Of a stretch of DNA of 64,000 nt, positions 1-64,000 are shown one piece after another (the stretch's first letter is position 1; each line of letters begins with the position of its first letter). The position numbers and the translations under genes are program-made. Below the pieces are notes generated by a model, which had not been told where the DNA came from, ran no database searches, and saw only the letters and a program-made list of their open reading frames with translations. The stretch is from the IMG/VR virus record IMGVR_UViG_3300020182_002648, positions 32,001 to 96,000 of that record; one strand, 5' to 3'. This DNA comes from a virus.

Positions 1-89
1 AACCTATACGATGTGCACACGGAAACACCCGGAGATATACTCTATATAATCATGACCTACATGTACAGACTACTGAGATTACATTAACT

Positions 90-824
90 GTGGGAGGTAA
101 TAAAATTAAGACGAGAATAAACGTACCGCCAAAGTTTGAGAATGAGATAGTGATAACCACGCTATGTAAAGACAGACAAGAGTGGGTCACGACGTGGGCT
201 AATTATCACTTCGATTTAGGAGTGGATAGGATAATATTATATGATAACTCTAAAAATAATAATCTTAGAGATTCACTAGCACCATTAATATCATCCGGAA
301 AAGTGTTTTATATAAGATGGTCATATCCCTTCAAAACAAGTTCATTAAAAGCCACTGGAAGAAAACGAAACAGCTTATCATGTCAAACTACTTCTCAAAA
401 TCATTCGCTAAATCTTTTATCAAACTGTCGGATAGTAGGTAACTTAGATGTGGATGAGTTTATTAATCTACAAAAACATAAAAATGTTATGAGTTTTTTT
501 GATGAGTATATAAGAAGAGAGGAATATTACATCCGCATCCCCAGCAGGACATTTTTTAATAGCTCAAACAAACCCTACACTGGTAAGAAGTTCTTCAAAA
601 TATTCGAGTGTAACAGGACTACAGAGACACATAATGGAAAGCTATTTATACACCCAAAATCAATACCCGTAATTTCTGTACATCTACTGACTGACAACAA
701 TGTGATCACCGAGGTGAATCCTATCACTGCTTACTTCAATCACTACATCTATCTCTCTAATACTAACATATCTAGACGAACACGCACTGATACAACAACC
801 GATAACTCAATACTAAATATATAA
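90..824 (+). CDS. Glycosyltransferase, GT92/GT2-like (GT-A fold)
   Basis: W..YH..LGVDRIILYDN motif and DVDEF (DxD) motif; GTG start, true start uncertain. Confidence 0.7.
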   Translation: MGGNKIKTRINVPPKFENEIVITTLCKDRQEWVTTWANYHFDLGVDRIILYDNSKNNNLRDSLAPLISSGKVFYIRWSYPFKTSSLKATGRKRNSLSCQTTSQNHSLNLLSNCRIVGNLDVDEFINLQKHKNVMSFFDEYIRREEYYIRIPSRTFFNSSNKPYTGKKFFKIFECNRTTETHNGKLFIHPKSIPVISVHLLTDNNVITEVNPITAYFNHYIYLSNTNISRRTRTDTTTDNSILNI

Positions 825-829
825 TATAA

Positions 830-1561
830 ATGAACATCAATGAAATAGAAAAATCTCTCCGGGATAACACTCGCCACGAATACAGACTTGGTGATTATAT
901 CAAACAAATGATGTCTGGGGTATCTAATAAAAATGAAGAACTCAGACCACAATTACGTTCTCTGCGAGATAAACATAACGGAACAATGGGAGATGATCTA
1001 CTATCATACGTACAGTCAAAAAATATAAAAGGAACAAAGAATGTTCGGCAAGCTATCTTAAATTTTTTTAGAAATGCAGCCAAGTCAATAGCTGACCCGC
1101 CATACATGACAATACATCTACGACTAGGGGATGTGCTTGACCCCATCGGTGGAATTAAATCACGAGGGGAAGTTCATGGGTATTTAACACCTCTGAGTAT
1201 ATATAGTGATATGATTCAAGACTTAAAGAAACTCAATCCAGACCATCACATAGAGATCCAAACCGGTATTCATAAGTTTGGTGCTACTGCGACTGCAAAG
1301 TATCTATATGAGTTGAATGAACTCCTTGATAATAACGGTTTAAAACCAACTGTCAATATCACAGATCCAGATACTGCGTTTCTCCGGTTGATCTCATCCA
1401 AAACATTGATATACTGCAAGGGTGGATATTCACAGATAGCAGCAGTAATTTGTCAGGAGATGGGAGGCGATGTGTTGTATGCTGAGGATCTTGACAAGCG
1501 TAACCACTTCCCATATGCTGGGGACATCAGTATATTTGATTGCCCTCACTTGTATAAATAA
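830..1561 (+). CDS. Putative fucosyltransferase-like (GT11/NodZ-type) protein
   Basis: IHLRLGD matches the HxRxGD GDP-fucose-binding motif; C-terminal D..F..L.......GGYS; located in glycan cluster. Confidence 0.5.
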   Translation: MNINEIEKSLRDNTRHEYRLGDYIKQMMSGVSNKNEELRPQLRSLRDKHNGTMGDDLLSYVQSKNIKGTKNVRQAILNFFRNAAKSIADPPYMTIHLRLGDVLDPIGGIKSRGEVHGYLTPLSIYSDMIQDLKKLNPDHHIEIQTGIHKFGATATAKYLYELNELLDNNGLKPTVNITDPDTAFLRLISSKTLIYCKGGYSQIAAVICQEMGGDVLYAEDLDKRNHFPYAGDISIFDCPHLYK

Positions 1562-1583
1562 CGCATATCTATAAGTAATACTG

Positions 1584-2222
1584 ATGATCAACCACAAAGA
1601 GAAATTTATATATGTACATATACCAAAAACCGGTGGGCATAGTATTGATAAATACTTTATGTCACGTAATCTAGTTGATGATAAGTTGTGGCACTGTACT
1701 GCGCGTCAGCTACACGATCATCTAGGAGCAGATAAATGGTCCGAATACACAAGTTTCACTGTGGTACGCAATCCATGGGACCGGATGGTTTCTGAGTTTT
1801 GCTGGCAATCCGGAACAGGTGATAAACAAATAGCTACTCCATGGGGAAATAAAACAGCCACGTTCAAGGAATTTTTATTGATGGTAAAAGACTCTCCTAC
1901 TGATCATCACAATCTTAATCAAGTGCGTCAATTCGACACATGGTACAGGACACAAGAAGTTAAGGACGGTCACCTGAACACACAAGCTAGTTTTGTGTTG
2001 AGCCCATCTGGTGAAAAACTAGTACAGCATATCATCCGCTTCGAACAACTGAGCGAAGAGTTTTTACAAATATTATCAAAACTAAATCTTCCCATAGAAC
2101 CATTACCACACTTAAATAAATCCTCTCGGACGAAATATCAGGATTATTATGATCAAGAGAGTATAGATATTGTAGCTACTCGATTTAAAGATGATATCGA
2201 GTTGTTCAACTACAATTACTAG
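1584..2222 (+). CDS. Sulfotransferase (Sulfotransfer_2 family)
   Basis: 5'-PSB HIPKTGGHS, 3'-PB RNPWDRMVS, C-terminal DDIELFNY. Confidence 0.85.
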   Translation: MINHKEKFIYVHIPKTGGHSIDKYFMSRNLVDDKLWHCTARQLHDHLGADKWSEYTSFTVVRNPWDRMVSEFCWQSGTGDKQIATPWGNKTATFKEFLLMVKDSPTDHHNLNQVRQFDTWYRTQEVKDGHLNTQASFVLSPSGEKLVQHIIRFEQLSEEFLQILSKLNLPIEPLPHLNKSSRTKYQDYYDQESIDIVATRFKDDIELFNYNY

Positions 2223-2224
2223 AC

Positions 2225-3244
2225 ATGATTAAAACTCCTTCTCTACCGGGTCATATTCGTGATTTCGTTCTGAAGTGGATATTATCAGACGATACAATAC
2301 AACACTATGCTAAGCAACAAAACATATTTGTAAAACCACTGCAAATAGACAAATCGAAAAACTGTATTAGTAGTATTATAGCGAGGGATAATGGTAGATT
2401 GAAACTACCATCACCTACATTGTATGTCGGTTTCGAACCGTATATTGTAGGTTCACATCTAGACCCTGAACGTAATGGATTCTCCATACAGTCAGCTAGA
2501 GGTTCCGCTGGTGACATACCATTAGGTTTCGGATATGATCCTATTGAAGGTATAACATCAAGAACACAGCTCTTAGATAGAAATATATTAATAACAACTT
2601 GTGATAAACAAGAACATTGTCATTACTTACCTTTCATCTCGACACACCCTAGTATTATTGATAGTACTGAAAATATAAAGAAGCATAGTAACATAAACCG
2701 GAGATTTAAAGTAGGTTATATGAACAGAGTTAAATGTAATCGTAGAGAACAAATGTTTAATAATCTAGTGTATAGATTCGGAGTGAATCAGTGCCATGCT
2801 CTAGGTGAGAGGTGTGGTACATATCCAGAGACATTACAACCTAGTAACAATCCTCGATCAGGCCAAGATTGTTGGTATAATGATAAGCTACATCAACTAT
2901 ATTCAAACTATACATTCATGATAGCTATGGAGAATACAATTTCACCTGGATATATAACTGAGAAGATTTTAAACTCATTCATCGCTGGCGCGATTCCTAT
3001 ATATTATGGTACTGATGAAATCAAGGACGTATTTAACACTAAGGCTTTCATCCATGTAACTGACTACAAGTCAATCGAAGATTGTGCAGAATATATATCC
3101 AGTATGAATAATAAAGAAATCCTCCAGATGCAAAGTCAACATATATTCAAAAAACCACTACATGGCATGTTCAAAGAAACATCCGAGATGTATAGCAATA
3201 TACGAAATGATATTATAAGTATGTGTAATCATGAGAGACCGTAA
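2225..3244 (+). CDS. GT10 alpha-1,3-fucosyltransferase-like
   Basis: GT10 signature YTFMIAMENT..PGYITEKILNSFIAGAIPIYYG. Confidence 0.85.
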   Translation: MIKTPSLPGHIRDFVLKWILSDDTIQHYAKQQNIFVKPLQIDKSKNCISSIIARDNGRLKLPSPTLYVGFEPYIVGSHLDPERNGFSIQSARGSAGDIPLGFGYDPIEGITSRTQLLDRNILITTCDKQEHCHYLPFISTHPSIIDSTENIKKHSNINRRFKVGYMNRVKCNRREQMFNNLVYRFGVNQCHALGERCGTYPETLQPSNNPRSGQDCWYNDKLHQLYSNYTFMIAMENTISPGYITEKILNSFIAGAIPIYYGTDEIKDVFNTKAFIHVTDYKSIEDCAEYISSMNNKEILQMQSQHIFKKPLHGMFKETSEMYSNIRNDIISMCNHERP

Positions 3245-4004
3245 TATCTTAATCAATTTTGCAGATCATGCATATCATAACAGCCAGGTACGTAATTCAA
3301 CTTCCGGGTTGATGTACGGGTTTAACACCGTACATCAATACAATCCCCGGGATATTGATAAGGATTTTTATAACAAGAATAAAAAGATATTAGACCAACC
3401 CCGAGGTTGTGGGTATTGGTTGTGGAAGCCTTACTTTATATATAAAGAGTTAGTTGATCTATCTCCTGGGGATATATTATTTTACTCAGATTCCGGCTGT
3501 GACTTCATTAAAGACTTCACTCCGGTGATACGACATATTAGAGAGTCTGAACATGGTATATGCCCCTTCAAGCTTGCAGGAAAACATAAGGAGTTTATAT
3601 TTACGAAAAGAGACTTATTTATTGAGACAGAAACCGATACAGAAGAGTATACACAAACACCTCAGATAATGGCATCATTCATAGGGATACGAAAAACAGA
3701 TTTTACGGTTGACTTTTTTAAGAACTATCTACAGTACGCTCAAACCGAACAATTGATAACAGATTGTCCTAGTAAATCTAAAAATTACGATGGGTTTAAA
3801 GATCATAGACATGATCAATCAATCTTCAGTTTACTCTGCAAAAAACATAAAATACCAACTCTAGATGATCCTACACAATGGGGACTAAAGCATAAGGAGT
3901 CAAAACCCGGTTGTACATATATCTGGCATCGCCGGAATAATAATAGAATCAAGACAGAGATGAGAGACCTAGAAGGAATGAGAGTTCCGTTGATAGTAGG
4001 ATGA
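3231..4004 (+). CDS. Putative glycosyltransferase
   Basis: RGCGYWLWKP, YSDSG and DHRHDQSIFSLL motifs typical of a GT-A-like family in glycan loci. Confidence 0.6.
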   Translation: MRDRNILINFADHAYHNSQVRNSTSGLMYGFNTVHQYNPRDIDKDFYNKNKKILDQPRGCGYWLWKPYFIYKELVDLSPGDILFYSDSGCDFIKDFTPVIRHIRESEHGICPFKLAGKHKEFIFTKRDLFIETETDTEEYTQTPQIMASFIGIRKTDFTVDFFKNYLQYAQTEQLITDCPSKSKNYDGFKDHRHDQSIFSLLCKKHKIPTLDDPTQWGLKHKESKPGCTYIWHRRNNNRIKTEMRDLEGMRVPLIVG

Positions 4005-5053
4005 ACCGGAAATTAAGAATATATACCCCAATGAAGAAGGCGACCTCTGAGGAGAACGCACAGGTACTTCAACCCGGTATAAAAAACAGCAAACATTGTG
4101 AATCTGTAGACTTACCAGATCAGGTACGTACTTTAGATCACCCAGATGGTCCTTATGTAGAAAAATTGGCACCTCAAACACGAGGTACTCCAAAAGATAT
4201 TGATCTCATGATACTACACGGATGCATGCAGCCAGATCAAGCAAAGGTATGGAGAGAACAATACCCTGATATACCTGCTATTGTCATGGATTATAAAGAT
4301 GAACTCGAACTATATCACCCGGAACTTCGAGTGTTAGCTCACTTCAAGCGTAATATGGCTATAAGAAAATGGGGTAAACCGCTAGGAGTCAATGACTACA
4401 AACCACACAACGTTCATTTTTCACCATATTGTGTGCGTGAGGATATTGTAGCTGAGATGTCCCAGTATAAAAATACAGCAAGAGATAAGGATGTCTGTTG
4501 CTTTTTTGAGCCTAATGATGACAACTGGAGCAAGCACATTCCCATGCACTATGAACGTGGTGTAGGTTTACGATCTGTAATTGAGAATCATGTTGGTTGG
4601 TGTGGTACCCGCCGGCTAGTTGCATCAACATTACAGGCAGCTAAGAAGTGGTATGGTTGTGGATATGATATGCATATAGGTAAAACAGGTGGTGGCCAGA
4701 CTGACGGTAGGAGATCACCACAACAGGACTATTGTCGATTAATGGCCACGACCAAGATAATAGTGACAGCGACTCCTGACGGATGGGAGGGTGACTATAG
4801 GTTGATGGAATCTATTAGCAGTGGTGCATTAGTATTACATAACCGAATGGCATTACCTCCAGCTGGATTAGTCGATGGTAAGCACTGGATAATATATGAC
4901 GATCATCAGGATATGCTAGAGAAGGTATATTATTACAACACACATCCAGATCAAGCAAGAGTGATAGGAGAGCAGGGAAGAGATTACGTGATGAACAACC
5001 ACAAACCAGAGCACCGAGTCGAGAGTTGGCTTCGAATTATAGGTTTGTTATGA
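4001..5053 (+). CDS. GT-B glycosyltransferase (Glyco_trans_1_2/CgeB-like)
   Basis: C-terminal YRLMESISSGAL...IGEQGRDYVMNNH pattern. Confidence 0.7.
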   Translation: MNRKLRIYTPMKKATSEENAQVLQPGIKNSKHCESVDLPDQVRTLDHPDGPYVEKLAPQTRGTPKDIDLMILHGCMQPDQAKVWREQYPDIPAIVMDYKDELELYHPELRVLAHFKRNMAIRKWGKPLGVNDYKPHNVHFSPYCVREDIVAEMSQYKNTARDKDVCCFFEPNDDNWSKHIPMHYERGVGLRSVIENHVGWCGTRRLVASTLQAAKKWYGCGYDMHIGKTGGGQTDGRRSPQQDYCRLMATTKIIVTATPDGWEGDYRLMESISSGALVLHNRMALPPAGLVDGKHWIIYDDHQDMLEKVYYYNTHPDQARVIGEQGRDYVMNNHKPEHRVESWLRIIGLL

Positions 5054-5793
5054 AATTTGTAGGTATAACAGTTTGTGTTAATTATGCACCTATTTTGAGA
5101 TTAGCCTTACAAGAAACAAGCCAAAGACTAGATCGCATTATCGTTGTAACCAAGAAAGATGATATTGACACAATAAAGGTTTGTGAGGGATACAATAATG
5201 TGGATACAGTCTTCTTTGATTTTAGCGTTGATGAGAGGTGGTTTGAGACACACATGAAGCGATTTAAAAATGGGGAGATGAACAATCCGCCTGATATGAG
5301 AAAGCAATATTGGTCTAAGCGTTTATCTGATGCTAATGTCAAGGGATTTAATAAAGGTGGAGGGTTGCGTTTAGGTCAGCAACATGTAGTAAAAAACTAT
5401 CCAGGATCTGTACAAATCATTTTAGATTGTGATATAGTTCTCCCACCTGAATTCAAAACCGCGACGACTAGCATGGATTATATTAATGATGTTTTATATG
5501 TACCTAACGAGCGTCGTGATTACACATCATATACATTATACAAACAGCAAAAAACATTTAAGAACTACTCCACCGCTGGATGGGGATATTTTCAAATGTA
5601 CAGACCGTCAATAGAATCTAACAGAGTGTTTTATGATGACTGGCCAGATGCAGCGAAGACTGATGTTTGGTTCCGTAACGATATATTAAAGGGTGATTTC
5701 AAAAAAAAGATAAAACTCAATACACATGTAGATCACTTAGGACAGGAAGGTGGCTCAATACATTTAACTAAATACAACTTCGACTTTAACTGA
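5050..5793 (+). CDS. GT-A glycosyltransferase
   Basis: FNKG, LDCD (DxD), GYFQ, HLG motifs; ATG at 5050 overlaps the upstream stop. Confidence 0.65.
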   Translation: MKFVGITVCVNYAPILRLALQETSQRLDRIIVVTKKDDIDTIKVCEGYNNVDTVFFDFSVDERWFETHMKRFKNGEMNNPPDMRKQYWSKRLSDANVKGFNKGGGLRLGQQHVVKNYPGSVQIILDCDIVLPPEFKTATTSMDYINDVLYVPNERRDYTSYTLYKQQKTFKNYSTAGWGYFQMYRPSIESNRVFYDDWPDAAKTDVWFRNDILKGDFKKKIKLNTHVDHLGQEGGSIHLTKYNFDFN

Positions 5794-5794
5794 A

Positions 5795-6790
5795 ATGATA
5801 GTATCACACAAACATAAATTTATATTCATTAAGACACACAAGACGTCAACACAGACGTTTATGAAGTTTATCAAACCACATCTAGGGACAGATGATGTTA
5901 TGGCAGGTGATTCATCTAGTGACGTCAATGAGGATACGAAACTCAATGTAGATAAGAAATTTGAATCCACCGGCAAGAGTGCTCACGAGTATGTTGAAGT
6001 TTACGGAAACCATCTCCCGTGGTTTATGATCAAGGAAATAGTAGGTGATGATATATGGAGCAATTATACAAAGATCACTATTGAGAGAGATCCTTACGAT
6101 AGACTAGTATCACTATTTCATTTCCTTAATAATATTCTCATAAAACCCGGTCTATTCCAGCCCAGCCCGGGTTATCGTTCTCAATTGAAAGGTCCAGAGA
6201 TTAAAGACATGCTACAGAACAGTCTACTTGATCTATATCCAGAAGAGATACGAACCTATTTCGAGGAGCTTACACTCATGCAACTATCCTCACCGGTTAT
6301 GAATCTCATGGATCATGATACGTATGGTCCGATTGGAGTCGAAAAAGAGAGATCATTATATAAGAACACCGCGCGTGATTTAAATCTCAGAATATATGAA
6401 GTCGATAATAGCCCGTTGATCATCAATAACAAGCTCGGACCTTTTCCTTATCTAAACACTTCTGATATATGCATTCGATTAGAACCTTTTCAGAAACATC
6501 AAGCTAGTGAAGGTCAATGTAGATTTCTCAACTATGGATATTACTACGATGGTGATCGATTGCAGGTCGACGAAGTTATAGATTTTAAGGATGTGGGTAA
6601 CAATATAGGTGATACGTTTCAAAAATACGGAATCAATATTAAATGTGATGAGAGTTTATATAATGACAACAGCCAAAACACACACTACAGATCAACTACA
6701 TCCAGTTATAGTACTGATTGGTGGTATGAAGGCCTTAAGGGTTTCATGATCAAGGAATTAATTAATGAGAAACTCATTACGCGCACCTAA
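5795..6790 (+). CDS. Sulfotransferase family protein
   Basis: FIKTHKTSTQT and RDPYDRLVS PAPS-binding motifs. Confidence 0.75.
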   Translation: MIVSHKHKFIFIKTHKTSTQTFMKFIKPHLGTDDVMAGDSSSDVNEDTKLNVDKKFESTGKSAHEYVEVYGNHLPWFMIKEIVGDDIWSNYTKITIERDPYDRLVSLFHFLNNILIKPGLFQPSPGYRSQLKGPEIKDMLQNSLLDLYPEEIRTYFEELTLMQLSSPVMNLMDHDTYGPIGVEKERSLYKNTARDLNLRIYEVDNSPLIINNKLGPFPYLNTSDICIRLEPFQKHQASEGQCRFLNYGYYYDGDRLQVDEVIDFKDVGNNIGDTFQKYGINIKCDESLYNDNSQNTHYRSTTSSYSTDWWYEGLKGFMIKELINEKLITRT

Positions 6791-6812
6791 TTACATATAA
6801 ATATATGTATAT

Positions 6813-8651
6813 ATGGAAGAAGAGATGATTGTCAATTTATGCACCTTTATGGGACGAAAGAATAATGTTAAGATATTACTTGTATACGTGGAAGAAGCGC
6901 TCAAGATAAATGCTATTGATAATTATTATATGATAGATATGACTCGTAATCATAAGGATCACGAATATATATTTAGCGAACAACAACGACTCAATGAATT
7001 ATATCCAGAGCGAGTCCACGTTGTGAATAGGGAGATCCGGAGGAAACAGTTAGACGATAACACGGCTATGGACACAATCGGTAGTTGGGCACCATTCTAT
7101 GAGTTCTGTAGTCAATTTAGTGACAATGATGTAATTATAAAGTGTGATGATGACACTACATACTTTGACGTAGAGACTATTAGAGCTGCAGCAGAGGTAA
7201 GATTTAAAAACAAACACCCGTTCCTGATGCATGGTAATACTATTAATAATGGTATATGTGCTTTTCATCAGCAACGCAAAGGGATATGGACGTTTGAAGG
7301 TAATGATGTACTAGACAATTACCCTACAAGTGGACTAACAGGTCCCTTGTTTTCTCACCCGGAAATTGCATGCGGGTGTCATGAACAGTTCACACGAGAC
7401 TTAATAGCAGATGAGAGTAATATTAGTAAATATGCCTTAAACTCAAATCCATACTTCACAGCAAGAGTGAGTATTAATATGATATTCATGTTGGGAAGTG
7501 ATAGAGACATTATCAGCAAGATTGACACGCAAGATGAGTATGTTAGTAGCAGTAAGATAGGACAACAAACAGACCGCCCTAACATGTTGATTGGTGATTT
7601 TACGTGCGCTCATCACACATACGGAGTTCAAGAACCAGTAATGGAGGAGTTAGGTACATACAAAATGTACAAGGAGTTGGCGGATAAATACTACAGTAAC
7701 GACACAGTACGTACTAACAAGAGTATCACCCAACCAGAAGGACAATCACTGACACTCAAGTCTGATGATATATATTTGGCTAGATACTGGAGTGGTGAAA
7801 ATAGTATAACTATCAAGAACAACAGGACTGATAAATATATCAATTTAGATTGGGTCAAGACAGAGAGAGTTAAGTTTATCGAGGATAAACCCGGGCAGAA
7901 AGAACGAGTAGGAACAGGAGTGTACTGGTATAAGGCAGAGTTGTCAGCTAGTGACAAGCCAATGGTATTTAATCTAGATGATAAAGAGAAAGGAAACCTA
8001 CAAATACAGGATTGCACAGAGATATTTAAAACATCTCAACCAGGTAATAAGGCTGAACGGTTCATGACATTTCCTGTTAAGAAGTGGTTCCAACAGAACT
8101 ATAAAAAACAATACGTCAAGATCAATAACATAGGTACAGATGAAGCACAGATAGAGACTCCTCATCACCCTGGATTCAATTTAGTTGCAGATGATCGTAA
8201 TCCTGACAAGACTTTATACTTCTTTACAAACGGTGGAGAAGATACATGGACCGTAGAGGATCTGAGCAATACAAATAATCTAATCGTACCTATTTCAATT
8301 GATCGTGGTAATCAGGATGAGTGTGAGAATGACCCTACTACCGCCCGGGTTGTTAATGATGACAGTTTACCGGAGTGTAGGAATTTTAGAGAATTCTACT
8401 GGATGGTTAATGGGTATATTTGGGAAATGGTACCTCAAGGAGATAATGAATGTCATGTAAAGTTGATAGCAGATGATCTAGATGATTTGTATCTCTCCGG
8501 AGAAGCTTCCGGTAAAGTGAGGTTGAGTGCCAATAAGGATCTCTGGAAGTTAAGCACCGATAAGTTTTTAGTCCACAACTCGACAAAATTAAAGTTATCT
8601 ATATCACCCACTGGAGTTGAGATTAACTTAACTGGAACTAAATTATCGTAA
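6813..8651 (+). CDS. GT-A domain fused to probable beta-trefoil (lectin-like) domains
   Basis: N-terminal IIKCDDD (DxD); C-terminal Trp-punctuated beta-rich repeats; TATAAATA at 6796. Confidence 0.5.
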   Translation: MEEEMIVNLCTFMGRKNNVKILLVYVEEALKINAIDNYYMIDMTRNHKDHEYIFSEQQRLNELYPERVHVVNREIRRKQLDDNTAMDTIGSWAPFYEFCSQFSDNDVIIKCDDDTTYFDVETIRAAAEVRFKNKHPFLMHGNTINNGICAFHQQRKGIWTFEGNDVLDNYPTSGLTGPLFSHPEIACGCHEQFTRDLIADESNISKYALNSNPYFTARVSINMIFMLGSDRDIISKIDTQDEYVSSSKIGQQTDRPNMLIGDFTCAHHTYGVQEPVMEELGTYKMYKELADKYYSNDTVRTNKSITQPEGQSLTLKSDDIYLARYWSGENSITIKNNRTDKYINLDWVKTERVKFIEDKPGQKERVGTGVYWYKAELSASDKPMVFNLDDKEKGNLQIQDCTEIFKTSQPGNKAERFMTFPVKKWFQQNYKKQYVKINNIGTDEAQIETPHHPGFNLVADDRNPDKTLYFFTNGGEDTWTVEDLSNTNNLIVPISIDRGNQDECENDPTTARVVNDDSLPECRNFREFYWMVNGYIWEMVPQGDNECHVKLIADDLDDLYLSGEASGKVRLSANKDLWKLSTDKFLVHNSTKLKLSISPTGVEINLTGTKLS

Positions 8652-9481
8652 TGAAAGTCGGAGTTATTGGAGCAGGATTCGTTGGAAACGCGATGAGTCA
8701 ATTAAGCCCAGGAGTGGATATAATCGTATGGGACACTGACGAGAGCAAGAGGGTACCAGTTGACATAACATTCGAAGATTTTGTTAAACAGTCTGAAATA
8801 GTCTTTATAGCAGTACCTACACCGATGGATAAAGATGGTAGATGTCATACTGATATCGTTGAGAGTGTAGTTAGCGACGTACGTAGGATTGATAATGAAC
8901 AGCACATAGTAATAAGATCAACAGTACCTCCTGGTACATGTGCTCGATTAGGTGTTAGTTTCATGCCAGAGTTCTTGACAGAGAGATATTGGAAGACTGA
9001 TTTTATACGAACAACAAAGTGGATTATCGGTACAAATGATAATATACTATTCGAATTGATGACAACCATGTTCAAACTAGCGAAAGATCGAGGATGTATC
9101 GATAGCTGTGTGACTGAACAATACACACCTAGTGAAGCTGAGATGATGAAGTATACCGCTAATTGTTTTCTAGCGACCAAGATAAGCTTCTTCAATGAAG
9201 TTAGCGAGTTATGTGACACAATTGGTATTGATTATAATAATATCATCAAATTCTGTGGTGGTGATCCTCGAATTGGTAACAACCACACCCGCGTGCCTGG
9301 TCACGACGGAAAGAGAGGATATGGAGGTACATGCTTTCCAAAGGATATGAACGCATTAGCGCATGAGTTTGAAGCGAACGGTTTAGAGTCATATATAATA
9401 AAAGCATCAATCGAACGAAATGAACATCATGACCGGCCTGAACGCGATTGGAAGTCGGATAGTGGTAGAGCAGTAATTTAA
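8651..9481 (+). CDS. ugd: UDP-glucose/GDP-mannose 6-dehydrogenase (short form)
   Basis: GAGFVG, IAVPTP, RSTVPPG, PEFL, catalytic GYGGTCFPKD. Confidence 0.9.
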   Translation: MKVGVIGAGFVGNAMSQLSPGVDIIVWDTDESKRVPVDITFEDFVKQSEIVFIAVPTPMDKDGRCHTDIVESVVSDVRRIDNEQHIVIRSTVPPGTCARLGVSFMPEFLTERYWKTDFIRTTKWIIGTNDNILFELMTTMFKLAKDRGCIDSCVTEQYTPSEAEMMKYTANCFLATKISFFNEVSELCDTIGIDYNNIIKFCGGDPRIGNNHTRVPGHDGKRGYGGTCFPKDMNALAHEFEANGLESYIIKASIERNEHHDRPERDWKSDSGRAVI

Positions 9482-9483
9482 TA

Positions 9484-10500
9484 ATGAAGGTAAATATATT
9501 TGGATGCGGGATGAGCGGCACAGTCGCGGCGATCTTATTTAAAGAACAAGGACATGATGTTGAGATATTTGAGACTAGGTCTCATGTTGCTGGCAATTGT
9601 TTTGATAAAAAGAATGAGGATGGTTGCACAGTACATGAGTATGGTTCGCATATCTTCCATACCAACGATAAAGAGGTATGGGACTTTTTAAACCGGTACA
9701 CAAAATTTAACGACTATCAGCACCGTGTCAGAGCGAACACCAAGGAAGGATTATTGAGCATTCCATTCAGTAAAAAGACAGAACAAGAACTCGGACGTGA
9801 TCTGTCACCTAAAGAGATACAAGAGTTGTTATTCCGTGATTATTCCGAACGTCATTGGGGCATACCATGGGAGGAATTACCCAAGAGTATAAGCGGCAGA
9901 GTACCTAACAAACGTGACAATTTCGACGACCGATACTTCACTGACACATATCAAGGTATACCAGAGAAAGGATATACTACCATGTTTAATAATATGTTAG
10001 ATGGTATCAAGGTTAACGTTGGTGTAGATCGTGATTTACGCAAACGTATCAAAGGGGACCTTACAGTTTGGACCGGAAAGATATCTGAGTATTTCGACTT
10101 AGCATACGGTCATCTCCCTTATCGTTCCCTTAGATTTGAACACACACGCGTAAAACGAGACCCGATGTACACATGGGACAAAGGATCAGTTATTAACGAA
10201 TGTAACACCAAGCCTTTCAACCGTACTATGGACAACAGTGTGTATCTCAAGGAGGATGTGACTCACACTATTCATACACGTGATCATCCAGAGGAATATC
10301 AACCAGGTGTCAATGATCCAATTTACCCAAAGACATTCGGAGAAGGTCCAGAGGTATATAAGAAATATTTACAAGCCGCCGAAGCAGATAAGAATACTAT
10401 ATTCTTAGGCCGATTAGCCACATACAGATACTTGGATATGTGGATGGCAGTAAAACAAGTTATAGCTAAACTTGAAACTAGTGATAAATTAAAACGATGA
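9484..10500 (+). CDS. glf: UDP-galactopyranose mutase
   Basis: GCGMSG, GNCFD, YGSHIFHT, YQGIP, LPYRSL, GRLATYRYLDM. Confidence 0.95.
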   Translation: MKVNIFGCGMSGTVAAILFKEQGHDVEIFETRSHVAGNCFDKKNEDGCTVHEYGSHIFHTNDKEVWDFLNRYTKFNDYQHRVRANTKEGLLSIPFSKKTEQELGRDLSPKEIQELLFRDYSERHWGIPWEELPKSISGRVPNKRDNFDDRYFTDTYQGIPEKGYTTMFNNMLDGIKVNVGVDRDLRKRIKGDLTVWTGKISEYFDLAYGHLPYRSLRFEHTRVKRDPMYTWDKGSVINECNTKPFNRTMDNSVYLKEDVTHTIHTRDHPEEYQPGVNDPIYPKTFGEGPEVYKKYLQAAEADKNTIFLGRLATYRYLDMWMAVKQVIAKLETSDKLKR

Positions 10501-11423
10501 AATTGTTAATAACAGGTGGTACTGGTTTGGTAGGAACCGGAATTAAATCAATCGCAAGTGAATTTCCAGAGCTTGATATATCTTATATGTCTTCGAAGGA
10601 TTGTAACTTGCTTGATTACGATCAAGTGTTGGAATATTTCTGGAACGAAGAACCAGAATGTATTATTCACTTGGCTGCAAATGTTGGTGGGTTGTACAAG
10701 AACATGAACCAAAAAGTGGAGATGTTTGATGATAATATTCAAATGAATCTCAACGTGATAAAAGCTGCATTCTCAAATGATATCAAGAACTTGATAGGTA
10801 CTTTATCAACATGCATCTTTCCTGACAACACAACATATCCTATCAACGAGACCATGCTTCATGATGGAGCACCACACACATCAAATGACGCATATGCGTA
10901 TGCAAAAAGAATGATCAAGGTTCAATGTGACGCATATAGCGCTCAGCATGATGTGAATTATTCGTGCATAATACCTACGAACATATACGGAGAAGGTGAC
11001 AATTTCTCATTAGAGGATGGACATGTGATACCCGCATTGATCCACAAATGCTTTAACGCTGTTAAAAATGGTACTGATTTTGAAGTGTATGGTACAGGTA
11101 AGCCGTTGCGTCAGTTTATATACTCAAAGGACCTAGGTAGATTGATACTAAAATCAGTATACAAACTAATGCAAGAAAGTATAATACTGGCACCTCGTGA
11201 GGAAGTCGCGATTGGTGATGTGGCTCGTTACATCGCTAGAGCGTTTGACTACGAAGACCGTATGATATTCAATGATAGCTTTAGTGATGGTCAATACAAG
11301 AAGACAGCTGATAACTCCAAACTAATGGAGTTGTTCCCGGATTTTGAATTTATGAAAATCGAGGAAGGTATAGCTGAGACCGTTAAGTATTTCAAACATG
11401 AGTACCCAAATTTAAGACTATGA
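10497..11423 (+). CDS. fcl: GDP-L-fucose synthase (eukaryote-type motifs)
   Basis: TGGTGLVG, HLAANVGG, LSTCIFPD, YAYAK, GTGKPLRQFIYS, SDGQYKKT. Confidence 0.9.
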   Translation: MKLLITGGTGLVGTGIKSIASEFPELDISYMSSKDCNLLDYDQVLEYFWNEEPECIIHLAANVGGLYKNMNQKVEMFDDNIQMNLNVIKAAFSNDIKNLIGTLSTCIFPDNTTYPINETMLHDGAPHTSNDAYAYAKRMIKVQCDAYSAQHDVNYSCIIPTNIYGEGDNFSLEDGHVIPALIHKCFNAVKNGTDFEVYGTGKPLRQFIYSKDLGRLILKSVYKLMQESIILAPREEVAIGDVARYIARAFDYEDRMIFNDSFSDGQYKKTADNSKLMELFPDFEFMKIEEGIAETVKYFKHEYPNLRL

Positions 11424-11773
11424 ATAACAACACAGATGAATCTATCCGCCCATGGGGTAACTACGAGATCTTACTAGATACAGACTACTGTAAGGTTAAG
11501 AGAATTTATGTAAAGCCTGGTCAACGATTGAGTTACCAGTACCATCACAAGAGACAAGAAGCATGGACTGTGGTTAGTGGTGTGGCACGTATAACAATCG
11601 ACGACGAGACTAATGACTACAAACCAGGCGAGACTGTGCTGATTCCATTAGGAGCAAAGCATCGGATGGCCAATCCAGAAACTGATGAGATGATGATACT
11701 TGTTGAGGTACAGACAGGTACGTATTTTGGTGAGGATGATATTGTCCGTGTGCAGGACGATTACAACAGATAA
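11420..11773 (+). CDS. Mannose-6-phosphate isomerase type II cupin
   Basis: [42 protein letters not shown]. Confidence 0.9.
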
Positions 11774-11777
11774 TTTT

Positions 11778-12824
11778 ATGAAAATAGCACTTATAACAGG
11801 AGTCAATGGACAAGACGGCTCTTATCTAGCAGAATTATTATTAGATAAGGGTTATGATGTGTGGGGAGTAGCAAGACGCGCATCAGATATAAACACACAA
11901 CGCATAGAACATCTTTACTCGAACAAGAAATTGTTTCTCAGATACGGTGACATGACTGATGGTATCAATCTTGTCAACATATTGTATGAAATAAAAACTA
12001 CATATCCAGATATGAACCGGTTAGAGATATACAATCTAGCTGCTATGAGCCACGTCAAGGTGAGTTTTGACATGCCTGAGTATACAGCGAACGCTGACGG
12101 TACTGGTGTGCTAAGATTGTTAGAGGCTGTGAGGTCTACCGGACTGATGGATGTCACAAGATTTTATCAAGCAGCTACATCAGAACTATACGGACTGGTT
12201 CAAGAGGTACCTCAAAAAGAAACCACGCCATTTTATCCTAGATCTCCTTATGGTGTTGCTAAACTGTATGGATATTGGATAACCAAAAATTACAGAGAGT
12301 CATACGACATGTTCGCCGCTAATGGTATTTTATTCAATCATGAGAGTCCCAGAAGAGGTCCAACATTTGTGACTCGTAAGGTCACTAGAGGGTTGAACAT
12401 GATATTGACTGGTGAGCGTGATAAGTTAGTGATGGGTAATATTGATGCCAAGCGAGACTGGGGGCATGCTAAGGATTATGTTGAAGGCATGTGGCGTATA
12501 TTACAAGCTGACAAACCAGATGATTATGTGCTGTCAACTAATGAATTTCATTCAGTTAGAGAGTTTATCGAGAAAAGCTTCTCTATGAGAGGTTTTGACA
12601 TTCGATGGAAAGGCACTGGAGTAGATGAGATCGGGTATGATTATAATAACGGTAGAGAGTTGATACATATCTCAGATAAATACTTTCGACCAGCTGAAGT
12701 TGAAGAACTGTTAGGAGACTCAACAAAAGCCAGAACAGAACTAGGTTGGGAGCCTCAATATTCATTTGATCAACTAGTAAAAGAGATGGTCGATCATGAT
12801 TGCCCACCGAATAATACTGATTAA
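11778..12824 (+). CDS. gmd: GDP-mannose 4,6-dehydratase
   Basis: [42 protein letters not shown]; ATG at 11778. Confidence 0.95.
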
Positions 12825-12876
12825 GTTTCAAGTTGCTATATATTCTGAATGAATGTCATAAATAATTATGTAAGTT

Positions 12877-15800
12877 ATGACATTTGAGCACACAAATTTA
12901 GACGAATTAAAAGGTAAATTCGAAGACGGGGACAGGCCTATAGGTGAAGATTTTGCAAGGCTATTAGATAGCTGCCACAATACCCTACAGGATACCGACG
13001 TTGGTATAACCAGGACATTAACTGTAAGTGGAGAGACATCATTTAATAGTAGTGTGGGTATATCATCTAGTTTATCAGTCGGAGGCGCGTTAGGAGTAAC
13101 CGGTTCGACTGTTCTGCACAGTACATTAGGTGTATCTGATACGGTTAGTTTCAATGGAGCATTAGGTGTGGTTGGAGCAGTTGGGTTTGGATCAACACTA
13201 TCAGTATCAGGCCCAGTTAATTTAAGTAACTCGCTTGTGGTGAGTGGATCCACTAGTCTACATGACGGTTTAGCAGTAATTGGGGCAACTCTTCTACGTG
13301 ATTCACTAGATGTATTAAGTGATACTAGGATTATATCTTTAACAGCCTCAGGTAGTACAGTACTAACAGACACATTATCAGTCACAAAAGGTGTTGTACT
13401 TCAGGATACAGTAGATATAGCAGGACACACGGCTATCAATGCTCCGTTAGACGTATTGGGGCTTACTGAGCTTAGTGGTACTACAATCAACGGGACACTA
13501 CAAACCAAAGGATTCGCGACGTTTGACAGTAATGTTCATATCAAAGGTAACTTACGTGTTGATGGAAACGCATATCTGAGCGCCGGCAGTGGTGGTAATA
13601 TACATGTAGGTGATACAGATGAGGATAATCTTATATTCAATGCTGATATTGCGAGTGATGTTAACTTGGATTCAGACAAAACGTACGATTTAGGTTCAAC
13701 TACCAAACGATGGAAGAATGTTTATGTAGCTGATATTGATGTTGATGGTCTAGTTGATGGTAGAGATATTTCAGATGATGGTCAAAAACTAGATAGTGTC
13801 AGCAGTACAGTTGACACAGGTAGTGCAAATTGGACTGATACATACACTAACGTTTCATCTTTTAGTGCCAATCGTGATAGTGTTTATTCTAGTGTCAACA
13901 ACACCAGCGCTCAATGGAACTCAGTATATACAGATGTTAGTGACACCAGCGCTCAATGGAACTCAGTATACACAGATGTTAGTGACACCAGCGCTCAATG
14001 GAACTCAGTATACACAGATGTATCAGAAACAAGTGGAACATGGAATGATGTTCATACGAACGTTAATGTTAATAGTGCTAATTGGGATGAATTATACACC
14101 ACCGCTCAAGCTAATAGTTCAGCTTGGTATGCAGACACAATAGCTGAACTTACTGATGTTGATGTGACCGGAGCATTAAATGACTCGATATTAGTGTACA
14201 GTAGCAGTATCGACAAATGGGTTGTCACAACACAATCGGATAACGATCTCAGAGCCACCGCCACCTTAGAAGCAATCACGCATAACGGAAGCAACATCGA
14301 TCTAGATAATAAAACATTAATTCTAACTGATAATGATCGAACGATAGCAGCACGTACTGTGACGTTCACAACATCTGCTGCTTTGGTTACTGGTACATAT
14401 GTTGAGGTGGATGATTCATCATATGTATATGGTGTATCCGGGTTGGATCGGAGCAATTTAAACGGGATAGCAGAGATAACAACAAATGTTATCGAGCTTG
14501 CTAGGATCAATGGTGATATAAGTATCGCAGCTAGCGTCACTGATGCTAAGATCAGATTAACACAACTGACCGGAGGACCAGGAGGCAACACTGAGATCGC
14601 TGGTACTGCTACCGGTAATACCAATGACGCGCTCTTCCATGGAGTAGACGGCACGAACAATCACAACCCAAAATTCACCGGAGGAGAGTCTGTAGATAAT
14701 TTTGAATCACTAAACGACACACCTGGTAGTTACGCTGGTAATGCTGGTAATTTCGTCAAAGTCAACACCGGTGAGGACGCGCTAGAATTTATATCACACC
14801 CGACAGATGAATGGGATTCAGTTTATAGTTTCGTGAATGGTGATAGTGCCACCAACAATACTGATTATAATCAGACAGTATTTCTCAAGCTTAGTGGTGA
14901 TGTGATGACCGGTGGATTGACAGTACAAGGTGATATATCTGCTACTGGTGATATCTATCTATCCAACGATAGTTTAAACTTCGCTGATGGCGAAACATTT
15001 TCTAGTACTGATAGTGTCAATGTGAAGGGTACGTATGCTAGTGTTACAGCCACTAGTGGTGAGTGGGATAGCGTTTATGCTAGCGTTACAGCCACGAGTG
15101 GTGAGTGGGATTCAGTATATTCAAGCGTATCATCTACAAGTGCTAATTGGGATTCTGTTTACTCTAGCGTTACAGCTACAAGCGGTGAATGGGATTCAGT
15201 TTACACAGATGTATCCGAAACAAGTGGTGAGTGGGATTCAGTATACTCAAGTGTTACTGCTACAAGTGGTGAGTGGGATAGCGTTTATACAGACGTATCC
15301 GAAACAAGTGGTGAGTGGGATAGCGTTTATGCTAGCGTTTCATCTACAAGTGGTGAGTGGGATAGCGTTTATACAGACGTATCCGAAACAAGTGGTGAGT
15401 GGGATAGCGTTTATACAGACGTATCTAATACAAGTGGTGAATGGAATTCGGTTTATAGTTATATCAACACAGCATCTGGTTTCGGTCTAGCTACTGTAGA
15501 CGCTCAAGGTAAATTGTTAACAACACAGATACCAGAGCTTAGTATAACTCGCGTACATGCGGTTACCAGTCCATCAGAAGTCGCTGTGTTAAACCCCGGG
15601 AATGGTATTCAATCAGGAGACGTTGTTGTCGTATCATCTACACATGATAACCTAATAGCAGTAGTTGATTCACCTACAGGTACATATACGAGTGGTACAG
15701 GAGATTACGTAGGGTATGCTAAGCTAGCTCTACCGGATGGCTTAGTACAGACTGTTAATGGTAAGCAGGGTCCTAGCGTTGTTCTTAACTCAGATGATTT

Positions 15801-16980
15801 TGATGATGCAGTCACTGCACATAAGTTCGTGTCAGCTGTTGATAAGACAAAATGGAATTTAAATAACACAACAGTGCATGCTAACAGCGGTTCTTGGATA
15901 GGTGGTAACAGTGTTTACAATAGCGTGCTTGCCACAAGTGCTGATTGGAACAGTGTTCATGCAAGTGTCTTAGCTAACAGCGGTTCTTGGATAGGTGGTA
16001 ACAGCGTTTACAATAGCGTGCTTGCCACAAGTGCTGATTGGAATAACGTTCATGCAAGTGTCTTAGCTACGAGCGCTGAATGGGATAGCACACATACATC
16101 AGTTTTAGATACAAGTGCTAATTGGGATAATGTCTATACGGACGTATCTAATACAAGTGCTAAATGGAATGATGTTTACAGTTTTGTTAATAGTGATAGC
16201 GCTACCAACAATACAGATTATAACCAGACACACTTTGTTAATGCTAGTGGAGATACAATAACCGGTAAGTTGGAGATTGAATCTAGCGAACTAGAGGTAG
16301 GTGGTAATATAACAATGGCGGGAGATTTAATACACCAAGATGATACAGGTACTAAGATATCATTTAATACAGATATAATAACACTAGAAGCAAATGGACA
16401 GGAATTCATAACCATAGACGGTACTGCTCCAACACCTGATACAGTTATTATTAATGAAGCTGCGACTACACCAGTGAATTTCATAATTAAAACTCCAAGC
16501 AATCACCCAGCATTGTACTTTAGAGGTAGTGATGGTTCTCTAGGTCTAGGAACTTCCTCCATGAATGTTAAGTTAGCAGTAGTGGGTGGTATATCCGCTA
16601 GTGAGGGTATTGAGATAGAGGAGCATGCTACTATAAAAGGGAACACTACACTAAGTGGTAGTGTTGATGTAAAGAGTACACTAACCGGTGTTAGTGCTGA
16701 GTTTACCGGTAGTTTATCCACCACCGGTGAGATGATCAGTGCTGGTGTTCCTCTACATGAGATATTCTCAACGGACGTGGATATATGGAACGACTTGACT
16801 GTACATGGTAGTATAAGTGCTACTGAAAGTTTATCAGCTACAGATATAGTAGCGAAAACCGGTTATCATACTTTAACTGGAGCCGATGTAAAAGTCACAG
16901 GAATTACACAAGATATTAACATTGGTGGTCATGTATTACATATAGTGAATGGATTAATTGTTGAGGTGACTGATGAGTAG
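12877..16980 (+). CDS. Large virion fibre/structural protein with beta-rich domains and 14-aa W-D-S-V-Y repeats
   Basis: 1367 aa, Ser/Thr/Gly-rich, LSGDVMTGGL and VQTVNGKQG fibre-type motifs; CATAAATA upstream; adjacent to neck gene. Confidence 0.7.
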   Translation: MTFEHTNLDELKGKFEDGDRPIGEDFARLLDSCHNTLQDTDVGITRTLTVSGETSFNSSVGISSSLSVGGALGVTGSTVLHSTLGVSDTVSFNGALGVVGAVGFGSTLSVSGPVNLSNSLVVSGSTSLHDGLAVIGATLLRDSLDVLSDTRIISLTASGSTVLTDTLSVTKGVVLQDTVDIAGHTAINAPLDVLGLTELSGTTINGTLQTKGFATFDSNVHIKGNLRVDGNAYLSAGSGGNIHVGDTDEDNLIFNADIASDVNLDSDKTYDLGSTTKRWKNVYVADIDVDGLVDGRDISDDGQKLDSVSSTVDTGSANWTDTYTNVSSFSANRDSVYSSVNNTSAQWNSVYTDVSDTSAQWNSVYTDVSDTSAQWNSVYTDVSETSGTWNDVHTNVNVNSANWDELYTTAQANSSAWYADTIAELTDVDVTGALNDSILVYSSSIDKWVVTTQSDNDLRATATLEAITHNGSNIDLDNKTLILTDNDRTIAARTVTFTTSAALVTGTYVEVDDSSYVYGVSGLDRSNLNGIAEITTNVIELARINGDISIAASVTDAKIRLTQLTGGPGGNTEIAGTATGNTNDALFHGVDGTNNHNPKFTGGESVDNFESLNDTPGSYAGNAGNFVKVNTGEDALEFISHPTDEWDSVYSFVNGDSATNNTDYNQTVFLKLSGDVMTGGLTVQGDISATGDIYLSNDSLNFADGETFSSTDSVNVKGTYASVTATSGEWDSVYASVTATSGEWDSVYSSVSSTSANWDSVYSSVTATSGEWDSVYTDVSETSGEWDSVYSSVTATSGEWDSVYTDVSETSGEWDSVYASVSSTSGEWDSVYTDVSETSGEWDSVYTDVSNTSGEWNSVYSYINTASGFGLATVDAQGKLLTTQIPELSITRVHAVTSPSEVAVLNPGNGIQSGDVVVVSSTHDNLIAVVDSPTGTYTSGTGDYVGYAKLALPDGLVQTVNGKQGPSVVLNSDDFDDAVTAHKFVSAVDKTKWNLNNTTVHANSGSWIGGNSVYNSVLATSADWNSVHASVLANSGSWIGGNSVYNSVLATSADWNNVHASVLATSAEWDSTHTSVLDTSANWDNVYTDVSNTSAKWNDVYSFVNSDSATNNTDYNQTHFVNASGDTITGKLEIESSELEVGGNITMAGDLIHQDDTGTKISFNTDIITLEANGQEFITIDGTAPTPDTVIINEAATTPVNFIIKTPSNHPALYFRGSDGSLGLGTSSMNVKLAVVGGISASEGIEIEEHATIKGNTTLSGSVDVKSTLTGVSAEFTGSLSTTGEMISAGVPLHEIFSTDVDIWNDLTVHGSISATESLSATDIVAKTGYHTLTGADVKVTGITQDINIGGHVLHIVNGLIVEVTDE
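13901..14020 (+). repeat. 42-bp tandem repeat (about 3 copies) encoding TSAQWNSVYTDVSD
   Basis: acaccagcgctcaatggaactcagtata.acagatgt repeated with 42-bp period. Confidence 0.9.
15031..15460 (+). repeat. 42-bp degenerate tandem repeat (about 10 copies) encoding TSGEWDSVY-x5
   Basis: recurring agtggtgagtgggat core with 14-aa period. Confidence 0.9.
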
Positions 16981-18106
16981 TTGCGATGACGGTGGTCCAC
17001 ACACACCACCTCCTGTAAAGCCATTACATGAATTTTACAGCTCTAATTTAAATCCTAAAGTAACGACCTATGAGAAGCTAGCGACTCGTATTGCGTATAC
17101 ATTAGGTTACCCGCAAATCAATATAGAAGCTCATCAGAATCAAGTGTTTGAGAACATTAGTATCGCGATTGAGATGTTCAGTAAGTTTGCCGGATACACC
17201 GAAGAGTATTTAACATTCCATTCTAGCTTGTATGAGCCGGGTAAAGGACTTCGGATGGATGTACTGATGACAGCGACAGAACAGTTGGCTGGATCTTATG
17301 AAGCTAATCCAAATGAAACGACTCTCGACAAATCGTTATATGAGATTGGTAGTAGTATTATAGGTGGTGGTCCGATTGATATGGCTGTAAATTATAAAGG
17401 ATATTCAGATGGAGAGTCAAAATGGGAAGGTACCAAGACACGAAAATCTCATGGATCGCGTGCTAGTAGCCGCCCTGATGAATCTCAACGTGATCAATTA
17501 AACGAAAAACTAGCCAAACCACTCCCTAACATGAAGGGGTATGATTATCTAACTGATAGTTACAGGAAGGTTATAGATATTTTCGCATTTGAAGAAGGTA
17601 CATCTACTGGTATCAACACTCTATTCACAATAGAACAAACATTAGCACAACAGACATACTTTAGTTATGCGTTAGGAAAGTACGGGTTTGATTTAGTAAG
17701 CTGGTACACAATGAAGAATTGGTTAGAAGACAGAAGAAAAATGCTATCACAAGACTACTATTGCAGATTTGATGACAGAAAACAAACACTCTACTTGACA
17801 CCCGAACCTAACAGAGGTAACAGACGCACACAGTTCTACGGTCTTATAGGAGCATACGTTGAGCGACCTGTATGTGAATTAGTATCTGAAGCATGGGTAT
17901 ATCAATATGCATTGGCGTTAACTAAAATAGTGATCGCTCGAGTGCGTGGTAAATATTCCGGTACGAATTTATTCGGTGGTGGTTCTCCTAATTACAATGA
18001 ATTGTTAAGTGAAGGTAATACTGACAAGAAGGAGCTCGAGACCAAGTTGTATGAAGGGGTTCCTGGATTCGGTGATGGTGAACCTCCGATGTTCTTCGTA
18101 GGGTGA
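16973..18106 (+). CDS. T4 gp13-like neck protein
   Basis: N-terminal LG.PQINIE...Q....I..AIEMF and C-terminal WVYQYALAL.K......RGKY.G..L.GG, PPMFFVG. Confidence 0.8.
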   Translation: MSSCDDGGPHTPPPVKPLHEFYSSNLNPKVTTYEKLATRIAYTLGYPQINIEAHQNQVFENISIAIEMFSKFAGYTEEYLTFHSSLYEPGKGLRMDVLMTATEQLAGSYEANPNETTLDKSLYEIGSSIIGGGPIDMAVNYKGYSDGESKWEGTKTRKSHGSRASSRPDESQRDQLNEKLAKPLPNMKGYDYLTDSYRKVIDIFAFEEGTSTGINTLFTIEQTLAQQTYFSYALGKYGFDLVSWYTMKNWLEDRRKMLSQDYYCRFDDRKQTLYLTPEPNRGNRRTQFYGLIGAYVERPVCELVSEAWVYQYALALTKIVIARVRGKYSGTNLFGGGSPNYNELLSEGNTDKKELETKLYEGVPGFGDGEPPMFFVG

Positions 18107-18573
18107 AGAAGAAACCTTACAAGAAATTTACTAAATTTCGACAAGGCATATACAAACCAGTTCACAGCGAGAAGTACGACGGTTCAAAATACCCTAGATA
18201 TCTAAGCAGCTGGGAATTAAAGTTTTTTAAATGGTGCGATATAAACCCTACAGTATTGAAATGGTCCAGTGAGTCGGTATGTGTACCTTATATATCACCA
18301 GTAGACGGTAAGATGCATCGGTACTTTGTTGATAATGTGGTACATATACAAGAAGGAGCAAAGGTTGTTAAATATCTAATAGAGATAAAGCCATACAAAC
18401 AAACAAAGCCACCTGTAACAACCGGCAAGAAAAAACGAACCACGTTAGTACATGAGGCTGCTACATGGGGTGTCAATCAAGCTAAATGGCAGGCAGCAAT
18501 GAAGTGGGCTGATAAAAACGGCTACATCTTCCAACTAGTGACTGAGAAAGATTTTACATTATTCTCTAGATAG
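18103..18573 (+). CDS. T4 gp4-like head completion nuclease
   Basis: SSWELKFFKWCD.NP..WSSE, PYISPVDGKMHRYFVD, IEIKP, NQAKW.AA. Confidence 0.9.
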   Translation: MKKKPYKKFTKFRQGIYKPVHSEKYDGSKYPRYLSSWELKFFKWCDINPTVLKWSSESVCVPYISPVDGKMHRYFVDNVVHIQEGAKVVKYLIEIKPYKQTKPPVTTGKKKRTTLVHEAATWGVNQAKWQAAMKWADKNGYIFQLVTEKDFTLFSR

Positions 18574-18614
18574 TAGTAGAATTTCTAGTTTTAGAGATAA
18601 GTAATTAGAATCAT

Positions 18615-19301
18615 ATGCACGCTAACCTATTAATAGAGACAACAGATCCAAGTGATTTTGAATACATTATTGAAGAACGTAATGCTAAAGGTGATCAGAA
18701 TGTTTATATCAAAGGACCTTACGCAATGGCAGGAGCTTCTAATAAAAATGGCAGAATATACTGCGAGAAGGAGATGGCTAAAGAGGTTAAAAGGTATACA
18801 GAGCAGATGATCGACACTAAAAGAGCTTTAGGTGAGTTGAACCATCCAACTAGTGCTGATGTCGATCTAGAGAGAGCATGTCATATGGTGACTGAGTTAA
18901 ATGCATGTCCTCACAATAGAGGTGTATACATCGGAAAGTCCAAGGTATTAAGCACACCGACCGGGGCAATCGTCAAGTCTTTAATCAATGATGGATGCAG
19001 TGTAGGAATGAGCACAAGGAGTCTGGGTAAGTTGGTTCAATCTGAAGACAATTCTGGAGAGAATCACGTACAAGACATGCGCTTAGTAGCTATCGATTGT
19101 GTTGCAGATCCTAGTTTTGGAGAAGCGTTTGTTAATGGTATTCTAGAAAGCAAACAATTTATTCTCAACCAGTCTGGTATGTACGTGGAAGCGTACGATA
19201 AATTTGAAAAAGGATTAGCTAACATGCCGAAGAATGATGTACAGGATTATTTAAAGAACAATATTTTAACGTTTATTGAATCAATCAAACAAAAACTATA
19301 A
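18615..19301 (+). CDS. T4 gp21-like prohead protease
   Basis: N.NGRIY, ALGELNHP, TPTG, GMSTRSLG, DCVADPS. Confidence 0.92.
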   Translation: MHANLLIETTDPSDFEYIIEERNAKGDQNVYIKGPYAMAGASNKNGRIYCEKEMAKEVKRYTEQMIDTKRALGELNHPTSADVDLERACHMVTELNACPHNRGVYIGKSKVLSTPTGAIVKSLINDGCSVGMSTRSLGKLVQSEDNSGENHVQDMRLVAIDCVADPSFGEAFVNGILESKQFILNQSGMYVEAYDKFEKGLANMPKNDVQDYLKNNILTFIESIKQKL

Positions 19302-19474
19302 TGACCAGACCTAACAACAACCCAAATGAACGCCAACCAGTCATGAAATTTATCAGCGATATTGGCAATAAAAACTACGCAGCTGCGAAGGATTCACTCA
19401 AGGTGGCGATAGAAAAAAAGCTATTTAACAAGATAAATGCTAACAAAAACATAAATATATTTAGAGATGAGTGA
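19301..19474 (+). CDS. Small prohead core protein (gp67-like), 57 aa, absent from ORF track
   Basis: MTRPNNN...AAAKDSLKVAIEKKL...RDE*; start overlaps gp21 stop (TAATG); helical; lies between protease and scaffold. Confidence 0.55.
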   Translation: MTRPNNNPNERQPVMKFISDIGNKNYAAAKDSLKVAIEKKLFNKINANKNINIFRDE

Positions 19475-20384
19475 AAAACAAATTAATAACCAACTTAAAG
19501 ATCTAGGCGACGGAATCCTCACAGAGGAAACTCTAGCAGAACTAGAAACATCATTCCATGAATCAGTAGACGAGTTAGCTCAATTACGTGTTGAGAAAGC
19601 ACTAGTTGAACAAGACGAAGAACATGCTGTTAAACTCGAGAAGCTTTTAGAAGCTATCGATAGTGATCACACTAACAAACTTCAAAAGGTTGTAGAGGCT
19701 ATCGACAAAAATCACTCAGAAAAATTAGTCGCTCTCGTAGAGAAGTTCAAAACGGAAATTGATGGAGACGCTAAAGTGTTTAAAGAAGGCTTAGTAGACA
19801 ACATCAGCAACTACTTAGACTTGTATGTTGAAGAGACTTTACCAGTAGCAGACATTCAAGAGGCTATTAAGAATAAACATGCAGTAACAGTATTAGAAGG
19901 ATTAAGAAAAGCATTATCAGTTGACAATGCGCTTTCAAATGAGTCAGTACGGGAAGCTGTTATGGACGGTAAACGTCAAATCGATGAGGCTTCTACTACA
20001 GCAATCAAGTTAGCTGAAGAGAACAAAGTTTTAAAAGAAAACTTAAGTGCTCAACGTGCTGAATTAGCACTGGACAAGCTCACAGAAGGTCTACCTGCTA
20101 GCAAAAGACGTCACATGTACAAAGTACTTGAAGGCAAGTCCGCACAATTTATTAACGAGAACTTCCAATACACATTGGACATGTTCGAGAAAAATGAAAA
20201 ATCTAAACTAACCGATCTCAAGGCAGAAGCCACTAGTGGCAAGAGAGTCATCGATCGTCCAGTTTCAAAGCAAGCACCTGTTATTAAAGAGAGTGTTGAA
20301 TCCCAAATCGAGCAAGTAGAACCTGACAACAAACAAGACGGTCATCTATTTAACAATTATATGGGTGAGCTTAAGAAATGGTAA
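19467..20384 (+). CDS. T4 gp22-like prohead scaffold protein
   Basis: Acidic coiled coil with ISNYLDLYVEE; lies between gp21 and gp23. Confidence 0.85.
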   Translation: MSEKQINNQLKDLGDGILTEETLAELETSFHESVDELAQLRVEKALVEQDEEHAVKLEKLLEAIDSDHTNKLQKVVEAIDKNHSEKLVALVEKFKTEIDGDAKVFKEGLVDNISNYLDLYVEETLPVADIQEAIKNKHAVTVLEGLRKALSVDNALSNESVREAVMDGKRQIDEASTTAIKLAEENKVLKENLSAQRAELALDKLTEGLPASKRRHMYKVLEGKSAQFINENFQYTLDMFEKNEKSKLTDLKAEATSGKRVIDRPVSKQAPVIKESVESQIEQVEPDNKQDGHLFNNYMGELKKW

Positions 20385-20436
20385 CATCAATTTTAAATGA
20401 GGCTTCACAGCCTGAGTATGTAAGGAAATTAATAAT

Positions 20437-21894
20437 ATGTCACAGGTAAAACCCGCACAATCATATATTGATGAGGAAAGAGCTGGAACACTTCTTGAGA
20501 AGTGGGCACCAGTTTTGGATTACACATCCGATAACGTTAAACCTATCACCGATGATCATTCTCGTTTGAACACCGCTATTCTCTTGGAAAACCAAGAGTC
20601 ATGGTGCTTGAAAGAAAATTCAGCTGGTGGTGGAGCAGGCGGAGTCTTCGGATCTGCTGGAAGCATGGGTCAAGGAGGCGCAATGACGCCTGCTCAAGAC
20701 TTTTACGCTACTGGCGATGCACGTCTTCCAAAAATTCTCATCCCAATGATTCGTCGTACATTCCCTGAACTAATTACTAATGAGATCGTAGGCGTCCAAC
20801 CTATGAGTGGTCCAGTAGGGCTTGCTTTTGCAATGCGTTACAAATACGAAAATGAATCTTTGGGTTCAACAGGTATTGACGGACACACTAATGGGTCAAC
20901 AACTACTGGTAAAAACGGCCAACCTCGTACAGCAGGAAATGCTCCTGATAACGAAGCCGGATACCAGAAGTTAGACACACGTTTCACAGGTGCATCTTCT
21001 GCTGCTTTAAGTGGAGACGCTGGACTCGGAATCGACTTTGTCGATAACGATGCTGGTATCGCTGCTAAACTAGCTGATTATGAACTTACTGGTAACATCC
21101 CACAGATGGTAGTCTCTTTTGAGAAGACCGCTGTTGAGGCTGGAACTCGTAGGCTCGCTGCACGTTGGAGCGTAGAGCTTGAACAAGACCTCAAGAACAT
21201 GAATGGTATTGATATCGATACTGAATTAACAAACGCTATGTCGTATGAAATTCAGGCCGAAATTGACCGTGAAATGCTCATGAGAATGGTTCAAGTCGCC
21301 GCCAATGCTGGAAGTGGAAAAGGTGTTAGCACCTGGTCCCCCGCTAGTGCTGACGGACGTTGGATGGCTGAACGTAATCGTGATCTTTACGCCAAAATTA
21401 TCGTAGAAGCAAATCGTATTGCTATTCGTAATCGCCGTGGAGCAGCTAACTTTTTAGTTGCTACTCCTCGCGTTTGCGCTATCTTGGAAATGCTCCCTGA
21501 ATTTCAGTGGATGCAAGTTCAAGGTAATGTCAATACCCAACCCGTTGGAATTGCTCGCGTCGGTAACTTAGGTGGAAGATTTAACGTTTACCGCGATACA
21601 CGCACAGAAGCTCAATACGAAGACGGACAAAGGTCCGGCGGACGTATGGAGTATATTCTTTTAGGCTATAAAGGACCTGAGTTTTACGACACAGGAATCA
21701 TTTATTGCCCATACATCCCAGTGATGGTACAAAGAACTGTAGGTCCTAATGATTTTGCTCCACGTGTTGGACTGCTCACCCGTTATGGTGTAGTAGACAA
21801 TATCTTCGGTGCAGATCTTTATTACCACGTTATCGTAATCAAGAATCTCGGTGATTCGTTCACACCCGGCACTCAGTCGGTGTACTTCGGATAA
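20437..21894 (+). CDS. T4 gp23-like major capsid protein
   Basis: LLEKWAPVLD, ILLENQ, GVQPMSGPVGL, ELEQDLK, EIDRE, GYKG, YCPYIP, TRYG. Confidence 0.97.
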   Translation: MSQVKPAQSYIDEERAGTLLEKWAPVLDYTSDNVKPITDDHSRLNTAILLENQESWCLKENSAGGGAGGVFGSAGSMGQGGAMTPAQDFYATGDARLPKILIPMIRRTFPELITNEIVGVQPMSGPVGLAFAMRYKYENESLGSTGIDGHTNGSTTTGKNGQPRTAGNAPDNEAGYQKLDTRFTGASSAALSGDAGLGIDFVDNDAGIAAKLADYELTGNIPQMVVSFEKTAVEAGTRRLAARWSVELEQDLKNMNGIDIDTELTNAMSYEIQAEIDREMLMRMVQVAANAGSGKGVSTWSPASADGRWMAERNRDLYAKIIVEANRIAIRNRRGAANFLVATPRVCAILEMLPEFQWMQVQGNVNTQPVGIARVGNLGGRFNVYRDTRTEAQYEDGQRSGGRMEYILLGYKGPEFYDTGIIYCPYIPVMVQRTVGPNDFAPRVGLLTRYGVVDNIFGADLYYHVIVIKNLGDSFTPGTQSVYFG

Positions 21895-21954
21895 ATCATT
21901 TAAGATGTTTTAGAAGCCGTTGAAATGATACACACGGCAAGAAGTTTTTAACTC

Positions 21955-21990
21955 ACGGTCTACCGATTGATTTCGGTAGACCGTTTTTTT
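21955..21990 (+). terminator. Intrinsic terminator after major capsid gene
   Basis: ACGGTCTACCGA-ttgatt-TCGGTAGACCGT followed by T-run. Confidence 0.9.
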
Positions 21991-22008
21991 GTGTATATAC
22001 GGACAGAC

Positions 22009-22038
22009 AAAAAAGGCCGCCCTGTGTAGAGCGACCTT
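22009..22038 (-). terminator. Intrinsic terminator after queF
   Basis: minus strand AAGGTCGCTCT-acac-AGGGCGGCCTT plus T-run. Confidence 0.8.
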
Positions 22039-22064
22039 GTTAGTTTAGTTAGGGTTAAATTGTA

Positions 22065-22997
22065 TTATTGTTTGCTTGTCTTGACGTGAGGTATCTTCAC
22101 GTCAATCAAAGCAGGGCATGCCCAATCAATTGAGCTCTTATCATTAGCACGAACAGGATTGATATCAATACCACCTCGACGAGCATACAGACAGGTTACC
22201 ACGAGCTTCTCCGGAGACAATATATCATGTAGACGTTTGTATATTGTCTCACATATCTCTTCATGAAAGTGACATTCATCCCTAAACGAAATGATATACT
22301 TGAGCATGCTCTCAGGTGTCACGTGGTTCTGTCCTTTGATAGCAATCCATACATCACCCCAATCTGGTTGACTTGTGACACGACAATTACTCTTGAGCAA
22401 ACCACTATGAAACTTAGACCAGCTAGTGACAATACCACCCTCTGGTAGATCTTCTAGTTCTAACAAGTCTGGTGTCTCCGTGTATGTTTCCACATTCATA
22501 TCGGTTAGTAATTGAGGATCTAACACTTCCTCTAATGTCGTGTATCCTTTCCTGCTGAACAAAGGATCTCCACTAGCTTTGATATTAGATGGTATCACGT
22601 GTACCTCTACATGAGTCTCTAGCAACTTGCTCAAATCATCTGATGCATGTAAAGAGATAAACTCTAACACGCTTTCTTGACTGTTTCCGCATTTGAACAT
22701 GTTGAAACTATTGAAATACAACTTGATACTCTTGCTCTCAACAATGTACTTACTATCACACGGATACACGATTTTAGCCACCCCAGCAACAGGTAACCCA
22801 CCATTAGTCAACCCACTCACTTCATATGCATTCCATGTATCATATCCCACGAACGGTAGATCATCATCACTGATATCTAGATGCTTTCTATTGTTACTTC
22901 TAGGTTCTCTGACCAATAAATTACTATCGTATTGGTCCTTGTATTGAGATGTTTGTCCTAAATGAACTGATATATTACTATTGTCTAATTTTGTCAT
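22065..22997 (-). CDS. queF: NADPH-dependent preQ0 reductase, bimodular type
   Basis: ESKSIKLYFNSF QueF motif, catalytic SNC...QPDWG, HFHEE, YARRGGIDINP. Confidence 0.95.
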   Translation of the reverse strand: MTKLDNSNISVHLGQTSQYKDQYDSNLLVREPRSNNRKHLDISDDDLPFVGYDTWNAYEVSGLTNGGLPVAGVAKIVYPCDSKYIVESKSIKLYFNSFNMFKCGNSQESVLEFISLHASDDLSKLLETHVEVHVIPSNIKASGDPLFSRKGYTTLEEVLDPQLLTDMNVETYTETPDLLELEDLPEGGIVTSWSKFHSGLLKSNCRVTSQPDWGDVWIAIKGQNHVTPESMLKYIISFRDECHFHEEICETIYKRLHDILSPEKLVVTCLYARRGGIDINPVRANDKSSIDWACPALIDVKIPHVKTSKQ

Positions 22998-23545
22998 TTT
23001 ATGTGCTTTAAAATTGTTTCCATCCTCTCTTCTACAGATCCACTTAACTTAACTATTCTATCCCTCCATGAATTCACACCTGGTAAGCTAACCGGAGATG
23101 TGAGAATCTCGTTGTATATATCTAGTATATTGTTACGAAACTGCATGTCAGTGCTCCTCACACCATCATCCTCGAATGGTATCTCATCAGGACATGTATA
23201 GAATATAACATCTAACTTGTTACCTAGAAACGATAGCATGTTCCGCGAGAACTCTCTCACCCAGGTTTCTACTAATCCTTGATCTGATAACCATTTTGTA
23301 TACACATAGCCATCCAATATACATCTATCGAGAATGACATTACCTGTCATACAGTGATTGTCTAGATGTTCTTTGAGAATATGTAACTGTGTCATATCAT
23401 TACCAGATGTATTTATATCATGACCTTCTCTAGCTACTTTTCTAGTAACCTCATCAACAAACTGCCAGTTGTTGAGATGTTTCTTACATTCAGCGAGTAA
23501 GGTTGACTTACCTGTACATTGTGCTCCTGTGAATCCTACTAACAT
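22994..23545 (-). CDS. P-loop kinase (AAA_28/dNMP-kinase-like)
   Basis: GAQCTGKST Walker A, LDRC.LD, DDGVR lid motif. Confidence 0.75.
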   Translation of the reverse strand: MLVGFTGAQCTGKSTLLAECKKHLNNWQFVDEVTRKVAREGHDINTSGNDMTQLHILKEHLDNHCMTGNVILDRCILDGYVYTKWLSDQGLVETWVREFSRNMLSFLGNKLDVIFYTCPDEIPFEDDGVRSTDMQFRNNILDIYNEILTSPVSLPGVNSWRDRIVKLSGSVEERMETILKHIK

Positions 23546-23559
23546 ATTCTAATTATATC

Positions 23560-23895
23560 CTATTTGTTTGGATAGTTCAACTTGTCATTCATGTTATCTA
23601 AATTTTTTTCTGTCCACATTGCACACATCATGTTCCATACCACTGCAGCGGCATGATCTTCACTCTCATCTCCTTGCCACCATTGCATCATGTGTCTATT
23701 AGCACTATCGTAATACACACTAAGCGGCATGCCTTTGGTCCAATTGTTGTCTCCATACTTTGCCCCACCGGAGCGGTACCTCTCCATCACTCTCTCAAGT
23801 TCCTTAATAGGTACTAAGGACATGCATAATTTACCGTCTCCTGTGTCTCTCTGAGCCCCGGAGTCGAATTGTCTGTTGTTAGATGTATCTGTCAT
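23560..23895 (-). CDS. dATP/dGTP diphosphohydrolase (DUF5664-like)
   Basis: FDSGAQRD..DGK, GAKYGDNNW.KGMP, RH...W..G...EDH.AA..WN. Confidence 0.8.
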   Translation of the reverse strand: MTDTSNNRQFDSGAQRDTGDGKLCMSLVPIKELERVMERYRSGGAKYGDNNWTKGMPLSVYYDSANRHMMQWWQGDESEDHAAAVVWNMMCAMWTEKNLDNMNDKLNYPNK

Positions 23896-24061
23896 ATCTT
23901 GAATTGAATGTTGAAACACCACACAATGCAGCAACAGTTGTTGATAATATGGCTTCTCCAGTCAACCCATGCATGGTCATCAGCACCGCTACCATCAGAT
24001 TGACAACACACATCACTATCAAAATCTGTCCTGCTAAATTAACATTGCTCCAACGTCTCAT
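23879..24061 (-). CDS. Small two-TM membrane protein
   Basis: Two hydrophobic segments in 60 aa. Confidence 0.5.
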   Translation of the reverse strand: MRRWSNVNLAGQILIVMCVVNLMVAVLMTMHGLTGEAILSTTVAALCGVSTFNSRYDRYI

Positions 24062-24133
24062 GCTACAAGTACAATTAGTATGTCTCTGTATAATATGACA
24101 GATAGATCTAATATCAATAACGTCAATATAAAT

Positions 24134-24382
24134 TTAATTCGTCCCATTGCTCTCTATACTGTCTATATTTGAGATGATATCACTCATTGTCAGTGATTGT
24201 GTTTCAATTCTACTAGAACCATTATTGTCAATGCGTTTATGAGTCAATCCTATGTTAAAATTGTTCACGTTGATATTAACATTATGATCAATGATCACAT
24301 GGTGAGATGTTTTAATTGTATTGCATCCAGTCAACCCAACAATCGTCATGGCTGTTCCTAATATCACGTTTATAATTTTCAT
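24134..24382 (-). CDS. Putative lipoprotein
   Basis: Signal peptide ending LTG-C. Confidence 0.55.
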   Translation of the reverse strand: MKIINVILGTAMTIVGLTGCNTIKTSHHVIIDHNVNINVNNFNIGLTHKRIDNNGSSRIETQSLTMSDIISNIDSIESNGTN

Positions 24383-24389
24383 TTTTACT

Positions 24390-24917
24390 TTATGTTTTTA
24401 ATAGTTGTATCCATAATTGTGTAGCCATTTCATGTAAACGGCAACTTAAATCATCTTCTCCATAAAAGTTATTGGAAGTTGATATCTCTGCTAAGACTTC
24501 ACCGGCATCTACCTCTGAAATCACTTCATGAATCACACAGCCTACTCTCTTGTACTTCTCATCTCCAGTGTTCGCTACACGCTTCTGAGGATCAGCGCCT
24601 TTTAGCTCCGGGTACAGTGTTATCAAACCGGGATGTAGGTTGTATATTTTATATTCTCTACATATCTTTGGTGGTATGATTCTCATCCATCCATGGAGAG
24701 TGACAATATCCACATCCTTGAGAACATTTCTGTAGTCCTCAACAGATGGTTTCTGTTGAACATATACATTGTCTCTGATACCTTCATGTATTCGTTCACT
24801 TCCTGGTGTGTTGTTTGTTATGATCACATCTGGATCACGTCCTATGATGTTAGATATATTCACGATCTCTGATCCTGTGTGACTGAACAACGCAGCCCAT
24901 CTTTTGTTTTTTAGCAT
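24390..24917 (-). CDS. PurN-like formyltransferase (DpdN-like)
   Basis: FSHTGS, GWMRII, NLHPGL, GC.IH.V...VDAG: N10-formyl-THF transferase motifs; context of queF and TGT-like gene. Confidence 0.85.
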   Translation of the reverse strand: MLKNKRWAALFSHTGSEIVNISNIIGRDPDVIITNNTPGSERIHEGIRDNVYVQQKPSVEDYRNVLKDVDIVTLHGWMRIIPPKICREYKIYNLHPGLITLYPELKGADPQKRVANTGDEKYKRVGCVIHEVISEVDAGEVLAEISTSNNFYGEDDLSCRLHEMATQLWIQLLKT

Positions 24918-24918
24918 A

Positions 24919-25734
24919 TCATCTTTTGATTATTTTTTTAAACATTTTCGTGTTATACTCCAGTAGTTCCATGTCGATATCGTCAGCCTTATAGTCTATA
25001 AGATCTGCCAGGAGTGTTGAAGGTTTACTATGTAGTCCATGTATATCATTATATCTATAGTTCTTGATTGTGGCAACTACTGGGTTGCTCGTGTCAAGGC
25101 TCTTTATGTTATAAACATTGTTATCCACGTACCATCTAAACTCCTTCGCTAGACTACAACCTAATAGATGATGAGGTTTGTTCCAGTTCCAATGTCCCTC
25201 GTCAATCAATTGTCTTATAAACCGCTGCCTTCCTGAACACCATTTCTCTAAAGTAGGATTAGCTAATCCTGACTTCACACCAGTGTATCCATAATATTTG
25301 TAATCAAAACTAATAGCTATATAGTCAGCATGGTCACTCATGAACTTATAACACTTGAGTAGATGATCCCAATCCTTTCCCTGTACTACACCTATACGCA
25401 AAGCATCAGTAGTGTCAGTGTACTCATTCGTGAAACTCTTCCAGCTCTGTATTGTGTCCGCTGCATCTTCTAATACATCAGGTACTATATACCAGTTGGG
25501 TTGTAACTTGTCAATCCATTCAGCATATTTGATTGGATTGAAGCTCTTTCCTAACTCAAATATACTATTATCTAACAAAACTGAACATTTATTTTCATCA
25601 ACTAAATTCTTAAAAAATTTATAATAGTCAGGATGCGTTTCAAACAAATGTACTAATGCATAAGCGTAATCATTGTATTCTAGTGATTTGTCTAGAATTG
25701 AGATTGGACTCTCGTGTGATACTTCTATTACCAT
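24919..25734 (-). CDS. TGT-like 7-deazaguanine transglycosylase (DpdA-family, DpdA3-like)
   Basis: TIM-barrel motifs LLDNS.FE, VPDV, GVVQG, HHLLG, SLDTSNP; co-transcribed with queF. Confidence 0.7.
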   Translation of the reverse strand: MVIEVSHESPISILDKSLEYNDYAYALVHLFETHPDYYKFFKNLVDENKCSVLLDNSIFELGKSFNPIKYAEWIDKLQPNWYIVPDVLEDAADTIQSWKSFTNEYTDTTDALRIGVVQGKDWDHLLKCYKFMSDHADYIAISFDYKYYGYTGVKSGLANPTLEKWCSGRQRFIRQLIDEGHWNWNKPHHLLGCSLAKEFRWYVDNNVYNIKSLDTSNPVVATIKNYRYNDIHGLHSKPSTLLADLIDYKADDIDMELLEYNTKMFKKIIKR

Positions 25735-25740
25735 ACACTT

Positions 25741-25769
25741 ATTATACACTCAAACGTTGCATATGTCAA
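25741..25769 (-). promoter_or_regulatory. Perfect sigma70 promoter driving the DNA-modification operon (leaderless)
   Basis: TTGACA-17bp-TATAAT, ATG 6 nt after the -10 box. Confidence 0.85.
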
Positions 25770-25797
25770 CGAAAATGTTTATAATAATAGTATAAAT

Positions 25798-28290
25798 ATG
25801 AGTATGAAGGACTTACCTGATTTAACAGTTGCCGGTCGCCGCGCAATGATGACAGCAAAGAAAATTGCAGTAGATTATAAGCATGATTTCATTACAACCG
25901 AACATGTGTTACTAGCTATATTAGACTGTGATAAGATAACGCCTGGATTAAAAGCCATTTCTAAGCAGTATGTCCAGATAGACGACTTTAAATCCTTTGT
26001 TATAACCAATTTACAAAAATACACTGGCCCGGAGAACATTGATATAGGCCTGGTCGAACCATCACCACGTACATTACAGATGCTAGCATTCGCTAGTGGA
26101 ATCGCCGGTGAGATGGGATCATCTCTTATTGATGTGGATCACATGTTACTAAGTATACTAGTAAGCGATTCAGGTAGTGGTAACAATTTATTCAGACTCA
26201 AAAATATAAATGTTGATGACCTTTACGAGATCATATATGAAGCTATCACTCCACGAGGAGTGAGGAAGAAACAAGACCAAAAACAAAAATCCGGTATTGG
26301 TGGCAGTCATACTAACACGGACACTGATGAGATCTATGAAGAGAGTATCATCGATAAATACGCAGCAAATTTAACTCAATTAGCGTTTAATGGTGAGATT
26401 GACCCTGTGATAGGTCGTGATGACGAAGTGCAAGATGCAATTCAGATACTATCTAGACGTACTAAGAATAACCCTGTGCTAGTAGGGGAGCCCGGTGTTG
26501 GTAAGACAGCTGTAATAGAACTACTAGCTCACAGAATAGTCAATGGAGACGTACCGCAAAACTTGAGAGGTAAACAGATATACACATTAGATTTAGCCGC
26601 TCTGGTAGCTGGTACTATCTACAGAGGTCAATTTGAGGAGAGGTTGAAGGAAGTTATATCATACGTCACACAACGAGAGGATCTAATTATATTTATTGAT
26701 GAGTTACACATGCTTGTTGGAGCTGGTGCAAGTACTGGTAGTATGGATGCTAGTAACATATTGAAGCCAGCGTTAGCAAGAGGCAAGTTGTCATGTATAG
26801 GAGCCACTACCACTAGTGAATATAAGGAGTTTATAGAAGGTGACGGAGCATTAGAGAGACGATTTCAATCAATACATGTAGGAGAACCTGGGACAGAAGA
26901 TTGTATTGCAATACTTCGTGGTATCAAAGAGAAATACGAAGACTATCACAATGTAAAATATAACAAATCCGTGATAAAAGAGATTGTAACATTGTGTGAA
27001 CGTTATATTGTCGATAAAAACTTTCCTGACAAAGCGATTGACATACTAGATGAATCTGGAGCAGTAGCAAAAGTGTCTAGATATCATGGTAATACGGAGG
27101 TACAGGCTCTTATAGATGATTTGTTACATGTTAGCAGAAGCAAGGAAAAGGCTGTAGAGACAGGTGAATATGATTTAGGCTTAGGATACAGAGAAACAGA
27201 GGAACAATTGGCTGTTAAGTTAGAAGAATGTATCGAGGAGAGAGAAGCTGGTGAACTATCTAGAAACATAAAGCCTTCCAGGATATCAATTGAAGATATC
27301 AGAGAGTTGATATCTAATAAATGTGGTGTTCCTGTTAGTAGCATGGAGGCTGATGAGCTGAAAGTGCTGTCAAATCTTGCTATCAGTATGAAGAACAAGG
27401 TGATCGGACAAGAAGATGGTATAGACAAGATATGTAATGCTATCAAAAGGTCTAGAGCTGGTGTGAGCAACCCTGATAAACCTATATGTTCGTTATTATT
27501 TTTAGGACCAACAGGCGTAGGCAAGACCTATCTTGCACATCAACTAGGAAAAGCTATGTTTCATGACGGTAATTTCAAACAATACGACATGTCTGAGTTC
27601 AGCGAGAAGCATGCCACTAGTAAATTGATTGGATCTCCTCCCGGCTACGTCGGATATGGTGAGGGAGGGAGCCTAACGGAGTATGTTAGACACAACCCGT
27701 ACTGTGTACTACTGTTCGATGAGATCGAAAAAGCTCATCCTGAGGTGCTACAACTGTTTCTCCAAGTGTTTGAGTACGGTTGCTTGACTGATAGTGAAGG
27801 ATTAGAGGTAAATTTTAAAAATACTATAATAGTACTGACAAGTAACATAGGTGCTCACAAGTTTGAGAAGCGACCTAATGTAGGATTTGGTACAGGAGAG
27901 ACATTAGAAGAAGGAGTAGTGGCGGAACTCAAGAAGATGTATGCTCCAGAATTTATAAATCGCCTTGATGAGGTGGTTATATTCAACAAATTGACAGACA
28001 AAGACATCACATCTATTTGTACCGGGCTGTTAAAGGGTGTGAAACGTACTCTCAAGAATAACAATGGCAAGATAATTAACTTTTCTAAGGATATCGCTGA
28101 TCATATTCTATCTAAATCAAGAGACGCAGCATATGGTGCTCGTCCTTTGAAGAGAATCATCACAGAATTTATAGAGACACCACTAGCTGAGTTCATTATA
28201 TCTAACGATTCATCCATCCGCAAGATAAATGCTGAGGTTGTTGATGAAGATATACAGTTTACTGCTGCTTCTGTTGTTCAGCGTACTTGA
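25798..28290 (+). CDS. clpC: ClpC-like AAA+ unfoldase
   Basis: Clp-N repeats (TEHVLL, DHMLL), two Walker A (GEPGVGKT, GPTGVGKT), UVR-like middle domain, VGF ClpP-docking loop, GARPL; TATAAATA at 25791. Confidence 0.9.
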   Translation: MSMKDLPDLTVAGRRAMMTAKKIAVDYKHDFITTEHVLLAILDCDKITPGLKAISKQYVQIDDFKSFVITNLQKYTGPENIDIGLVEPSPRTLQMLAFASGIAGEMGSSLIDVDHMLLSILVSDSGSGNNLFRLKNINVDDLYEIIYEAITPRGVRKKQDQKQKSGIGGSHTNTDTDEIYEESIIDKYAANLTQLAFNGEIDPVIGRDDEVQDAIQILSRRTKNNPVLVGEPGVGKTAVIELLAHRIVNGDVPQNLRGKQIYTLDLAALVAGTIYRGQFEERLKEVISYVTQREDLIIFIDELHMLVGAGASTGSMDASNILKPALARGKLSCIGATTTSEYKEFIEGDGALERRFQSIHVGEPGTEDCIAILRGIKEKYEDYHNVKYNKSVIKEIVTLCERYIVDKNFPDKAIDILDESGAVAKVSRYHGNTEVQALIDDLLHVSRSKEKAVETGEYDLGLGYRETEEQLAVKLEECIEEREAGELSRNIKPSRISIEDIRELISNKCGVPVSSMEADELKVLSNLAISMKNKVIGQEDGIDKICNAIKRSRAGVSNPDKPICSLLFLGPTGVGKTYLAHQLGKAMFHDGNFKQYDMSEFSEKHATSKLIGSPPGYVGYGEGGSLTEYVRHNPYCVLLFDEIEKAHPEVLQLFLQVFEYGCLTDSEGLEVNFKNTIIVLTSNIGAHKFEKRPNVGFGTGETLEEGVVAELKKMYAPEFINRLDEVVIFNKLTDKDITSICTGLLKGVKRTLKNNNGKIINFSKDIADHILSKSRDAAYGARPLKRIITEFIETPLAEFIISNDSSIRKINAEVVDEDIQFTAASVVQRT

Positions 28291-28561
28291 AATAATAAGC
28301 CATCATCTCATCTTTTACATTGTCTGTAATACGTTGAGAGAAATCTTTAAGTTCCACCGGGAATTCGCCATGTTTTTCTTTATATGCGCGTAATCCGGTC
28401 TCCACTTTGAGTGTTTTGTAACAGTCTATCATGTGCCTCATGTTATTCTCCTTGCTATCTGACATGACATCTTCATAACACACAGGGCACCATATCTCAT
28501 CCACACTTCTGATATCTAAATATTTGTCAATATAGTCGTGTAAATTTAAAGTTAGTCTCAT
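28259..28561 (-). CDS. Hypothetical protein (CxxC)
   Basis: ORF; overlaps end of clpC. Confidence 0.45.
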   Translation of the reverse strand: MRLTLNLHDYIDKYLDIRSVDEIWCPVCYEDVMSDSKENNMRHMIDCYKTLKVETGLRAYKEKHGEFPVELKDFSQRITDNVKDEMMAYYFKYAEQQKQQ

Positions 28562-28577
28562 TCGCCTAAGTACTTAT

Positions 28578-29012
28578 ATGGGTCCAGTAATAAACACAAT
28601 CATTGGCGCAGGTATTAAGCTAGGCGTCGTATTAATCAATGCATGGTTAGAAGGTAAACAGCAGAACCAGCTGTTGTTAGCAGCGAGAGACGAGAAAATG
28701 GTAGAGGCCATAATGAACAACCAAGACAAACAAGCTAGTGATCCATTTGTCAAGATGACTAGACGTATATTGTTCACTTGTATAACGTTTACATTATGCT
28801 ATCTCATGTTGTATTACGCTCTCAATCCTCACATAACATACGATGTGATTGTACCAAAAGGAGAGTCCCATCGATGGGGCATATTCTCATGGATAATAGG
28901 TGGTAAAGATTATGACGTTATAAAAATGACCGGAGGTTTGTTGTTAACCAGCTTCTTTGACTTGTGCTTCATGGTTATAGGTTTTTATGCTATACCTAGC
29001 AAGCGTAGATAG
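28578..29012 (+). CDS. Membrane protein, holin-like candidate
   Basis: 2-3 TM segments, basic C-terminus SKRR, TAAGTA late box at 28567. Confidence 0.45.
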   Translation: MGPVINTIIGAGIKLGVVLINAWLEGKQQNQLLLAARDEKMVEAIMNNQDKQASDPFVKMTRRILFTCITFTLCYLMLYYALNPHITYDVIVPKGESHRWGIFSWIIGGKDYDVIKMTGGLLLTSFFDLCFMVIGFYAIPSKRR

Positions 29013-29564
29013 TTACTTCTTCTTCTCAGCACTAGCACCAAACACTGCTACCAATTTGGCAATGATAGCTTCGCCATCACCTAGATCAGTAGGAGGTGCA
29101 ACAGGCATGACCAACTCATCACCATCATCCCAATCCTCATCACCATATCCATAATCCTGGTATATGTCAGCTCCTTGAGCATCAGCATCAATCTCTAACA
29201 CTTCTGTGGCTGCTGGTTCTGGTGGAGGTGTCCAATCTTCAGCTTCCAATTTATAAATGTCACTGAATATGATCCAGAGCAATTGCCTGGTGTGATCTTC
29301 ATCTTTAGTACGGGCAACGAAGTCTATAATGTCCCCCTTGGAGAACGCGCCATGCAAGGTTTGTATAGGATTGTCAATACTAGCGTAACACTTGTGTGCA
29401 ATATAATCATGAGCTAACGTGGCGCAATCTCTGATAACATAATAAGCACTCTTCTTTTTGATCTCCACACCTGTGTCAGGCTTGACCATGGCAATAGCAC
29501 TCGGTCCAACAAGGTTACGTTCCTTGATAGTACTCAACTCTAAGATCTTGCTCTCGAACTTCAT
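29013..29564 (-). CDS. Hypothetical protein, acidic C-terminus
   Basis: 183-aa ORF, N-terminal FESKILE. Confidence 0.7.
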   Translation of the reverse strand: MKFESKILELSTIKERNLVGPSAIAMVKPDTGVEIKKKSAYYVIRDCATLAHDYIAHKCYASIDNPIQTLHGAFSKGDIIDFVARTKDEDHTRQLLWIIFSDIYKLEAEDWTPPPEPAATEVLEIDADAQGADIYQDYGYGDEDWDDGDELVMPVAPPTDLGDGEAIIAKLVAVFGASAEKKK

Positions 29565-29847
29565 TACTTAGACTTCTTGTTATACTGCCTGGTTGGCTTG
29601 GTTTCTACACACTTGCATTTGAACTCTTCTAACTTGACCAACACATCCTGTATCGCTCCAGCCACCTGGTCCAATCGATCAGCAAAGCGATCCATTCGCT
29701 CATCCAACTCACTGGCACCACAACTGCCAGCCTCTTTAAGTTTATTATTCTCATTCTGCAGGGCATCATTGCGCTATTATTCTCATGCTGCAGGGCATCA
29801 TTGCGCTTGTACAGTTCATTCACTTGATTAATTTCCCAATCTTTCAT
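29564..29847 (-). pseudogene. 83-aa coiled-coil gene frameshifted by a 32-bp tandem duplication
   Basis: Removing one copy of 29743-29774/29775-29806 restores ...QNENNKLKEAG...YNKKSK*, whose TAA overlaps the next ATG. Confidence 0.75.
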
Positions 29848-29885
29848 ATAATAGATACTTAGTCTATCTGTATTGAAAATCCATG

Positions 29886-29943
29886 TAGCGCCGTAGGCGC
29901 TAAAAAAATCAGAAACCGCTAGCCGCCGGAGCCGTAGGCTCCG
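29886..29943. repeat. Two GC-rich hairpins sharing a GCC-GTA-GGC core
   Basis: TAGCGCC-GTA-GGCGCTA (29886-29902) and CGGAGCC-GTA-GGCTCCG (29927-29943). Confidence 0.85.
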
Positions 29944-29965
29944 CTAACCACCGCTGACCAACCGT

Positions 29966-30418
29966 TCAGTCTTTTCGGATGTTGTGCCCGATCAGATCTT
30001 CTGACTCTACCATGGCTTCTGCTGCTGCCCTGTTTATGGTGTCTTTGCGACTGGTCCTGTTGGCCATCCAGGCACATACCAGAATAGATAAGAATACAGA
30101 TCCAGTGATAACACCAAAGGTGAGTAACACGTCTGGACCATTGGAGGTTATGATTGCCTGTTCTGTGGCGTCTAGCATGCCATTGTTGTTCAGGTCTATC
30201 TGATTTAAGTCTATCTGATCTACTGGTATTTCAGAACCTTTGCCGGCTTGGCTATAAGATGTAGAGAAATTTTGCTGCTTCGCAGGACCGTCACCTGTTC
30301 TTAACTTGGCGCATCCTCCAAAGGCTCCTAACAACAACATCAACGCTCCCCATATCAGAGTTATGGTGCACAACTCTAGTGCCAGGTCAACTAATGTTCG
30401 GGTGTTATTCTTCTTCAT
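29966..30418 (-). CDS. Putative lipoprotein/membrane protein with EF-hand-like loop
   Basis: FGG-C lipobox-like, DLNNNGMLD, C-terminal TM. Confidence 0.55.
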   Translation of the reverse strand: MKKNNTRTLVDLALELCTITLIWGALMLLLGAFGGCAKLRTGDGPAKQQNFSTSYSQAGKGSEIPVDQIDLNQIDLNNNGMLDATEQAIITSNGPDVLLTFGVITGSVFLSILVCAWMANRTSRKDTINRAAAEAMVESEDLIGHNIRKD

Positions 30419-30422
30419 ACTA

Positions 30423-30524
30423 TTATTTACAATTGGTCAACACATAAATGATACCTGCTGTTAATATAATGTATATAATTAAATCTTTTATTAGTCCTAA
30501 ACCTTCTGTTATTTTGTCGCGCAT
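30423..30524 (-). CDS. 33-aa single-TM peptide
   Basis: MRDKITEGLGLIKDLIIYIILTAGIIYVLTNCK*, TAAGTA late box upstream. Confidence 0.5.
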   Translation of the reverse strand: MRDKITEGLGLIKDLIIYIILTAGIIYVLTNCK

Positions 30525-30549
30525 GTTAATGTTACTTATATCTTCTCAG

Positions 30550-30745
30550 TCACCAACCCGGGTGCACACAGGAAAGCGTTTCTGATTCCGCGAAAAAAAT
30601 TTGCGCAAAAAATAGGAGCATGCGTATCTGCAGGTACCTTATATCGCGCTCTATATAGGTGTGTCTCGCACGCCCATGTTCTCTATACACCGCCCGCTCT
30701 CTGAGCCCCGGTCGGCTTTCAGAAACCCACTTGCGTTTCAGAAAC
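30550..30745. other. GC-rich non-coding island with dense palindromes and TCAGAAAC repeats
   Basis: Boundary between late block and early cassette array; see findings. Confidence 0.6.
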
Positions 30746-30800
30746 AAAAAGGCGAGCCGCTAACAACAACGACCCGCCTGGATTATATTATGGTATAAAG
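30746..30800 (-). terminator. 3'-UTR terminator hairpin with antisense seed and loop (copy 1)
   Basis: CCATAATATAATCC-AGGCGGGTCG-TTGTTGTTAG-CGGCTCGCCT-TTTT. Confidence 0.85.
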
Positions 30801-30801
30801 T

Positions 30802-31164
30802 TTATCCTATCTCTACTAGAGTGTCTACAGTCTGTTCTTCTGCTATCACATCGTTCAATGTGTCACGTTCAGTCTTTAATAGTCTGATCTGATTGTATAG
30901 ACTATCTATCTTGTTCTTGATCTGTTCTACTCTCTTACCTTTATTCTTTTGTGCTAAGCCTTCTCTACTTACATATGTATCACAGAACTTATCGAAGTTG
31001 TTATCATACTTATTTGTTATCATATTGGCTAGATAGGTATGATGAAATTGTTTAGGTTGTTTAGTTACTGTGCAAATGGCTCGGTAGTGTTTCAGTTCGA
31101 TATCGGCCATTGTACCTTCGTCAGTGAGGAATGAATAAATTGTGGTGCTTGAGTTGTTGTCCAT
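30802..31164 (-). CDS. Hypothetical early protein
   Basis: 120 aa, AACAAC-type leader. Confidence 0.7.
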   Translation of the reverse strand: MDNNSSTTIYSFLTDEGTMADIELKHYRAICTVTKQPKQFHHTYLANMITNKYDNNFDKFCDTYVSREGLAQKNKGKRVEQIKNKIDSLYNQIRLLKTERDTLNDVIAEEQTVDTLVEIG

Positions 31165-31227
31165 AATAGTGATGTTGTGTGTGTTGTTAATTTCCGAATA
31201 AGGTGGGTAAAAAAGTGAGGGTCAACT

Positions 31228-33866
31228 TTACTTTTGAGTTGTGATAGTCACTGGACCTTTTGGAGCCAATCCGATTGTGTATGGGCTATGCTGAACGTTC
31301 CTGTCTAAATTGCTCTCTAGACTTTTCATGAATACTACTGCTGTGTCCATGTCTTGAGCGTTGATAAGAAGTTTTCCGTTTTTTAATATTTGATACATAA
31401 TATAGTGTTGTTGTCGATTGTTGTTATATTCTAATTATAGTCTAGTTTGTTTGATCAGGCAACTAATGTCTTATGCTCTCCGGAAGCTAATTCTTTGATC
31501 ATTCCTTCACCAACGAATCCGTGAGTGTGTCTGATTATGTCTTTATGAATTCTCATCTCACCTAACAATCCTGCTTGTTTGATCTCGCTGGTCACATCAC
31601 ATTCACCTCGTGCGTTGTAGCTTTCTTCCAAGCTTCTATCCAGTTTCAATATCTGCTGAGCTGAATTGGTCACAAGCTTTTGACTATGTTTGAGAAGATC
31701 TTTGTAATGCTTTTCCCACATTTCGCTTTGATTCTGCCACATGTTGGCGTGATGAGAATGAATGTCTAGAGTGTTGTTAGGTTCCATAATATGTGTTGTT
31801 AATTGTTGTTATATTCTAATTATAAGCTATTCACGTCGATTGCGCAACTAGTTTCTTTTCAACTTGTAAATCCATCAAGCTAGCAACATACTCATGAGCA
31901 TTCATCAAGCATTCTGCTGGTTCATCTTCGTCATGTAGTTCGTTGTCGAATCCTGTTCTGCTGATCACCACTCTTTCTCCTTTTTCTAGTAAAGATTGAA
32001 TGTATTCTAATGTTAATGCTATTTTAAATTCGGATGGTTTGGTCATATTAATTTGTTGTTAGTTCTAATTTGCGAAGATCTCTTCTCAAGAAGAAAACTC
32101 GATCCATATTCTTGTCTGATGGCCAGAAATGTAATGCTCTTTCTGCCTGCCATAATCGATGTCTGATTGCTGTTATTTTGTTCATACCTTAATTATAGTC
32201 TTTTTCTTTTGATTGCGCAACTTGTTTTTGTTCGTTATGTTTGATCATCGTCAACACTTCTCTGAACAATCCCATCATTTCCTCATGTCTCTTATCGCGC
32301 GCCCTATTCCTTTCAAGTGCCACCATATCAACTTGTACTGGCTCAACTTGATTCTGCTGCGGATGCACTTGAGATGCATTTGTATTTGATCTGTTGTAGC
32401 CATTATACAAGCCCCAGAGAAAAGCTGCGATCGCTAGACCGATATAGAATATATGTTTTTTCATTGATCAATCTATTTGTTGTTAGGATTGTCGAAAAGA
32501 TCAGTTTTGCTGGTCAGGAGATCCCAAATGAGAACAATTGGAATTAACATTATTGGTAAGAGTAATAGTATATCGTAGTTCATAATATGATTATATGATG
32601 TTTTGTCAGAATGCGCAACTTACTTTAAAATGTCTTCAATTTCAGTCATCTTACGAATGATATGATCACAAGCGATTTCGTCATATCCAGTTTTAGGTTG
32701 CCCTTTGTTGGTTGTGACTGTCTCTTCTAAACATTCCAGAGCAGCTGACACTTTGAGCATCATTGCTTTCACATTGTCATATTTGTCTTCTGCCTCACAG
32801 AATTTAGTGTAAAAAGGAGAAGGTTCAATTGGTGTGTCCATTGGCATAATATAATGTTGTTAATTGTTGTTAAAATCTAATTATAAGTGAAACTAAGCTG
32901 AAGCGCAACTTTTATCCGAAGTTTCTAAATTCAAACCGGTCCTGGCGCTCAGCAGTGTCTGCCGGGCAAAGTCCTAGATCCTCTGCAATCTCTTTGATGT
33001 CTAGAAATCGATCCATCATTTCCAGACCGTATGTTCCTAAATTTTCGTGAATGTGTATTTCCAATTGTTCCCAGATGTTTTCGTCCATAATATGTGTTGT
33101 TAATATTGTTGTTATGATCTAATTATAAGTGATACTCCGGTAAAGGGCAACTAATCGCTGTCCTTTATAAAATCTGAATATTTGTAATGTTCAACACCAC
33201 TCACGAGATTTTCGTGCACAATATCAAATATTTCAGATTCAGTATAGCCTGAAAGGTCTTGTTCCAATTTAAGTTCGCGAATTAGTTGTTGTACTAATAA
33301 TTTTAAGTAATCCATAATATAATGTTGTTAATTGTTGTTATAATATAATTATAAGCTATTTTGAAGGTATCGGCAACTTAATCTTCATCTCGTATCTCGA
33401 TATCACGATCCACGACAATTCTGTTGCCTGTTTCGTCGTCATAACACAAGCTCCAGCAGCCCTCTCCAGTTAGCTCTATCAAGTAATAATTTTTTGTATT
33501 GTCCATAATATAATGTTGTTAATTGTTGTTATAATATAATTATAAGCTATTCTGATGAAATGAGCAACTTAATCTTCATCATATTTCATATCCACATCCA
33601 ATACAGCACAAATCTGCCATATCATCATCTCTTTCTCTTGATCATCATTCCCATCAGTTGATGTGATGATATCGGCAATCTCTTTCAATTTATTTTCCAT
33701 CTGAATTGTCGTCCTTTATGAAATCTGAATAGCTGTAATGCTCTATCATACTCTCAACATTTTCCATAACACATTCAAATACATCTTCATCAGACATATC
33801 TGAACAGTTGAACTGTTCTTTTTGGAACTCAATAGCTCCCTTAATAAATAATTTTAAATGATCCAT
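31228..33866 (-). other. Array of about 12 small early genes, most with their own promoter and leader (31228-31398, 31455-31787, 31831-32046, 32048-32185, 32189-32464, 32473-32583, 32620-32847, 32912-33088, 33151-33315, 33378-33506, 33569-33700, 33690-33866)
   Basis: Short ORFs translated by hand; ATGs sit at the end of the conserved leader or just after a -10 box, and several stops overlap the next AGTTGC -35 box. Confidence 0.75.
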
Positions 33867-33908
33867 AATATAATGTTGTTAATTGTTGTTATAATATAAT
33901 TATAAGCT
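33311..33908 (-). repeat. Three identical 47-bp -10/leader/start units (33311, 33502, 33862)
   Basis: tccataatataatgttgttaattgttgttataatataattataagct exact in three places; near-identical copies at about 31784, 32845 and 33084. Confidence 0.95.
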
Positions 33909-34216
33909 CTTTATTATGATCAGGCAACTATTATCCAGGCTTGTTATATATATCTCGGAACAGTCCTCCCCATATCCGTCATATCATGCTGAAAATAAGA
34001 CTATCCTTATACAGTTACTTTTGAGGCTGTAATAGGAATAGCTATTCCATTTGCGTTTCATTATTGTTCATACCTAATTATAAGATATTCTCACAAAATG
34101 AGCAACTTTCTAGATAGGAGGAAGTTTCTACCTATTCAGAAAACAGGAGGAATCTGTAAACCCTTAATATTCAACAACCAAATCCGTTTTCTTCCTAGAT
34201 GTTGCAATTTTCCTAT

Positions 34217-34729
34217 TCATATCATATCCTTCCAATTGGTCACATCAACAAAAGGCGCGATAATATCAGCCTCCAATATGCTAATCTTCTGATACACACC
34301 ATTCTCCAGGTGCCCGGCCCCGCAAACCAACGTAGAACACCCGATTCCATTGTTACAATTAGTCACATCAACAAAAGGCGCGATAATATCAGCCTCCAAT
34401 ATGCTAATCTTCTGATACACACCATTCTCCAGGTGCCCGGCCCCGCAAACCAACGTAGAACACCCGATTCCATTGTTAACCAGCTCGTCATCGTGCATGT
34501 CTATCATGTGCATGATCACTCTGTTGTGGTCCTTAGTAGGTATGCTCGTGGTGCACAGGCGGTCTCTGAGACACAGATACAATGGAAAGCCAACGTATTC
34601 CCCTACTGCTAGGTTCTTGGCATCCCAACTCCAGCTATCACCAGGGGTACCCGGACTAGCGCCTTCTGTATCTTTGTAGTGGTGCAATGGGTCTATGTGT
34701 GGATCGTCGGTGTTATCATCGTCTATCAT
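34217..34729 (-). CDS. Hypothetical protein with in-frame 41-aa duplication
   Basis: 123-bp tandem duplication 34233-34355/34356-34478. Confidence 0.65.
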   Translation of the reverse strand: MIDDDNTDDPHIDPLHHYKDTEGASPGTPGDSWSWDAKNLAVGEYVGFPLYLCLRDRLCTTSIPTKDHNRVIMHMIDMHDDELVNNGIGCSTLVCGAGHLENGVYQKISILEADIIAPFVDVTNCNNGIGCSTLVCGAGHLENGVYQKISILEADIIAPFVDVTNWKDMI

Positions 34730-34996
34730 ATAATTATATAGGAGATCTCTAGAGAGGGCAACAAATTCGCGACAAATTCTGTTCAGGTCAGTTACCGTCC
34801 CCGTTATACTATCAGAGCCCTGTATACCCCGTATATCCTTTGTTCCAATTGTCTCCCAATACCTATCTATACCTTCTTACCTGGAACCCTTTCACTTTTG
34901 TTTAAAATACATATGTTTTTGTTCAAATACTATATGTTTTCGTTCGATCGTTCTACGCTATGATAACCTTTGTATAGTATACCCCTATATATAATT

Positions 34997-35105
34997 AACC
35001 GTTTATTATTTCGACTCGGGTCTGTGTCGCTTGTTACTTGTTGTATGATGTGTACGTATAGTCTACACAAGATATATTTGAACCGCTTATTATTTCGAGT
35101 CGGGT
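34997..35105. repeat. 25-bp direct repeat in non-coding DNA
   Basis: aaccgtttattatttcgactcgggt (34997-35021) vs aaccgcttattatttcgagtcgggt (35081-35105). Confidence 0.8.
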
Positions 35106-35684
35106 TTAACCAAATGGGTAACCTTGTTCAAGTAATTCTTGGTATTGTTCATCAGAGTAATAGTCCCAATCCCATCGTGTGCATATCTCTCTCATCACTT
35201 CTAAAAAGTAAAACACGTTTGGATGATTGCCGTCAGGATTGCCCATGCTTTTCACCAGGCCTGGATGTTTGTTTATTATGTCAGTTGCTCTGATGTCTGT
35301 ATTGTTCTTGTGTTCACGGGTCAACATGCCTTCAAATGTATCCGCACGTTCATCATCTTTGAGCCTGAAGCTGGTGATACTCAATTGTCGTTGTGTTGCA
35401 TTTTGTTGGTTGGTCTCACGCAACCCGGCTTGTGTGAATTGTTTATCACCGGCACGTTTCGGGGTCATCGCTTGATACAACACGAAATCGCTATCGATCA
35501 ACCGTCGCTTCTGTTCATGCGTGTCTGAGATCACATGATCAACTTGATCACCAAACTGCGGGCTCCTGGGCCATTCATGGACTTGGAAAACATTACAGAA
35601 CTTCGCATCTGCTTCGGGTTTCAATATTCTGATATACTTGCACAGAGCCATAATCTGACAGTTTCCGAGTGTTGTTATTACCAT
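35106..35684 (-). CDS. WcbI-like polysaccharide biosynthesis protein
   Basis: N-terminal GNCQ and late NHP motif. Confidence 0.45.
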   Translation of the reverse strand: MVITTLGNCQIMALCKYIRILKPEADAKFCNVFQVHEWPRSPQFGDQVDHVISDTHEQKRRLIDSDFVLYQAMTPKRAGDKQFTQAGLRETNQQNATQRQLSITSFRLKDDERADTFEGMLTREHKNNTDIRATDIINKHPGLVKSMGNPDGNHPNVFYFLEVMREICTRWDWDYYSDEQYQELLEQGYPFG

Positions 35685-35704
35685 ACGATATTACTTATCG
35701 TTCT

Positions 35705-36124
35705 CTACTTGCCGTTCTCTATTTGCTGTATGATCTTTCTCAACCCACTGCTGCTATAACGATGGCTTCTACTATTGTAAGCTATTTCTATATTATGTTG
35801 GGCGCAGAGTTCTTTGCCGCTGAAGTCTACATCTCTATAATCATCTCCAATCACTCGAACATCAGGCTTGTATGTTAATAAGATGTCAAATAGATCGCTT
35901 TCTAAATTATAAGGTACAATCTCGTCTACATACTTACATCCAGCTAATTGGATATAACGTTCCACGATTGATTGTACAGGCGCATTTTTCTCTGGTCTTT
36001 CCACTTGAGGATCCACATGCAAGCCGCATATCAACCAATCGCAACATTGTTTAGCATCTTTGAGCATTGCAACGTGACCTGCATGTAACAGATCAAATGT
36101 GCTGAATGTGACAGCTGTTTTCAA
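35705..36124 (-). CDS. tagD: Glycerol-3-phosphate cytidylyltransferase-like
   Basis: FDLLHAGH (HxGH), CKYVDEIVPY, GDDY, YSSS. Confidence 0.85.
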   Translation of the reverse strand: MKTAVTFSTFDLLHAGHVAMLKDAKQCCDWLICGLHVDPQVERPEKNAPVQSIVERYIQLAGCKYVDEIVPYNLESDLFDILLTYKPDVRVIGDDYRDVDFSGKELCAQHNIEIAYNSRSHRYSSSGLRKIIQQIENGK

Positions 36125-36427
36125 TCAGAAAGGACTGCCTAAATCACCGGCAAAGTATTTGTGTCTGTCATCCTCGCCCATGTCAACAAGTGCTTCAAGC
36201 ACATGAATGTGAGCGTTCAGTTGTTTGTCTGAAAAGCCTTCATATTTGATAGCAATATCGTCCAGGTCTCTTTGCTGGTCCATCATGTTACCAATCTTGA
36301 TGTCACGATCGTCAAGTTCGTCATCAAAGTCATGTTCTGGTGGATTGTGTTCATCACCTGTCATACGTGCCATGCTGCTGTCTTCGTAACTTTCCCAGAT
36401 CAATTGATATTCGTTCTTCTTTGCCAT
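36125..36427 (-). CDS. Acidic late protein, candidate internal virion protein
   Basis: TAAGTA box 36433-36438; N-terminal QLIWESY. Confidence 0.55.
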   Translation of the reverse strand: MAKKNEYQLIWESYEDSSMARMTGDEHNPPEHDFDDELDDRDIKIGNMMDQQRDLDDIAIKYEGFSDKQLNAHIHVLEALVDMGEDDRHKYFAGDLGSPF

Positions 36428-36458
36428 ACCTTTACTTATTCAGACAGTATGTATTTCT

Positions 36459-37430
36459 CTATGCCCAACTTGATGTATCAACTCGTAAATGTTCAGCAAG
36501 GTCTTTGATTTGACTCTCTCGGTTGAAGTATTCGTAACATCTGGTCATCAATCTAGATAGATCACTTGGCATGAGTCTCATGTTTCTGATGTCATCGTAC
36601 ATTTCGAACACGCTAGCGTTCCAGTTCCAGTCTTCTAATAATTTGTTAATCTTTGTATCGCTCATAATTGTGTTTGTTTGTTAGTTTACTTGAAAAGGGC
36701 TCTTGTTATATATCTCTTTGAATTTCAGCTTTTTAATGTCTGTTCTGTGATCTTGTAACACTTTGTCAAATTCAACTTGTGCTTGTTCTAAATCACGTAA
36801 TGCTTCTTTCACCACCCATCTCACATCATCAAGAGGAGTTTCAGGAGTGTGTTTGTCCAGAAAAGCCAATCGACCTGTAGCGCTACTGATCGCTTTGAGC
36901 ACGTTGATGCTAGGGTAATTGCTAGGTTTGTCGTTATCTTTGTCGTTCATAATATAATTATAGTGTGTATTGTCAGAATGCGCAACTTGAGTTGAGCGTC
37001 AATCCCATTTGTATCCAATGTCCAAGGTTCTGCCGAAATGACTCAGTGAGCTCAATGCATGTTTGACATGAAATTTCAAGTCCATGTCTCGAGAGTCCAG
37101 TGCAAACTCTTGCAGGTCTCGCAAGTAAGCGTAACTGTTGTAGTATGCTTCACGCACCTTGCCGCTTGTGAGTTGTTCTTGTGCTCGTTGAGCTGTTGCT
37201 GCCTCAACATCCTCCGCAGTCAAGTCATCATCTAAAACTGTTCCATCATTATCTGTATTGTTTGTCATAATTGTATCCTATTTTTTCATTTTCTTCTCTG
37301 CGAGAGTCTTTGCCTTTTCTAGTCCAAATTGACCAACCATTCGTTTGAATGCTTCCCAATTCAATCTAGGTTGAGGCAAACTCTTCCAGGTTTTCATTCT
37401 CAATTCGGCTTTGTCTTTTGCGTTATCCAT
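36459..37430 (-). CDS. Four small hypothetical early genes
   Basis: ORFs 36459-36665, 36681-36950, 36999-37268 and a 50-aa ORF starting near 37430; AGTTGC/TATAAT promoters. Confidence 0.6.
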
Positions 37431-37467
37431 AAGTTAATTATAACATATATTCATCAGATCGGCAACT

Positions 37468-37525
37468 AAAAAGCCCGCCTGCTAACAACAACAGACGGGC
37501 TTGGATCATATTATGGATACGAAAT
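37468..37525 (-). terminator. 3'-UTR terminator hairpin with antisense seed and loop (copy 2)
   Basis: ATCCATAATATGATCC-AAGCCCGTCTG-TTGTTGTTAG-CAGGCGGGCTT-TTT. Confidence 0.85.
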
Positions 37526-37819
37526 TTATGCGTGAGTCAATGAATTACTATCAATTCCTAAAATCCTATCATCAGCGAATTGGACATAGTATCTAGTGAA
37601 CATACGTGCGTTGACACCTCGTCCTCTAATTGTACCATCAGCTGCACAACTGACTGCGCGTACTTTGGCCACCCATCCTGTTCTCAAATGAACTGGTCCG
37701 CTAGCCCAATGAGCTGGATCAGTCACTTTGACCATTGCTCCTGGTTTGAACTTGCACCTCTTGTTGGTCCAATTTGTTTTGATGTTTGCCTTGATGTCTC
37801 TTAAGTTTGTTACTTTCAT
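37526..37819 (-). CDS. Basic KOW/SH3-like protein (97 aa)
   Basis: FKPGAMVKVTD...GWVAKV...YYVQF pattern; start at 37819 after AAC-rich leader. Confidence 0.5.
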   Translation of the reverse strand: MKVTNLRDIKANIKTNWTNKRCKFKPGAMVKVTDPAHWASGPVHLRTGWVAKVRAVSCAADGTIRGRGVNARMFTRYYVQFADDRILGIDSNSLTHA

Positions 37820-37883
37820 AAATGTTTGTTTGTTAATTGATGTTATGTTTTGATTATAAGTTATTTGATAATGAACGGCAACT

Positions 37884-38729
37884 TTAGAACCATTTACCTT
37901 TCTTGTTTTTCTTCTTGAAGGGGTTTCCAATATCTTTGACTGGATTCACAATAACTTCTTTGATTGGATTCACAATAACTTCTTTGACTGGTTCCACTAT
38001 TTTATCTTGAACAGGTGCAACAATGTTGTCATTGACAAGATCCTTGGTCACGTCAATTGCTTCTTCAACTGGCTCAACAGTAGCATCGTAAACTGGATCA
38101 ACGTCAACTGTGACAGTACCTTCAGTCTTCACTCCTACAATCAAAGCGAGATTCACTGAACCTCCAATAGTGATCGGTTTACTATCATCATTCCACTCCG
38201 GTACTTGATAACCTCCTCCAATTGTACCACCAGCTTGAGCACCTACACTAACGCTTGTGTTGTTAGTCACTGCGACTCCTAAACTTTTGTTAGTATAATA
38301 CGTCCTGGTACCTGCTCCTGCTTTAGCTCCAGCAATTGCTCCACCCTCAAACCAACAACCATCCATGCCTACATTAGCTTGTGCTCCTGCCCATGCATAC
38401 AGTTCGGCATAAGCATATATTTCAGCACCAGCAGCATGATCACCATTCTCGTATTCTAATTTAGCGGCCACTTCTGCGCGTAATTTGGCTTCTGCGACTG
38501 CCTCAATATATAAATTGTCTTCTCTGTATTCAACACCATATTTGGCTGATGCACTAGCTTCTGCATTTAACAATGCTTGACCAGTCAGCACCCCACCGTC
38601 AGGATCAGTCCATTGACCTTGAGCGTTGACATATATACCAGCGCCTGCTCTGTACTCCCCGTTAAGGCTTGTGTCTGTATTGTCAGCATTGGCTCCCGCT
38701 GACGCGTCTGTATTTACATTTGTACTCAT
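37884..38729 (-). CDS. Gly/Ala-rich amphipathic beta protein, late
   Basis: Alternating A/G-x strands; C-terminal 8-aa repeats (VIVNP.KE); TAAGTA at 38735. Confidence 0.6.
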   Translation of the reverse strand: MSTNVNTDASAGANADNTDTSLNGEYRAGAGIYVNAQGQWTDPDGGVLTGQALLNAEASASAKYGVEYREDNLYIEAVAEAKLRAEVAAKLEYENGDHAAGAEIYAYAELYAWAGAQANVGMDGCWFEGGAIAGAKAGAGTRTYYTNKSLGVAVTNNTSVSVGAQAGGTIGGGYQVPEWNDDSKPITIGGSVNLALIVGVKTEGTVTVDVDPVYDATVEPVEEAIDVTKDLVNDNIVAPVQDKIVEPVKEVIVNPIKEVIVNPVKDIGNPFKKKNKKGKWF

Positions 38730-38985
38730 GTTATTACTTATTGAGTATATTTGTTAATCAATCTTATGATAGTATATACAATCAATCCATATACTGTGGC
38801 TCCAAGAAGCTCTGGTAAGTATGTATATATATGTTCTACGAACTGTATGACTGCTTGAGCGTCACTCTCTGTAATTGTTGGTTGGTTGTTCATATAGTTA
38901 TGTTCGACTTTGATACCATTCCCATAATATGATCAATACCAAGAATGTACACATACCATATGCAAACACTTCAATCATCATGTGA

Positions 38986-41900
38986 TCAACTGTCGTGTAG
39001 AAATTGTTGTGCAGCCAACTGCGCGATGTCAACACCTGGTACATTGACACTAGGTGTGTCTCTGGTGATGATTTTGTACATTTCTCTAACCTCTCTGATT
39101 CTCCTGAGGTTTCTCGCGACTGTGCTTTGTTCTGTTACATTCCGTGGCCGGTTTGGCTTGTGTGAATTGTTGTTCATCTCATCCAGGAACAAAAATGCTC
39201 CTTCGAGTTGTGCTAATTTCAAACTCATTTCTGCTACAATGTTAGGTGTGTTGTTATTATCGCTCATGATATAATTATAGTATATATTCTCAGCATGTGC
39301 AACTATTTCTTAATTATATGAATATCAACTAGTTAGAGGAAACCCACATGTGACTTTTCTCTAAGTAATTAAATGTCAACAGGTTACACAAAAAACCAGC
39401 TGGTTTATTTTCTAAATATATACCTATCAACATGATAGAAGATGTTAGCTCCAACAAATTGAAAGGCTATCACACTGGCCCACATGGACCATTGTAACAC
39501 TTCCGTGAACAGATACATGCATGGGTAACAGACTATAAATCCTGCCTGCCATCTCAGATTGTATTTTAAATATCTTTTGAGCATCGTGTTCGCTTTCTAC
39601 TAACTTTGTTGTGTCGTTGTTGTTTTGTTTTGATCACTCCTGGCAATGTCAATCGTCTACCATACAGAGCATGATATTGATTGGGTCGATACTTGATAAG
39701 CCAATCATTGAACCTCAATTGCTCACGTGTGGTAGATGGTTCTTCAGAATACTCCACACTCAACTGATGATACATGCTCACTTTATGATCTTTATCACTG
39801 AACATTCGCTTCCATGTTCTCAATTTGTAATCCTCATCACCAGCCACTCCTCGAAGGTTCACGCTGACATGGTACGATCTCTGAGTCTCTTCAATCAAGA
39901 AATCCATCTCGTCGTCAGTCAGTCCTTGCATGTGCTTCACCTTCATCATGTATATGAAACTTTCTTGCCTGTTATGAGGCCATGGCTTGTCCTTGACGAA
40001 CACAGTGTGCTTCATGGTGCGAGGGTTGTATTGACAACCATCACTCAATTGTATTGTCTGGCTCAATTGCTTGTGGTCTGTGATCCGCCCATCAGTTCTG
40101 CAATCTTGCCAACTAGATGTAGATCATCAGCGGTTATAGTGAATGAGTTGGTGAACCAATCACTGATTTTCACCTCTTTGATCATTGTAAGGTATGCATC
40201 GTAAGCTTCGTATTCGTCTATCATAATATTGTGTTTGTTGTTATTTGTTAAACTTTAATTATAACGTAAGAAATTATAAAGCGCAACAGTAAATATTTGT
40301 ATGATACATCATGTAACAATTGAGCAAATAATGTCCTTAATCGTCGTCGCTACTGTTCTGGTCACTTTTTTTTAAAAACCAATCTGACACTAGATCTGGA
40401 CTGAACACTTCTTGAGCTGTTTCCGGGTGAAAACCAACCGCAACTAACAGTCCCCTGAAGTGTTCGGCTGCTGCTGTCACATCACCTTCTGTAAATTCTA
40501 CGCTAGCGGTAGTTTGTGTTGTTTCTATCGTTATTTTCATTTTATAAAATCTATGACCATTTGTGCTAATTTATAACTCTTCGCCCCAACGTTCCATTCA
40601 GTGATCTGTTCTGGTTCTAATCCATCTTCACCGGCGTAAGTTTTGCATTGTTTGTAATCGTAAATTGTCACAACACCGTAAGTGGTACCTGACCTCTCAA
40701 CTTCAACATGCCACTCGCTGCTGGTCTTGTACTCATCTGTTCTAATTGTTGGTTCGCCAAAAAGATTGACCAGATTGTGATAACTTGTGGTGATGTAATC
40801 TTGTAAAGAGGTTCCGTTCACATGCTTGCTGGCTTTGTGGCAGCTTATAAATGAGAGTCTATCGCTAGTGGTTGTTGAATTGTGTTCCATTGCTATAATA
40901 TATTTGTTGTTATGTGTTAAACGCAATTTACATATCGCCTTGAGATCTGAACTTGAATACCGGCGTCACGTTTTGTATTTAACTCTTGTGTTATGCTGCT
41001 TCTGTCATTTGCATTGTTGACGTATACATTTGTACCGTAATGTGTGATCGCAGTCCACATCACAAAAAAACTATCGCTAGCAGGCTTATGCTCTGATACA
41101 AACTTGAATGTATCACCTGATTCTAGAGATTCGATCGTCGATAAGAAGTGCTTTGTTTTAATCATAACTTAATTATATGATCATATAGCACTAAGCGCAA
41201 CTTAACATGGAAACAATATATCCCATCCTTCGGCAGTGGTACCACTTTGGATCAATTCACGTTGATCAACATCAAGTAATGGAAATATATCTTGAATAAG
41301 CTTGTCACGACCATGATCAAGCCATTCTCTCCATTCATTTGCGTATACATTCACATTGCTTATAACTTCAGTCACTGGACACTTTGTTGTTAACTGTATC
41401 AATTCATGGGGACCCGTGCGGAGAGTCTCTGTTGCGATGATATGTTTAGTTAGTGACATGTGATAATTACTCGTCAAGAATAAACTTAGCTACAAACCAA
41501 GCTGTAAATACCAAAACTGGTGGTGTGAATATCATTATGACAATAAATATCTCTGGCCCTGTCATGTTATTTCCAGTCAAAGCTGATTAACAATTGATCA
41601 GGAGCATCTCTGAGTTCTGCTTCTTGAGCAAGATGAAATGTACCATCACCATATCTTCGATCAACTGGAACACCGCTCTTGTTAAACCCCGGACTGATTC
41701 CTTTCCATTGATTCTCGAAGCTGCAATCTTTTTTATCTCCGCTGATGAACCGGACTTCGCTATCAAGTGTTGTACCAGTCAGCTGAAGAGCCTCGTCAAT
41801 CATCGATTGTAAATCCCTTACAGTGATCATATCAATGTGTGATAACGCCTGCTAGATTTTGCTGCATGGTCAACTCCTTAGCATGATCAATACGTTCCAC

Positions 41901-42062
41901 GTGCCTCAACACTGTCTTGAATGCACTTTGTACATCTTCCATAAATTCCGGAGTGGTCATTGCTGGACAAACCCGATTGTCATTTGGGTCATACATGTTG
42001 AGTACATCTAAAATTGTACGAAAGTCCTTGTCGGTTAAACCTGTTTTACTACATCTATTCAT
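38986..42062 (-). CDS. Block of hypothetical early genes (38986-39267, 39566-40066, 40337-40540, 40537-40890, 40917-41165, 41202-41477, 41567-41830, 41832-42062)
   Basis: Co-oriented ORFs with recurring AGTTGC/TATAAT promoters. Confidence 0.6.
39373..39569 (+). pseudogene. Interrupted late ORF (A-AAA-AAC shift site and internal TAA)
   Basis: TAAGTA box then MSTGYTK; the -1 frame continues PAGLFSKY...GPL*HFREQ...IVF*. Confidence 0.35.
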
Positions 42063-42140
42063 ATCCTTATTGTCTTTTACGTTGTTAATGATTGTCGTTA
42101 TAATATAATTATAACGGAATATGTGAGTTAAGGCAACTAA

Positions 42141-42554
42141 TTAGTAATCGTCTGAACGATCGATCAACTCAGCATTATACTGATCCTCGAGCTCTTCAAC
42201 TGCTATACCGTGCATCTTAACTTCACCAAATTTATCAAATTGTTTATATATTGGATCTTGAAAGTCTACTTTCTCTCCGTCAATCTCTAACATGATACAA
42301 CTAGGATTTTCAATCACGTGTGACTCGTAATCAATACCAGTTGAGGGATCAGCTGGGTTATAATCTGAGCTGTATTCATATGTAGCTTCCGCATACGTCG
42401 CATCACCTTCATCACCACATTCAAGTTCCCATACAATATCACCGCTCTTGTCTCTAGATACTGCATTTACTCTGACTGTACTGAAATCAAACTTGGGTCT
42501 CAAGGAAGCAGAATATCCCTCCCATATCAATTGACTGTCATCTTTACGTTTCAT
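42141..42554 (-). CDS. Acidic late protein, candidate internal virion protein
   Basis: TAAGTA 42561-42566; N-terminal QLIWEGY like 36125-36427. Confidence 0.55.
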   Translation of the reverse strand: MKRKDDSQLIWEGYSASLRPKFDFSTVRVNAVSRDKSGDIVWELECGDEGDATYAEATYEYSSDYNPADPSTGIDYESHVIENPSCIMLEIDGEKVDFQDPIYKQFDKFGEVKMHGIAVEELEDQYNAELIDRSDDY

Positions 42555-42582
42555 TTATATTACTTAGGCTCAATTGTTCAAT

Positions 42583-42921
42583 TTATAATGGAATGTAATG
42601 GTCTGTGTAACTACTGTTCATATTGAATCGTTTAATTCTGTCCGGATCAGTATGCATCAAGTCTATAATTTTGTTGATATCTTTCTCAGCAACCCATCCG
42701 GCCACTTCATGACCATCGTCCTTCCCTCCGACCAGATTGCTCACAGCAATGAGATCACCGCTATCATCATCCATCCACATTGATATCTCGAAAGTGTTCG
42801 GTCCGGACAAAGTACCCTTTCCGTATATGATACTCAACGCCATATCATTCACCTTTAATGTGGCGCTTGACACTCCAATGATGTTGGTGTCAAATGTTAG
42901 ATCGTTTAATACTGTCTTCAT
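42583..42921 (-). CDS. Hypothetical early protein
   Basis: Leaderless sigma70-type promoter. Confidence 0.6.
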   Translation of the reverse strand: MKTVLNDLTFDTNIIGVSSATLKVNDMALSIIYGKGTLSGPNTFEISMWMDDDSGDLIAVSNLVGGKDDGHEVAGWVAEKDINKIIDLMHTDPDRIKRFNMNSSYTDHYIPL

Positions 42922-42957
42922 GATATGATTATATGAAGTGTCTATACAAAGCGCAAC

Positions 42958-43278
42958 TTAAGAATCCATACGCTGATCGATCAGATCTTCTAACTTATCT
43001 TCAGTTAGAGCTTGTTTCAATATATCATTGATCCATTCACTGAGACTACATCCTTGTTCATGAGCATACTTCATATATTTGAATAGCTCCTCATCGCTAA
43101 ATTCAAGCTCCACATCAACCATCTTAACTTTTGTTATCATGAATGTACCATCTCCTTTATCCGAGAATGACAACTCATCACCTTCCGTCCATCCTAAATT
43201 GTTTAATATATCATCTGGAAGCTCGAAGTATAATTCTCCGTCATTTGCTTCTTTAACTTGTAGTGTGTGTTGTTTCAT
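42958..43278 (-). CDS. AbrB/MazE-like DNA-binding protein
   Basis: LPDDILNNLGWTEGDEL swapped-hairpin motif plus RHH-like C-terminus. Confidence 0.65.
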   Translation of the reverse strand: MKQHTLQVKEANDGELYFELPDDILNNLGWTEGDELSFSDKGDGTFMITKVKMVDVELEFSDEELFKYMKYAHEQGCSLSEWINDILKQALTEDKLEDLIDQRMDS

Positions 43279-43687
43279 TTTTATGTTTGGTCCATCTGTA
43301 CCATTTGGGTTTTTGATTGATACGTTCTTGTAGTCGTTCTCTGATTATACTTAAGTCATCATTAGCAGGAATCCAGTCGTTATACAATGCATCCGGCCAT
43401 TGTTCTCTTTTCCATATCCTGTCAGGGTCCGGTTGCATCCCTCGTTGCTTCATCTCATACACAATAGAGTCATATCTCTTCTCGAGATACAATCCCTTGT
43501 TGTAGAAGAATTTAACATGTCCTGTGTTTAAAGTAAATGTGACTGGTAGGTTGTTCAATGTCTTGAGCCAATGAGGGCTCCCTAGGGACCGCTGTAGTGA
43601 ACTACCCACCATGAACATCTCTCTATACTCAGCTACCAAATGCTGATCCGCGAGCTCTGATGGAGGTACTAGATTGATTCTAGTCAT
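43253..43687 (-). CDS. denV: Pyrimidine-dimer DNA glycosylase / endonuclease V
   Basis: MTRINL...ELADQHL.AEYRE, GHVKFFY, ERI..KP.WY. Confidence 0.95.
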   Translation of the reverse strand: MTRINLVPPSELADQHLVAEYREMFMVGSSLQRSLGSPHWLKTLNNLPVTFTLNTGHVKFFYNKGLYLEKRYDSIVYEMKQRGMQPDPDRIWKREQWPDALYNDWIPANDDLSIIRERLQERINQKPKWYRWTKHKNETTHTTS

Positions 43688-44076
43688 TAGCTGGATCTTA
43701 GCAGATCCTTATACTTGTTGTACCAATAACTGCTATTGTCTCTGAGAGACTCATTGGCTTTTCGTACATATTCGAGTGTGTCTTGAGCATGCTGAGATAT
43801 ATTATCAACAACAGGACTATGCTCACCTTTCTCTCTCAAGCGATTATAAGCATCTAACATGTCGGTAACCATATTGATTGTCACATCAATGTATGGACAA
43901 GTGTTAGGTGGAAAGCCAGGAGCGTTATGTTTGGCTCTCATCCTGATTGACTCAACCTCTTTACGTTTGAGTTTACCGGTGGTCTTTTTAAGTTGTTTTT
44001 TGATTCTATTCTTAGTTATCATAGGTTCTGTTGTTATGTTGATTGTGTATGGTCCTGCAGGGTATGGAGCACTCAT
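43687..44076 (-). CDS. Hypothetical protein
   Basis: PPNTCPYID...LEYVRKANESLR. Confidence 0.6.
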   Translation of the reverse strand: MSAPYPAGPYTINITTEPMITKNRIKKQLKKTTGKLKRKEVESIRMRAKHNAPGFPPNTCPYIDVTINMVTDMLDAYNRLREKGEHSPVVDNISQHAQDTLEYVRKANESLRDNSSYWYNKYKDLLRSS

Positions 44077-44360
44077 GAGTTTATGATGATCAGAGTGGCT
44101 ATCAATGTGCCGGTCAGGATGACGTAAGCGGTGATTTGTAGTATAAATTTGCTGTTAAGCTTCTGCATATCGTAAGTTGATGCGATGCTTTTGTTTGCGA
44201 TCAATTTCTTTTAATCGGTTGCGGTGAGGCCGGCTCTTTGTAAAAAGTATTTTTTGTCTGATTTTCATAATATGTATTGTTGTTATATATTAATTATAGT
44301 CGATCATGCGCGGAAGTGCAACTTCTGAGGTAATCTTTGGGTGCGCGACTAAATAATTAT

Positions 44361-44890
44361 ATGAAGAAGGAATATAAACCAAAGCCATTTACTCAAGATC
44401 TAGCGCAAGAAACATTCAAACATATGTACGCTGAGCTTGATGATAAGAGAACCCTATGCAATGTGATTAAACAAGCATTCAGATGCGTACAAGAGGACAG
44501 TTACAACCTCAAAGCTGCTCAGGAGTTGATGTTGGAGGCTTTGTGGATGGGCAAGAGAATGCATGCTAAACTATATTCTGAATCACAAGTAGAATTTAAC
44601 GAGGAGTTAGTTGATCATAGTGACGATCATGAATTTATTATCGATTGGAATAACATGGATGGTCGTAATGTCGCTAACGGTAATTGGGATTGAAATTTAC
44701 AGCTATAATCTCTCCTCGTGAGATGATACTAGATCATCTGTACAATGAGTTGGATAAATCTATGATTGGTTATCTTGTCAATGGTAATCCTGTTCAGAGA
44801 AGATTCACATTATTAAATATAGCGAACTATACATACATGAAAATGTCTGAGAGTGACCGTGAGGCATTGCTTGACACGATCATGTATTAA
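44361..44890 (+). CDS. Two late genes (44361-44693, 44684-44890)
   Basis: TAAATA at 44350; opposite orientation to neighbours. Confidence 0.55.
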
Positions 44891-45246
44891 CCTCAAAGTC
44901 AATTGTTGTTCCATGTGGTCACCTTCAAGGGTAATGATATTGCTGCAAAGTTGACTTGACATTGATCAAGTTGGTTCAATTTGTCTCGATTTTTGTTGAG
45001 ATAAGTTATCATTGTGCTCTTCGATTTGAAATTGATACATTCCTTTTTTCCAGAGTTCTTGAGAGTTATGTTGTACTGAAACTTCTTCACTCTTAGTTGG
45101 TGGAGTTGTCTGAAGAATTAGATAAAACGTGCCAGGTGCTCGGATCAAAGATAAAGAATGTAGAGCTAGCGTGTGCAGTTGCTGCTGTGATGAGTAATAT
45201 TGCTGTGATTGTGATTATTTTTTTCATGTTAGTGGTGTTAGTGTTA

Positions 45247-45384
45247 TTAGTAAATTTTTTCAGCGTCGCAGAGGTAACATGGCCCGTGACCTTTCTCTGG
45301 ACAAGAATGTGTCACGTTGACATATTCATTTGATTTGCAACTGATTGCGGTGAGAGTCAATATCAATGTCAGTACGAGTTTCAT
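45247..45384 (-). CDS. Small Cys-rich lipoprotein
   Basis: MKLVLTLILTLTAIS-C, C-terminal CPEKGHGPCYLC. Confidence 0.5.
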   Translation of the reverse strand: MKLVLTLILTLTAISCKSNEYVNVTHSCPEKGHGPCYLCDAEKIY

Positions 45385-45388
45385 GTTA

Positions 45389-45916
45389 TTAAACGTAAGA
45401 TTCTTCGTCACATTCATCTTCATATGAATCATAATCATCCTCGCAACATTCGCCAGTTGGAATAGCGATCAAAGGACCATCACCGCTGAAATGCATGTCA
45501 CCTTCCGATGTAACAAGTTTACCATTACAGATATCAGCCGGTAAAACATGACCTAAACTTGGATTGGTTCCGCTATCAGAATCTTTACGCCACTCATTGA
45601 CCAACGTCATAGGAATAGCTGCTAGCATCCCGGCGTCAACACCCAAACTAGCGACTGTGTTGCCATCAACCTCCAAGCTGTAACTACCATCACCGAAAGC
45701 TGTGCTCCAGCAATACCATCCGATTCCAGTAGCTTCATCATGAACCTCTCCGATGTAGTGATGACCTGGTTCTGCTTTCTTCTCGTAAGCGAACATTGTG
45801 TCACAAAAATGACTCCATTGATCATCCGGCACAACATAGCATGGATCACCGAACCATACTCCATCCTTGTGATCTTTAAAGTCTAAGTTGTTATCTTGTA
45901 ATTTTTTGTATTCCAT
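45389..45916 (-). CDS. DUF4241-like protein
   Basis: GDPCY, TAFGDGSY, VDAG motifs. Confidence 0.5.
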   Translation of the reverse strand: MEYKKLQDNNLDFKDHKDGVWFGDPCYVVPDDQWSHFCDTMFAYEKKAEPGHHYIGEVHDEATGIGWYCWSTAFGDGSYSLEVDGNTVASLGVDAGMLAAIPMTLVNEWRKDSDSGTNPSLGHVLPADICNGKLVTSEGDMHFSGDGPLIAIPTGECCEDDYDSYEDECDEESYV

Positions 45917-45981
45917 ATCGTGTCTAGTGTTGTTAATCTTTGTTATACCTTAATTATAAGGTATTTCGCTAAGAAGCGCAA

Positions 45982-48656
45982 CTACGAAAAATGTAACCGA
46001 CCAGGTTTGCCATCTGTATATACAGCCATCAGAGTCTCAGTTGATACTCTAATTGTGTCGCTGAGATGATCAATAAACTCCACATCAGGTGCATCTTCAC
46101 CAGTCCCGAGCGGGTCCTTCTCGCATTCATGCTCCAGTATCTGTATCAGTTCGTTCAGCATGACGTTATGATCCTCTATCAACTTGAGTGCCTTGTTATA
46201 AGCTCCGCTGATATTGCTGTGTCTTCTCAATCTGTTTATATCCCCTATGTCCATTTTCTATTCCTCCTGTGATTTAATATATGTCTGTAAGGAGTCAATC
46301 AGAGCCTCTCTTGGTTCTAATTCTCCTGAACTGTCTGTTACTTCGTATGCAGCCTCGTTGTGCATCACTATCAAATATCCGTTTTCTAATATAGTGTTTA
46401 CTATCTCTTGATCTGTCATGATATAATTATATGATCTAAACCTCGTTAGTGCAACTCATGAGTCTTGTCCACATCGTCTCATATTCACTCTCATCCTTGT
46501 ATCCGTTCTGTTCTAAACTTGCCAACCATTCACTCCGCCAGGTGTCCTCTTGGTCTTCATCGCGAAGCATTTGCAATTCACGATGATATCTCTCACGTAA
46601 TATGTCTGGGTTGTTGGCCAGATAATCATCCACTTGTTGTGTCGAACTATACATCGTCGCCTTTCTTCACAAACTCACAATTGTTATACTCCATCCACAT
46701 GCGTTCATGTCTGACTCTGTTCATGTCGATAATTCCAATCAATATGTTCATCAGTTGATCTTCAGTTGCTGGTGTGGGAGAGTCTCCAATCTTGTACAGT
46801 AACGTTTCTAAATCTTCAGTTGTGGTACACATACCAGTCATAGCATCTTCTAATTTTGTCATACTTATTATTATAAGGGGGTTATTATATTCAGGCAACT
46901 CCGAAATGGTCACATAAATCCGTGAAGTATTTCAGTTCGTATTGAACGCGGTCATCTGCTGATTTGTTTTTCAGATGGAATATCAAGCTGCACATTTGAT
47001 CACTCACTTCACTCATGAGCTCTATACTAGCAACGTCTCCTAGCTCTCCAGTGGCTAATATAGTGATCCATGCATCAGAGGAGAACCATTTGTCAAGTAG
47101 ATCATTGGCTAGATGACAGTTCTCATCATCTCTCCATTCATCCTCTTGATCATAACAATCGTCCATTTAAAATGACATGTCTGTATCAGTTTCATCATAA
47201 TGACCCTTGCGTATGAGCAATTTCATGTCTCTTATTGTTTTCATTTGAATCTGAAACATGATATCCTGGTCATATCTAGGCCATCCTTCACTCTCAGCAA
47301 CCGTTTGCTTGTGTTCTAGGTCTACTAACTTCTTGTTTAACAACTCATGAGCATGCAATGTGCCGGCTGTGAAGCCTCTATCATAACCCTTGCTCTCAGC
47401 TATCTCTCTAATCATCTCCTCATGCATCACAAATCTTCTTTCATTTTCTTGGCTGTTTCAGCTGATTTGATATCTTGTTCAAGTTCATGACCAGTTACCA
47501 TGTCATCAACATTAACATTCATTATCTTGCTAGCGTGATCTAGCACAGTACATACATGATTGAAGTACATCGAATCCATACCAACATCACCGTGAAGTTG
47601 AGGAAAAGCCTTTACAAATTGTTCCTTGCGAGTTGTGATAGCTTCTACTATCTGTTGATCTGTCATGAGTGTCACGCGTCTTGTTGATAGTATATACCCT
47701 CAAAACACACCAATTGTCTGCAGGGTTCACGTTCTGCTGGCTTGGCTCCTGGCATGCCAACAAAATCACGATCATAAGCAACTGCAGTGCCTACCTCTAC
47801 TGGTTGATCGTTGTGTTCATATCGAAACTGGTTGATAGTATATACCCTCAAAGCATACCAACTGTCTGCAGGGTTCACGTTCTGCTGGCTTGGCTCCTGG
47901 CATGCCAGCAAAATCACGATCATAAGCAACTGCAGTGCCTACCTCTACTGGTTGATCGTTGTGTTCATATCGAAACTGTTCAGCTTCTTCGAATGTGTCT
48001 ACTGTGTAGATATCTTTGTAATTCATAATTATTGATTGATTAATTTTCCCTTGTCCATAAATTATATACTATTGATGATATTGATGCAACTAATATTATA
48101 ACACTCAAGTAAAACATAGGATCATCCCATGGTATTGGTGCCATTGACAGGTCAAATATAGAGAGGTCTTTGGTGCTGTTACTCTCTATCATGTTTTCAT
48201 CTCTGATTAACACAGCTAACTCTAGATCACCCATCCTCGTACTTAAATTTGATCCATCGTTGCTCAGCTGCATGTTGTTCGTTTGTACATCTGATCATGG
48301 TGTTTGTGAATTTCAATGCTCGCTGAATATCATGGCGATTAGGCAATTGATCGAATGACAGTCTGTGATCTGCTCTTTCAAGTACAGCTTGAATAGAGCT
48401 CAAGAATTCGATTTTTGAGTCGTGAGTCATATTAAACGTGCGCTGTGTTCTTACCACCGGCTTTCTTAACTGCACTACGTCCAAACCTTCCCGGTTGATA
48501 ACCTTTCCAGTTACTGTAAGCTGCTGCATCCATAACTTGAATACTACCAGCATCCTTCTGGTCATATATCATCACGCCTCTGTACGGTACAACCTCTGGC
48601 TTGAACTTGGGAGGTAACTTTCCTAATATGTCGTTAATTGTGTCTTGTGTGCTCAT
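45982..48656 (-). CDS. Block of about 11 small hypothetical genes
   Basis: Tightly packed minus-strand ORFs of 60-110 aa. Confidence 0.55.
47683..47978. repeat. 148-bp tandem duplication with 4 SNPs
   Basis: 47683-47830 vs 47831-47978. Confidence 0.9.
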
Positions 48657-48691
48657 GATATGATTATAACATATCGAGCATTATCAGGCAA

Positions 48692-49792
48692 CTATTTGCT
48701 CTTACCGAACTGAATTATTCTTTTCTCACCAGGTATCACCTCAGTACGTTTGTACACATCTGGGTCTCCATCACGTACTGGAACGATCTTGGTCTTTGGT
48801 TTTGGAGTTTCTACTATCATCTTAGGTTTCACAACAGGCTTGGATTTTAACACCAACATGTTGTAGCCTATGATCAGACATATAGCTAATGGATCAAACA
48901 CAATAACTATAACAAATATAAACCATTTAACAGCCGTGTCTATAGGAACACCAAATGACTCAGAGATGAATTTGAAGCTACCTATGTCTGTCTGACTGAT
49001 ATCAGATTTGTATTGAATGATCTGATTGTCGTTCTCTTTGATCTGATTGTATAAATTGTCAATGTCTGATGATATATCTTTGTTGTTTGTGTTGTTGTCA
49101 GAGAGAGAATCCACCTTGGTTATAAATGTATCATATTCCTTTGTGACTCTCTCAGCGATAACTGCTAATTCTTTTGCGATGATCGTTCTTTCAGACTGTT
49201 GTTGTGACTTCAACTCTTCAACCTTTTTCTTTTTGCTACTGAACAACCCACCTGGCTTTGATTGTAATGCATCTAGCTCTTCATCTAGTGTCACTAGCTT
49301 GTTGTTTAACTGTGCATTACGTGTGTTGCTCTGTGTTACAAAGTCATCGTATATCTTTTTATATGTGTCCCTAGAATCAGTGTCTGCTAGCTTGTCTGAC
49401 TTGGTGCTGGTTTGTAACCTTTCGATCTGATCACGTGCGTTGACTGTTTGTGATTCAAGTGACACAATCTTGGTACTGTAATGTTCGATCTTAGTCTTTG
49501 TGTCTTGATAAGCGTCTGACAAGAACCCAAATATACCTAACGATGTGATGAATATCAACAAGCCACATGCTAACGTTAAATATGTCTTGTACAAGAACCT
49601 CATCACATGCCACTGCCGATACAGAAGACTCACAGCAAATAGCTTTCCTATCTCCAGACTGCTTGCCATGATAACAACAGGTAGAAAGCTACCAGCAAAC
49701 AACAATCCAATACCTTTCACGGAAAAATATGCAGCACATCCTGCTATGAAAATACTAACGCAGAATAAAAGAAAGGGGAATAACTTGTTCAT
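48692..49792 (-). CDS. Multi-TM coiled-coil membrane protein
   Basis: AAYFSV.G, MASSLE.GKL, ITSLGIFGFLS, IVFDPLA; TAAATA upstream. Confidence 0.75.
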   Translation of the reverse strand: MNKLFPFLLFCVSIFIAGCAAYFSVKGIGLLFAGSFLPVVIMASSLEIGKLFAVSLLYRQWHVMRFLYKTYLTLACGLLIFITSLGIFGFLSDAYQDTKTKIEHYSTKIVSLESQTVNARDQIERLQTSTKSDKLADTDSRDTYKKIYDDFVTQSNTRNAQLNNKLVTLDEELDALQSKPGGLFSSKKKKVEELKSQQQSERTIIAKELAVIAERVTKEYDTFITKVDSLSDNNTNNKDISSDIDNLYNQIKENDNQIIQYKSDISQTDIGSFKFISESFGVPIDTAVKWFIFVIVIVFDPLAICLIIGYNMLVLKSKPVVKPKMIVETPKPKTKIVPVRDGDPDVYKRTEVIPGEKRIIQFGKSK

Positions 49793-50211
49793 ATGATTAT
49801 TTATCCTCGCGGATGATCTTTTGCTTGTACTTTGTAATAAGCGCACTCAAACAATTGATAGCTAATTGTGTGTTTTTCTCTCTGAGATGTTCAACTGGAT
49901 ATGCTTCCTCTAGCTCCATTATTTTCTCAGACAATATGATGATCTTGGCTAGCATTATGTCGTTATGTTGTGCTACCTCATCATCCATACAATTATTTAT
50001 TGTATCATAACTTGATATATCTCAAAGTGGTACGGTTCATGGCTAACGCTTTATTCAATGTATGTGCTTCATGCTCTGATAACATCATGATCGGTGACCT
50101 GTACAGTTTATTCGCTGGTTTGCTCCAATCGATCTGCATGTATTTATTGAGAGTTGTATTGTATACTTCTTGCATGATATAATTATAGTATACACCCGCT
50201 CGGATGTCCAC

Positions 50212-50786
50212 AAAAAAACATCAGTTGATGTGTAACACGACGTGGATATAATTAGTAATTGGGTCCCGCGGGTTGTGACATACAACTGATGTTTTTAAGG
50301 TGAGGGGGCGCCCGCTACGCAGTTACCACCCTATAAAATGGTTGGGGAGAGGCTACTCTTCAGCCTTCTCTCAACACGTCTCTAGTTACCGCCAGAATGT
50401 CTCTGCAACTTGATGGCCGATTAAGCCGCTCGCAATCACTTGATCGTTGAGCCTCTACTACAGAGATCTTGTTCGCACTACGCTCCTAGATTCGTTGTTA
50501 TGCGACTAAGGAAGGCCTTGAATTTTACTTCTCACCTCCAGGAGACATACCTATAGTTTAAGTATAGGGGTTGGCAGACGTGTACCACATGGCGAGTTGT
50601 TAGCTCGATAGACTTTCCTTGGTCTAGCCTCAATCACTTGATCGTTGACCCCTTGCCGCAGCAAGGACATGTGTGCCAGTGTCGCTAAGGTAGCGACTTC
50701 TACTGGCGTCCCACCATGACGACCGTCGAAGTCATGGTATTAAAATTTAAATGTAAAAGAACGATTTGCCGACTCATCGGCGGTAT
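50212..50786 (-). ncRNA. Large highly structured non-coding RNA (unassigned class)
   Basis: No credible ORF; GC-enriched; more than 10 helices; own promoter, boxB/boxA-like leader and terminal hairpin with U-tract. Confidence 0.8.
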
Positions 50787-50792
50787 ATTTAT

Positions 50793-50823
50793 ATTATAGT
50801 GACTATCGCCACTGTAGGCAACT
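50793..50823 (-). promoter_or_regulatory. Early promoter of the ncRNA
   Basis: AG-TTGCCT-17bp-TATAAT. Confidence 0.85.
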
Positions 50824-50985
50824 ATTGTTTTTCTTTCTCTTCTTCTGGTACAATGTAGCTAGCGATTGTGGTTAACACATCCTCCAACTTGAGGACAGAG
50901 TCAGCTAGACTGTTGATTGTGTCTTCTAAGATCTGCACTCTACTCTCAAGTTCGATGATTTTACTGCTAGTTGGATCGTGACTCA

Positions 50986-51763
50986 TTATCGTGACCTGGT
51001 GCGTGAGTGATAATTACGATTGTGATTATGAACGCGACGACGATTCCGGTTTTTGTAATGATGCTCAATCAATAGAGACACTTCATCACGATGCATGTTA
51101 CGCTTGGTGATAATCTTAGGCGTCTCAGCATTTCTACCTGACGTGTCTGTGATCTCAATCAAGAAGTTCTCAACACCATCAGCTTGTTGTCCGGTGTTAC
51201 CACCAGTCACTGTGATGTTGTAGCCTGAACTCAATGTACCTTGAGCAATACATCCTGTGTTGGGTACCACCATTGGGTGAAATACGAGATTAGCGAAAGA
51301 GGCGATTTGATCCTGATTTTTGTTCATAGTGTGTTTGTTAGGTGTCTAGTTATTAATGCTAAGTCTTCAATCTCTTTATTGAATCTTGTTAAATTGTGTG
51401 TTGTTGCGTAGAAGATGGCTGACTTGAATCGTAACAACACGTCGTTCATCAACTCATCGCTAGGTTTGTCATCATTCTTCACAGCGTCATCGCAAATGGC
51501 ATCCCATAGATCACCAGCGAAGAAATCAGTTACATCTGTCCAGTTTTGGTCGTCTTCATTCATGTGTTGTGTTATTTAGCGATTACTACGAAGGCGTCTA
51601 AGACGAACTCTAAGATGGCCCACCCGATAAACATGCAAAGCCCGCCGACTGCCATAACTCTGGCTTGAGCTGGGAAGAGAAAAAACCCTCCGATTAACAT
51701 GCAGCTCGCGATGAATATCGCTAAGACTACACCCATTGATCCTATTTCTATTTCTGGTGGCAT
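50986..51763 (-). CDS. Three hypothetical genes (50986-51327, 51324-51563, 51572-51763 two-TM)
   Basis: ORF track; leader before 51763. Confidence 0.6.
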
Positions 51764-51825
51764 AATATGTAATTATTTAATGTTATTGTCGTTGTTAAAA
51801 TTTAATTATAATCTATTCTAGCTGA

Positions 51826-52779
51826 TCAGGCAACTAATAGATGTTCAACCGCTACTCGTTTGGCTCGAGCCTGCATGCCTGATCCTAGATTGCTGATAAA
51901 CTTACGGGCAGACGGGTTCTTGCTACTCTTGGCATGGTGATCAAGATACTCTGTGACTGCATTCATCATGTCATAGCGTGTCTTCCCTTCATTTCCCATA
52001 CCCTCTTTGAAGAGATGAATAAGATCATCCACTCGATTGTTCATCATGGTCTTGCTTCTGTCTGATTTCAATTTAGCAGCCTTCTTGACAGTCTCTTTGT
52101 CTCGGAAATCATTGAAGAAGTTCTGAGCGAATGATTTAGCCTGTCCTTCGCTCATGTTCACCTTGTACAATTTACTTGCGATATGTTGAAACTCTTTGAT
52201 CTGTCCTACACTCCTGCTGAACGCATCACGAGCCTGAGTCAAGTTGTCCTCCCATGTGGTTGAATGTCTCACACCGAATCCTCTGTCCTTGCTAGCAGCA
52301 GACAATGAGGCCATCATGTTGTTACAGATGATTCTGTTGTTGTATGACAGGAATGAGTTGCGTCTCATACCATCATGATACACTATCATGACCACTCGTT
52401 GCTCAAATTTATCATCCTTGTTGTTCGCAGCCTTAAAGTTCTCTGGAAGTTTAGCACTCACCCAACAGGTCTTTCCGTGATTAACAATTCCGGCGGATTC
52501 ATAAACCGCCCCGGCGTCTTTGACTGTCTCATCAAATGGCGCGAACATGTCTTCATTGTCAACGATGTTGTAACGATCACTACATGTACCTAACACGAAA
52601 TGATTGTCCTCACGACGCAACAGATACTTACCAGACACTTCATCACCTTCAGGTGTGTGCATTGGTACTTTCTCCATTTTGAAGTTGAGTTGGCTCCTCT
52701 CAAGGACGTTACTAAAGTCGATTTCACCGGTCAAGTCTGTGCCGGTTTTCTTATCTAAGCTGGTTAATTGACTGATCAT
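51826..52779 (-). CDS. DUF932 family protein
   Basis: YESAG....GK..W, HDG, RIICNN, VRH, NAVTEY.DH motifs. Confidence 0.8.
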   Translation of the reverse strand: MISQLTSLDKKTGTDLTGEIDFSNVLERSQLNFKMEKVPMHTPEGDEVSGKYLLRREDNHFVLGTCSDRYNIVDNEDMFAPFDETVKDAGAVYESAGIVNHGKTCWVSAKLPENFKAANNKDDKFEQRVVMIVYHDGMRRNSFLSYNNRIICNNMMASLSAASKDRGFGVRHSTTWEDNLTQARDAFSRSVGQIKEFQHIASKLYKVNMSEGQAKSFAQNFFNDFRDKETVKKAAKLKSDRSKTMMNNRVDDLIHLFKEGMGNEGKTRYDMMNAVTEYLDHHAKSSKNPSARKFISNLGSGMQARAKRVAVEHLLVA

Positions 52780-53048
52780 ATTTATATTATAATGTATATT
52801 GTATTGATGGGCAACTATTACATGCCCCATTCGTTAGTTACTTTAAGTTCGAACTTGGTCATCACCACATCATCTGACACTCGATCAGTGTGAGAGCAAG
52901 TGTATCCCCATGGTTCCAATCGTGTCAACATATATGAAAGGTATCTTTCTCTATGTTTGACTAGATATGAGTACTCTTTCTCGATTATAACCTCCATCAG
53001 ACTGATGCTAAATTCTTCTAATATCGACCTGACCGGCTTCCGTACCAT

Positions 53049-53777
53049 TTAGTCAACAGTTGCTTCAGCGAAAGCTTCTGCTTGAGTCTTTACCAAGATT
53101 GTCTCATAATGCGATATCATGTGTTCTAAAGCATCCTCCACAAACTCACGTTGACTCATGGAGCTAGCCTCCACTACATTTTTCAATCGCTCCTTGAAGG
53201 AACTGTTGACTATCAACGAGAAGTAACGATCATGTGTCTTCTTGACGTTTTTTCTTCTCAAGCCATTGAACAAAGACTCATCTGCATCTACTTTCTTGAT
53301 AGCTTCAATTGCTGGTTGGTCAAGTTTAGTGTGTGACCATCCTCGAGTACCGGACCGCTCAACAGTCAATCCGAATCGCTCGGCAGCTGTCTTGAACTTC
53401 TTATTATGGTACTGACCTCCACTGCAATCACTCACCTTCTCCACACATGCGTTCCACAGATGAGCCATCTCATGTAACAATGTTTCTAACAAGCATGAGG
53501 CACCTCTAGAGAGATATTCAGCACTCAAATTGATCTCAGGAACACTGTCACCTACTAAGTTGTCTTTCCAGAAACCATTTCCAAACCACCCGTAGGCATT
53601 GCGACGACCACTCTCTTGAATGGTTATGACTACATTGGGTAGTTTGTTCTCTGCGAACGTCGCGTTAAAAATGTCAAATGCACGATACAGCTCAGAATAC
53701 AATTGCTGGCTTCGTGATGCGGGACTAGAGACATACCTTCCGGTTTTTTGATCTCTATATTTGGTTTTCTGTTTCAT
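53049..53777 (-). CDS. SprT-like zinc metalloprotease with C-terminal RHH-like region
   Basis: TLLHEMAH (HExxH), YHNKKFK. Confidence 0.8.
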   Translation of the reverse strand: MKQKTKYRDQKTGRYVSSPASRSQQLYSELYRAFDIFNATFAENKLPNVVITIQESGRRNAYGWFGNGFWKDNLVGDSVPEINLSAEYLSRGASCLLETLLHEMAHLWNACVEKVSDCSGGQYHNKKFKTAAERFGLTVERSGTRGWSHTKLDQPAIEAIKKVDADESLFNGLRRKNVKKTHDRYFSLIVNSSFKERLKNVVEASSMSQREFVEDALEHMISHYETILVKTQAEAFAEATVD

Positions 53778-53820
53778 GTCTTTATTATATACTATTGAAT
53801 TGTGTTGTGCAACTTAAAGT

Positions 53821-54803
53821 TTAATATCCCCAATCGAATCCATCACGTCGGAATAGATTGATCTTACCATCATGAGATTTATACTCCTTGATGTATTGCT
53901 TTGCGTTATTCTCTTTTGCTTTAGTGTGTCGCTTGAGCACTCTGTCTCTCTCAGCATCTCTTTTCTTCATTACCTTGGGGTCGTCATATTGATTACCCAG
54001 GCGATACTCTTGGGAACCACAGGACGATAGAAACAATACAGAAGTTATTAATAGTGCTTTCATTTTGTCATGATATAGCAATCCTCTTTGCTTTTGTCAA
54101 TTCCAAGGCATGGATAAATCTTACGGTCATCTCCTAGAACAGTATATGTTGCATGACCGTTATTCTCGAACGTAAGCTCCGTTACTGTTCCCTTGCGGTA
54201 AGACCCGGCATGATAAAACCACACCCTGTCTTTGATCTTTCTTTTGTGTCTCTTAGGAAATGTCTTTTTCTTCATGTCCTGGTAATTCTCTAGCGTATGA
54301 TTCTATCAAAGCTATACATGATTGAGCTAGCGCTTCAACTGACGGTGCCATGATATCAACTGGCTTGGGTTTGCCATTCTTTCCTGGTTTGCTTATCTCT
54401 AGTCTCTCTTTGCTCAACTCGATCAAGTTCCTGATTGCGATTGATTGCTTGAGTGTTGGAGATGTATCAGACATCATGACGTCATTTATACCGAATGGGT
54501 GTCGGCAGCTAAACCAAAACGCTTTCATTTCATCCTTGAACCAGCTCATCTCTTTTTGTATCGATTCCTCTTGATGTTGTTAGCTACAAATTCTTCTGCC
54601 ATTTTGACTCTCTTCTCGAGAGACTTGCCTCGAGGCCATCCCTTGGTGAATATTATACTCTCCAAGCCTGTACTGATCATATTCTCGTACTCGAATACAT
54701 CCTTCTTCTTTATCAAGAGTATGGTGATCCCGTCATCAAAATGAACTGAGTAACGTGCAGCTAGTTCTCCTCCTCCGTTGTATAATGAGCTTATAATCTT
54801 CAT
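53821..54803 (-). CDS. Four small genes incl. lipoprotein 53821-54063 (LSS-C) and SH3-like 54060-54275
   Basis: Overlapping start/stop packing. Confidence 0.55.
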
Positions 54804-54978
54804 AGAAGCCAGCTGGCGATAAATCCTAGTGTTTTCATAAATTTTAGTTCTGGTAATTGAGCGAACTTATAGAAACGCTTCCACCAACTCTTGCTAAATA
54901 CCCAGTCTCGAGATTTGATGTACTGTGTTCTTATTAGCCTCATAATACAATTATAATGTCAGGTGATGTGATGCGCAA

Positions 54979-55476
54979 CTACTTAAGCTCCCATGGGAAC
55001 ACGATCCATTGATCATCCTCCACACACTTGTAATAGTAGTCTGGTGTGAATGATGTTCCTCGTTTGGTGAATATTGATGCAGTTTGAATAGGGTTACCGA
55101 AAGCCTCTTTCACATGGTTCACAACATGTCTCAATGTATTGCCTTTATCAGATATATCATCCACAATAAGAACTGGTTGTCCTTTGGAGAGACCCGGGCA
55201 ATTGATAGGTAAGCGTTGATATGTACGTATGCTGCTTTGTATGTCTTCTACATATCCGTTACTGGTGTCGTAACTCGCAACTCCCATGCTATAAACTTCT
55301 CTGACACCCATCAGGTTTGCGAAGGTTACAGCTGGTACCCATCCACCTCGGCTCAATCCGATGATCACTTGCGGTGGTGGAGGATGATATGTCTTGACTA
55401 TCTCTCTGCAAGCACGTTCTATGTATCTCCAGCTATAATGCTTCTTTTTACTCGTCCACTTGCGAATCCAGCTCAT
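54979..55476 (-). CDS. Type I phosphoribosyltransferase (Gpt/Hpt-like)
   Basis: LSRGG.VPA, PRPP loop VLIVDDISDKGNT, WIVFPWE. Confidence 0.88.
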   Translation of the reverse strand: MSWIRKWTSKKKHYSWRYIERACREIVKTYHPPPPQVIIGLSRGGWVPAVTFANLMGVREVYSMGVASYDTSNGYVEDIQSSIRTYQRLPINCPGLSKGQPVLIVDDISDKGNTLRHVVNHVKEAFGNPIQTASIFTKRGTSFTPDYYYKCVEDDQWIVFPWELK

Positions 55477-55848
55477 CGTTTAATTCAGTAAGGTTTTCGA
55501 TTGCGTCATTGAGACTTTCGAGAGTATCACCAGGTTCGATTGTGCAAGCATAAGCGTCGAGCGAGTATTCAAGTTTTTTGTATAAGTCATCTAATGTTGT
55601 TATATACTTCGCAAGATCTTTAGGCATAAACTTATTTATGCTCCTCCTGATCCAAAGTCGAGAAAAGTTCCAATTGATCTTTATTTTCTGTATTCAATGT
55701 TACGTTAGTGTCCCATATCTCTGTAACAATCTCATTAGCTAACTCTTCTTGAGCTCTGGAGCTACTCAGATTCACTTGACCTTCGTACTTGTCACTGAAC
55801 CGCTTGATAGTGGTTGTAATTTTGTTTTTAATATCGTTTAACATAAAG

Positions 55849-56826
55849 TTATTTGTTTTGCGCGGCGAAAGCTAGGATGTTATCTTCTCTTGACTCAAGC
55901 TCTTCAGCTGATAAAGTCCATACACCAGCAGTACCACGACCGTCTTTATTAGCTTTACCAATAGTAACTAACTCTCTTAACAAGTTATAAGCACGATTCA
56001 CGTTATCTTCTAGAAGTTTAGAAGCCTCGCTGATGTTGATACCGGTTGGTGACTTGCTCATAGCGTCAAGTAACGCTTCACGGTCAGCAGCTTTACGGTC
56101 AGCCTTACTACTAACTTTAGTAGTGCTTTCCTCATCACGGATAACAACCGCATCGAAGTCATAACCGTGAGGACCGATGACAGTCTCAAGCTCATTACAA
56201 GGACCGAATCGATTCTTCTCAAAATACACAACCCGGGCACCGTCATTGTCAACATCGTCGATACGATCGATCTTGAGGTTAGAGTCAACAGTATGAGGAA
56301 CAATTGTACCACCCTTGAGCTCACCACTCTTGGTCAAGTGCATGATGAATACTACAGTACATTCTGTATCTTTAGCGCGCTTAGTCAAAGTCTGTACAGC
56401 ATATTTCTCAAGCTGACGACTGTTCATTTTAGTCTTGCTAGTAAGAGCTTGAAATGAATCGATAACAATAAAGTCAAGATCAGTCATGTACTCACAAATC
56501 TCATCAATATCAGTCATGTTGGCGATTTGTACTCTCTTAGCATTAACTCGATTAGCAGTAAATGCTAACTGATAAATGCTCTCTTCACCAGAGAAATAAC
56601 CAGTCTTGTAACCGTTACGATCCATGCCGTCTAACAACTGCAACATGAATGTAGTCTTACCACAACCAGCTTTCGCAGTCAAAGTCAAAGCACTACCAGG
56701 TAGAATGCCTTCATCGAACAACGCATCAATCTTCGTGATGCCAGTTTTGAGGCGACGATTAAAGATGTCAGGGATAGTGATATCACATACCCTGGTGAGT
56801 TTGGTTGTTGTTAAGTCTAGATCCAT
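55849..56826 (-). CDS. RadA/Sms-like RecA-fold ATPase
   Basis: AKAGCGKTT, SGEES, IVIDS, KNRFG signature; no C4 Zn finger or LonC; HTH-like tail. Confidence 0.8.
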   Translation of the reverse strand: MDLDLTTTKLTRVCDITIPDIFNRRLKTGITKIDALFDEGILPGSALTLTAKAGCGKTTFMLQLLDGMDRNGYKTGYFSGEESIYQLAFTANRVNAKRVQIANMTDIDEICEYMTDLDFIVIDSFQALTSKTKMNSRQLEKYAVQTLTKRAKDTECTVVFIMHLTKSGELKGGTIVPHTVDSNLKIDRIDDVDNDGARVVYFEKNRFGPCNELETVIGPHGYDFDAVVIRDEESTTKVSSKADRKAADREALLDAMSKSPTGINISEASKLLEDNVNRAYNLLRELVTIGKANKDGRGTAGVWTLSAEELESREDNILAFAAQNK

Positions 56827-57339
56827 TTTATTATATGTTAGGTGTTGTTATCTTGTTATACTATAATTATAACGTATTTGAGTAGTATGCGCAACTTTAT
56901 TATTTGTCATCTGCTGTGTCTGGTTCGCAGCATTCTTCTGCGAAATAGGTGCTTTTGATCTCAGTGGAAAGTTTCTGTTCATTTGACTGGCGAATCGCGC
57001 CCATCATGACTTCGCTCTGTTCCCTATGAATATAATCATCAGTCCCTTTGCTGAATATGTCATCAAAATTGTCTCCATATTGCGTTATGTTGTAAGGTCT
57101 TGGTTTGCTTCCTTTGCTCATATGTATATTATAACCTCACTCTTCAGAATGTTCAACTTCTTTCTCCTGTTGTATCAACTCGCGAGACACTTTCTCGGCT
57201 CTGACTACAATTTCTGGATGTGCATCATCGATCCACCAGTCAACAATTTGTCTCTTGTATAAAGCGATCTTGTCATCCTCAGTGAAATCTATAGTGTATT
57301 TGTTTATTTTGACCTCGTCCATATATAAATAATAACATA

Positions 57340-57735
57340 ATGAAGACGTTTAAGCAACATTTTAGTTCAGTATTAGCAGAAATGACCCGTCCAGGTCTAG
57401 CCAGATACTTCAAGACATCAGAGAGAACAGGAGAGACTAAGTTTAAGAGTCGTCAATACGAAGATGATACTAATGATCTTCTACGCAGAGCACAACGCAC
57501 AGTGAGCAAGCTCGATCAAGGAGACAAGGAGTCCATAAGGAGTGAGATAGCTGAACTGTTGTTCAAGATCGACATGATGTATGATGCATCAGGTGACGAG
57601 AGAACTGATGCAAAAGGTGACCTAGCTCGTAAGCGTACAGAAATCATCAAGAGAGCCAGACAAATGAACGCCATGCCCACTTACGGAGAGGCAGTTCAAT
57701 TTGCTAGAGATTTAAAGATAATACTGAGAGGTTAA
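57340..57735 (+). CDS. Candidate internal head protein
   Basis: TATAAATA at 57324; N-terminus MKTFKQHF...LAE resembles T4 internal-protein capsid-targeting sequence. Confidence 0.6.
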   Translation: MKTFKQHFSSVLAEMTRPGLARYFKTSERTGETKFKSRQYEDDTNDLLRRAQRTVSKLDQGDKESIRSEIAELLFKIDMMYDASGDERTDAKGDLARKRTEIIKRARQMNAMPTYGEAVQFARDLKIILRG

Positions 57736-58052
57736 TGAACCTCGTTATTGACGGTAACTTGGTTTACCCTCCTAGCGAACTGTCTTGTATTAGAGACATA
57801 ACATTGTATAGCTCTATCTACAGTGACCTCACAATCGTTGTTCAGATTTGGCCTGAGTTGAAAGATGATGTCTGGTTCAGATTGAAAGCAGCTGGAGCCA
57901 TGGATTATGTGTATGAGATAACTGATCCGGAGATCGATGGTATTGTCATAAGCGATGCTAAAGGTAGTAACATCAGAGTTGATGAGATAACATGTGACAA
58001 TTTAAACAGTATTCTCAATCGATTGAGACCCTGGATTGATCTACCTATTTAG
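57735..58052 (+). CDS. Hypothetical protein
   Basis: Translationally coupled to upstream gene. Confidence 0.55.
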   Translation: MNLVIDGNLVYPPSELSCIRDITLYSSIYSDLTIVVQIWPELKDDVWFRLKAAGAMDYVYEITDPEIDGIVISDAKGSNIRVDEITCDNLNSILNRLRPWIDLPI

Positions 58053-58987
58053 TGTTGCTTTTCTTTTCAGCTACATTCTTACGACTCTTGCGTACCTGCT
58101 CCATATACTCGCGATGCTTCTCTAGTCGCTTCTGAGCTTCATTAGCTTTATCCCAGGCAGCCATTACTGATGGATCCTTGATAGGTGATTTATCAGAGCC
58201 GTACAATGTATGCTTCTCGTCTTTGACAGCCTTGTTAGCATCTCCATCCAATTGTTGTAATTTATCAATTGCCTCGTAGTTGTAAGGCATCCCGGACGGT
58301 CGATGTTTAGGTGAAGATGGTGAAGACGACATTCCGTTGTCTAACTTATAAACATAAAACATACCATTACCTACCTTCTTGATACCTGGTCGATTTTGCG
58401 ACAGATCCTTTGGTGCTTGTAACTTCTTTAAGAAATTACCAATCATGCTCTCACCGTTAGTTGTGATTGGTAATAACAATGTTATTAATGTCAAGGTGCG
58501 TATGTATTTGTTCATGTCAGTATTCAGTTTGATATTAGTCCTCACGACGTCTTGGCAACACTTCAATCCGATCCATCTTACCGAGAGCTCGTTCATATCT
58601 CTTCTCGTAATCGATGATCGCATTTGCTCGACTAGCGGCTTCCATATTTTCAGCTTGCGTTCTAGCAACATCAGCTTCTGCTTGCAATGTTCTTTCTCTG
58701 GCTGCTAGCACATCAAACTCATCAATCGATTGACCGAACATGATACTCTCACGAGACACATATCGACTGCTCTCACGACGTTTGATGTTTCTGTCTAGGT
58801 CACGATCGCGGGCCTGCTCACGAGCTTCTAAAATCTCATTGCGTTCAGCGATGATGTTCTTAGCATCCCGACCAGTCGCGTAGTCTCCGGTGCTAGGGTC
58901 ATAAACAATGGTCTTCGATCGACATCCTACATTGAAGAGGATGGTCAGTGTTGCAGCGAGTTTCACTAATTTTAGTTTGTTTTTCAT
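58045..58987 (-). CDS. Secreted protein (58045-58515) and lipoprotein (58535-58987, NVG-C)
   Basis: N-terminal signal peptides. Confidence 0.55.
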
Positions 58988-59217
58988 AATCTTGTTTAAT
59001 ATGGTTATCGTTGGCGTATATCTAAGTATACGTCTATTTTCTCAAAGCGCAACTTATTTAAATATGCATCCGCTTTGTGATCGTCACTCCAGTCTGAACA
59101 TACAAGAACGCTAGCGATCAACGCTAACGTTCCTAGTACGGCATATAAAGTGATACCTTTGTTGTTTTTGTTCATTCTATAATTATAGAGATATAATCAT
59201 AGACAGGCAACTAATTA

Positions 59218-60517
59218 TCAATCATCCCATGGATCATCATCAATCTCTTGATTACAATCAAGTGAATCCTCTACTGAGAAACTCACTTCATTAGAATGTG
59301 CTCCTGAGTTGATGATATTAGTAAAAATCTCCAGCTCATCACTAGTGAGATACAACGCGCCTGTATTGTTTCCATCAATTTCTAATACTGCATGCACTGA
59401 ACCAGATTCAGCTCGCGAGGCGATCAGTAGCTTCAATGCTTGCATCATTATGCGGGTGCAGGAGCCGGGGCGTCCTCACTCGTAACTTGAGCCTGCTCAG
59501 CATCTGCTTGAGCTTTTTCAGCCTGTTGTACCGCTTCAACGAATGCAGTCTTGATCTCCTTGATCTTCTCTTCATCAGCGTCACTCACGATAGTGTCAGC
59601 ATCTCTCAGAGATACTTGCTGTACTAATGTTACAACCTGATTCAATGTGATATTGTTCAGAATGTTATTTGCTACGAAATTGACAAGTTCTTGCTTGTTC
59701 TCGATCTCGGGCTTTGCGTTAGATTTTGTGTCTTTACTCGTACTTTTTTTCTTGGCCATATAATTATATATTATGTTTAAGGGTTAAATCAACTGATTCT
59801 AGTCTTTTTCAACTAGATATGTTCCTAAATTCTCTGACAAAACTTCGCATGCAGCAATGATAGAAGCTTTGATCTCAGGATCTTCCTCACCTATGCTAGT
59901 CTCATATACATCTAGTATGAAATCGTGAGTGATTTCTTGCTTCACCTCTCCTGTATCCATGTCGTGTGTCTCTTTATTGTTTTTGTTACTCATAGTTCTT
60001 CAGTTAGAGTCTCGATCTTTTGTTCGATCTTCTCTATCTTAATATCTAGTATAGATACTTTGCTAGCCAATTTCAACCTTTTTTGTTGAACATCGATAGC
60101 ATCCACATGAACATCAGTGATAGCTTCTATGTTATCAATTTTTGTTCCTAATTTATTCTTGTCAATTGCTTCTAGTTTAGCCAATTGCACTCTGAGAGAC
60201 TTCTCTTTGGTTAACTGAGTCAACATCTCTCTGTTGGTACGTGAGCGCTCTCTCTGCAGATCGTCTCGATCTTCCTCTAGCTTGCTGATCTCATGAATCT
60301 TTTTAGTATCATCCAGATCATCACTCAAATCATCCACCTTTCCTCTGTCCTTAGCGTTTACTTGTGCGTACAGTGCGTCAGTACTTGAGGAACTAGATCC
60401 TGTAGGTATCATACTCTTAGCACGGTCAAATGCATTGTTCATTGAGGATGTACATCCAATGTTCAGTGACATTGCTGCAGCTAGAAGGGAGTATATATAG
60501 ATCTTGGTCTTTCTCAT
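59218..60517 (-). CDS. Four hypothetical genes incl. coiled-coil lipoprotein 59990-60517 (NIG-C)
   Basis: ORF track, promoters. Confidence 0.6.
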
Positions 60518-60591
60518 GGTAGTAATAATATTGGTTTACGAATAATCTTGATTCGCTAATTATACTATGATCTATACTTAACGGCAACTTC

Positions 60592-61149
60592 TTATCGATA
60601 CTTGCTCATGTCGATACCCTGAGCGAGGGCTTTTGCTCGTGCAAAACCAGTCAACTTGTCCGGATCTGGTGCTACTCTGTCTGGTTCATCCTGGTGTTCC
60701 TCTGGATCTCCTTCGACTTCAGCCTTTTTGACCAGGTCCCCTACTTTAGCCTTGGCTTGTTTCTCGATGTTGCGGTATCTTTCTGCACTCATTGGTGGTT
60801 TGCCTGTGGTGAATGCACCAATTGCTTCAAAATATCGTTTGATATCATCTAAATTGTACTCATCTCCTGCCATTCTGCTCTCTAGTTGTGCTAGTTCTCT
60901 AATTGACAGGTCGGCTAGTTCTTTTTTGCTCATTGGTCTTCCAGCTTCATCAGCATCGTCCCATTGAACCAGCACTCGTTCAGCAGCTTGTTCCATTGCT
61001 TGGAGTTTTCTGTTCTTGGTGTCTCTGAATTCAGATTGTTCACCCTCCGGAAGGATGTTAACTTGACGCTTGATACCGGTCATTTTCTCATACGGGCTGC
61101 TGAAGTATGCTTCTTTTAAGATCTTGTCTACTGATTCATCGAAATTCAT
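60592..61149 (-). CDS. Late protein, candidate internal virion protein
   Basis: TAAATA 61155-61160; N-terminus MNFDESVDKILKE. Confidence 0.55.
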   Translation of the reverse strand: MNFDESVDKILKEAYFSSPYEKMTGIKRQVNILPEGEQSEFRDTKNRKLQAMEQAAERVLVQWDDADEAGRPMSKKELADLSIRELAQLESRMAGDEYNLDDIKRYFEAIGAFTTGKPPMSAERYRNIEKQAKAKVGDLVKKAEVEGDPEEHQDEPDRVAPDPDKLTGFARAKALAQGIDMSKYR

Positions 61150-61163
61150 ATAGTTATTTATTA

Positions 61164-61868
61164 TCAGAACGCTGTATGCCTAGGTTTTTCTTCAGTATAA
61201 TTACCGTACGGGTGAAGCAACCGGTTCATTTTGAACTTATCCCTGGGGTAGTAATTCCACTTATCGTCCAATATGAACCAATGATCACGTAATATTATGT
61301 TCAGAAAAGGTTCATCCTTTTTATAGTGCTCATGGTGACTGTATTGCCTTATCAACCTCATGTAATCATCAGTTGTGTTGATATCGAGCCACGTATTAAT
61401 ATCAAAAACCATCATACCAGCATTAAAAAACTTCCTGGACTCATCCCCATTAGCGTATAACTCTGTTAGATTGTAGTATTTCAATGATTCATGTACGGTT
61501 TTTAGTATATAATGAGGCACAGCTCCTATAGGTTGTTGGTTAAGATCATGTCTCCATAGATCATATATACATCCAGTAGCAAACACATCACTATCTAGAA
61601 AGATCGCCCGGGTGATTGATTCATCTAACTTGCGGAGTATCTCTGGGATATACACCCGCTGGTGCATCAATGGTAGTTTGCTGATTTCATCTGATGGTTT
61701 AACGTACGTTATGTTATCATGAGAGATCATATCATCACTGGTTATTATATAGTAGTTGATATCACTCTTATCTTTCCTGTAGAACATGTTGATATAGTTG
61801 ATTGATTTTAATGTGAGCTTATGGTATGTTGAACCGCTCACTAGATAGCAGATATTAACACTCATCAT
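61164..61868 (-). CDS. GT8 glycosyltransferase
   Basis: FLDSD, FNAG, DEPFLN, L..KWN. Confidence 0.85.
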   Translation of the reverse strand: MMSVNICYLVSGSTYHKLTLKSINYINMFYRKDKSDINYYIITSDDMISHDNITYVKPSDEISKLPLMHQRVYIPEILRKLDESITRAIFLDSDVFATGCIYDLWRHDLNQQPIGAVPHYILKTVHESLKYYNLTELYANGDESRKFFNAGMMVFDINTWLDINTTDDYMRLIRQYSHHEHYKKDEPFLNIILRDHWFILDDKWNYYPRDKFKMNRLLHPYGNYTEEKPRHTAF

Positions 61869-62572
61869 ATCTTCAACTTAAATCTATAAGTATCGTCTTC
61901 AATCCATGAGCCTATATTCCAATGCATGCCAGCACCAGTGAGGGGTATGTTCATGTTTGATTCTTGTATTTTATATCTCTCTGTTTTTGAGAGAGACTCA
62001 AAACTTTGATAGTCATGAGTAGTAGTGTTACAAATTGAACTGAACTTGTTATGACATACAGTCATATACCCACCGGCGGTGGTCATCATCACTTGATGAT
62101 GTTTATCTGCCTCAGAGTCTCTACTATCAAGAGCGAATTGCAATCCTCTTATACAATAATTCATGAACTTGCTTCCTGGTACTGAGTAGAATATACTGTT
62201 AGTCAATAATGGTTTATCATGAGGCCATCCTCCTAGACCATGCCCCGGGTGCTCTTCAAACAACACAACCTCGTCAGTAAGTAGGTGGCTAACATCTTTA
62301 AAACATTCGATGTCTAAGTCACAATACAATCCACCATACTCATATAATATTAAGTATCTGCTCATGTCACTCCTAGATATATTACACTCATAACGCAAGT
62401 ACAACCCCATCAACTCCGGAAACTTCTCTTCTATCAATTTCTCTATAGATTCATCAGTCCAGAACACGTGGTTCCAATCACGGTGGTGCTCAATCCATGT
62501 TGCTCTCCAATCAGCAAGCTTTGGTGGTATGTTATCATCTGACCACATCTGATGAATTGTCTTACAGGTCAT
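61865..62572 (-). CDS. GT32 (OCH1-like DxD) glycosyltransferase
   Basis: KTIHQ.W, RSDMSRY.ILY.YGGLYCDLD. Confidence 0.85.
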   Translation of the reverse strand: MTCKTIHQMWSDDNIPPKLADWRATWIEHHRDWNHVFWTDESIEKLIEEKFPELMGLYLRYECNISRSDMSRYLILYEYGGLYCDLDIECFKDVSHLLTDEVVLFEEHPGHGLGGWPHDKPLLTNSIFYSVPGSKFMNYCIRGLQFALDSRDSEADKHHQVMMTTAGGYMTVCHNKFSSICNTTTHDYQSFESLSKTERYKIQESNMNIPLTGAGMHWNIGSWIEDDTYRFKLKI

Positions 62573-63083
62573 AAATATCCACCCGGTCCTTTCCATAGAA
62601 TTTATTGAAACCATGCTTCTCTAAAATACATTGATACACTGGATTGTCATCATTATACGGAAAGCAGAAACTGGTCGGTATCAGGTTGTGATCTCTAAAA
62701 CGTCTCATCATTAATTTTGTATCATTTACAGTATTAAACCCGGCATGCTTGATATGCATGTGACTGTGACCACCTATATAACACCTCGGAGTACTGGCTA
62801 TCTCTTGTATTTGTCTCCAGTTCATGTAGTGTGATAGGTCACCGGTTTCGAACAGCTTGTCATGTGCTTTGTGGCATTGTATAAATTCATCTGATTGTGA
62901 TTGATCATCCGGAGCTACTATACCTGTACTGATGAAGAATATTTTATCGGTATCAATGCTATTAATCTTATCAAGATGTAAGTACTGTGTATATAGCCCA
63001 TCATCGAACGTCAATATATACTCATCTAGAGGAAGATCAAACATCCACTCCGCGACTTCATGTATCATCAATACAGGTTTCAT
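62562..63083 (-). CDS. Polysaccharide deacetylase (NodB-like)
   Basis: LTFDDG, GGHS..H, FCFPY. Confidence 0.85.
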   Translation of the reverse strand: MKPVLMIHEVAEWMFDLPLDEYILTFDDGLYTQYLHLDKINSIDTDKIFFISTGIVAPDDQSQSDEFIQCHKAHDKLFETGDLSHYMNWRQIQEIASTPRCYIGGHSHMHIKHAGFNTVNDTKLMMRRFRDHNLIPTSFCFPYNDDNPVYQCILEKHGFNKFYGKDRVDIYDL

Positions 63084-63727
63084 CTCTTGAACACTAACTT
63101 AAATCCCTCAGCGAGTTCGTACCCACACAAGCTTCCATGATACTGATCTCGAGCGGTTATCATCCGCAAGCTTACTGGATCAGGTGAGGGTCTGAGTTCC
63201 GTTGTATATCTGCTTATCATCTTCATCTTGATGTTAGCATGCTGAGTTATATCCTCATATACATTGAGCTGTTTAGGCTCATGTCCCCATTCAGTGCTGC
63301 CAGGTATCGTGAACTCATATAATTCATTGACAGGACTAGACTCTCTCATCCGACAAGCGACTCGCGTTGCACTAGATATTATCTGATGATCCTTATGCAC
63401 GTCACCATTGTAGTGTGTGTACACAACCGTCGGTTTAATTGACTGTATGTATTGATACATGATATTACACAACTCTGTTTGAGGTGTTTGATCTAGCCTG
63501 GTGTCTGAATATCCATGAAATGATGTATCTATGATACCAACATCCTTGCAGTTAGCAAGGCATGCCTTCTTCCGAGGAGATCCAACCTTCTCATGACCCG
63601 GTCTATCCCCCTTGCAGAACACCATCAAGTGTACATCATTTTGCTCACATAACTTTGCAGTAGTACCGCCCATGCCTAACTCAAAATCATCTAAATGTGC
63701 TGTCAGTAACAGTATTTTCTTTTTCAT
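63080..63727 (-). CDS. PIG-L/LmbE N-deacetylase
   Basis: AHLDD.ELG.GGT, YTH...D.H.DH. Confidence 0.9.
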   Translation of the reverse strand: MKKKILLLTAHLDDFELGMGGTTAKLCEQNDVHLMVFCKGDRPGHEKVGSPRKKACLANCKDVGIIDTSFHGYSDTRLDQTPQTELCNIMYQYIQSIKPTVVYTHYNGDVHKDHQIISSATRVACRMRESSPVNELYEFTIPGSTEWGHEPKQLNVYEDITQHANIKMKMISRYTTELRPSPDPVSLRMITARDQYHGSLCGYELAEGFKLVFKR

Positions 63728-64000
63728 ATCATGCTCTTGATTATTGAGCGAACATCATGGATTGGTGTGAAGTATTGATTGATCTTATCAGTGTTCGGTT
63801 TGCGTTTGTATATTTCACCGAACTGATCACTGAAGTCATCTGCATGCGGTCTGTATATAATTTTACTCTTGCTGCCTATGACATCTATCACAGTTTCTGC
63901 TAGTTGTGATATGGTTAGTACATTACTTGTGTTACCAATATTGTATATTTCCCCTGCATGCTGATCCATTGACACAATGTCAAGCATACTAACAGCATCT
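63724..64000 (-). CDS. NAD-dependent epimerase/dehydratase, C-terminal part (runs off window)
   Basis: GEIYNIGN, TISQLAE, R.P.TDK. Confidence 0.75.
   Translation of the reverse strand, partial: DAVSMLDIVSMDQHAGEIYNIGNTSNVLTISQLAETVIDVIGSKSKIIYRPHADDFSDQFGEIYKRKPNTDKINQYFTPIHDVRSIIKSMI

Follow-up and report, generated by a model that had tools for sequence, protein, structure and literature searches.

A short element in the 3′ untranslated region (UTR) of an early phage mRNA mirrors the sequence around the start codon of its own mRNA, and therefore probably folds back on it and limits translation. The element, here called T1, lies in a 64,000-nucleotide stretch (the window) of IMGVR_UViG_3300020182_002648, a 146.8-kb contig from an uncultured marine T4-like phage. 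Uncultured marine T4-like phages of one clade share a conserved 3′-UTR element of a single gene (gene X), which T1 represents in the window. The complementarity of T1 to the leader and AUG is genuine, exceeds chance and is under selection. On the comparative data, which comprise sequence complementarity, conservation, co-variation and predicted folding, we consider it somewhat probable that the T1 tail is a 5′-3′ fold-back that hides a start site, as in the icaR mRNA of Staphylococcus aureus.

Gene X (30802-31164; all features given here are on the minus strand) encodes a conserved early protein of 120 amino acids with no assigned function, and its mRNA bears T1. The stop codon (30802-30804) is followed by a 3′ UTR of only ~25 nucleotides, wherein the flank CCAUAAUAUAAUCC (30780-30793), unpaired in the predicted fold, abuts a terminator hairpin (30750-30779; −20.8 kcal/mol) that ends the early gene cluster and precedes a U run (30745-30749). 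The hairpin has a predicted stem of 12-13 base pairs capped by a UUGU tetraloop, and contains the apical motif UUGUUGUUAG (30760-30769), the complement of UAACAACAA at the 5′ end of the leader. A second copy, T2, terminates gene Y (37526-37819; 97 amino acids, function not assigned). Its flank, CCAUAAUAUGAUCC (37503-37516; AUCCAUAAUAUGAUCC at a longer extent, 37503-37518), lies downstream of the gene Y stop codon (37526-37528), and its hairpin (37471-37502; −25.6 kcal/mol), with a stem unlike that of T1, carries the same apical motif (37482-37491) and leads into a U run.

Common to T1 and T2 are the 14-nucleotide 5′ flank and the 10-nucleotide apical motif, while many positions differ between the stems with pairing intact in both. 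The minus-strand location of the two elements and their divergent but paired stems are thus as described in an earlier note made from this DNA alone. That note also described a 10-nucleotide loop; the motif is indeed identical in the two elements, but within it a UUGU tetraloop is predicted to sit atop three weak pairs (U·G, U-A and G·U), so that the motif must partly open to pair. Homologs of the T2 hairpin are present in two related loci (L131 and L228). The flank-hairpin unit occurs in only two copies on the contig, against ~45 early promoters, about half of which drive leaderless mRNAs.

The leader is found on seven genes in the cluster upstream of T1, on gene X and on ~6 scattered genes. 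The earlier estimate of about 15 leader genes is accurate for the contig as a whole, although seven lie in the T1 cluster and only some of the scattered ones match the flank. The T1 flank is exactly complementary over 12 nucleotides to three leaders, those of the genes with starts at 33315, 33506 and 33866 (leaders and starts at 33312-33347, 33503-33538 and 33863-33898), the T2 flank over 11 nucleotides to those of the genes starting at 31787 and 33088 (31784-31818 and 33085-33121), and the apical motif over 9 nucleotides to UAACAACAA, in agreement with the complementarity first reported for loop and seeds. Among 20000 composition-preserving shuffles, the flank match was reached once, the loop match 146 times and both together never, and chance is excluded for these matches.

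Such matches had suggested two readings to the first observer, namely trans-acting small RNAs (sRNAs) derived from 3′ UTRs, or contacts between the 5′ and 3′ ends of mRNAs. According to the former, the T1 and T2 hairpins would shield RNA fragments that accumulate, and the flank and loop of these fragments would silence, as a shut-off timer, ~10-15 early genes whose leaders lie on other transcripts. Several observations favour this reading. With both elements, cofolding places leader genes at the top of the ranking, as had been anticipated, with ddG values of −9 to −15 kcal/mol (gene 31787, −9.5 with T1 and −11.7 with T2; gene 33088, the top T2 partner, −14.7). Also, the two contact sites are ordered colinearly with the leader, and leaders after the promoters at 44322 and 51834 match the seed as well. 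The layout is moreover that of 3′-UTR-derived Hfq-type sRNAs of enterobacteria, in which a conserved, single-stranded seed directly precedes an intrinsic terminator, although the phage tail is a putative sRNA only. We nevertheless judge a trans-acting sRNA to be unlikely. No separate sRNA was found, and the flank lacks the consensus early promoter (GTTGC-N17-TATAAT) from which one could be transcribed, its TATAAT-like hexamer having no visible −35 element upstream. Further points against it come from the relatives of gene X.

Homologs of gene X were gathered independently of the element, giving 57 non-redundant loci from marine metagenomes. The flank core CCAUAA is kept in 50 of these, as UCCAUAACUGAUCC (the family counterpart of the T1 flank) in 42 and as an AU-rich variant in 8, and it precedes GC-rich hairpins whose sequences are unrelated. 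Over 35 sequences, identity is 1.0 for the flank core, compared to 0.71 at second and 0.48 at third codon positions. A complete 222-kb relative has one copy of the flank, located 3′ of gene X. Within the window's clade the apical motif is invariant across four different compensated stems, whereas motif and loop contact are both absent from the wider family. The gene X protein itself (AlphaFold2 pLDDT of 89) matched nothing among PDB folds, PHROG, or Pfam above the curated cut-off.

This pattern bears on the possibility that the elements are by-products of cassette shuffling, with T1 and T2 being ordinary terminators of the PeSL type, and the inverted pieces of leader having been left by recombination without any role at the RNA level. 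PeSLs have been described as DNA recombination sites and terminator/promoter units of T4-like phages (PMC2839356, PMC4122927), and they resemble the present elements in being GC-rich intergenic stem-loop terminators by strong sigma-70-like early promoters in regions of small orphan genes. T2 has this layout, its stem-loop being joined directly to a sigma-70-like early promoter (37437-37466) that drives a leaderless gene. In addition, many hairpins of the family have PeSL-like polyG/polyC stems, and synteny between the window and a 99% relative (L228) breaks right after T2. However, a neutral remnant would not have remained unchanged through turnover of the stems and a drop of third codon positions to 48% identity. 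Inverted repeats of 9-12 base pairs are also below the homology patches (<50 base pairs) that T4 recombination needs in the account given in PMC2839356, and recombination is therefore unlikely to keep them alike. Conservation here falls on the single-stranded flank rather than on the stem, and the abstracts and term-matched passages of both PeSL papers (PMC2839356, PMC4122927) describe no complementarity to start regions. Taken as a many-copy repeat flanking orphan genes, a PeSL does not correspond to an element that occurs twice in 146.8 kb and once in the complete 222-kb relative, and the PeSL join is absent at T1, where a ~200-nucleotide spacer without a promoter lies 3′ of the hairpin. We therefore regard a recombination by-product as quite improbable.

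The flank of each relative is complementary to the start of its own gene X. All 50 loci that keep the core can form between 7 and 11 contiguous base pairs centred on the AUG, and the mean duplex-energy z is −5.4 relative to shuffled start regions. Throughout the wide clade GUUAUGG pairs with CCAUAAC, while in the window's clade UAUUAUGG (31161-31168) pairs with CCAUAAUA. Both strands have changed between the clades (G-C to A-U at −3, A-U to U-A at −4) and pairing is retained, such that own-clade combinations are more stable than cross-clade ones (−12.5 versus −8.2 and −8.9 versus −7.2 kcal/mol). Moreover, in a sub-clade whose starts have the Shine-Dalgarno sequence AGGA, the flank has UCCU opposite it. 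This co-variation is essentially a single split between two clades, and positions −4, −5 and +4 show uncompensated variation in many loci. Since numerous genes of these phages have the start context UUAUGG, two separately conserved sequences could account for part of the match. The co-variation of seed and leader that the earlier note expected among relatives is seen between flank and own start, but not for the A/G difference between the T1 and T2 seeds; matches of 7-13 nucleotides between seed and leader are kept in the window's clade, yet seed and leader variants do not change in step.

Outside of CCAUAA, the most conserved part of the flank is UGAUCC, which has no pairing partner in start regions lacking a Shine-Dalgarno sequence, that is, in most loci. 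Some further constraint must consequently act on the 3′ half of the flank. This fact, together with conservation of the core beyond that of second codon positions, as would hold for a specific binding site, is consistent with a flank that is recognized by a protein or nuclease (the gene X product, an RNA chaperone, or a processing or stabilizing factor), with complementarity to the start being secondary. We hold such a recognition site to be a rather poor prospect as the principal explanation, because it accounts neither for AUG-centred complementarity in 50 of 50 loci nor for the concordant changes at −3 and −4 and the anti-Shine-Dalgarno match of the sub-clade.

Folding of whole mRNAs, in which equilibrium structures are a weak guide for mRNAs under translation, predicts pairing of the AUG with the CAU of the flank at a mean probability of 0.95, which falls to 0.01 once the flank is shuffled. 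The pair is also in the minimum-free-energy fold of 48 of the 50 loci. For gene X of the window the predicted helix is short and AU-rich, with 8 contiguous base pairs and about −8 kcal/mol, but has a probability of 0.98 and likewise appears in the minimum-free-energy fold. When transcripts of 0.7-2.4 kb ending at T1 are folded, the flank pairs with the AUG of the first cistron at probabilities of 0.87-0.999. Among these cistrons are genes 31398 (leader and start at 31395-31433; 0.87 in the transcript from the early promoter that it follows), 31787 (0.999), 32847 (32844-32879; 0.98) and 33088 (0.99). With the flank shuffled, the unpaired fraction of the first start region is 0.59-0.72 instead of 0.12-0.19, and shuffling the first start region does not make the flank shift to the next start. 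RNAalifold returned no structure from the whole-mRNA alignment because the alignment is poor.

A flank that always mirrors its own start, co-varies with it and is predicted to pair with it is best read as an icaR-like fold-back. The T1 element presents a single-stranded stretch, the reverse complement of the translation start, immediately 5′ of a terminator hairpin. Once the 3′ end has been transcribed, this stretch would pair with the 5′-terminal AUG region of its own mRNA, and may also form a longer helix by stacking on the terminator stem. Pairing would close the molecule and hide the start codon from ribosomes, which we propose caps the protein yield per transcript. We infer that the pairing takes place in cells and lowers translation. 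In the window's clade the leader was copied onto many early cassettes, and since transcripts from the nested promoters all end at T1, a single 3′ end could close on whichever leader comes first. The same clade would have gained a second contact, between the hairpin apex UUGUUGUUA and the 5′-terminal UAACAACAA.

The second option of the earlier note, contact between the 5′ and 3′ ends of mRNAs, is therefore favoured by conservation of the flank in ~50 divergent loci, by its mirroring of the own start and by the concerted change between clades. Several findings in relatives also argue against trans action. Ancestrally each genome has a single copy, matched to its own gene; the seed variants do not follow the leader, the loop contact is limited to one clade, and T2 is missing 3′ of the gene Y homologs (L229-L232), which are 56-64% identical. 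T2, however, does not fit the cis model. Its flank has no partner in the mRNA of gene Y, so that only a role in trans could give it a function. T2 is a younger copy of the element placed behind another gene, where it could act in trans or serve for termination only. A 13-nucleotide perfect complement of the T2 flank occurs at 38922-38935, within a 27-codon hydrophobic open reading frame of the same transcription unit.

The elements can hardly be plus-strand features, either the start of a gene or an antisense promoter. There is a weak sigma-70-like match (9 of 12) across T1, and the leader-like plus-strand sequence ends in ATGG. However, the open reading frame that would begin there is 2 codons long in L131 and at T1, and at T2, where it lies antisense to gene Y, it has 27; with lengths of 2 to 106 codons across the family it is not conserved, and the early-promoter consensus of the phage is absent. 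The plus-strand gene starts allowed for at the outset are by this measure close to refuted.

Pairing between mRNA ends has precedents, such that the elements, which the earlier note did not recognize as described, are not wholly undescribed, and composites of the PeSL type are likewise described for T4-like phages. A short 3′-UTR motif of icaR mRNA pairs with its own translation start, blocks formation of the initiation complex and creates a substrate for RNase III (PMC3868564), while 5′-3′ UTR pairing of Bacillus subtilis hbs protects the mRNA, as cited in PMC7821165. The phage element similarly carries a 3′-UTR motif complementary to its own start, but has it in a 3′ UTR of only ~25 nucleotides, where it abuts the terminator hairpin. 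In addition, its pairing is centred on the AUG rather than on the Shine-Dalgarno sequence, because most leaders have none. According to the review PMC7821165, several functional bacterial 3′ UTRs, that of hbs included, are not conserved among closely related species, whereas the putative phage element is conserved over a wide clade. In one phage clade it also serves nested transcripts from many promoters and adds a loop-borne contact.

The T4 family itself provides the same logic. Helices at the start sites of genes e, soc, 49 and I-TevI bury the AUG or Shine-Dalgarno sequence in certain transcripts and reduce 30S binding; there, longer read-through transcripts include the partner just upstream, and late transcripts escape (PMC3014915). 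The partner of the present starts is instead a 3′ UTR 0.35-2.4 kb downstream, and a local start-site hairpin of the T4 type was rejected on this basis. The c4 antisense RNA of phages P1 and P7 masks a ribosome-binding region by two short sites, with regulator and target in one operon. Membership in this class was also rejected, as an Rfam search of 28000-40000 gave zero covariance-model matches at E ≤ 1, C4 included.

A wider scheme, which we offer tentatively and consider improbable, is a clamp at the tails of early mRNAs, whose hairpin apex would grip the extreme 5′ end and whose flank would grip the start codon. The first cistron would be translated only until the terminator is transcribed, and the protected fragment would then silence other leader-bearing mRNAs in trans, such that the elements may act as the timer first suggested for them. 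If this is true, dose and shut-off time of an entire class of early genes would alike depend on one short element, and the clamp would be a general device of an abundant clade of marine T4-like phages.

Two minus-strand terminator elements, T1 and T2, lie directly behind stop codons as the earlier note had described. Each comprises a flank (the single-stranded stretch immediately 5′ of the hairpin), a hairpin with an apical motif, and a U run. T1 (flank 30780-30793, hairpin 30750-30779, U run next) ends gene X (30802-31164, minus strand), an early gene, and T2 (flank 37503-37516, hairpin 37471-37502, U run next) ends gene Y (37526-37819, minus strand). These are two among only about eight convincing intrinsic terminators of the contig. 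They have in common the flank CCAUAAUAU[A/G]AUCC and the 10-nt apical motif UUGUUGUUAG, and their stems are indeed unlike at many positions with pairing retained. The claim of a 10-nt loop had to be dropped, as the predicted fold has a UUGU tetraloop closed by three weak pairs.

The source contig (146.8 kb, IMG/VR viral; estimated completeness 65%), of which the window covers bases 32001-96000, belongs to a T4-like phage, carrying a gp23-type major capsid protein, a gp13 homolog, an S77 prohead protease, QueF and a ClpC-like ATPase. It has no close cultured relative, its capsid protein sharing no more than 35% identity with cyanophage counterparts, and a megablast search of 8 kb against GenBank phages returned no close DNA relative; contigs related to the window come from marine metagenomes. 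Approximately 45 near-consensus early promoters (GTTGC-N17-TATAAT), which resemble the sigma-70 consensus, occupy the minus strand between about 23 and 61 kb (window 23000-61000). In about half of these an ATG follows the promoter by 6-8 nt, so many early mRNAs should be leaderless. A shared C/A-rich leader of about 30 nt follows some 15 others, nearly always lacking a Shine-Dalgarno sequence.

The complementarities to this leader that the earlier note reported are exact, spanning 12, 11 and 9 nt. Of 20000 shuffles, one equalled the flank match, 146 equalled the loop match and none achieved the two together. As isolated fragments, T1 and T2 have leader start regions as their best predicted partners (cofold ddG -9 to -15 kcal/mol). 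Leader genes, which had been expected to head a ranking of start regions, make up six of the top seven for T1. A regulon-wide, trans-acting sRNA released from the 3′ UTR is a less probable reading, and no sign of a separate RNA was found. A plus-strand gene or promoter at T1 and T2 is effectively excluded, since the plus-strand ORFs there comprise 2 codons at T1 and 27 at T2 (family range 2-106) and the phage's own promoter consensus is absent.

Within IMG/VR, the exact two-part element pattern had no match, and searches via the ClpC-like ATPase, gene Y or gene X alone gave relatives that were too distant or none. A 17-nt leader pattern gave single matches only, in unrelated-looking contigs, and these were taken as chance. 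Close relatives were obtained via the ClpC-like gene 2.5 kb away. Two of these contigs, L131 and L134 (88% and 93% ClpC identity), carry a T1 homolog with flank and apical motif on a different but compensated stem, and T2 is also present in L131. Two others, L138 and L139 (about 60% ClpC identity), keep the flank, reading UCCAUAACUGAUCC, ahead of an unrelated hairpin without the apical motif.

A search with the gene X protein alignment, in which the RNA element was not used, yielded 86 loci from metagenome and viral contigs. The flank is present in 50 of 57 non-redundant gene X loci, 42 with the UCCAUAACUGAUCC form and 8 with the AU-rich form of the window, and in all 50 it is followed by a GC-rich hairpin (-17 to -27 kcal/mol) of very diverse sequence. 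When 35 whole-mRNA sequences were aligned, mean pairwise identity was 1.00 for the flank core CCAUAA, compared with 0.65, 0.71 and 0.48 for codon positions 1, 2 and 3, which points to strong selection on the flank itself. A neutral remnant of recombination is hard to square with a flank that stays invariant despite this much divergence. A complete 222-kb relative has one flank copy, behind gene X, which makes the ancestral state a single element per genome, fitted to the gene that it follows. A two-mismatch flank match at 108354 of that genome lacks any stop codon, hairpin or U run nearby and was not considered a copy.

Gene X itself encodes a small, widely conserved protein of 105-123 amino acids across relatives, with T1 directly after it. 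Its predicted model (pLDDT 89) combines a sheet of four strands with two short helices and one long helix at the C terminus. Pfam gave nothing above the curated cut-off, PHROG gave no match, no homolog occurs in any GenBank phage, and the confident model matched no PDB fold.

At each of the 50 flank-bearing loci, the flank and gene X's own start region are reverse complements over 7-11 contiguous base pairs centred on the AUG. In the wide clade of relatives (C)AGUUAUGGAA faces UUCCAUAACUG, and in the window's clade UAUUAUGG faces CCAUAAUA. Between the clades, both sides changed and pairing was kept at position -3 (G-C in one, A-U in the other) and at position -4 (A-U in one, U-A in the other). 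Where the leader carries a Shine-Dalgarno-like AGGA, as in one sub-clade, this faces the UCCU at the flank's 3′ end. The energy of the duplex between flank and own start averages 5.4 standard deviations below that for shuffled start regions, and is below -2 standard deviations in 94% of loci. Moreover, flanks prefer starts of their own clade (-12.5 versus -8.2 kcal/mol cross-clade for the wide-clade flank, and -8.9 versus -7.2 kcal/mol for the flank of the window's clade).

Whole gene X mRNAs from the 50 loci were also folded, from -30 to the terminator. The probability that the AUG pairs with the flank CAU in the predicted ensemble has a mean of 0.95 and a median of 0.99, and drops to 0.01 when the flank core is shuffled; the pair is in the minimum-free-energy structure at 48 of the 50 loci. 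RNAalifold predicted no pairs from the whole-mRNA alignment, designated A2, in which 5′ ends and hairpins are badly aligned, and anchored pair counts were used for the start-flank pairing instead.

The 3′ half of the flank, (C)UGAUCC (window 30780-30785 and 37503-37508; L140-L225 among the relatives), is almost invariant, yet is unpaired in most predicted duplexes. The complement of UGAUCC is GGAUCA, a sequence that adjoins the anti-Shine-Dalgarno of 16S rRNA at the 3′ terminus. If the flank were a protein or nuclease site, the high conservation of this unmatched segment would be explained, but the AUG-centred match and its co-variation would not. The flank's complementarity to start regions, its strong conservation, the matching changes between clades and a long-range helix that dominates the predicted folds together favour, as the best-supported interpretation, a 3′-UTR anti-start element that would close an mRNA onto its own start codon. 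Formation of the AUG-flank helix in cells would lower initiation and confine translation to the period preceding synthesis of the 3′ end. In the window only 2 nt lie between this helix and the terminator stem, on which it may stack, and the 3′ fragment, being protected, may also survive and work in trans.

In the window's clade the leader has spread across many early cassettes. Its appearance suggests descent from a leaderless promoter region through a change of ATG to ATA, an insertion of about 26 nt and a repeat of the start context, as in the leader with ATA and a second start context at 33863-33928 and in sister cassettes at 33503-33568 and 33312-33377 (all minus strand). No further terminator was detected from the leader promoters to T1, and therefore transcripts of all those promoters should end at T1. 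For transcripts starting at 31427 (683 nt), 31812 (1068 nt), 32873 (2129 nt) and 33115 (2371 nt), the predicted probability that the AUG of the first cistron pairs with the T1 flank is 0.87, 0.999, 0.98 and 0.99, respectively, and for internal AUGs it is about 0. When the flank is shuffled in the two shorter transcripts, the share of the first start region predicted to be unpaired climbs from 0.12-0.19 to 0.59-0.72. When the first start region is shuffled, the T1 flank fails to shift to the next one in predicted folds, and such equilibrium folds must therefore be read with caution.

The apical motif is unvarying over four different stems in the window's clade and is confined to it, the complementarity between loop and leader being absent from the wider family. 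It faces UAACAACAA, which starts one base past the predicted 5′ end of leader RNAs. Because flank, stem and apex are colinear with start, linker and 5′ end, both contacts could form simultaneously. No tracking was seen between the A/G variant of the flank seed and the leader variants.

Several further features were observed in this region. The GC-rich spacer of about 200 nt behind T1 (30540-30748, minus strand) holds GUUUCUGAAA twice, and a CUCAGAG-like motif recurs 3′ of the hairpin in relatives; folding of the spacer (z = -0.99) does not support a structured RNA. Within a 170-amino-acid ORF (34217-34729), about 123 nt are duplicated in tandem (34240-34490, minus strand), and the 67-nt stretches compared between the two copies are identical. 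About 350 nt of non-coding sequence (34750-35105, minus strand) contain a motif of about 23 nt, CCCGA.UCGAAAUAAUAA.CGGUU, twice, along with several TATA-rich blocks, and might represent another promoter class or an origin.

T2 does not fit the cis model: neither the gene Y mRNA nor the longer transcript that begins at the 39303 promoter offers a partner for its flank. Perfect complementarity to the T2 flank over 13 nt was noted at 38922-38935 (minus strand), within a hydrophobic ORF of 27 codons that belongs to the same transcription unit and lies 1.4 kb upstream; chance alone would give about 0.004 matches of this kind in the contig. Gene Y homologs of 56-64% identity have no T2-type element, and their stop codon abuts the next promoter. 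Among gene Y homolog loci, T2 is present only in L131 and in L228, a contig whose gene Y is 99% identical. An early promoter immediately follows T2, and synteny between the window and L228 ends right behind T2, where the terminator/promoter unit seems to mark a recombination joint. L228 has four opposite-strand genes there (803-2300), where the window has a leaderless gene at 37430. Given the missing cis partner, the absence from gene Y homologs, and the promoter and synteny break, T2 is best seen as a young copy of a T1-type tail, placed by terminator/promoter-mediated shuffling of the kind that two reports describe for PeSLs, the promoter-early stem-loop composites of T4-like phages (PMC2839356, PMC4122927). 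That flank and apex are the same in T1 and T2 while the stems have diverged suggests that both still matter, possibly in trans.

The earlier note did not recognise a described element, and the T1/T2 element indeed matched no Rfam family and its context is new, but the kind of mechanism is already known from bacteria. We know of no phage mRNA with a 3′ UTR paired to its own 5′ UTR. Two bacterial mRNAs, icaR and hbs, are named as having this arrangement (PMC7821165). The icaR 3′ UTR pairs with the Shine-Dalgarno sequence, blocking initiation and recruiting RNase III (PMC3868564), and in hbs a 14-nt 5′-3′ contact protects the mRNA (PMC7821165). In T4, the start sites of e, soc, 49 and I-TevI lie inside local helices in longer transcripts (PMC3014915). 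Unlike in icaR and hbs, the putative element described here belongs to a phage, consists of a tail of about 25 nt set against a terminator, and is predicted to pair around the AUG of leaders without a Shine-Dalgarno sequence; it also differs in its family-wide conservation, its use by nested transcripts and its extra loop contact.

The comparative signal for the anti-start element, which is defined by data from about 50 loci, is strong at the sequence level. Because the early promoters resemble the sigma-70 consensus, the element is directly testable in E. coli reporters although the phage is uncultured. As proposed, the device needs just about 25 nt and a terminator, and would act on start regions that have no Shine-Dalgarno sequence. 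If this is true, large lytic phages could set the dose of early genes and turn them off with no protein repressor, and one 3′ end would govern a set of nested transcripts.

Follow-up and report, generated by a model that had tools for sequence, protein, structure and literature searches.

Genomic setting of the locus

The window considered throughout is a stretch of 64 kb that corresponds to bases 32001-96000 of a 146.8 kb IMG/VR virus record, estimated to be 65% complete. The major head protein of this phage belongs to the T4 gp23 family (phrog_138, E 1e-88), and by this protein cyanomyophages are its nearest cultured relatives, with an identity of only ~34%. To judge from two related contigs (222 and 229 kb), genomes of the phage lineage measure ~220 kb. 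ARAGORN found no tRNA and no tmRNA gene in the 64-kb window. A Lon-like ATP-dependent protease of 830 aa is encoded at 25798-28290 on the plus strand (phrog_4871, E 9e-232).

The region of interest, 50212-50786 on the minus strand, lies downstream of a conserved string of genes for a SprT-like protein, a DUF932 protein and several small proteins. Its features are collected in Table 1.

Table 1 Features of the RNA gene and its surroundings, in window coordinates.
Feature	Position	Strand	Remarks
Conserved gene string upstream of the RNA	50822-53777	-	SprT-like (242 aa), DUF932 (334 aa), small ORFs
Small ORFs in this string (63, 79, 113 and 54 aa)		-	Without known family
Sigma-70-type promoter, TTGCCT-17-TATAAT	50793..50821	-	Consensus scan; A-rich stretch precedes
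5' hairpin GCCGA-UGAG-UCGGC	50768..50781	-	Helix 1; 2/5 pairs compensatory; present in 32/36
boxA-like element GUUCUUUUACA	50752..50762	-	Predicted single-stranded in consensus fold
Hairpin ACCAUGAC...GUCAUGGU, invariant apical CGACGG	50714..50739	-	Helix 2; both-side changes in 8/9 pairs
Folded core (RNA positions 75-443), closed by GGG/CCC	50344..50712	-	Helices 3-22
Core part: 5' hairpin arm GCCAGU.../...ACUGGC			
Core part: multi-way junction closed by CACAUG/CAUGUG			
Core part: second large domain closed by ACACGUCU/AGACGUGU, GCCA/UGGC, AUGUCUC/GAGACAU			
Twin hairpin copy 1, UCAACGAUCAAGUGAUUG	50631..50648	-	First junction domain; exact repeat; helix 8 kept, with A-U to G-C changes
Twin hairpin copy 2, identical 18 nt	50433..50450	-	Second domain; helices 18 and 19; AAGU loop invariant in 36/36
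Optional 3' hairpin GGGUGG-UAACUGCGUAGCGGG-CGCCCC	50305..50331	-	Helix 23; 3/4 pairs covary; variable linker next
Long terminal hairpin and U tract	50212..50291	-	Intrinsic-terminator-like 3' end; outer stem covaries, interior sequence-conserved
Promoter-like site TGGACA-17-TATAAT	50182..50210	-	11/12 matches; serves the next gene, outside the RNA

Within 50212-50786 the longest open reading frames measure 33-39 aa. The sense frame of 39 aa is interrupted by a stop after 16 codons in most homologues. An antisense frame of 47-94 aa occurs in some homologues and is missing from the window and its closest relatives; with 30 of 77 columns variable at each codon position, it displays no codon-position bias. 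Judged from the aligned homologues, the region holds no conserved ORF and is non-coding. The G+C content of windows within the element is 0.46-0.52, compared with about 0.36-0.43 in the flanks.

The promoter ends 7 nt ahead of the proposed RNA start. In 28 relatives its -35 (GTTGAC, GTTGCC or GTTGCA) and -10 (TATAAT) boxes persist around a 17-nt spacer of variable sequence, and the A-rich stretch ahead of the -35 box is conserved as well. Since this promoter is of the sigma-70 type and conserved, the RNA is most likely transcribed by the host polymerase, probably as an early transcript. The opposite end displays the features of an intrinsic terminator, a hairpin (50219-50291) followed by seven U (50212-50218). 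All 11 pairs of the outer stem (helix 24) covary and helix 25 is nearly invariant; the stem exceeds the length handled by a simple terminator scan.

Overall, the comparison of homologues confirmed 50212-50786 on the minus strand as a real gene for a predicted folded non-coding RNA of ~570 nt. The transcript, its ends and its strand are as yet without experiment. An earlier note, written from this DNA alone, had proposed such an RNA with its own promoter and terminator, and the proposal is borne out by covariation among homologues, by the conserved promoter and hairpin and by contigs from RNA libraries.

Distribution and conservation among phages

Marine and estuarine metagenomes yielded 38 distinct full-length homologues and ~28 partial ones. 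Most share one genomic position, downstream of a particular small phage gene that encodes a 113-aa protein. This protein falls into 43 metagenome clusters of 56-100% identity, and contigs from these clusters carry the SprT-like and DUF932 genes, three to four small genes and then a gene-free gap; with nhmmer the RNA was detected in that gap on every contig fetched. A further 52 loci, without exception marine or estuarine, came from a metagenome scan with an invariant 25-mer. So far, as judged from sequence matches, the RNA family has been found in a single lineage only, uncultured T4-like phages of marine and estuarine waters whose genomes measure ~220 kb.

The 113-aa protein was considered as a partner of the RNA. 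It has no Pfam or PHROG family and no Atlas hit, and its AlphaFold model (pLDDT 74), a four-strand sheet with a long Arg-rich C-terminal helix, gave no significant PDB match. Without a family or an informative fold it offers no clue, and the candidate was dropped.

Gene content varies among relatives both between the 113-aa gene and the RNA and beyond the RNA, while the RNA itself stays constant. Its conserved block (RNA positions 1-455) shows 82-94% identity over the full length, compared with 66-82% in flanking genes that are only partly alignable. A core more conserved than its flanking genes indicates purifying selection at the nucleotide level. The constant upstream synteny says little on function because all homologues belong to one phage lineage. 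Many contigs end inside the RNA, at various positions (L004, L006, L010-L013, L015-L017, L019, L023, L027 and L029). These breaks probably arise because the RNA, far more conserved than its flanks, is common to co-occurring strains, so that assembly graphs branch there.

No homologue was detected outside this lineage. Blastn of the region against 50,697 cultured-phage records returned no match. In IMG/VR the 18-nt repeat of the twin hairpins gave no hits and the DUF932 neighbour no relatives, while a 384-aa neighbour led to one distant locus (L003), from which the RNA is absent. An exact-pattern scan with TAGTGCGAACAAGATCTC recovered one relative of 222 kb (L030); a match of a second pattern, GAGAGAAGGCTGAAGAGTA, in L083 lies within an ORF and was discarded as chance. 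Searched with exact words only, 185,579 prokaryote genomes yielded no cellular or prophage copy. There the first pattern had no hits, and the six hits of the second fall in unrelated MAGs in which nhmmer found no RNA, a number close to the chance expectation for a 19-mer.

A conserved fold supported by covariation

To describe the fold we used an alignment of 36 sequences below 97.5% identity (mean 84%, range 70-97%). RNAalifold predicts 140 pairs in 25 helices, and 98.5% of the pair cells hold standard pairs. Compensatory double changes occur in 51 of the 140 pairs, compared with 30.6 +/- 2.2 in shuffled alignments; none of 500 column shuffles reached 51, and sliding the 3' partners by 1-3 columns lowered the number of such pairs to 7-17. 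The covariation score follows the same pattern, with 0.242 for the alignment, 0.096 in shuffles and at most 0.057 after sliding. We regard covariation as the decisive test of the RNA, so far as a comparison of sequences can supply one. The stability of the single-sequence fold is weak evidence alone (z = -3.8, with -3.7 for the opposite strand). Seven G-U pairs are invariant; read from the other strand, or in a DNA cruciform, each would become an A-C mismatch. Together with the promoter and the terminator, they identify the minus strand as the RNA strand.

The core is held together by covarying long-range ties between positions 75-77 and 441-443 (GGG/CCC), 114-119 and 196-201, 204-211 and 405-412, and 239-245 and 384-390, and each of the long-range helices 3, 6, 9 and 12 contains compensatory changes. 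One pair of the ACACGUCU/AGACGUGU helix is C-G in 20 sequences and U-A in 15, and two pairs of AUGUCUC/GAGACAU switch in 14 sequences. Two further hairpins of the first junction are clear by eye, one alternating between AGAC/GUCU and GCUG/CAGC, the other between CGAG/CUCG and AUGGAU/AUCCAU; alifold missed them because of alignment gaps. No pseudoknot is backed by solid covariation: a stricter search for stacked runs that might represent pseudoknots or tertiary pairs yielded nothing convincing, merely runs of four pairs of which one covaries, and an all-against-all column scan for extra pairs was swamped by phylogenetic correlation.

Invariant throughout are other helices and also long single-stranded runs, with CAAGGCCUUCCUU, GUCGCAUAACAA, UAGUGCGAACAAGAUCU, AUCAAGUUGCAGA and UGUUGAGAGAAGGCUGAAGAGUA as examples from among the two. 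In an alignment of this kind, such invariant helices and strands point to putative sequence-specific contacts.

The sequence features named in the earlier note are all present where it had placed them. The helices it listed (ACCAUGAC/GUCAUGGU, GCCAGU/ACUGGC, GUCGC/GCGAC, CACAUG/CAUGUG, CCUUGC-UGCG-GCAAGG, CACGUCU/AGACGUG, AUGUCUC/GAGACAU and CCUAUA/UAUAGG) are kept in the 36 sequences, most of them with compensatory changes. Its description of the unpaired segments as A-rich also holds, as 37% of unpaired positions are A. The 18-nt repeat that it reported is exact and occurs only within the RNA region. Partly from this repeat the note had derived a two-module design, which we can retain only in part: identical hairpins do sit in two multi-helix domains, but the two have not changed jointly in evolution. 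In four relatives (L005, L007, L043 and L062) copy 1 has become GGUC..GACU and in five others its loop reads UAGU or GAGU, in each case without a matching change in copy 2, while in L024 only copy 2 has changed. The twin hairpins therefore do not co-vary with each other.

Traces in RNA libraries

The RNA stretch was found in 20 runs from 14 studies. Thirteen RNA-labelled runs hold 36-54% of its sampled words; the contigs of one RNA-labelled run total only 1.8 Mb. RNA-library contigs from four studies span 50341-50729 with identities of 95-99% or better. Logan contigs reveal neither the ends, the strand nor the level of a transcript, and DNA may contaminate RNA libraries. This cover is thus supportive of expression but is not proof of it. 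Cover of the flanking genes is low or nil in the four RNA runs. These runs were picked for holding the RNA, and contig depth cannot rank genes, so we did not use the low flank cover as evidence of differential expression.

A boxA-like leader and neighbouring tRNA genes

Near its 5' end the RNA carries an element that the earlier note had not recognized. The sequence GTTCTTTNACA (in RNA, GUUCUUUNACA) shows no variation across the 36 aligned homologues, nor across the 52 sequences that include the 5' end. It sits ~25-35 nt from the predicted start, unpaired and 5 nt behind a covarying hairpin that takes the position of boxB and is found in 32 of the 36 sequences. The boxA consensus of Gammaproteobacteria is GYUCUUUAANA (in DNA, GYTCTTTAANA) (PMC5725501). 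Twelve of the 36 sequences match it exactly; the rest, the window included, differ only at position 8, which is A, C or U across the family. The exact string GTTCTTTNACA occurs once in the 64-kb window and nowhere else in the non-coding DNA of the 147-kb record. A second match to the consensus in that record (GYTCTTTAACA) is located inside a 935-aa ORF and was rejected as chance. UAACAA, the 3' half of boxA, recurs in one hairpin loop (CUAACAACU) and in the invariant GUCGCAUAACAA (window 50492-50607 and 50752-50762).

In rrn operons the promoter is closely followed by boxB, boxA and boxC in that order, of which boxA is both needed for recruitment of the factors and sufficient for it (PMC10250234). 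The arrangement in the phage resembles that of rrn and lambda nut leaders: a promoter, a hairpin and a single-stranded GUUCUUUNACA, then a long structured untranslated RNA and sometimes tRNAs. It differs from them in that no boxC and no leader-trailer helix was identified and in that position 8 of the phage box is not conserved. By analogy we infer that host RNA polymerase and Nus factors may make this RNA much as they make rRNA, protected from Rho. There are no Nus-binding data and the host is unknown.

At 9 of 41 evaluable loci a tRNA gene follows on the same strand within 900 nt downstream of the RNA. In five of these loci (L020:4326-4399, L022:4260-4333, L042, L045 and L076) a gene for tRNA-Trp or tRNA-Met starts only 5-17 nt behind the terminal hairpin. 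Such a distance leaves no room for a promoter, and co-transcription is the simplest reading. In other relatives a tRNA-Asp gene lies 167-681 nt beyond the RNA.

A modular 3' part

Beyond position 455 the relatives diverge and the 3' region is modular. Most carry a GGYGG-UAACUGCGUAGCGGG-CGCY hairpin, which is missing or replaced in L014, L018, L028, L057, L058 and L067. Other relatives have modules of 60-260 nt inserted right behind it. One of these, a hairpin insert of 60 nt, is present in 8 of the 36 aligned sequences. Carriers (L005:2819-2884, L020, L046, L053-L055 and L062) hold it between the P20 and terminal hairpins; it is closed by GAGRUYAA.../...UURAYCUC, has the conserved interior CUAAUCUNUAACGAGAAGGGAAUCAUYGUUUAACUGCC and is without an Rfam match.

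A larger non-coding module of ~250 nt is recognizable by the landmarks UUAACCCUCUUCGUCCUGAUCC and CGAGCGACACAUGCGGG (L024:4243-5100, L025:2363-2700 and L008:5095-5415). It is fused between the core and a single terminal hairpin in L008, L009 and L057. In L024 and L025 it follows the terminal hairpin and ends with its own second copy of that hairpin, which makes it a second RNA unit of the island. Neither the L025 copy nor the whole loci L008, L024 and L057 gave an Rfam match for this module.

The motif CCACGTCGWGTTMC of the terminal-hairpin interior occurs once in the phage record and once or twice in relatives, always in the RNA island. The near-invariance of the interior, beside a freely covarying outer stem, suggests that it may have a role beyond termination, for example as a 3'-end stability or recognition element. 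In L018 (1343-1449) the interior is inverted relative to L014 (5010-5089) while the outer stem is the same and the RNA regions are 95% identical. The opposite orientation is either genuine, through inversion between the two arms of the inverted repeat, or an artefact of assembly or amplification.

Comparison with known RNA families

At gathering scores, Rfam 15 gave no hit in the 64-kb window and only tRNAs in 14 related loci. The models of ROOL (RF03087) and GOLLD (RF01998) did not match positions 50000-51000 at E<=10 or four divergent homologues at E<=5. A permissive cmscan with 4227 families produced only two hits, both on the opposite strand (E 0.45 and 3.5), which we attribute to chance. 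As neither gathering nor permissive thresholds nor divergent homologues gave a match, the RNA belongs to none of the Rfam families. It is therefore not ROOL, GOLLD, OLE, HEARO, raiA, RNase P, an intron, 6S or another Rfam family, in line with the earlier note, which could not assign it to a known class. A published catalogue of ~10,000 viral structured-RNA candidates with a mean length of 67 nt mentions no such RNA, its supplementary alignments excluded (PMC10690425).

The note had also been reminded of ROOL and GOLLD, and the phage setting and the tRNA neighbours do recall these two RNAs. ROOL is ~0.6 kb long, rich in helices, borne by phages and prophages, often found near tRNA genes, abundant, and has a poorly conserved linker; GOLLD is a large ornate phage RNA often beside tRNAs, sometimes with tRNAs in its linker, and some members are marine (10.1101/2024.12.08.627333). 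The phage RNA shares with ROOL a length of ~0.6 kb, many helices, tRNA neighbours and a variable linker, but its helix layout differs and the model does not match. ROOL has been reported from bacterial prophages and phages, whereas the RNA described here comes from marine T4-like phages. Its setting is nevertheless of the ROOL type, in a T4-like phage with a tRNA near the RNA in the 9 of 41 relatives, although not in the window. GOLLD exceeds 800 nt and has a conserved 3' and a variable 5' domain; here the RNA is ~570 nt, its 5' part of ~455 nt is conserved and its 3' part varies. According to recent cryo-EM work, both ROOL and GOLLD reportedly form RNA-only cages whose function is still open. 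Overall, the RNA is a new family within a known kind, the large ornate phage RNAs.

Discussion

The best explanation of the data as a whole is a free-standing gene for a large structured RNA that begins with a hairpin-boxA antitermination leader and acts in trans as a scaffold or decoy. We hold this to be probable, with considerable room for error. The proposed course of events would begin at the leader, where the hairpin and boxA would recruit host NusB and NusE (S10) and their partners as in rRNA operons; the binding itself is part of the inference. The Nus-modified polymerase would then be able to complete the long untranslated RNA with no termination by Rho. Where a relative has a tRNA gene 5-17 nt past the hairpin, the transcript would extend into this tRNA, and the locus would behave as a small stable-RNA operon of the rrn type. 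The later steps are more weakly supported. The mature RNA might serve in trans as an abundant scaffold or decoy, and its twin hairpins and invariant single strands might bind a protein or RNA partner, either as two copies or as a dimer. By functional class it could, on weak grounds, be placed with the ornate phage RNAs linked to tRNA islands, ROOL and GOLLD, while being a member of neither family. The function itself has not been identified; a trans-acting scaffold of the ROOL/GOLLD type is our favoured guess, for which no partner has been shown.

The main rival is an RNA that, without protein, builds a dimer, ring, cage or similar homo-oligomer in the manner of ROOL, GOLLD and OLE, with the invariant loops and strands as contacts between chains. 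ROOL and GOLLD self-assemble from RNA alone, and the size, the ornate fold, the phage location, the tRNAs and the variable linker before the 3' end all parallel them (10.1101/2024.12.08.627333). Several helices (13, 15, 21 and 22) and loops are invariant while others covary freely, as sequence-specific tertiary or quaternary contacts would produce. Three copies of the palindrome CUAG, of which one lies in a 10-nt loop, likewise never change. We still regard this rival as unlikely. No loop-loop or intermolecular pairing is backed by covariation, the search for stacked runs having given nothing convincing, and the RNA shares no homology with ROOL or GOLLD. Another palindrome, GAUC, which the earlier note had proposed as a means of multimerisation, is buried in a covarying intramolecular stem and cannot be counted in its favour. 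Apart from this point, and from the qualification of the two modules, the earlier reading was supported overall; the boxA-like leader and the modular 3' part had escaped it.

A new large ribozyme, for instance one with the adjoining tRNAs or small RNAs as processing substrates, or one that excises itself from the island transcript, would account for the very conserved core, the invariant nucleotides in junctions and single strands and the size, which is that of large ribozymes, and it would sit in an island of stable RNAs that need processing. There are, however, no Rfam matches to RNase P, group I or II introns or the small self-cleaving families, no flanking exons and no conserved candidate cleavage site, and we consider a ribozyme quite improbable. 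The same-strand genes downstream and the terminator-like hairpin at the end could instead mark a cis-acting leader, a riboswitch or attenuator controlling these genes. Yet what lies downstream varies between small ORFs, tRNAs, the RNA module and a 692-aa gene while the RNA is constant, the next gene in the window has a strong promoter-like site of its own, and ~570 nt is far above the size of known leaders, all of which leaves very little to recommend this option. Hardly any more credence can be given to a chain of independent small RNAs or an element acting at the DNA level, such as an origin or recombination site. Modules do come and go at the 3' end (the P20 hairpin, the 60-nt hairpin insert and the ~250-nt RNA module), and one contig carries an inverted terminal-hairpin interior (L018 compared with L014), but covarying long-range helices tie positions 75-443 into one fold, and the seven invariant G-U pairs would not survive as pairs on the other strand or in a cruciform. 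Returning to the free-standing RNA gene, its proposed antitermination leader may also be combined with a different fate of the product. The RNA would then represent a third, unrelated class of protein-free phage RNA, either a homo-oligomer like ROOL and GOLLD or a new ribozyme serving the stable-RNA island, with a boxA leader of the rrn type; we raise this only as an outside and rather doubtful possibility.

Large, intricately folded RNAs are rare in bacteria and phages, and new classes have each opened new biology. The family described here is a well-defined case, with a compact core, dozens of covarying pairs, many natural variants and a presence in seawater RNA libraries, and its sequence can be taken directly into in vitro folding, mass photometry and cryo-EM. 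The published survey of boxA elements explicitly excluded non-coding RNAs (PMC5725501). The boxA-like leader provides a testable link between the production of a phage non-coding RNA and the Nus/Rho machinery of the host; if true, a phage would here for the first time be seen to borrow the rrn antitermination of its host for a structured RNA that is not ribosomal. Finally, the family marks a stable-RNA island, composed of a large RNA, a second smaller module and tRNAs, in abundant uncultured marine T4-like phages.
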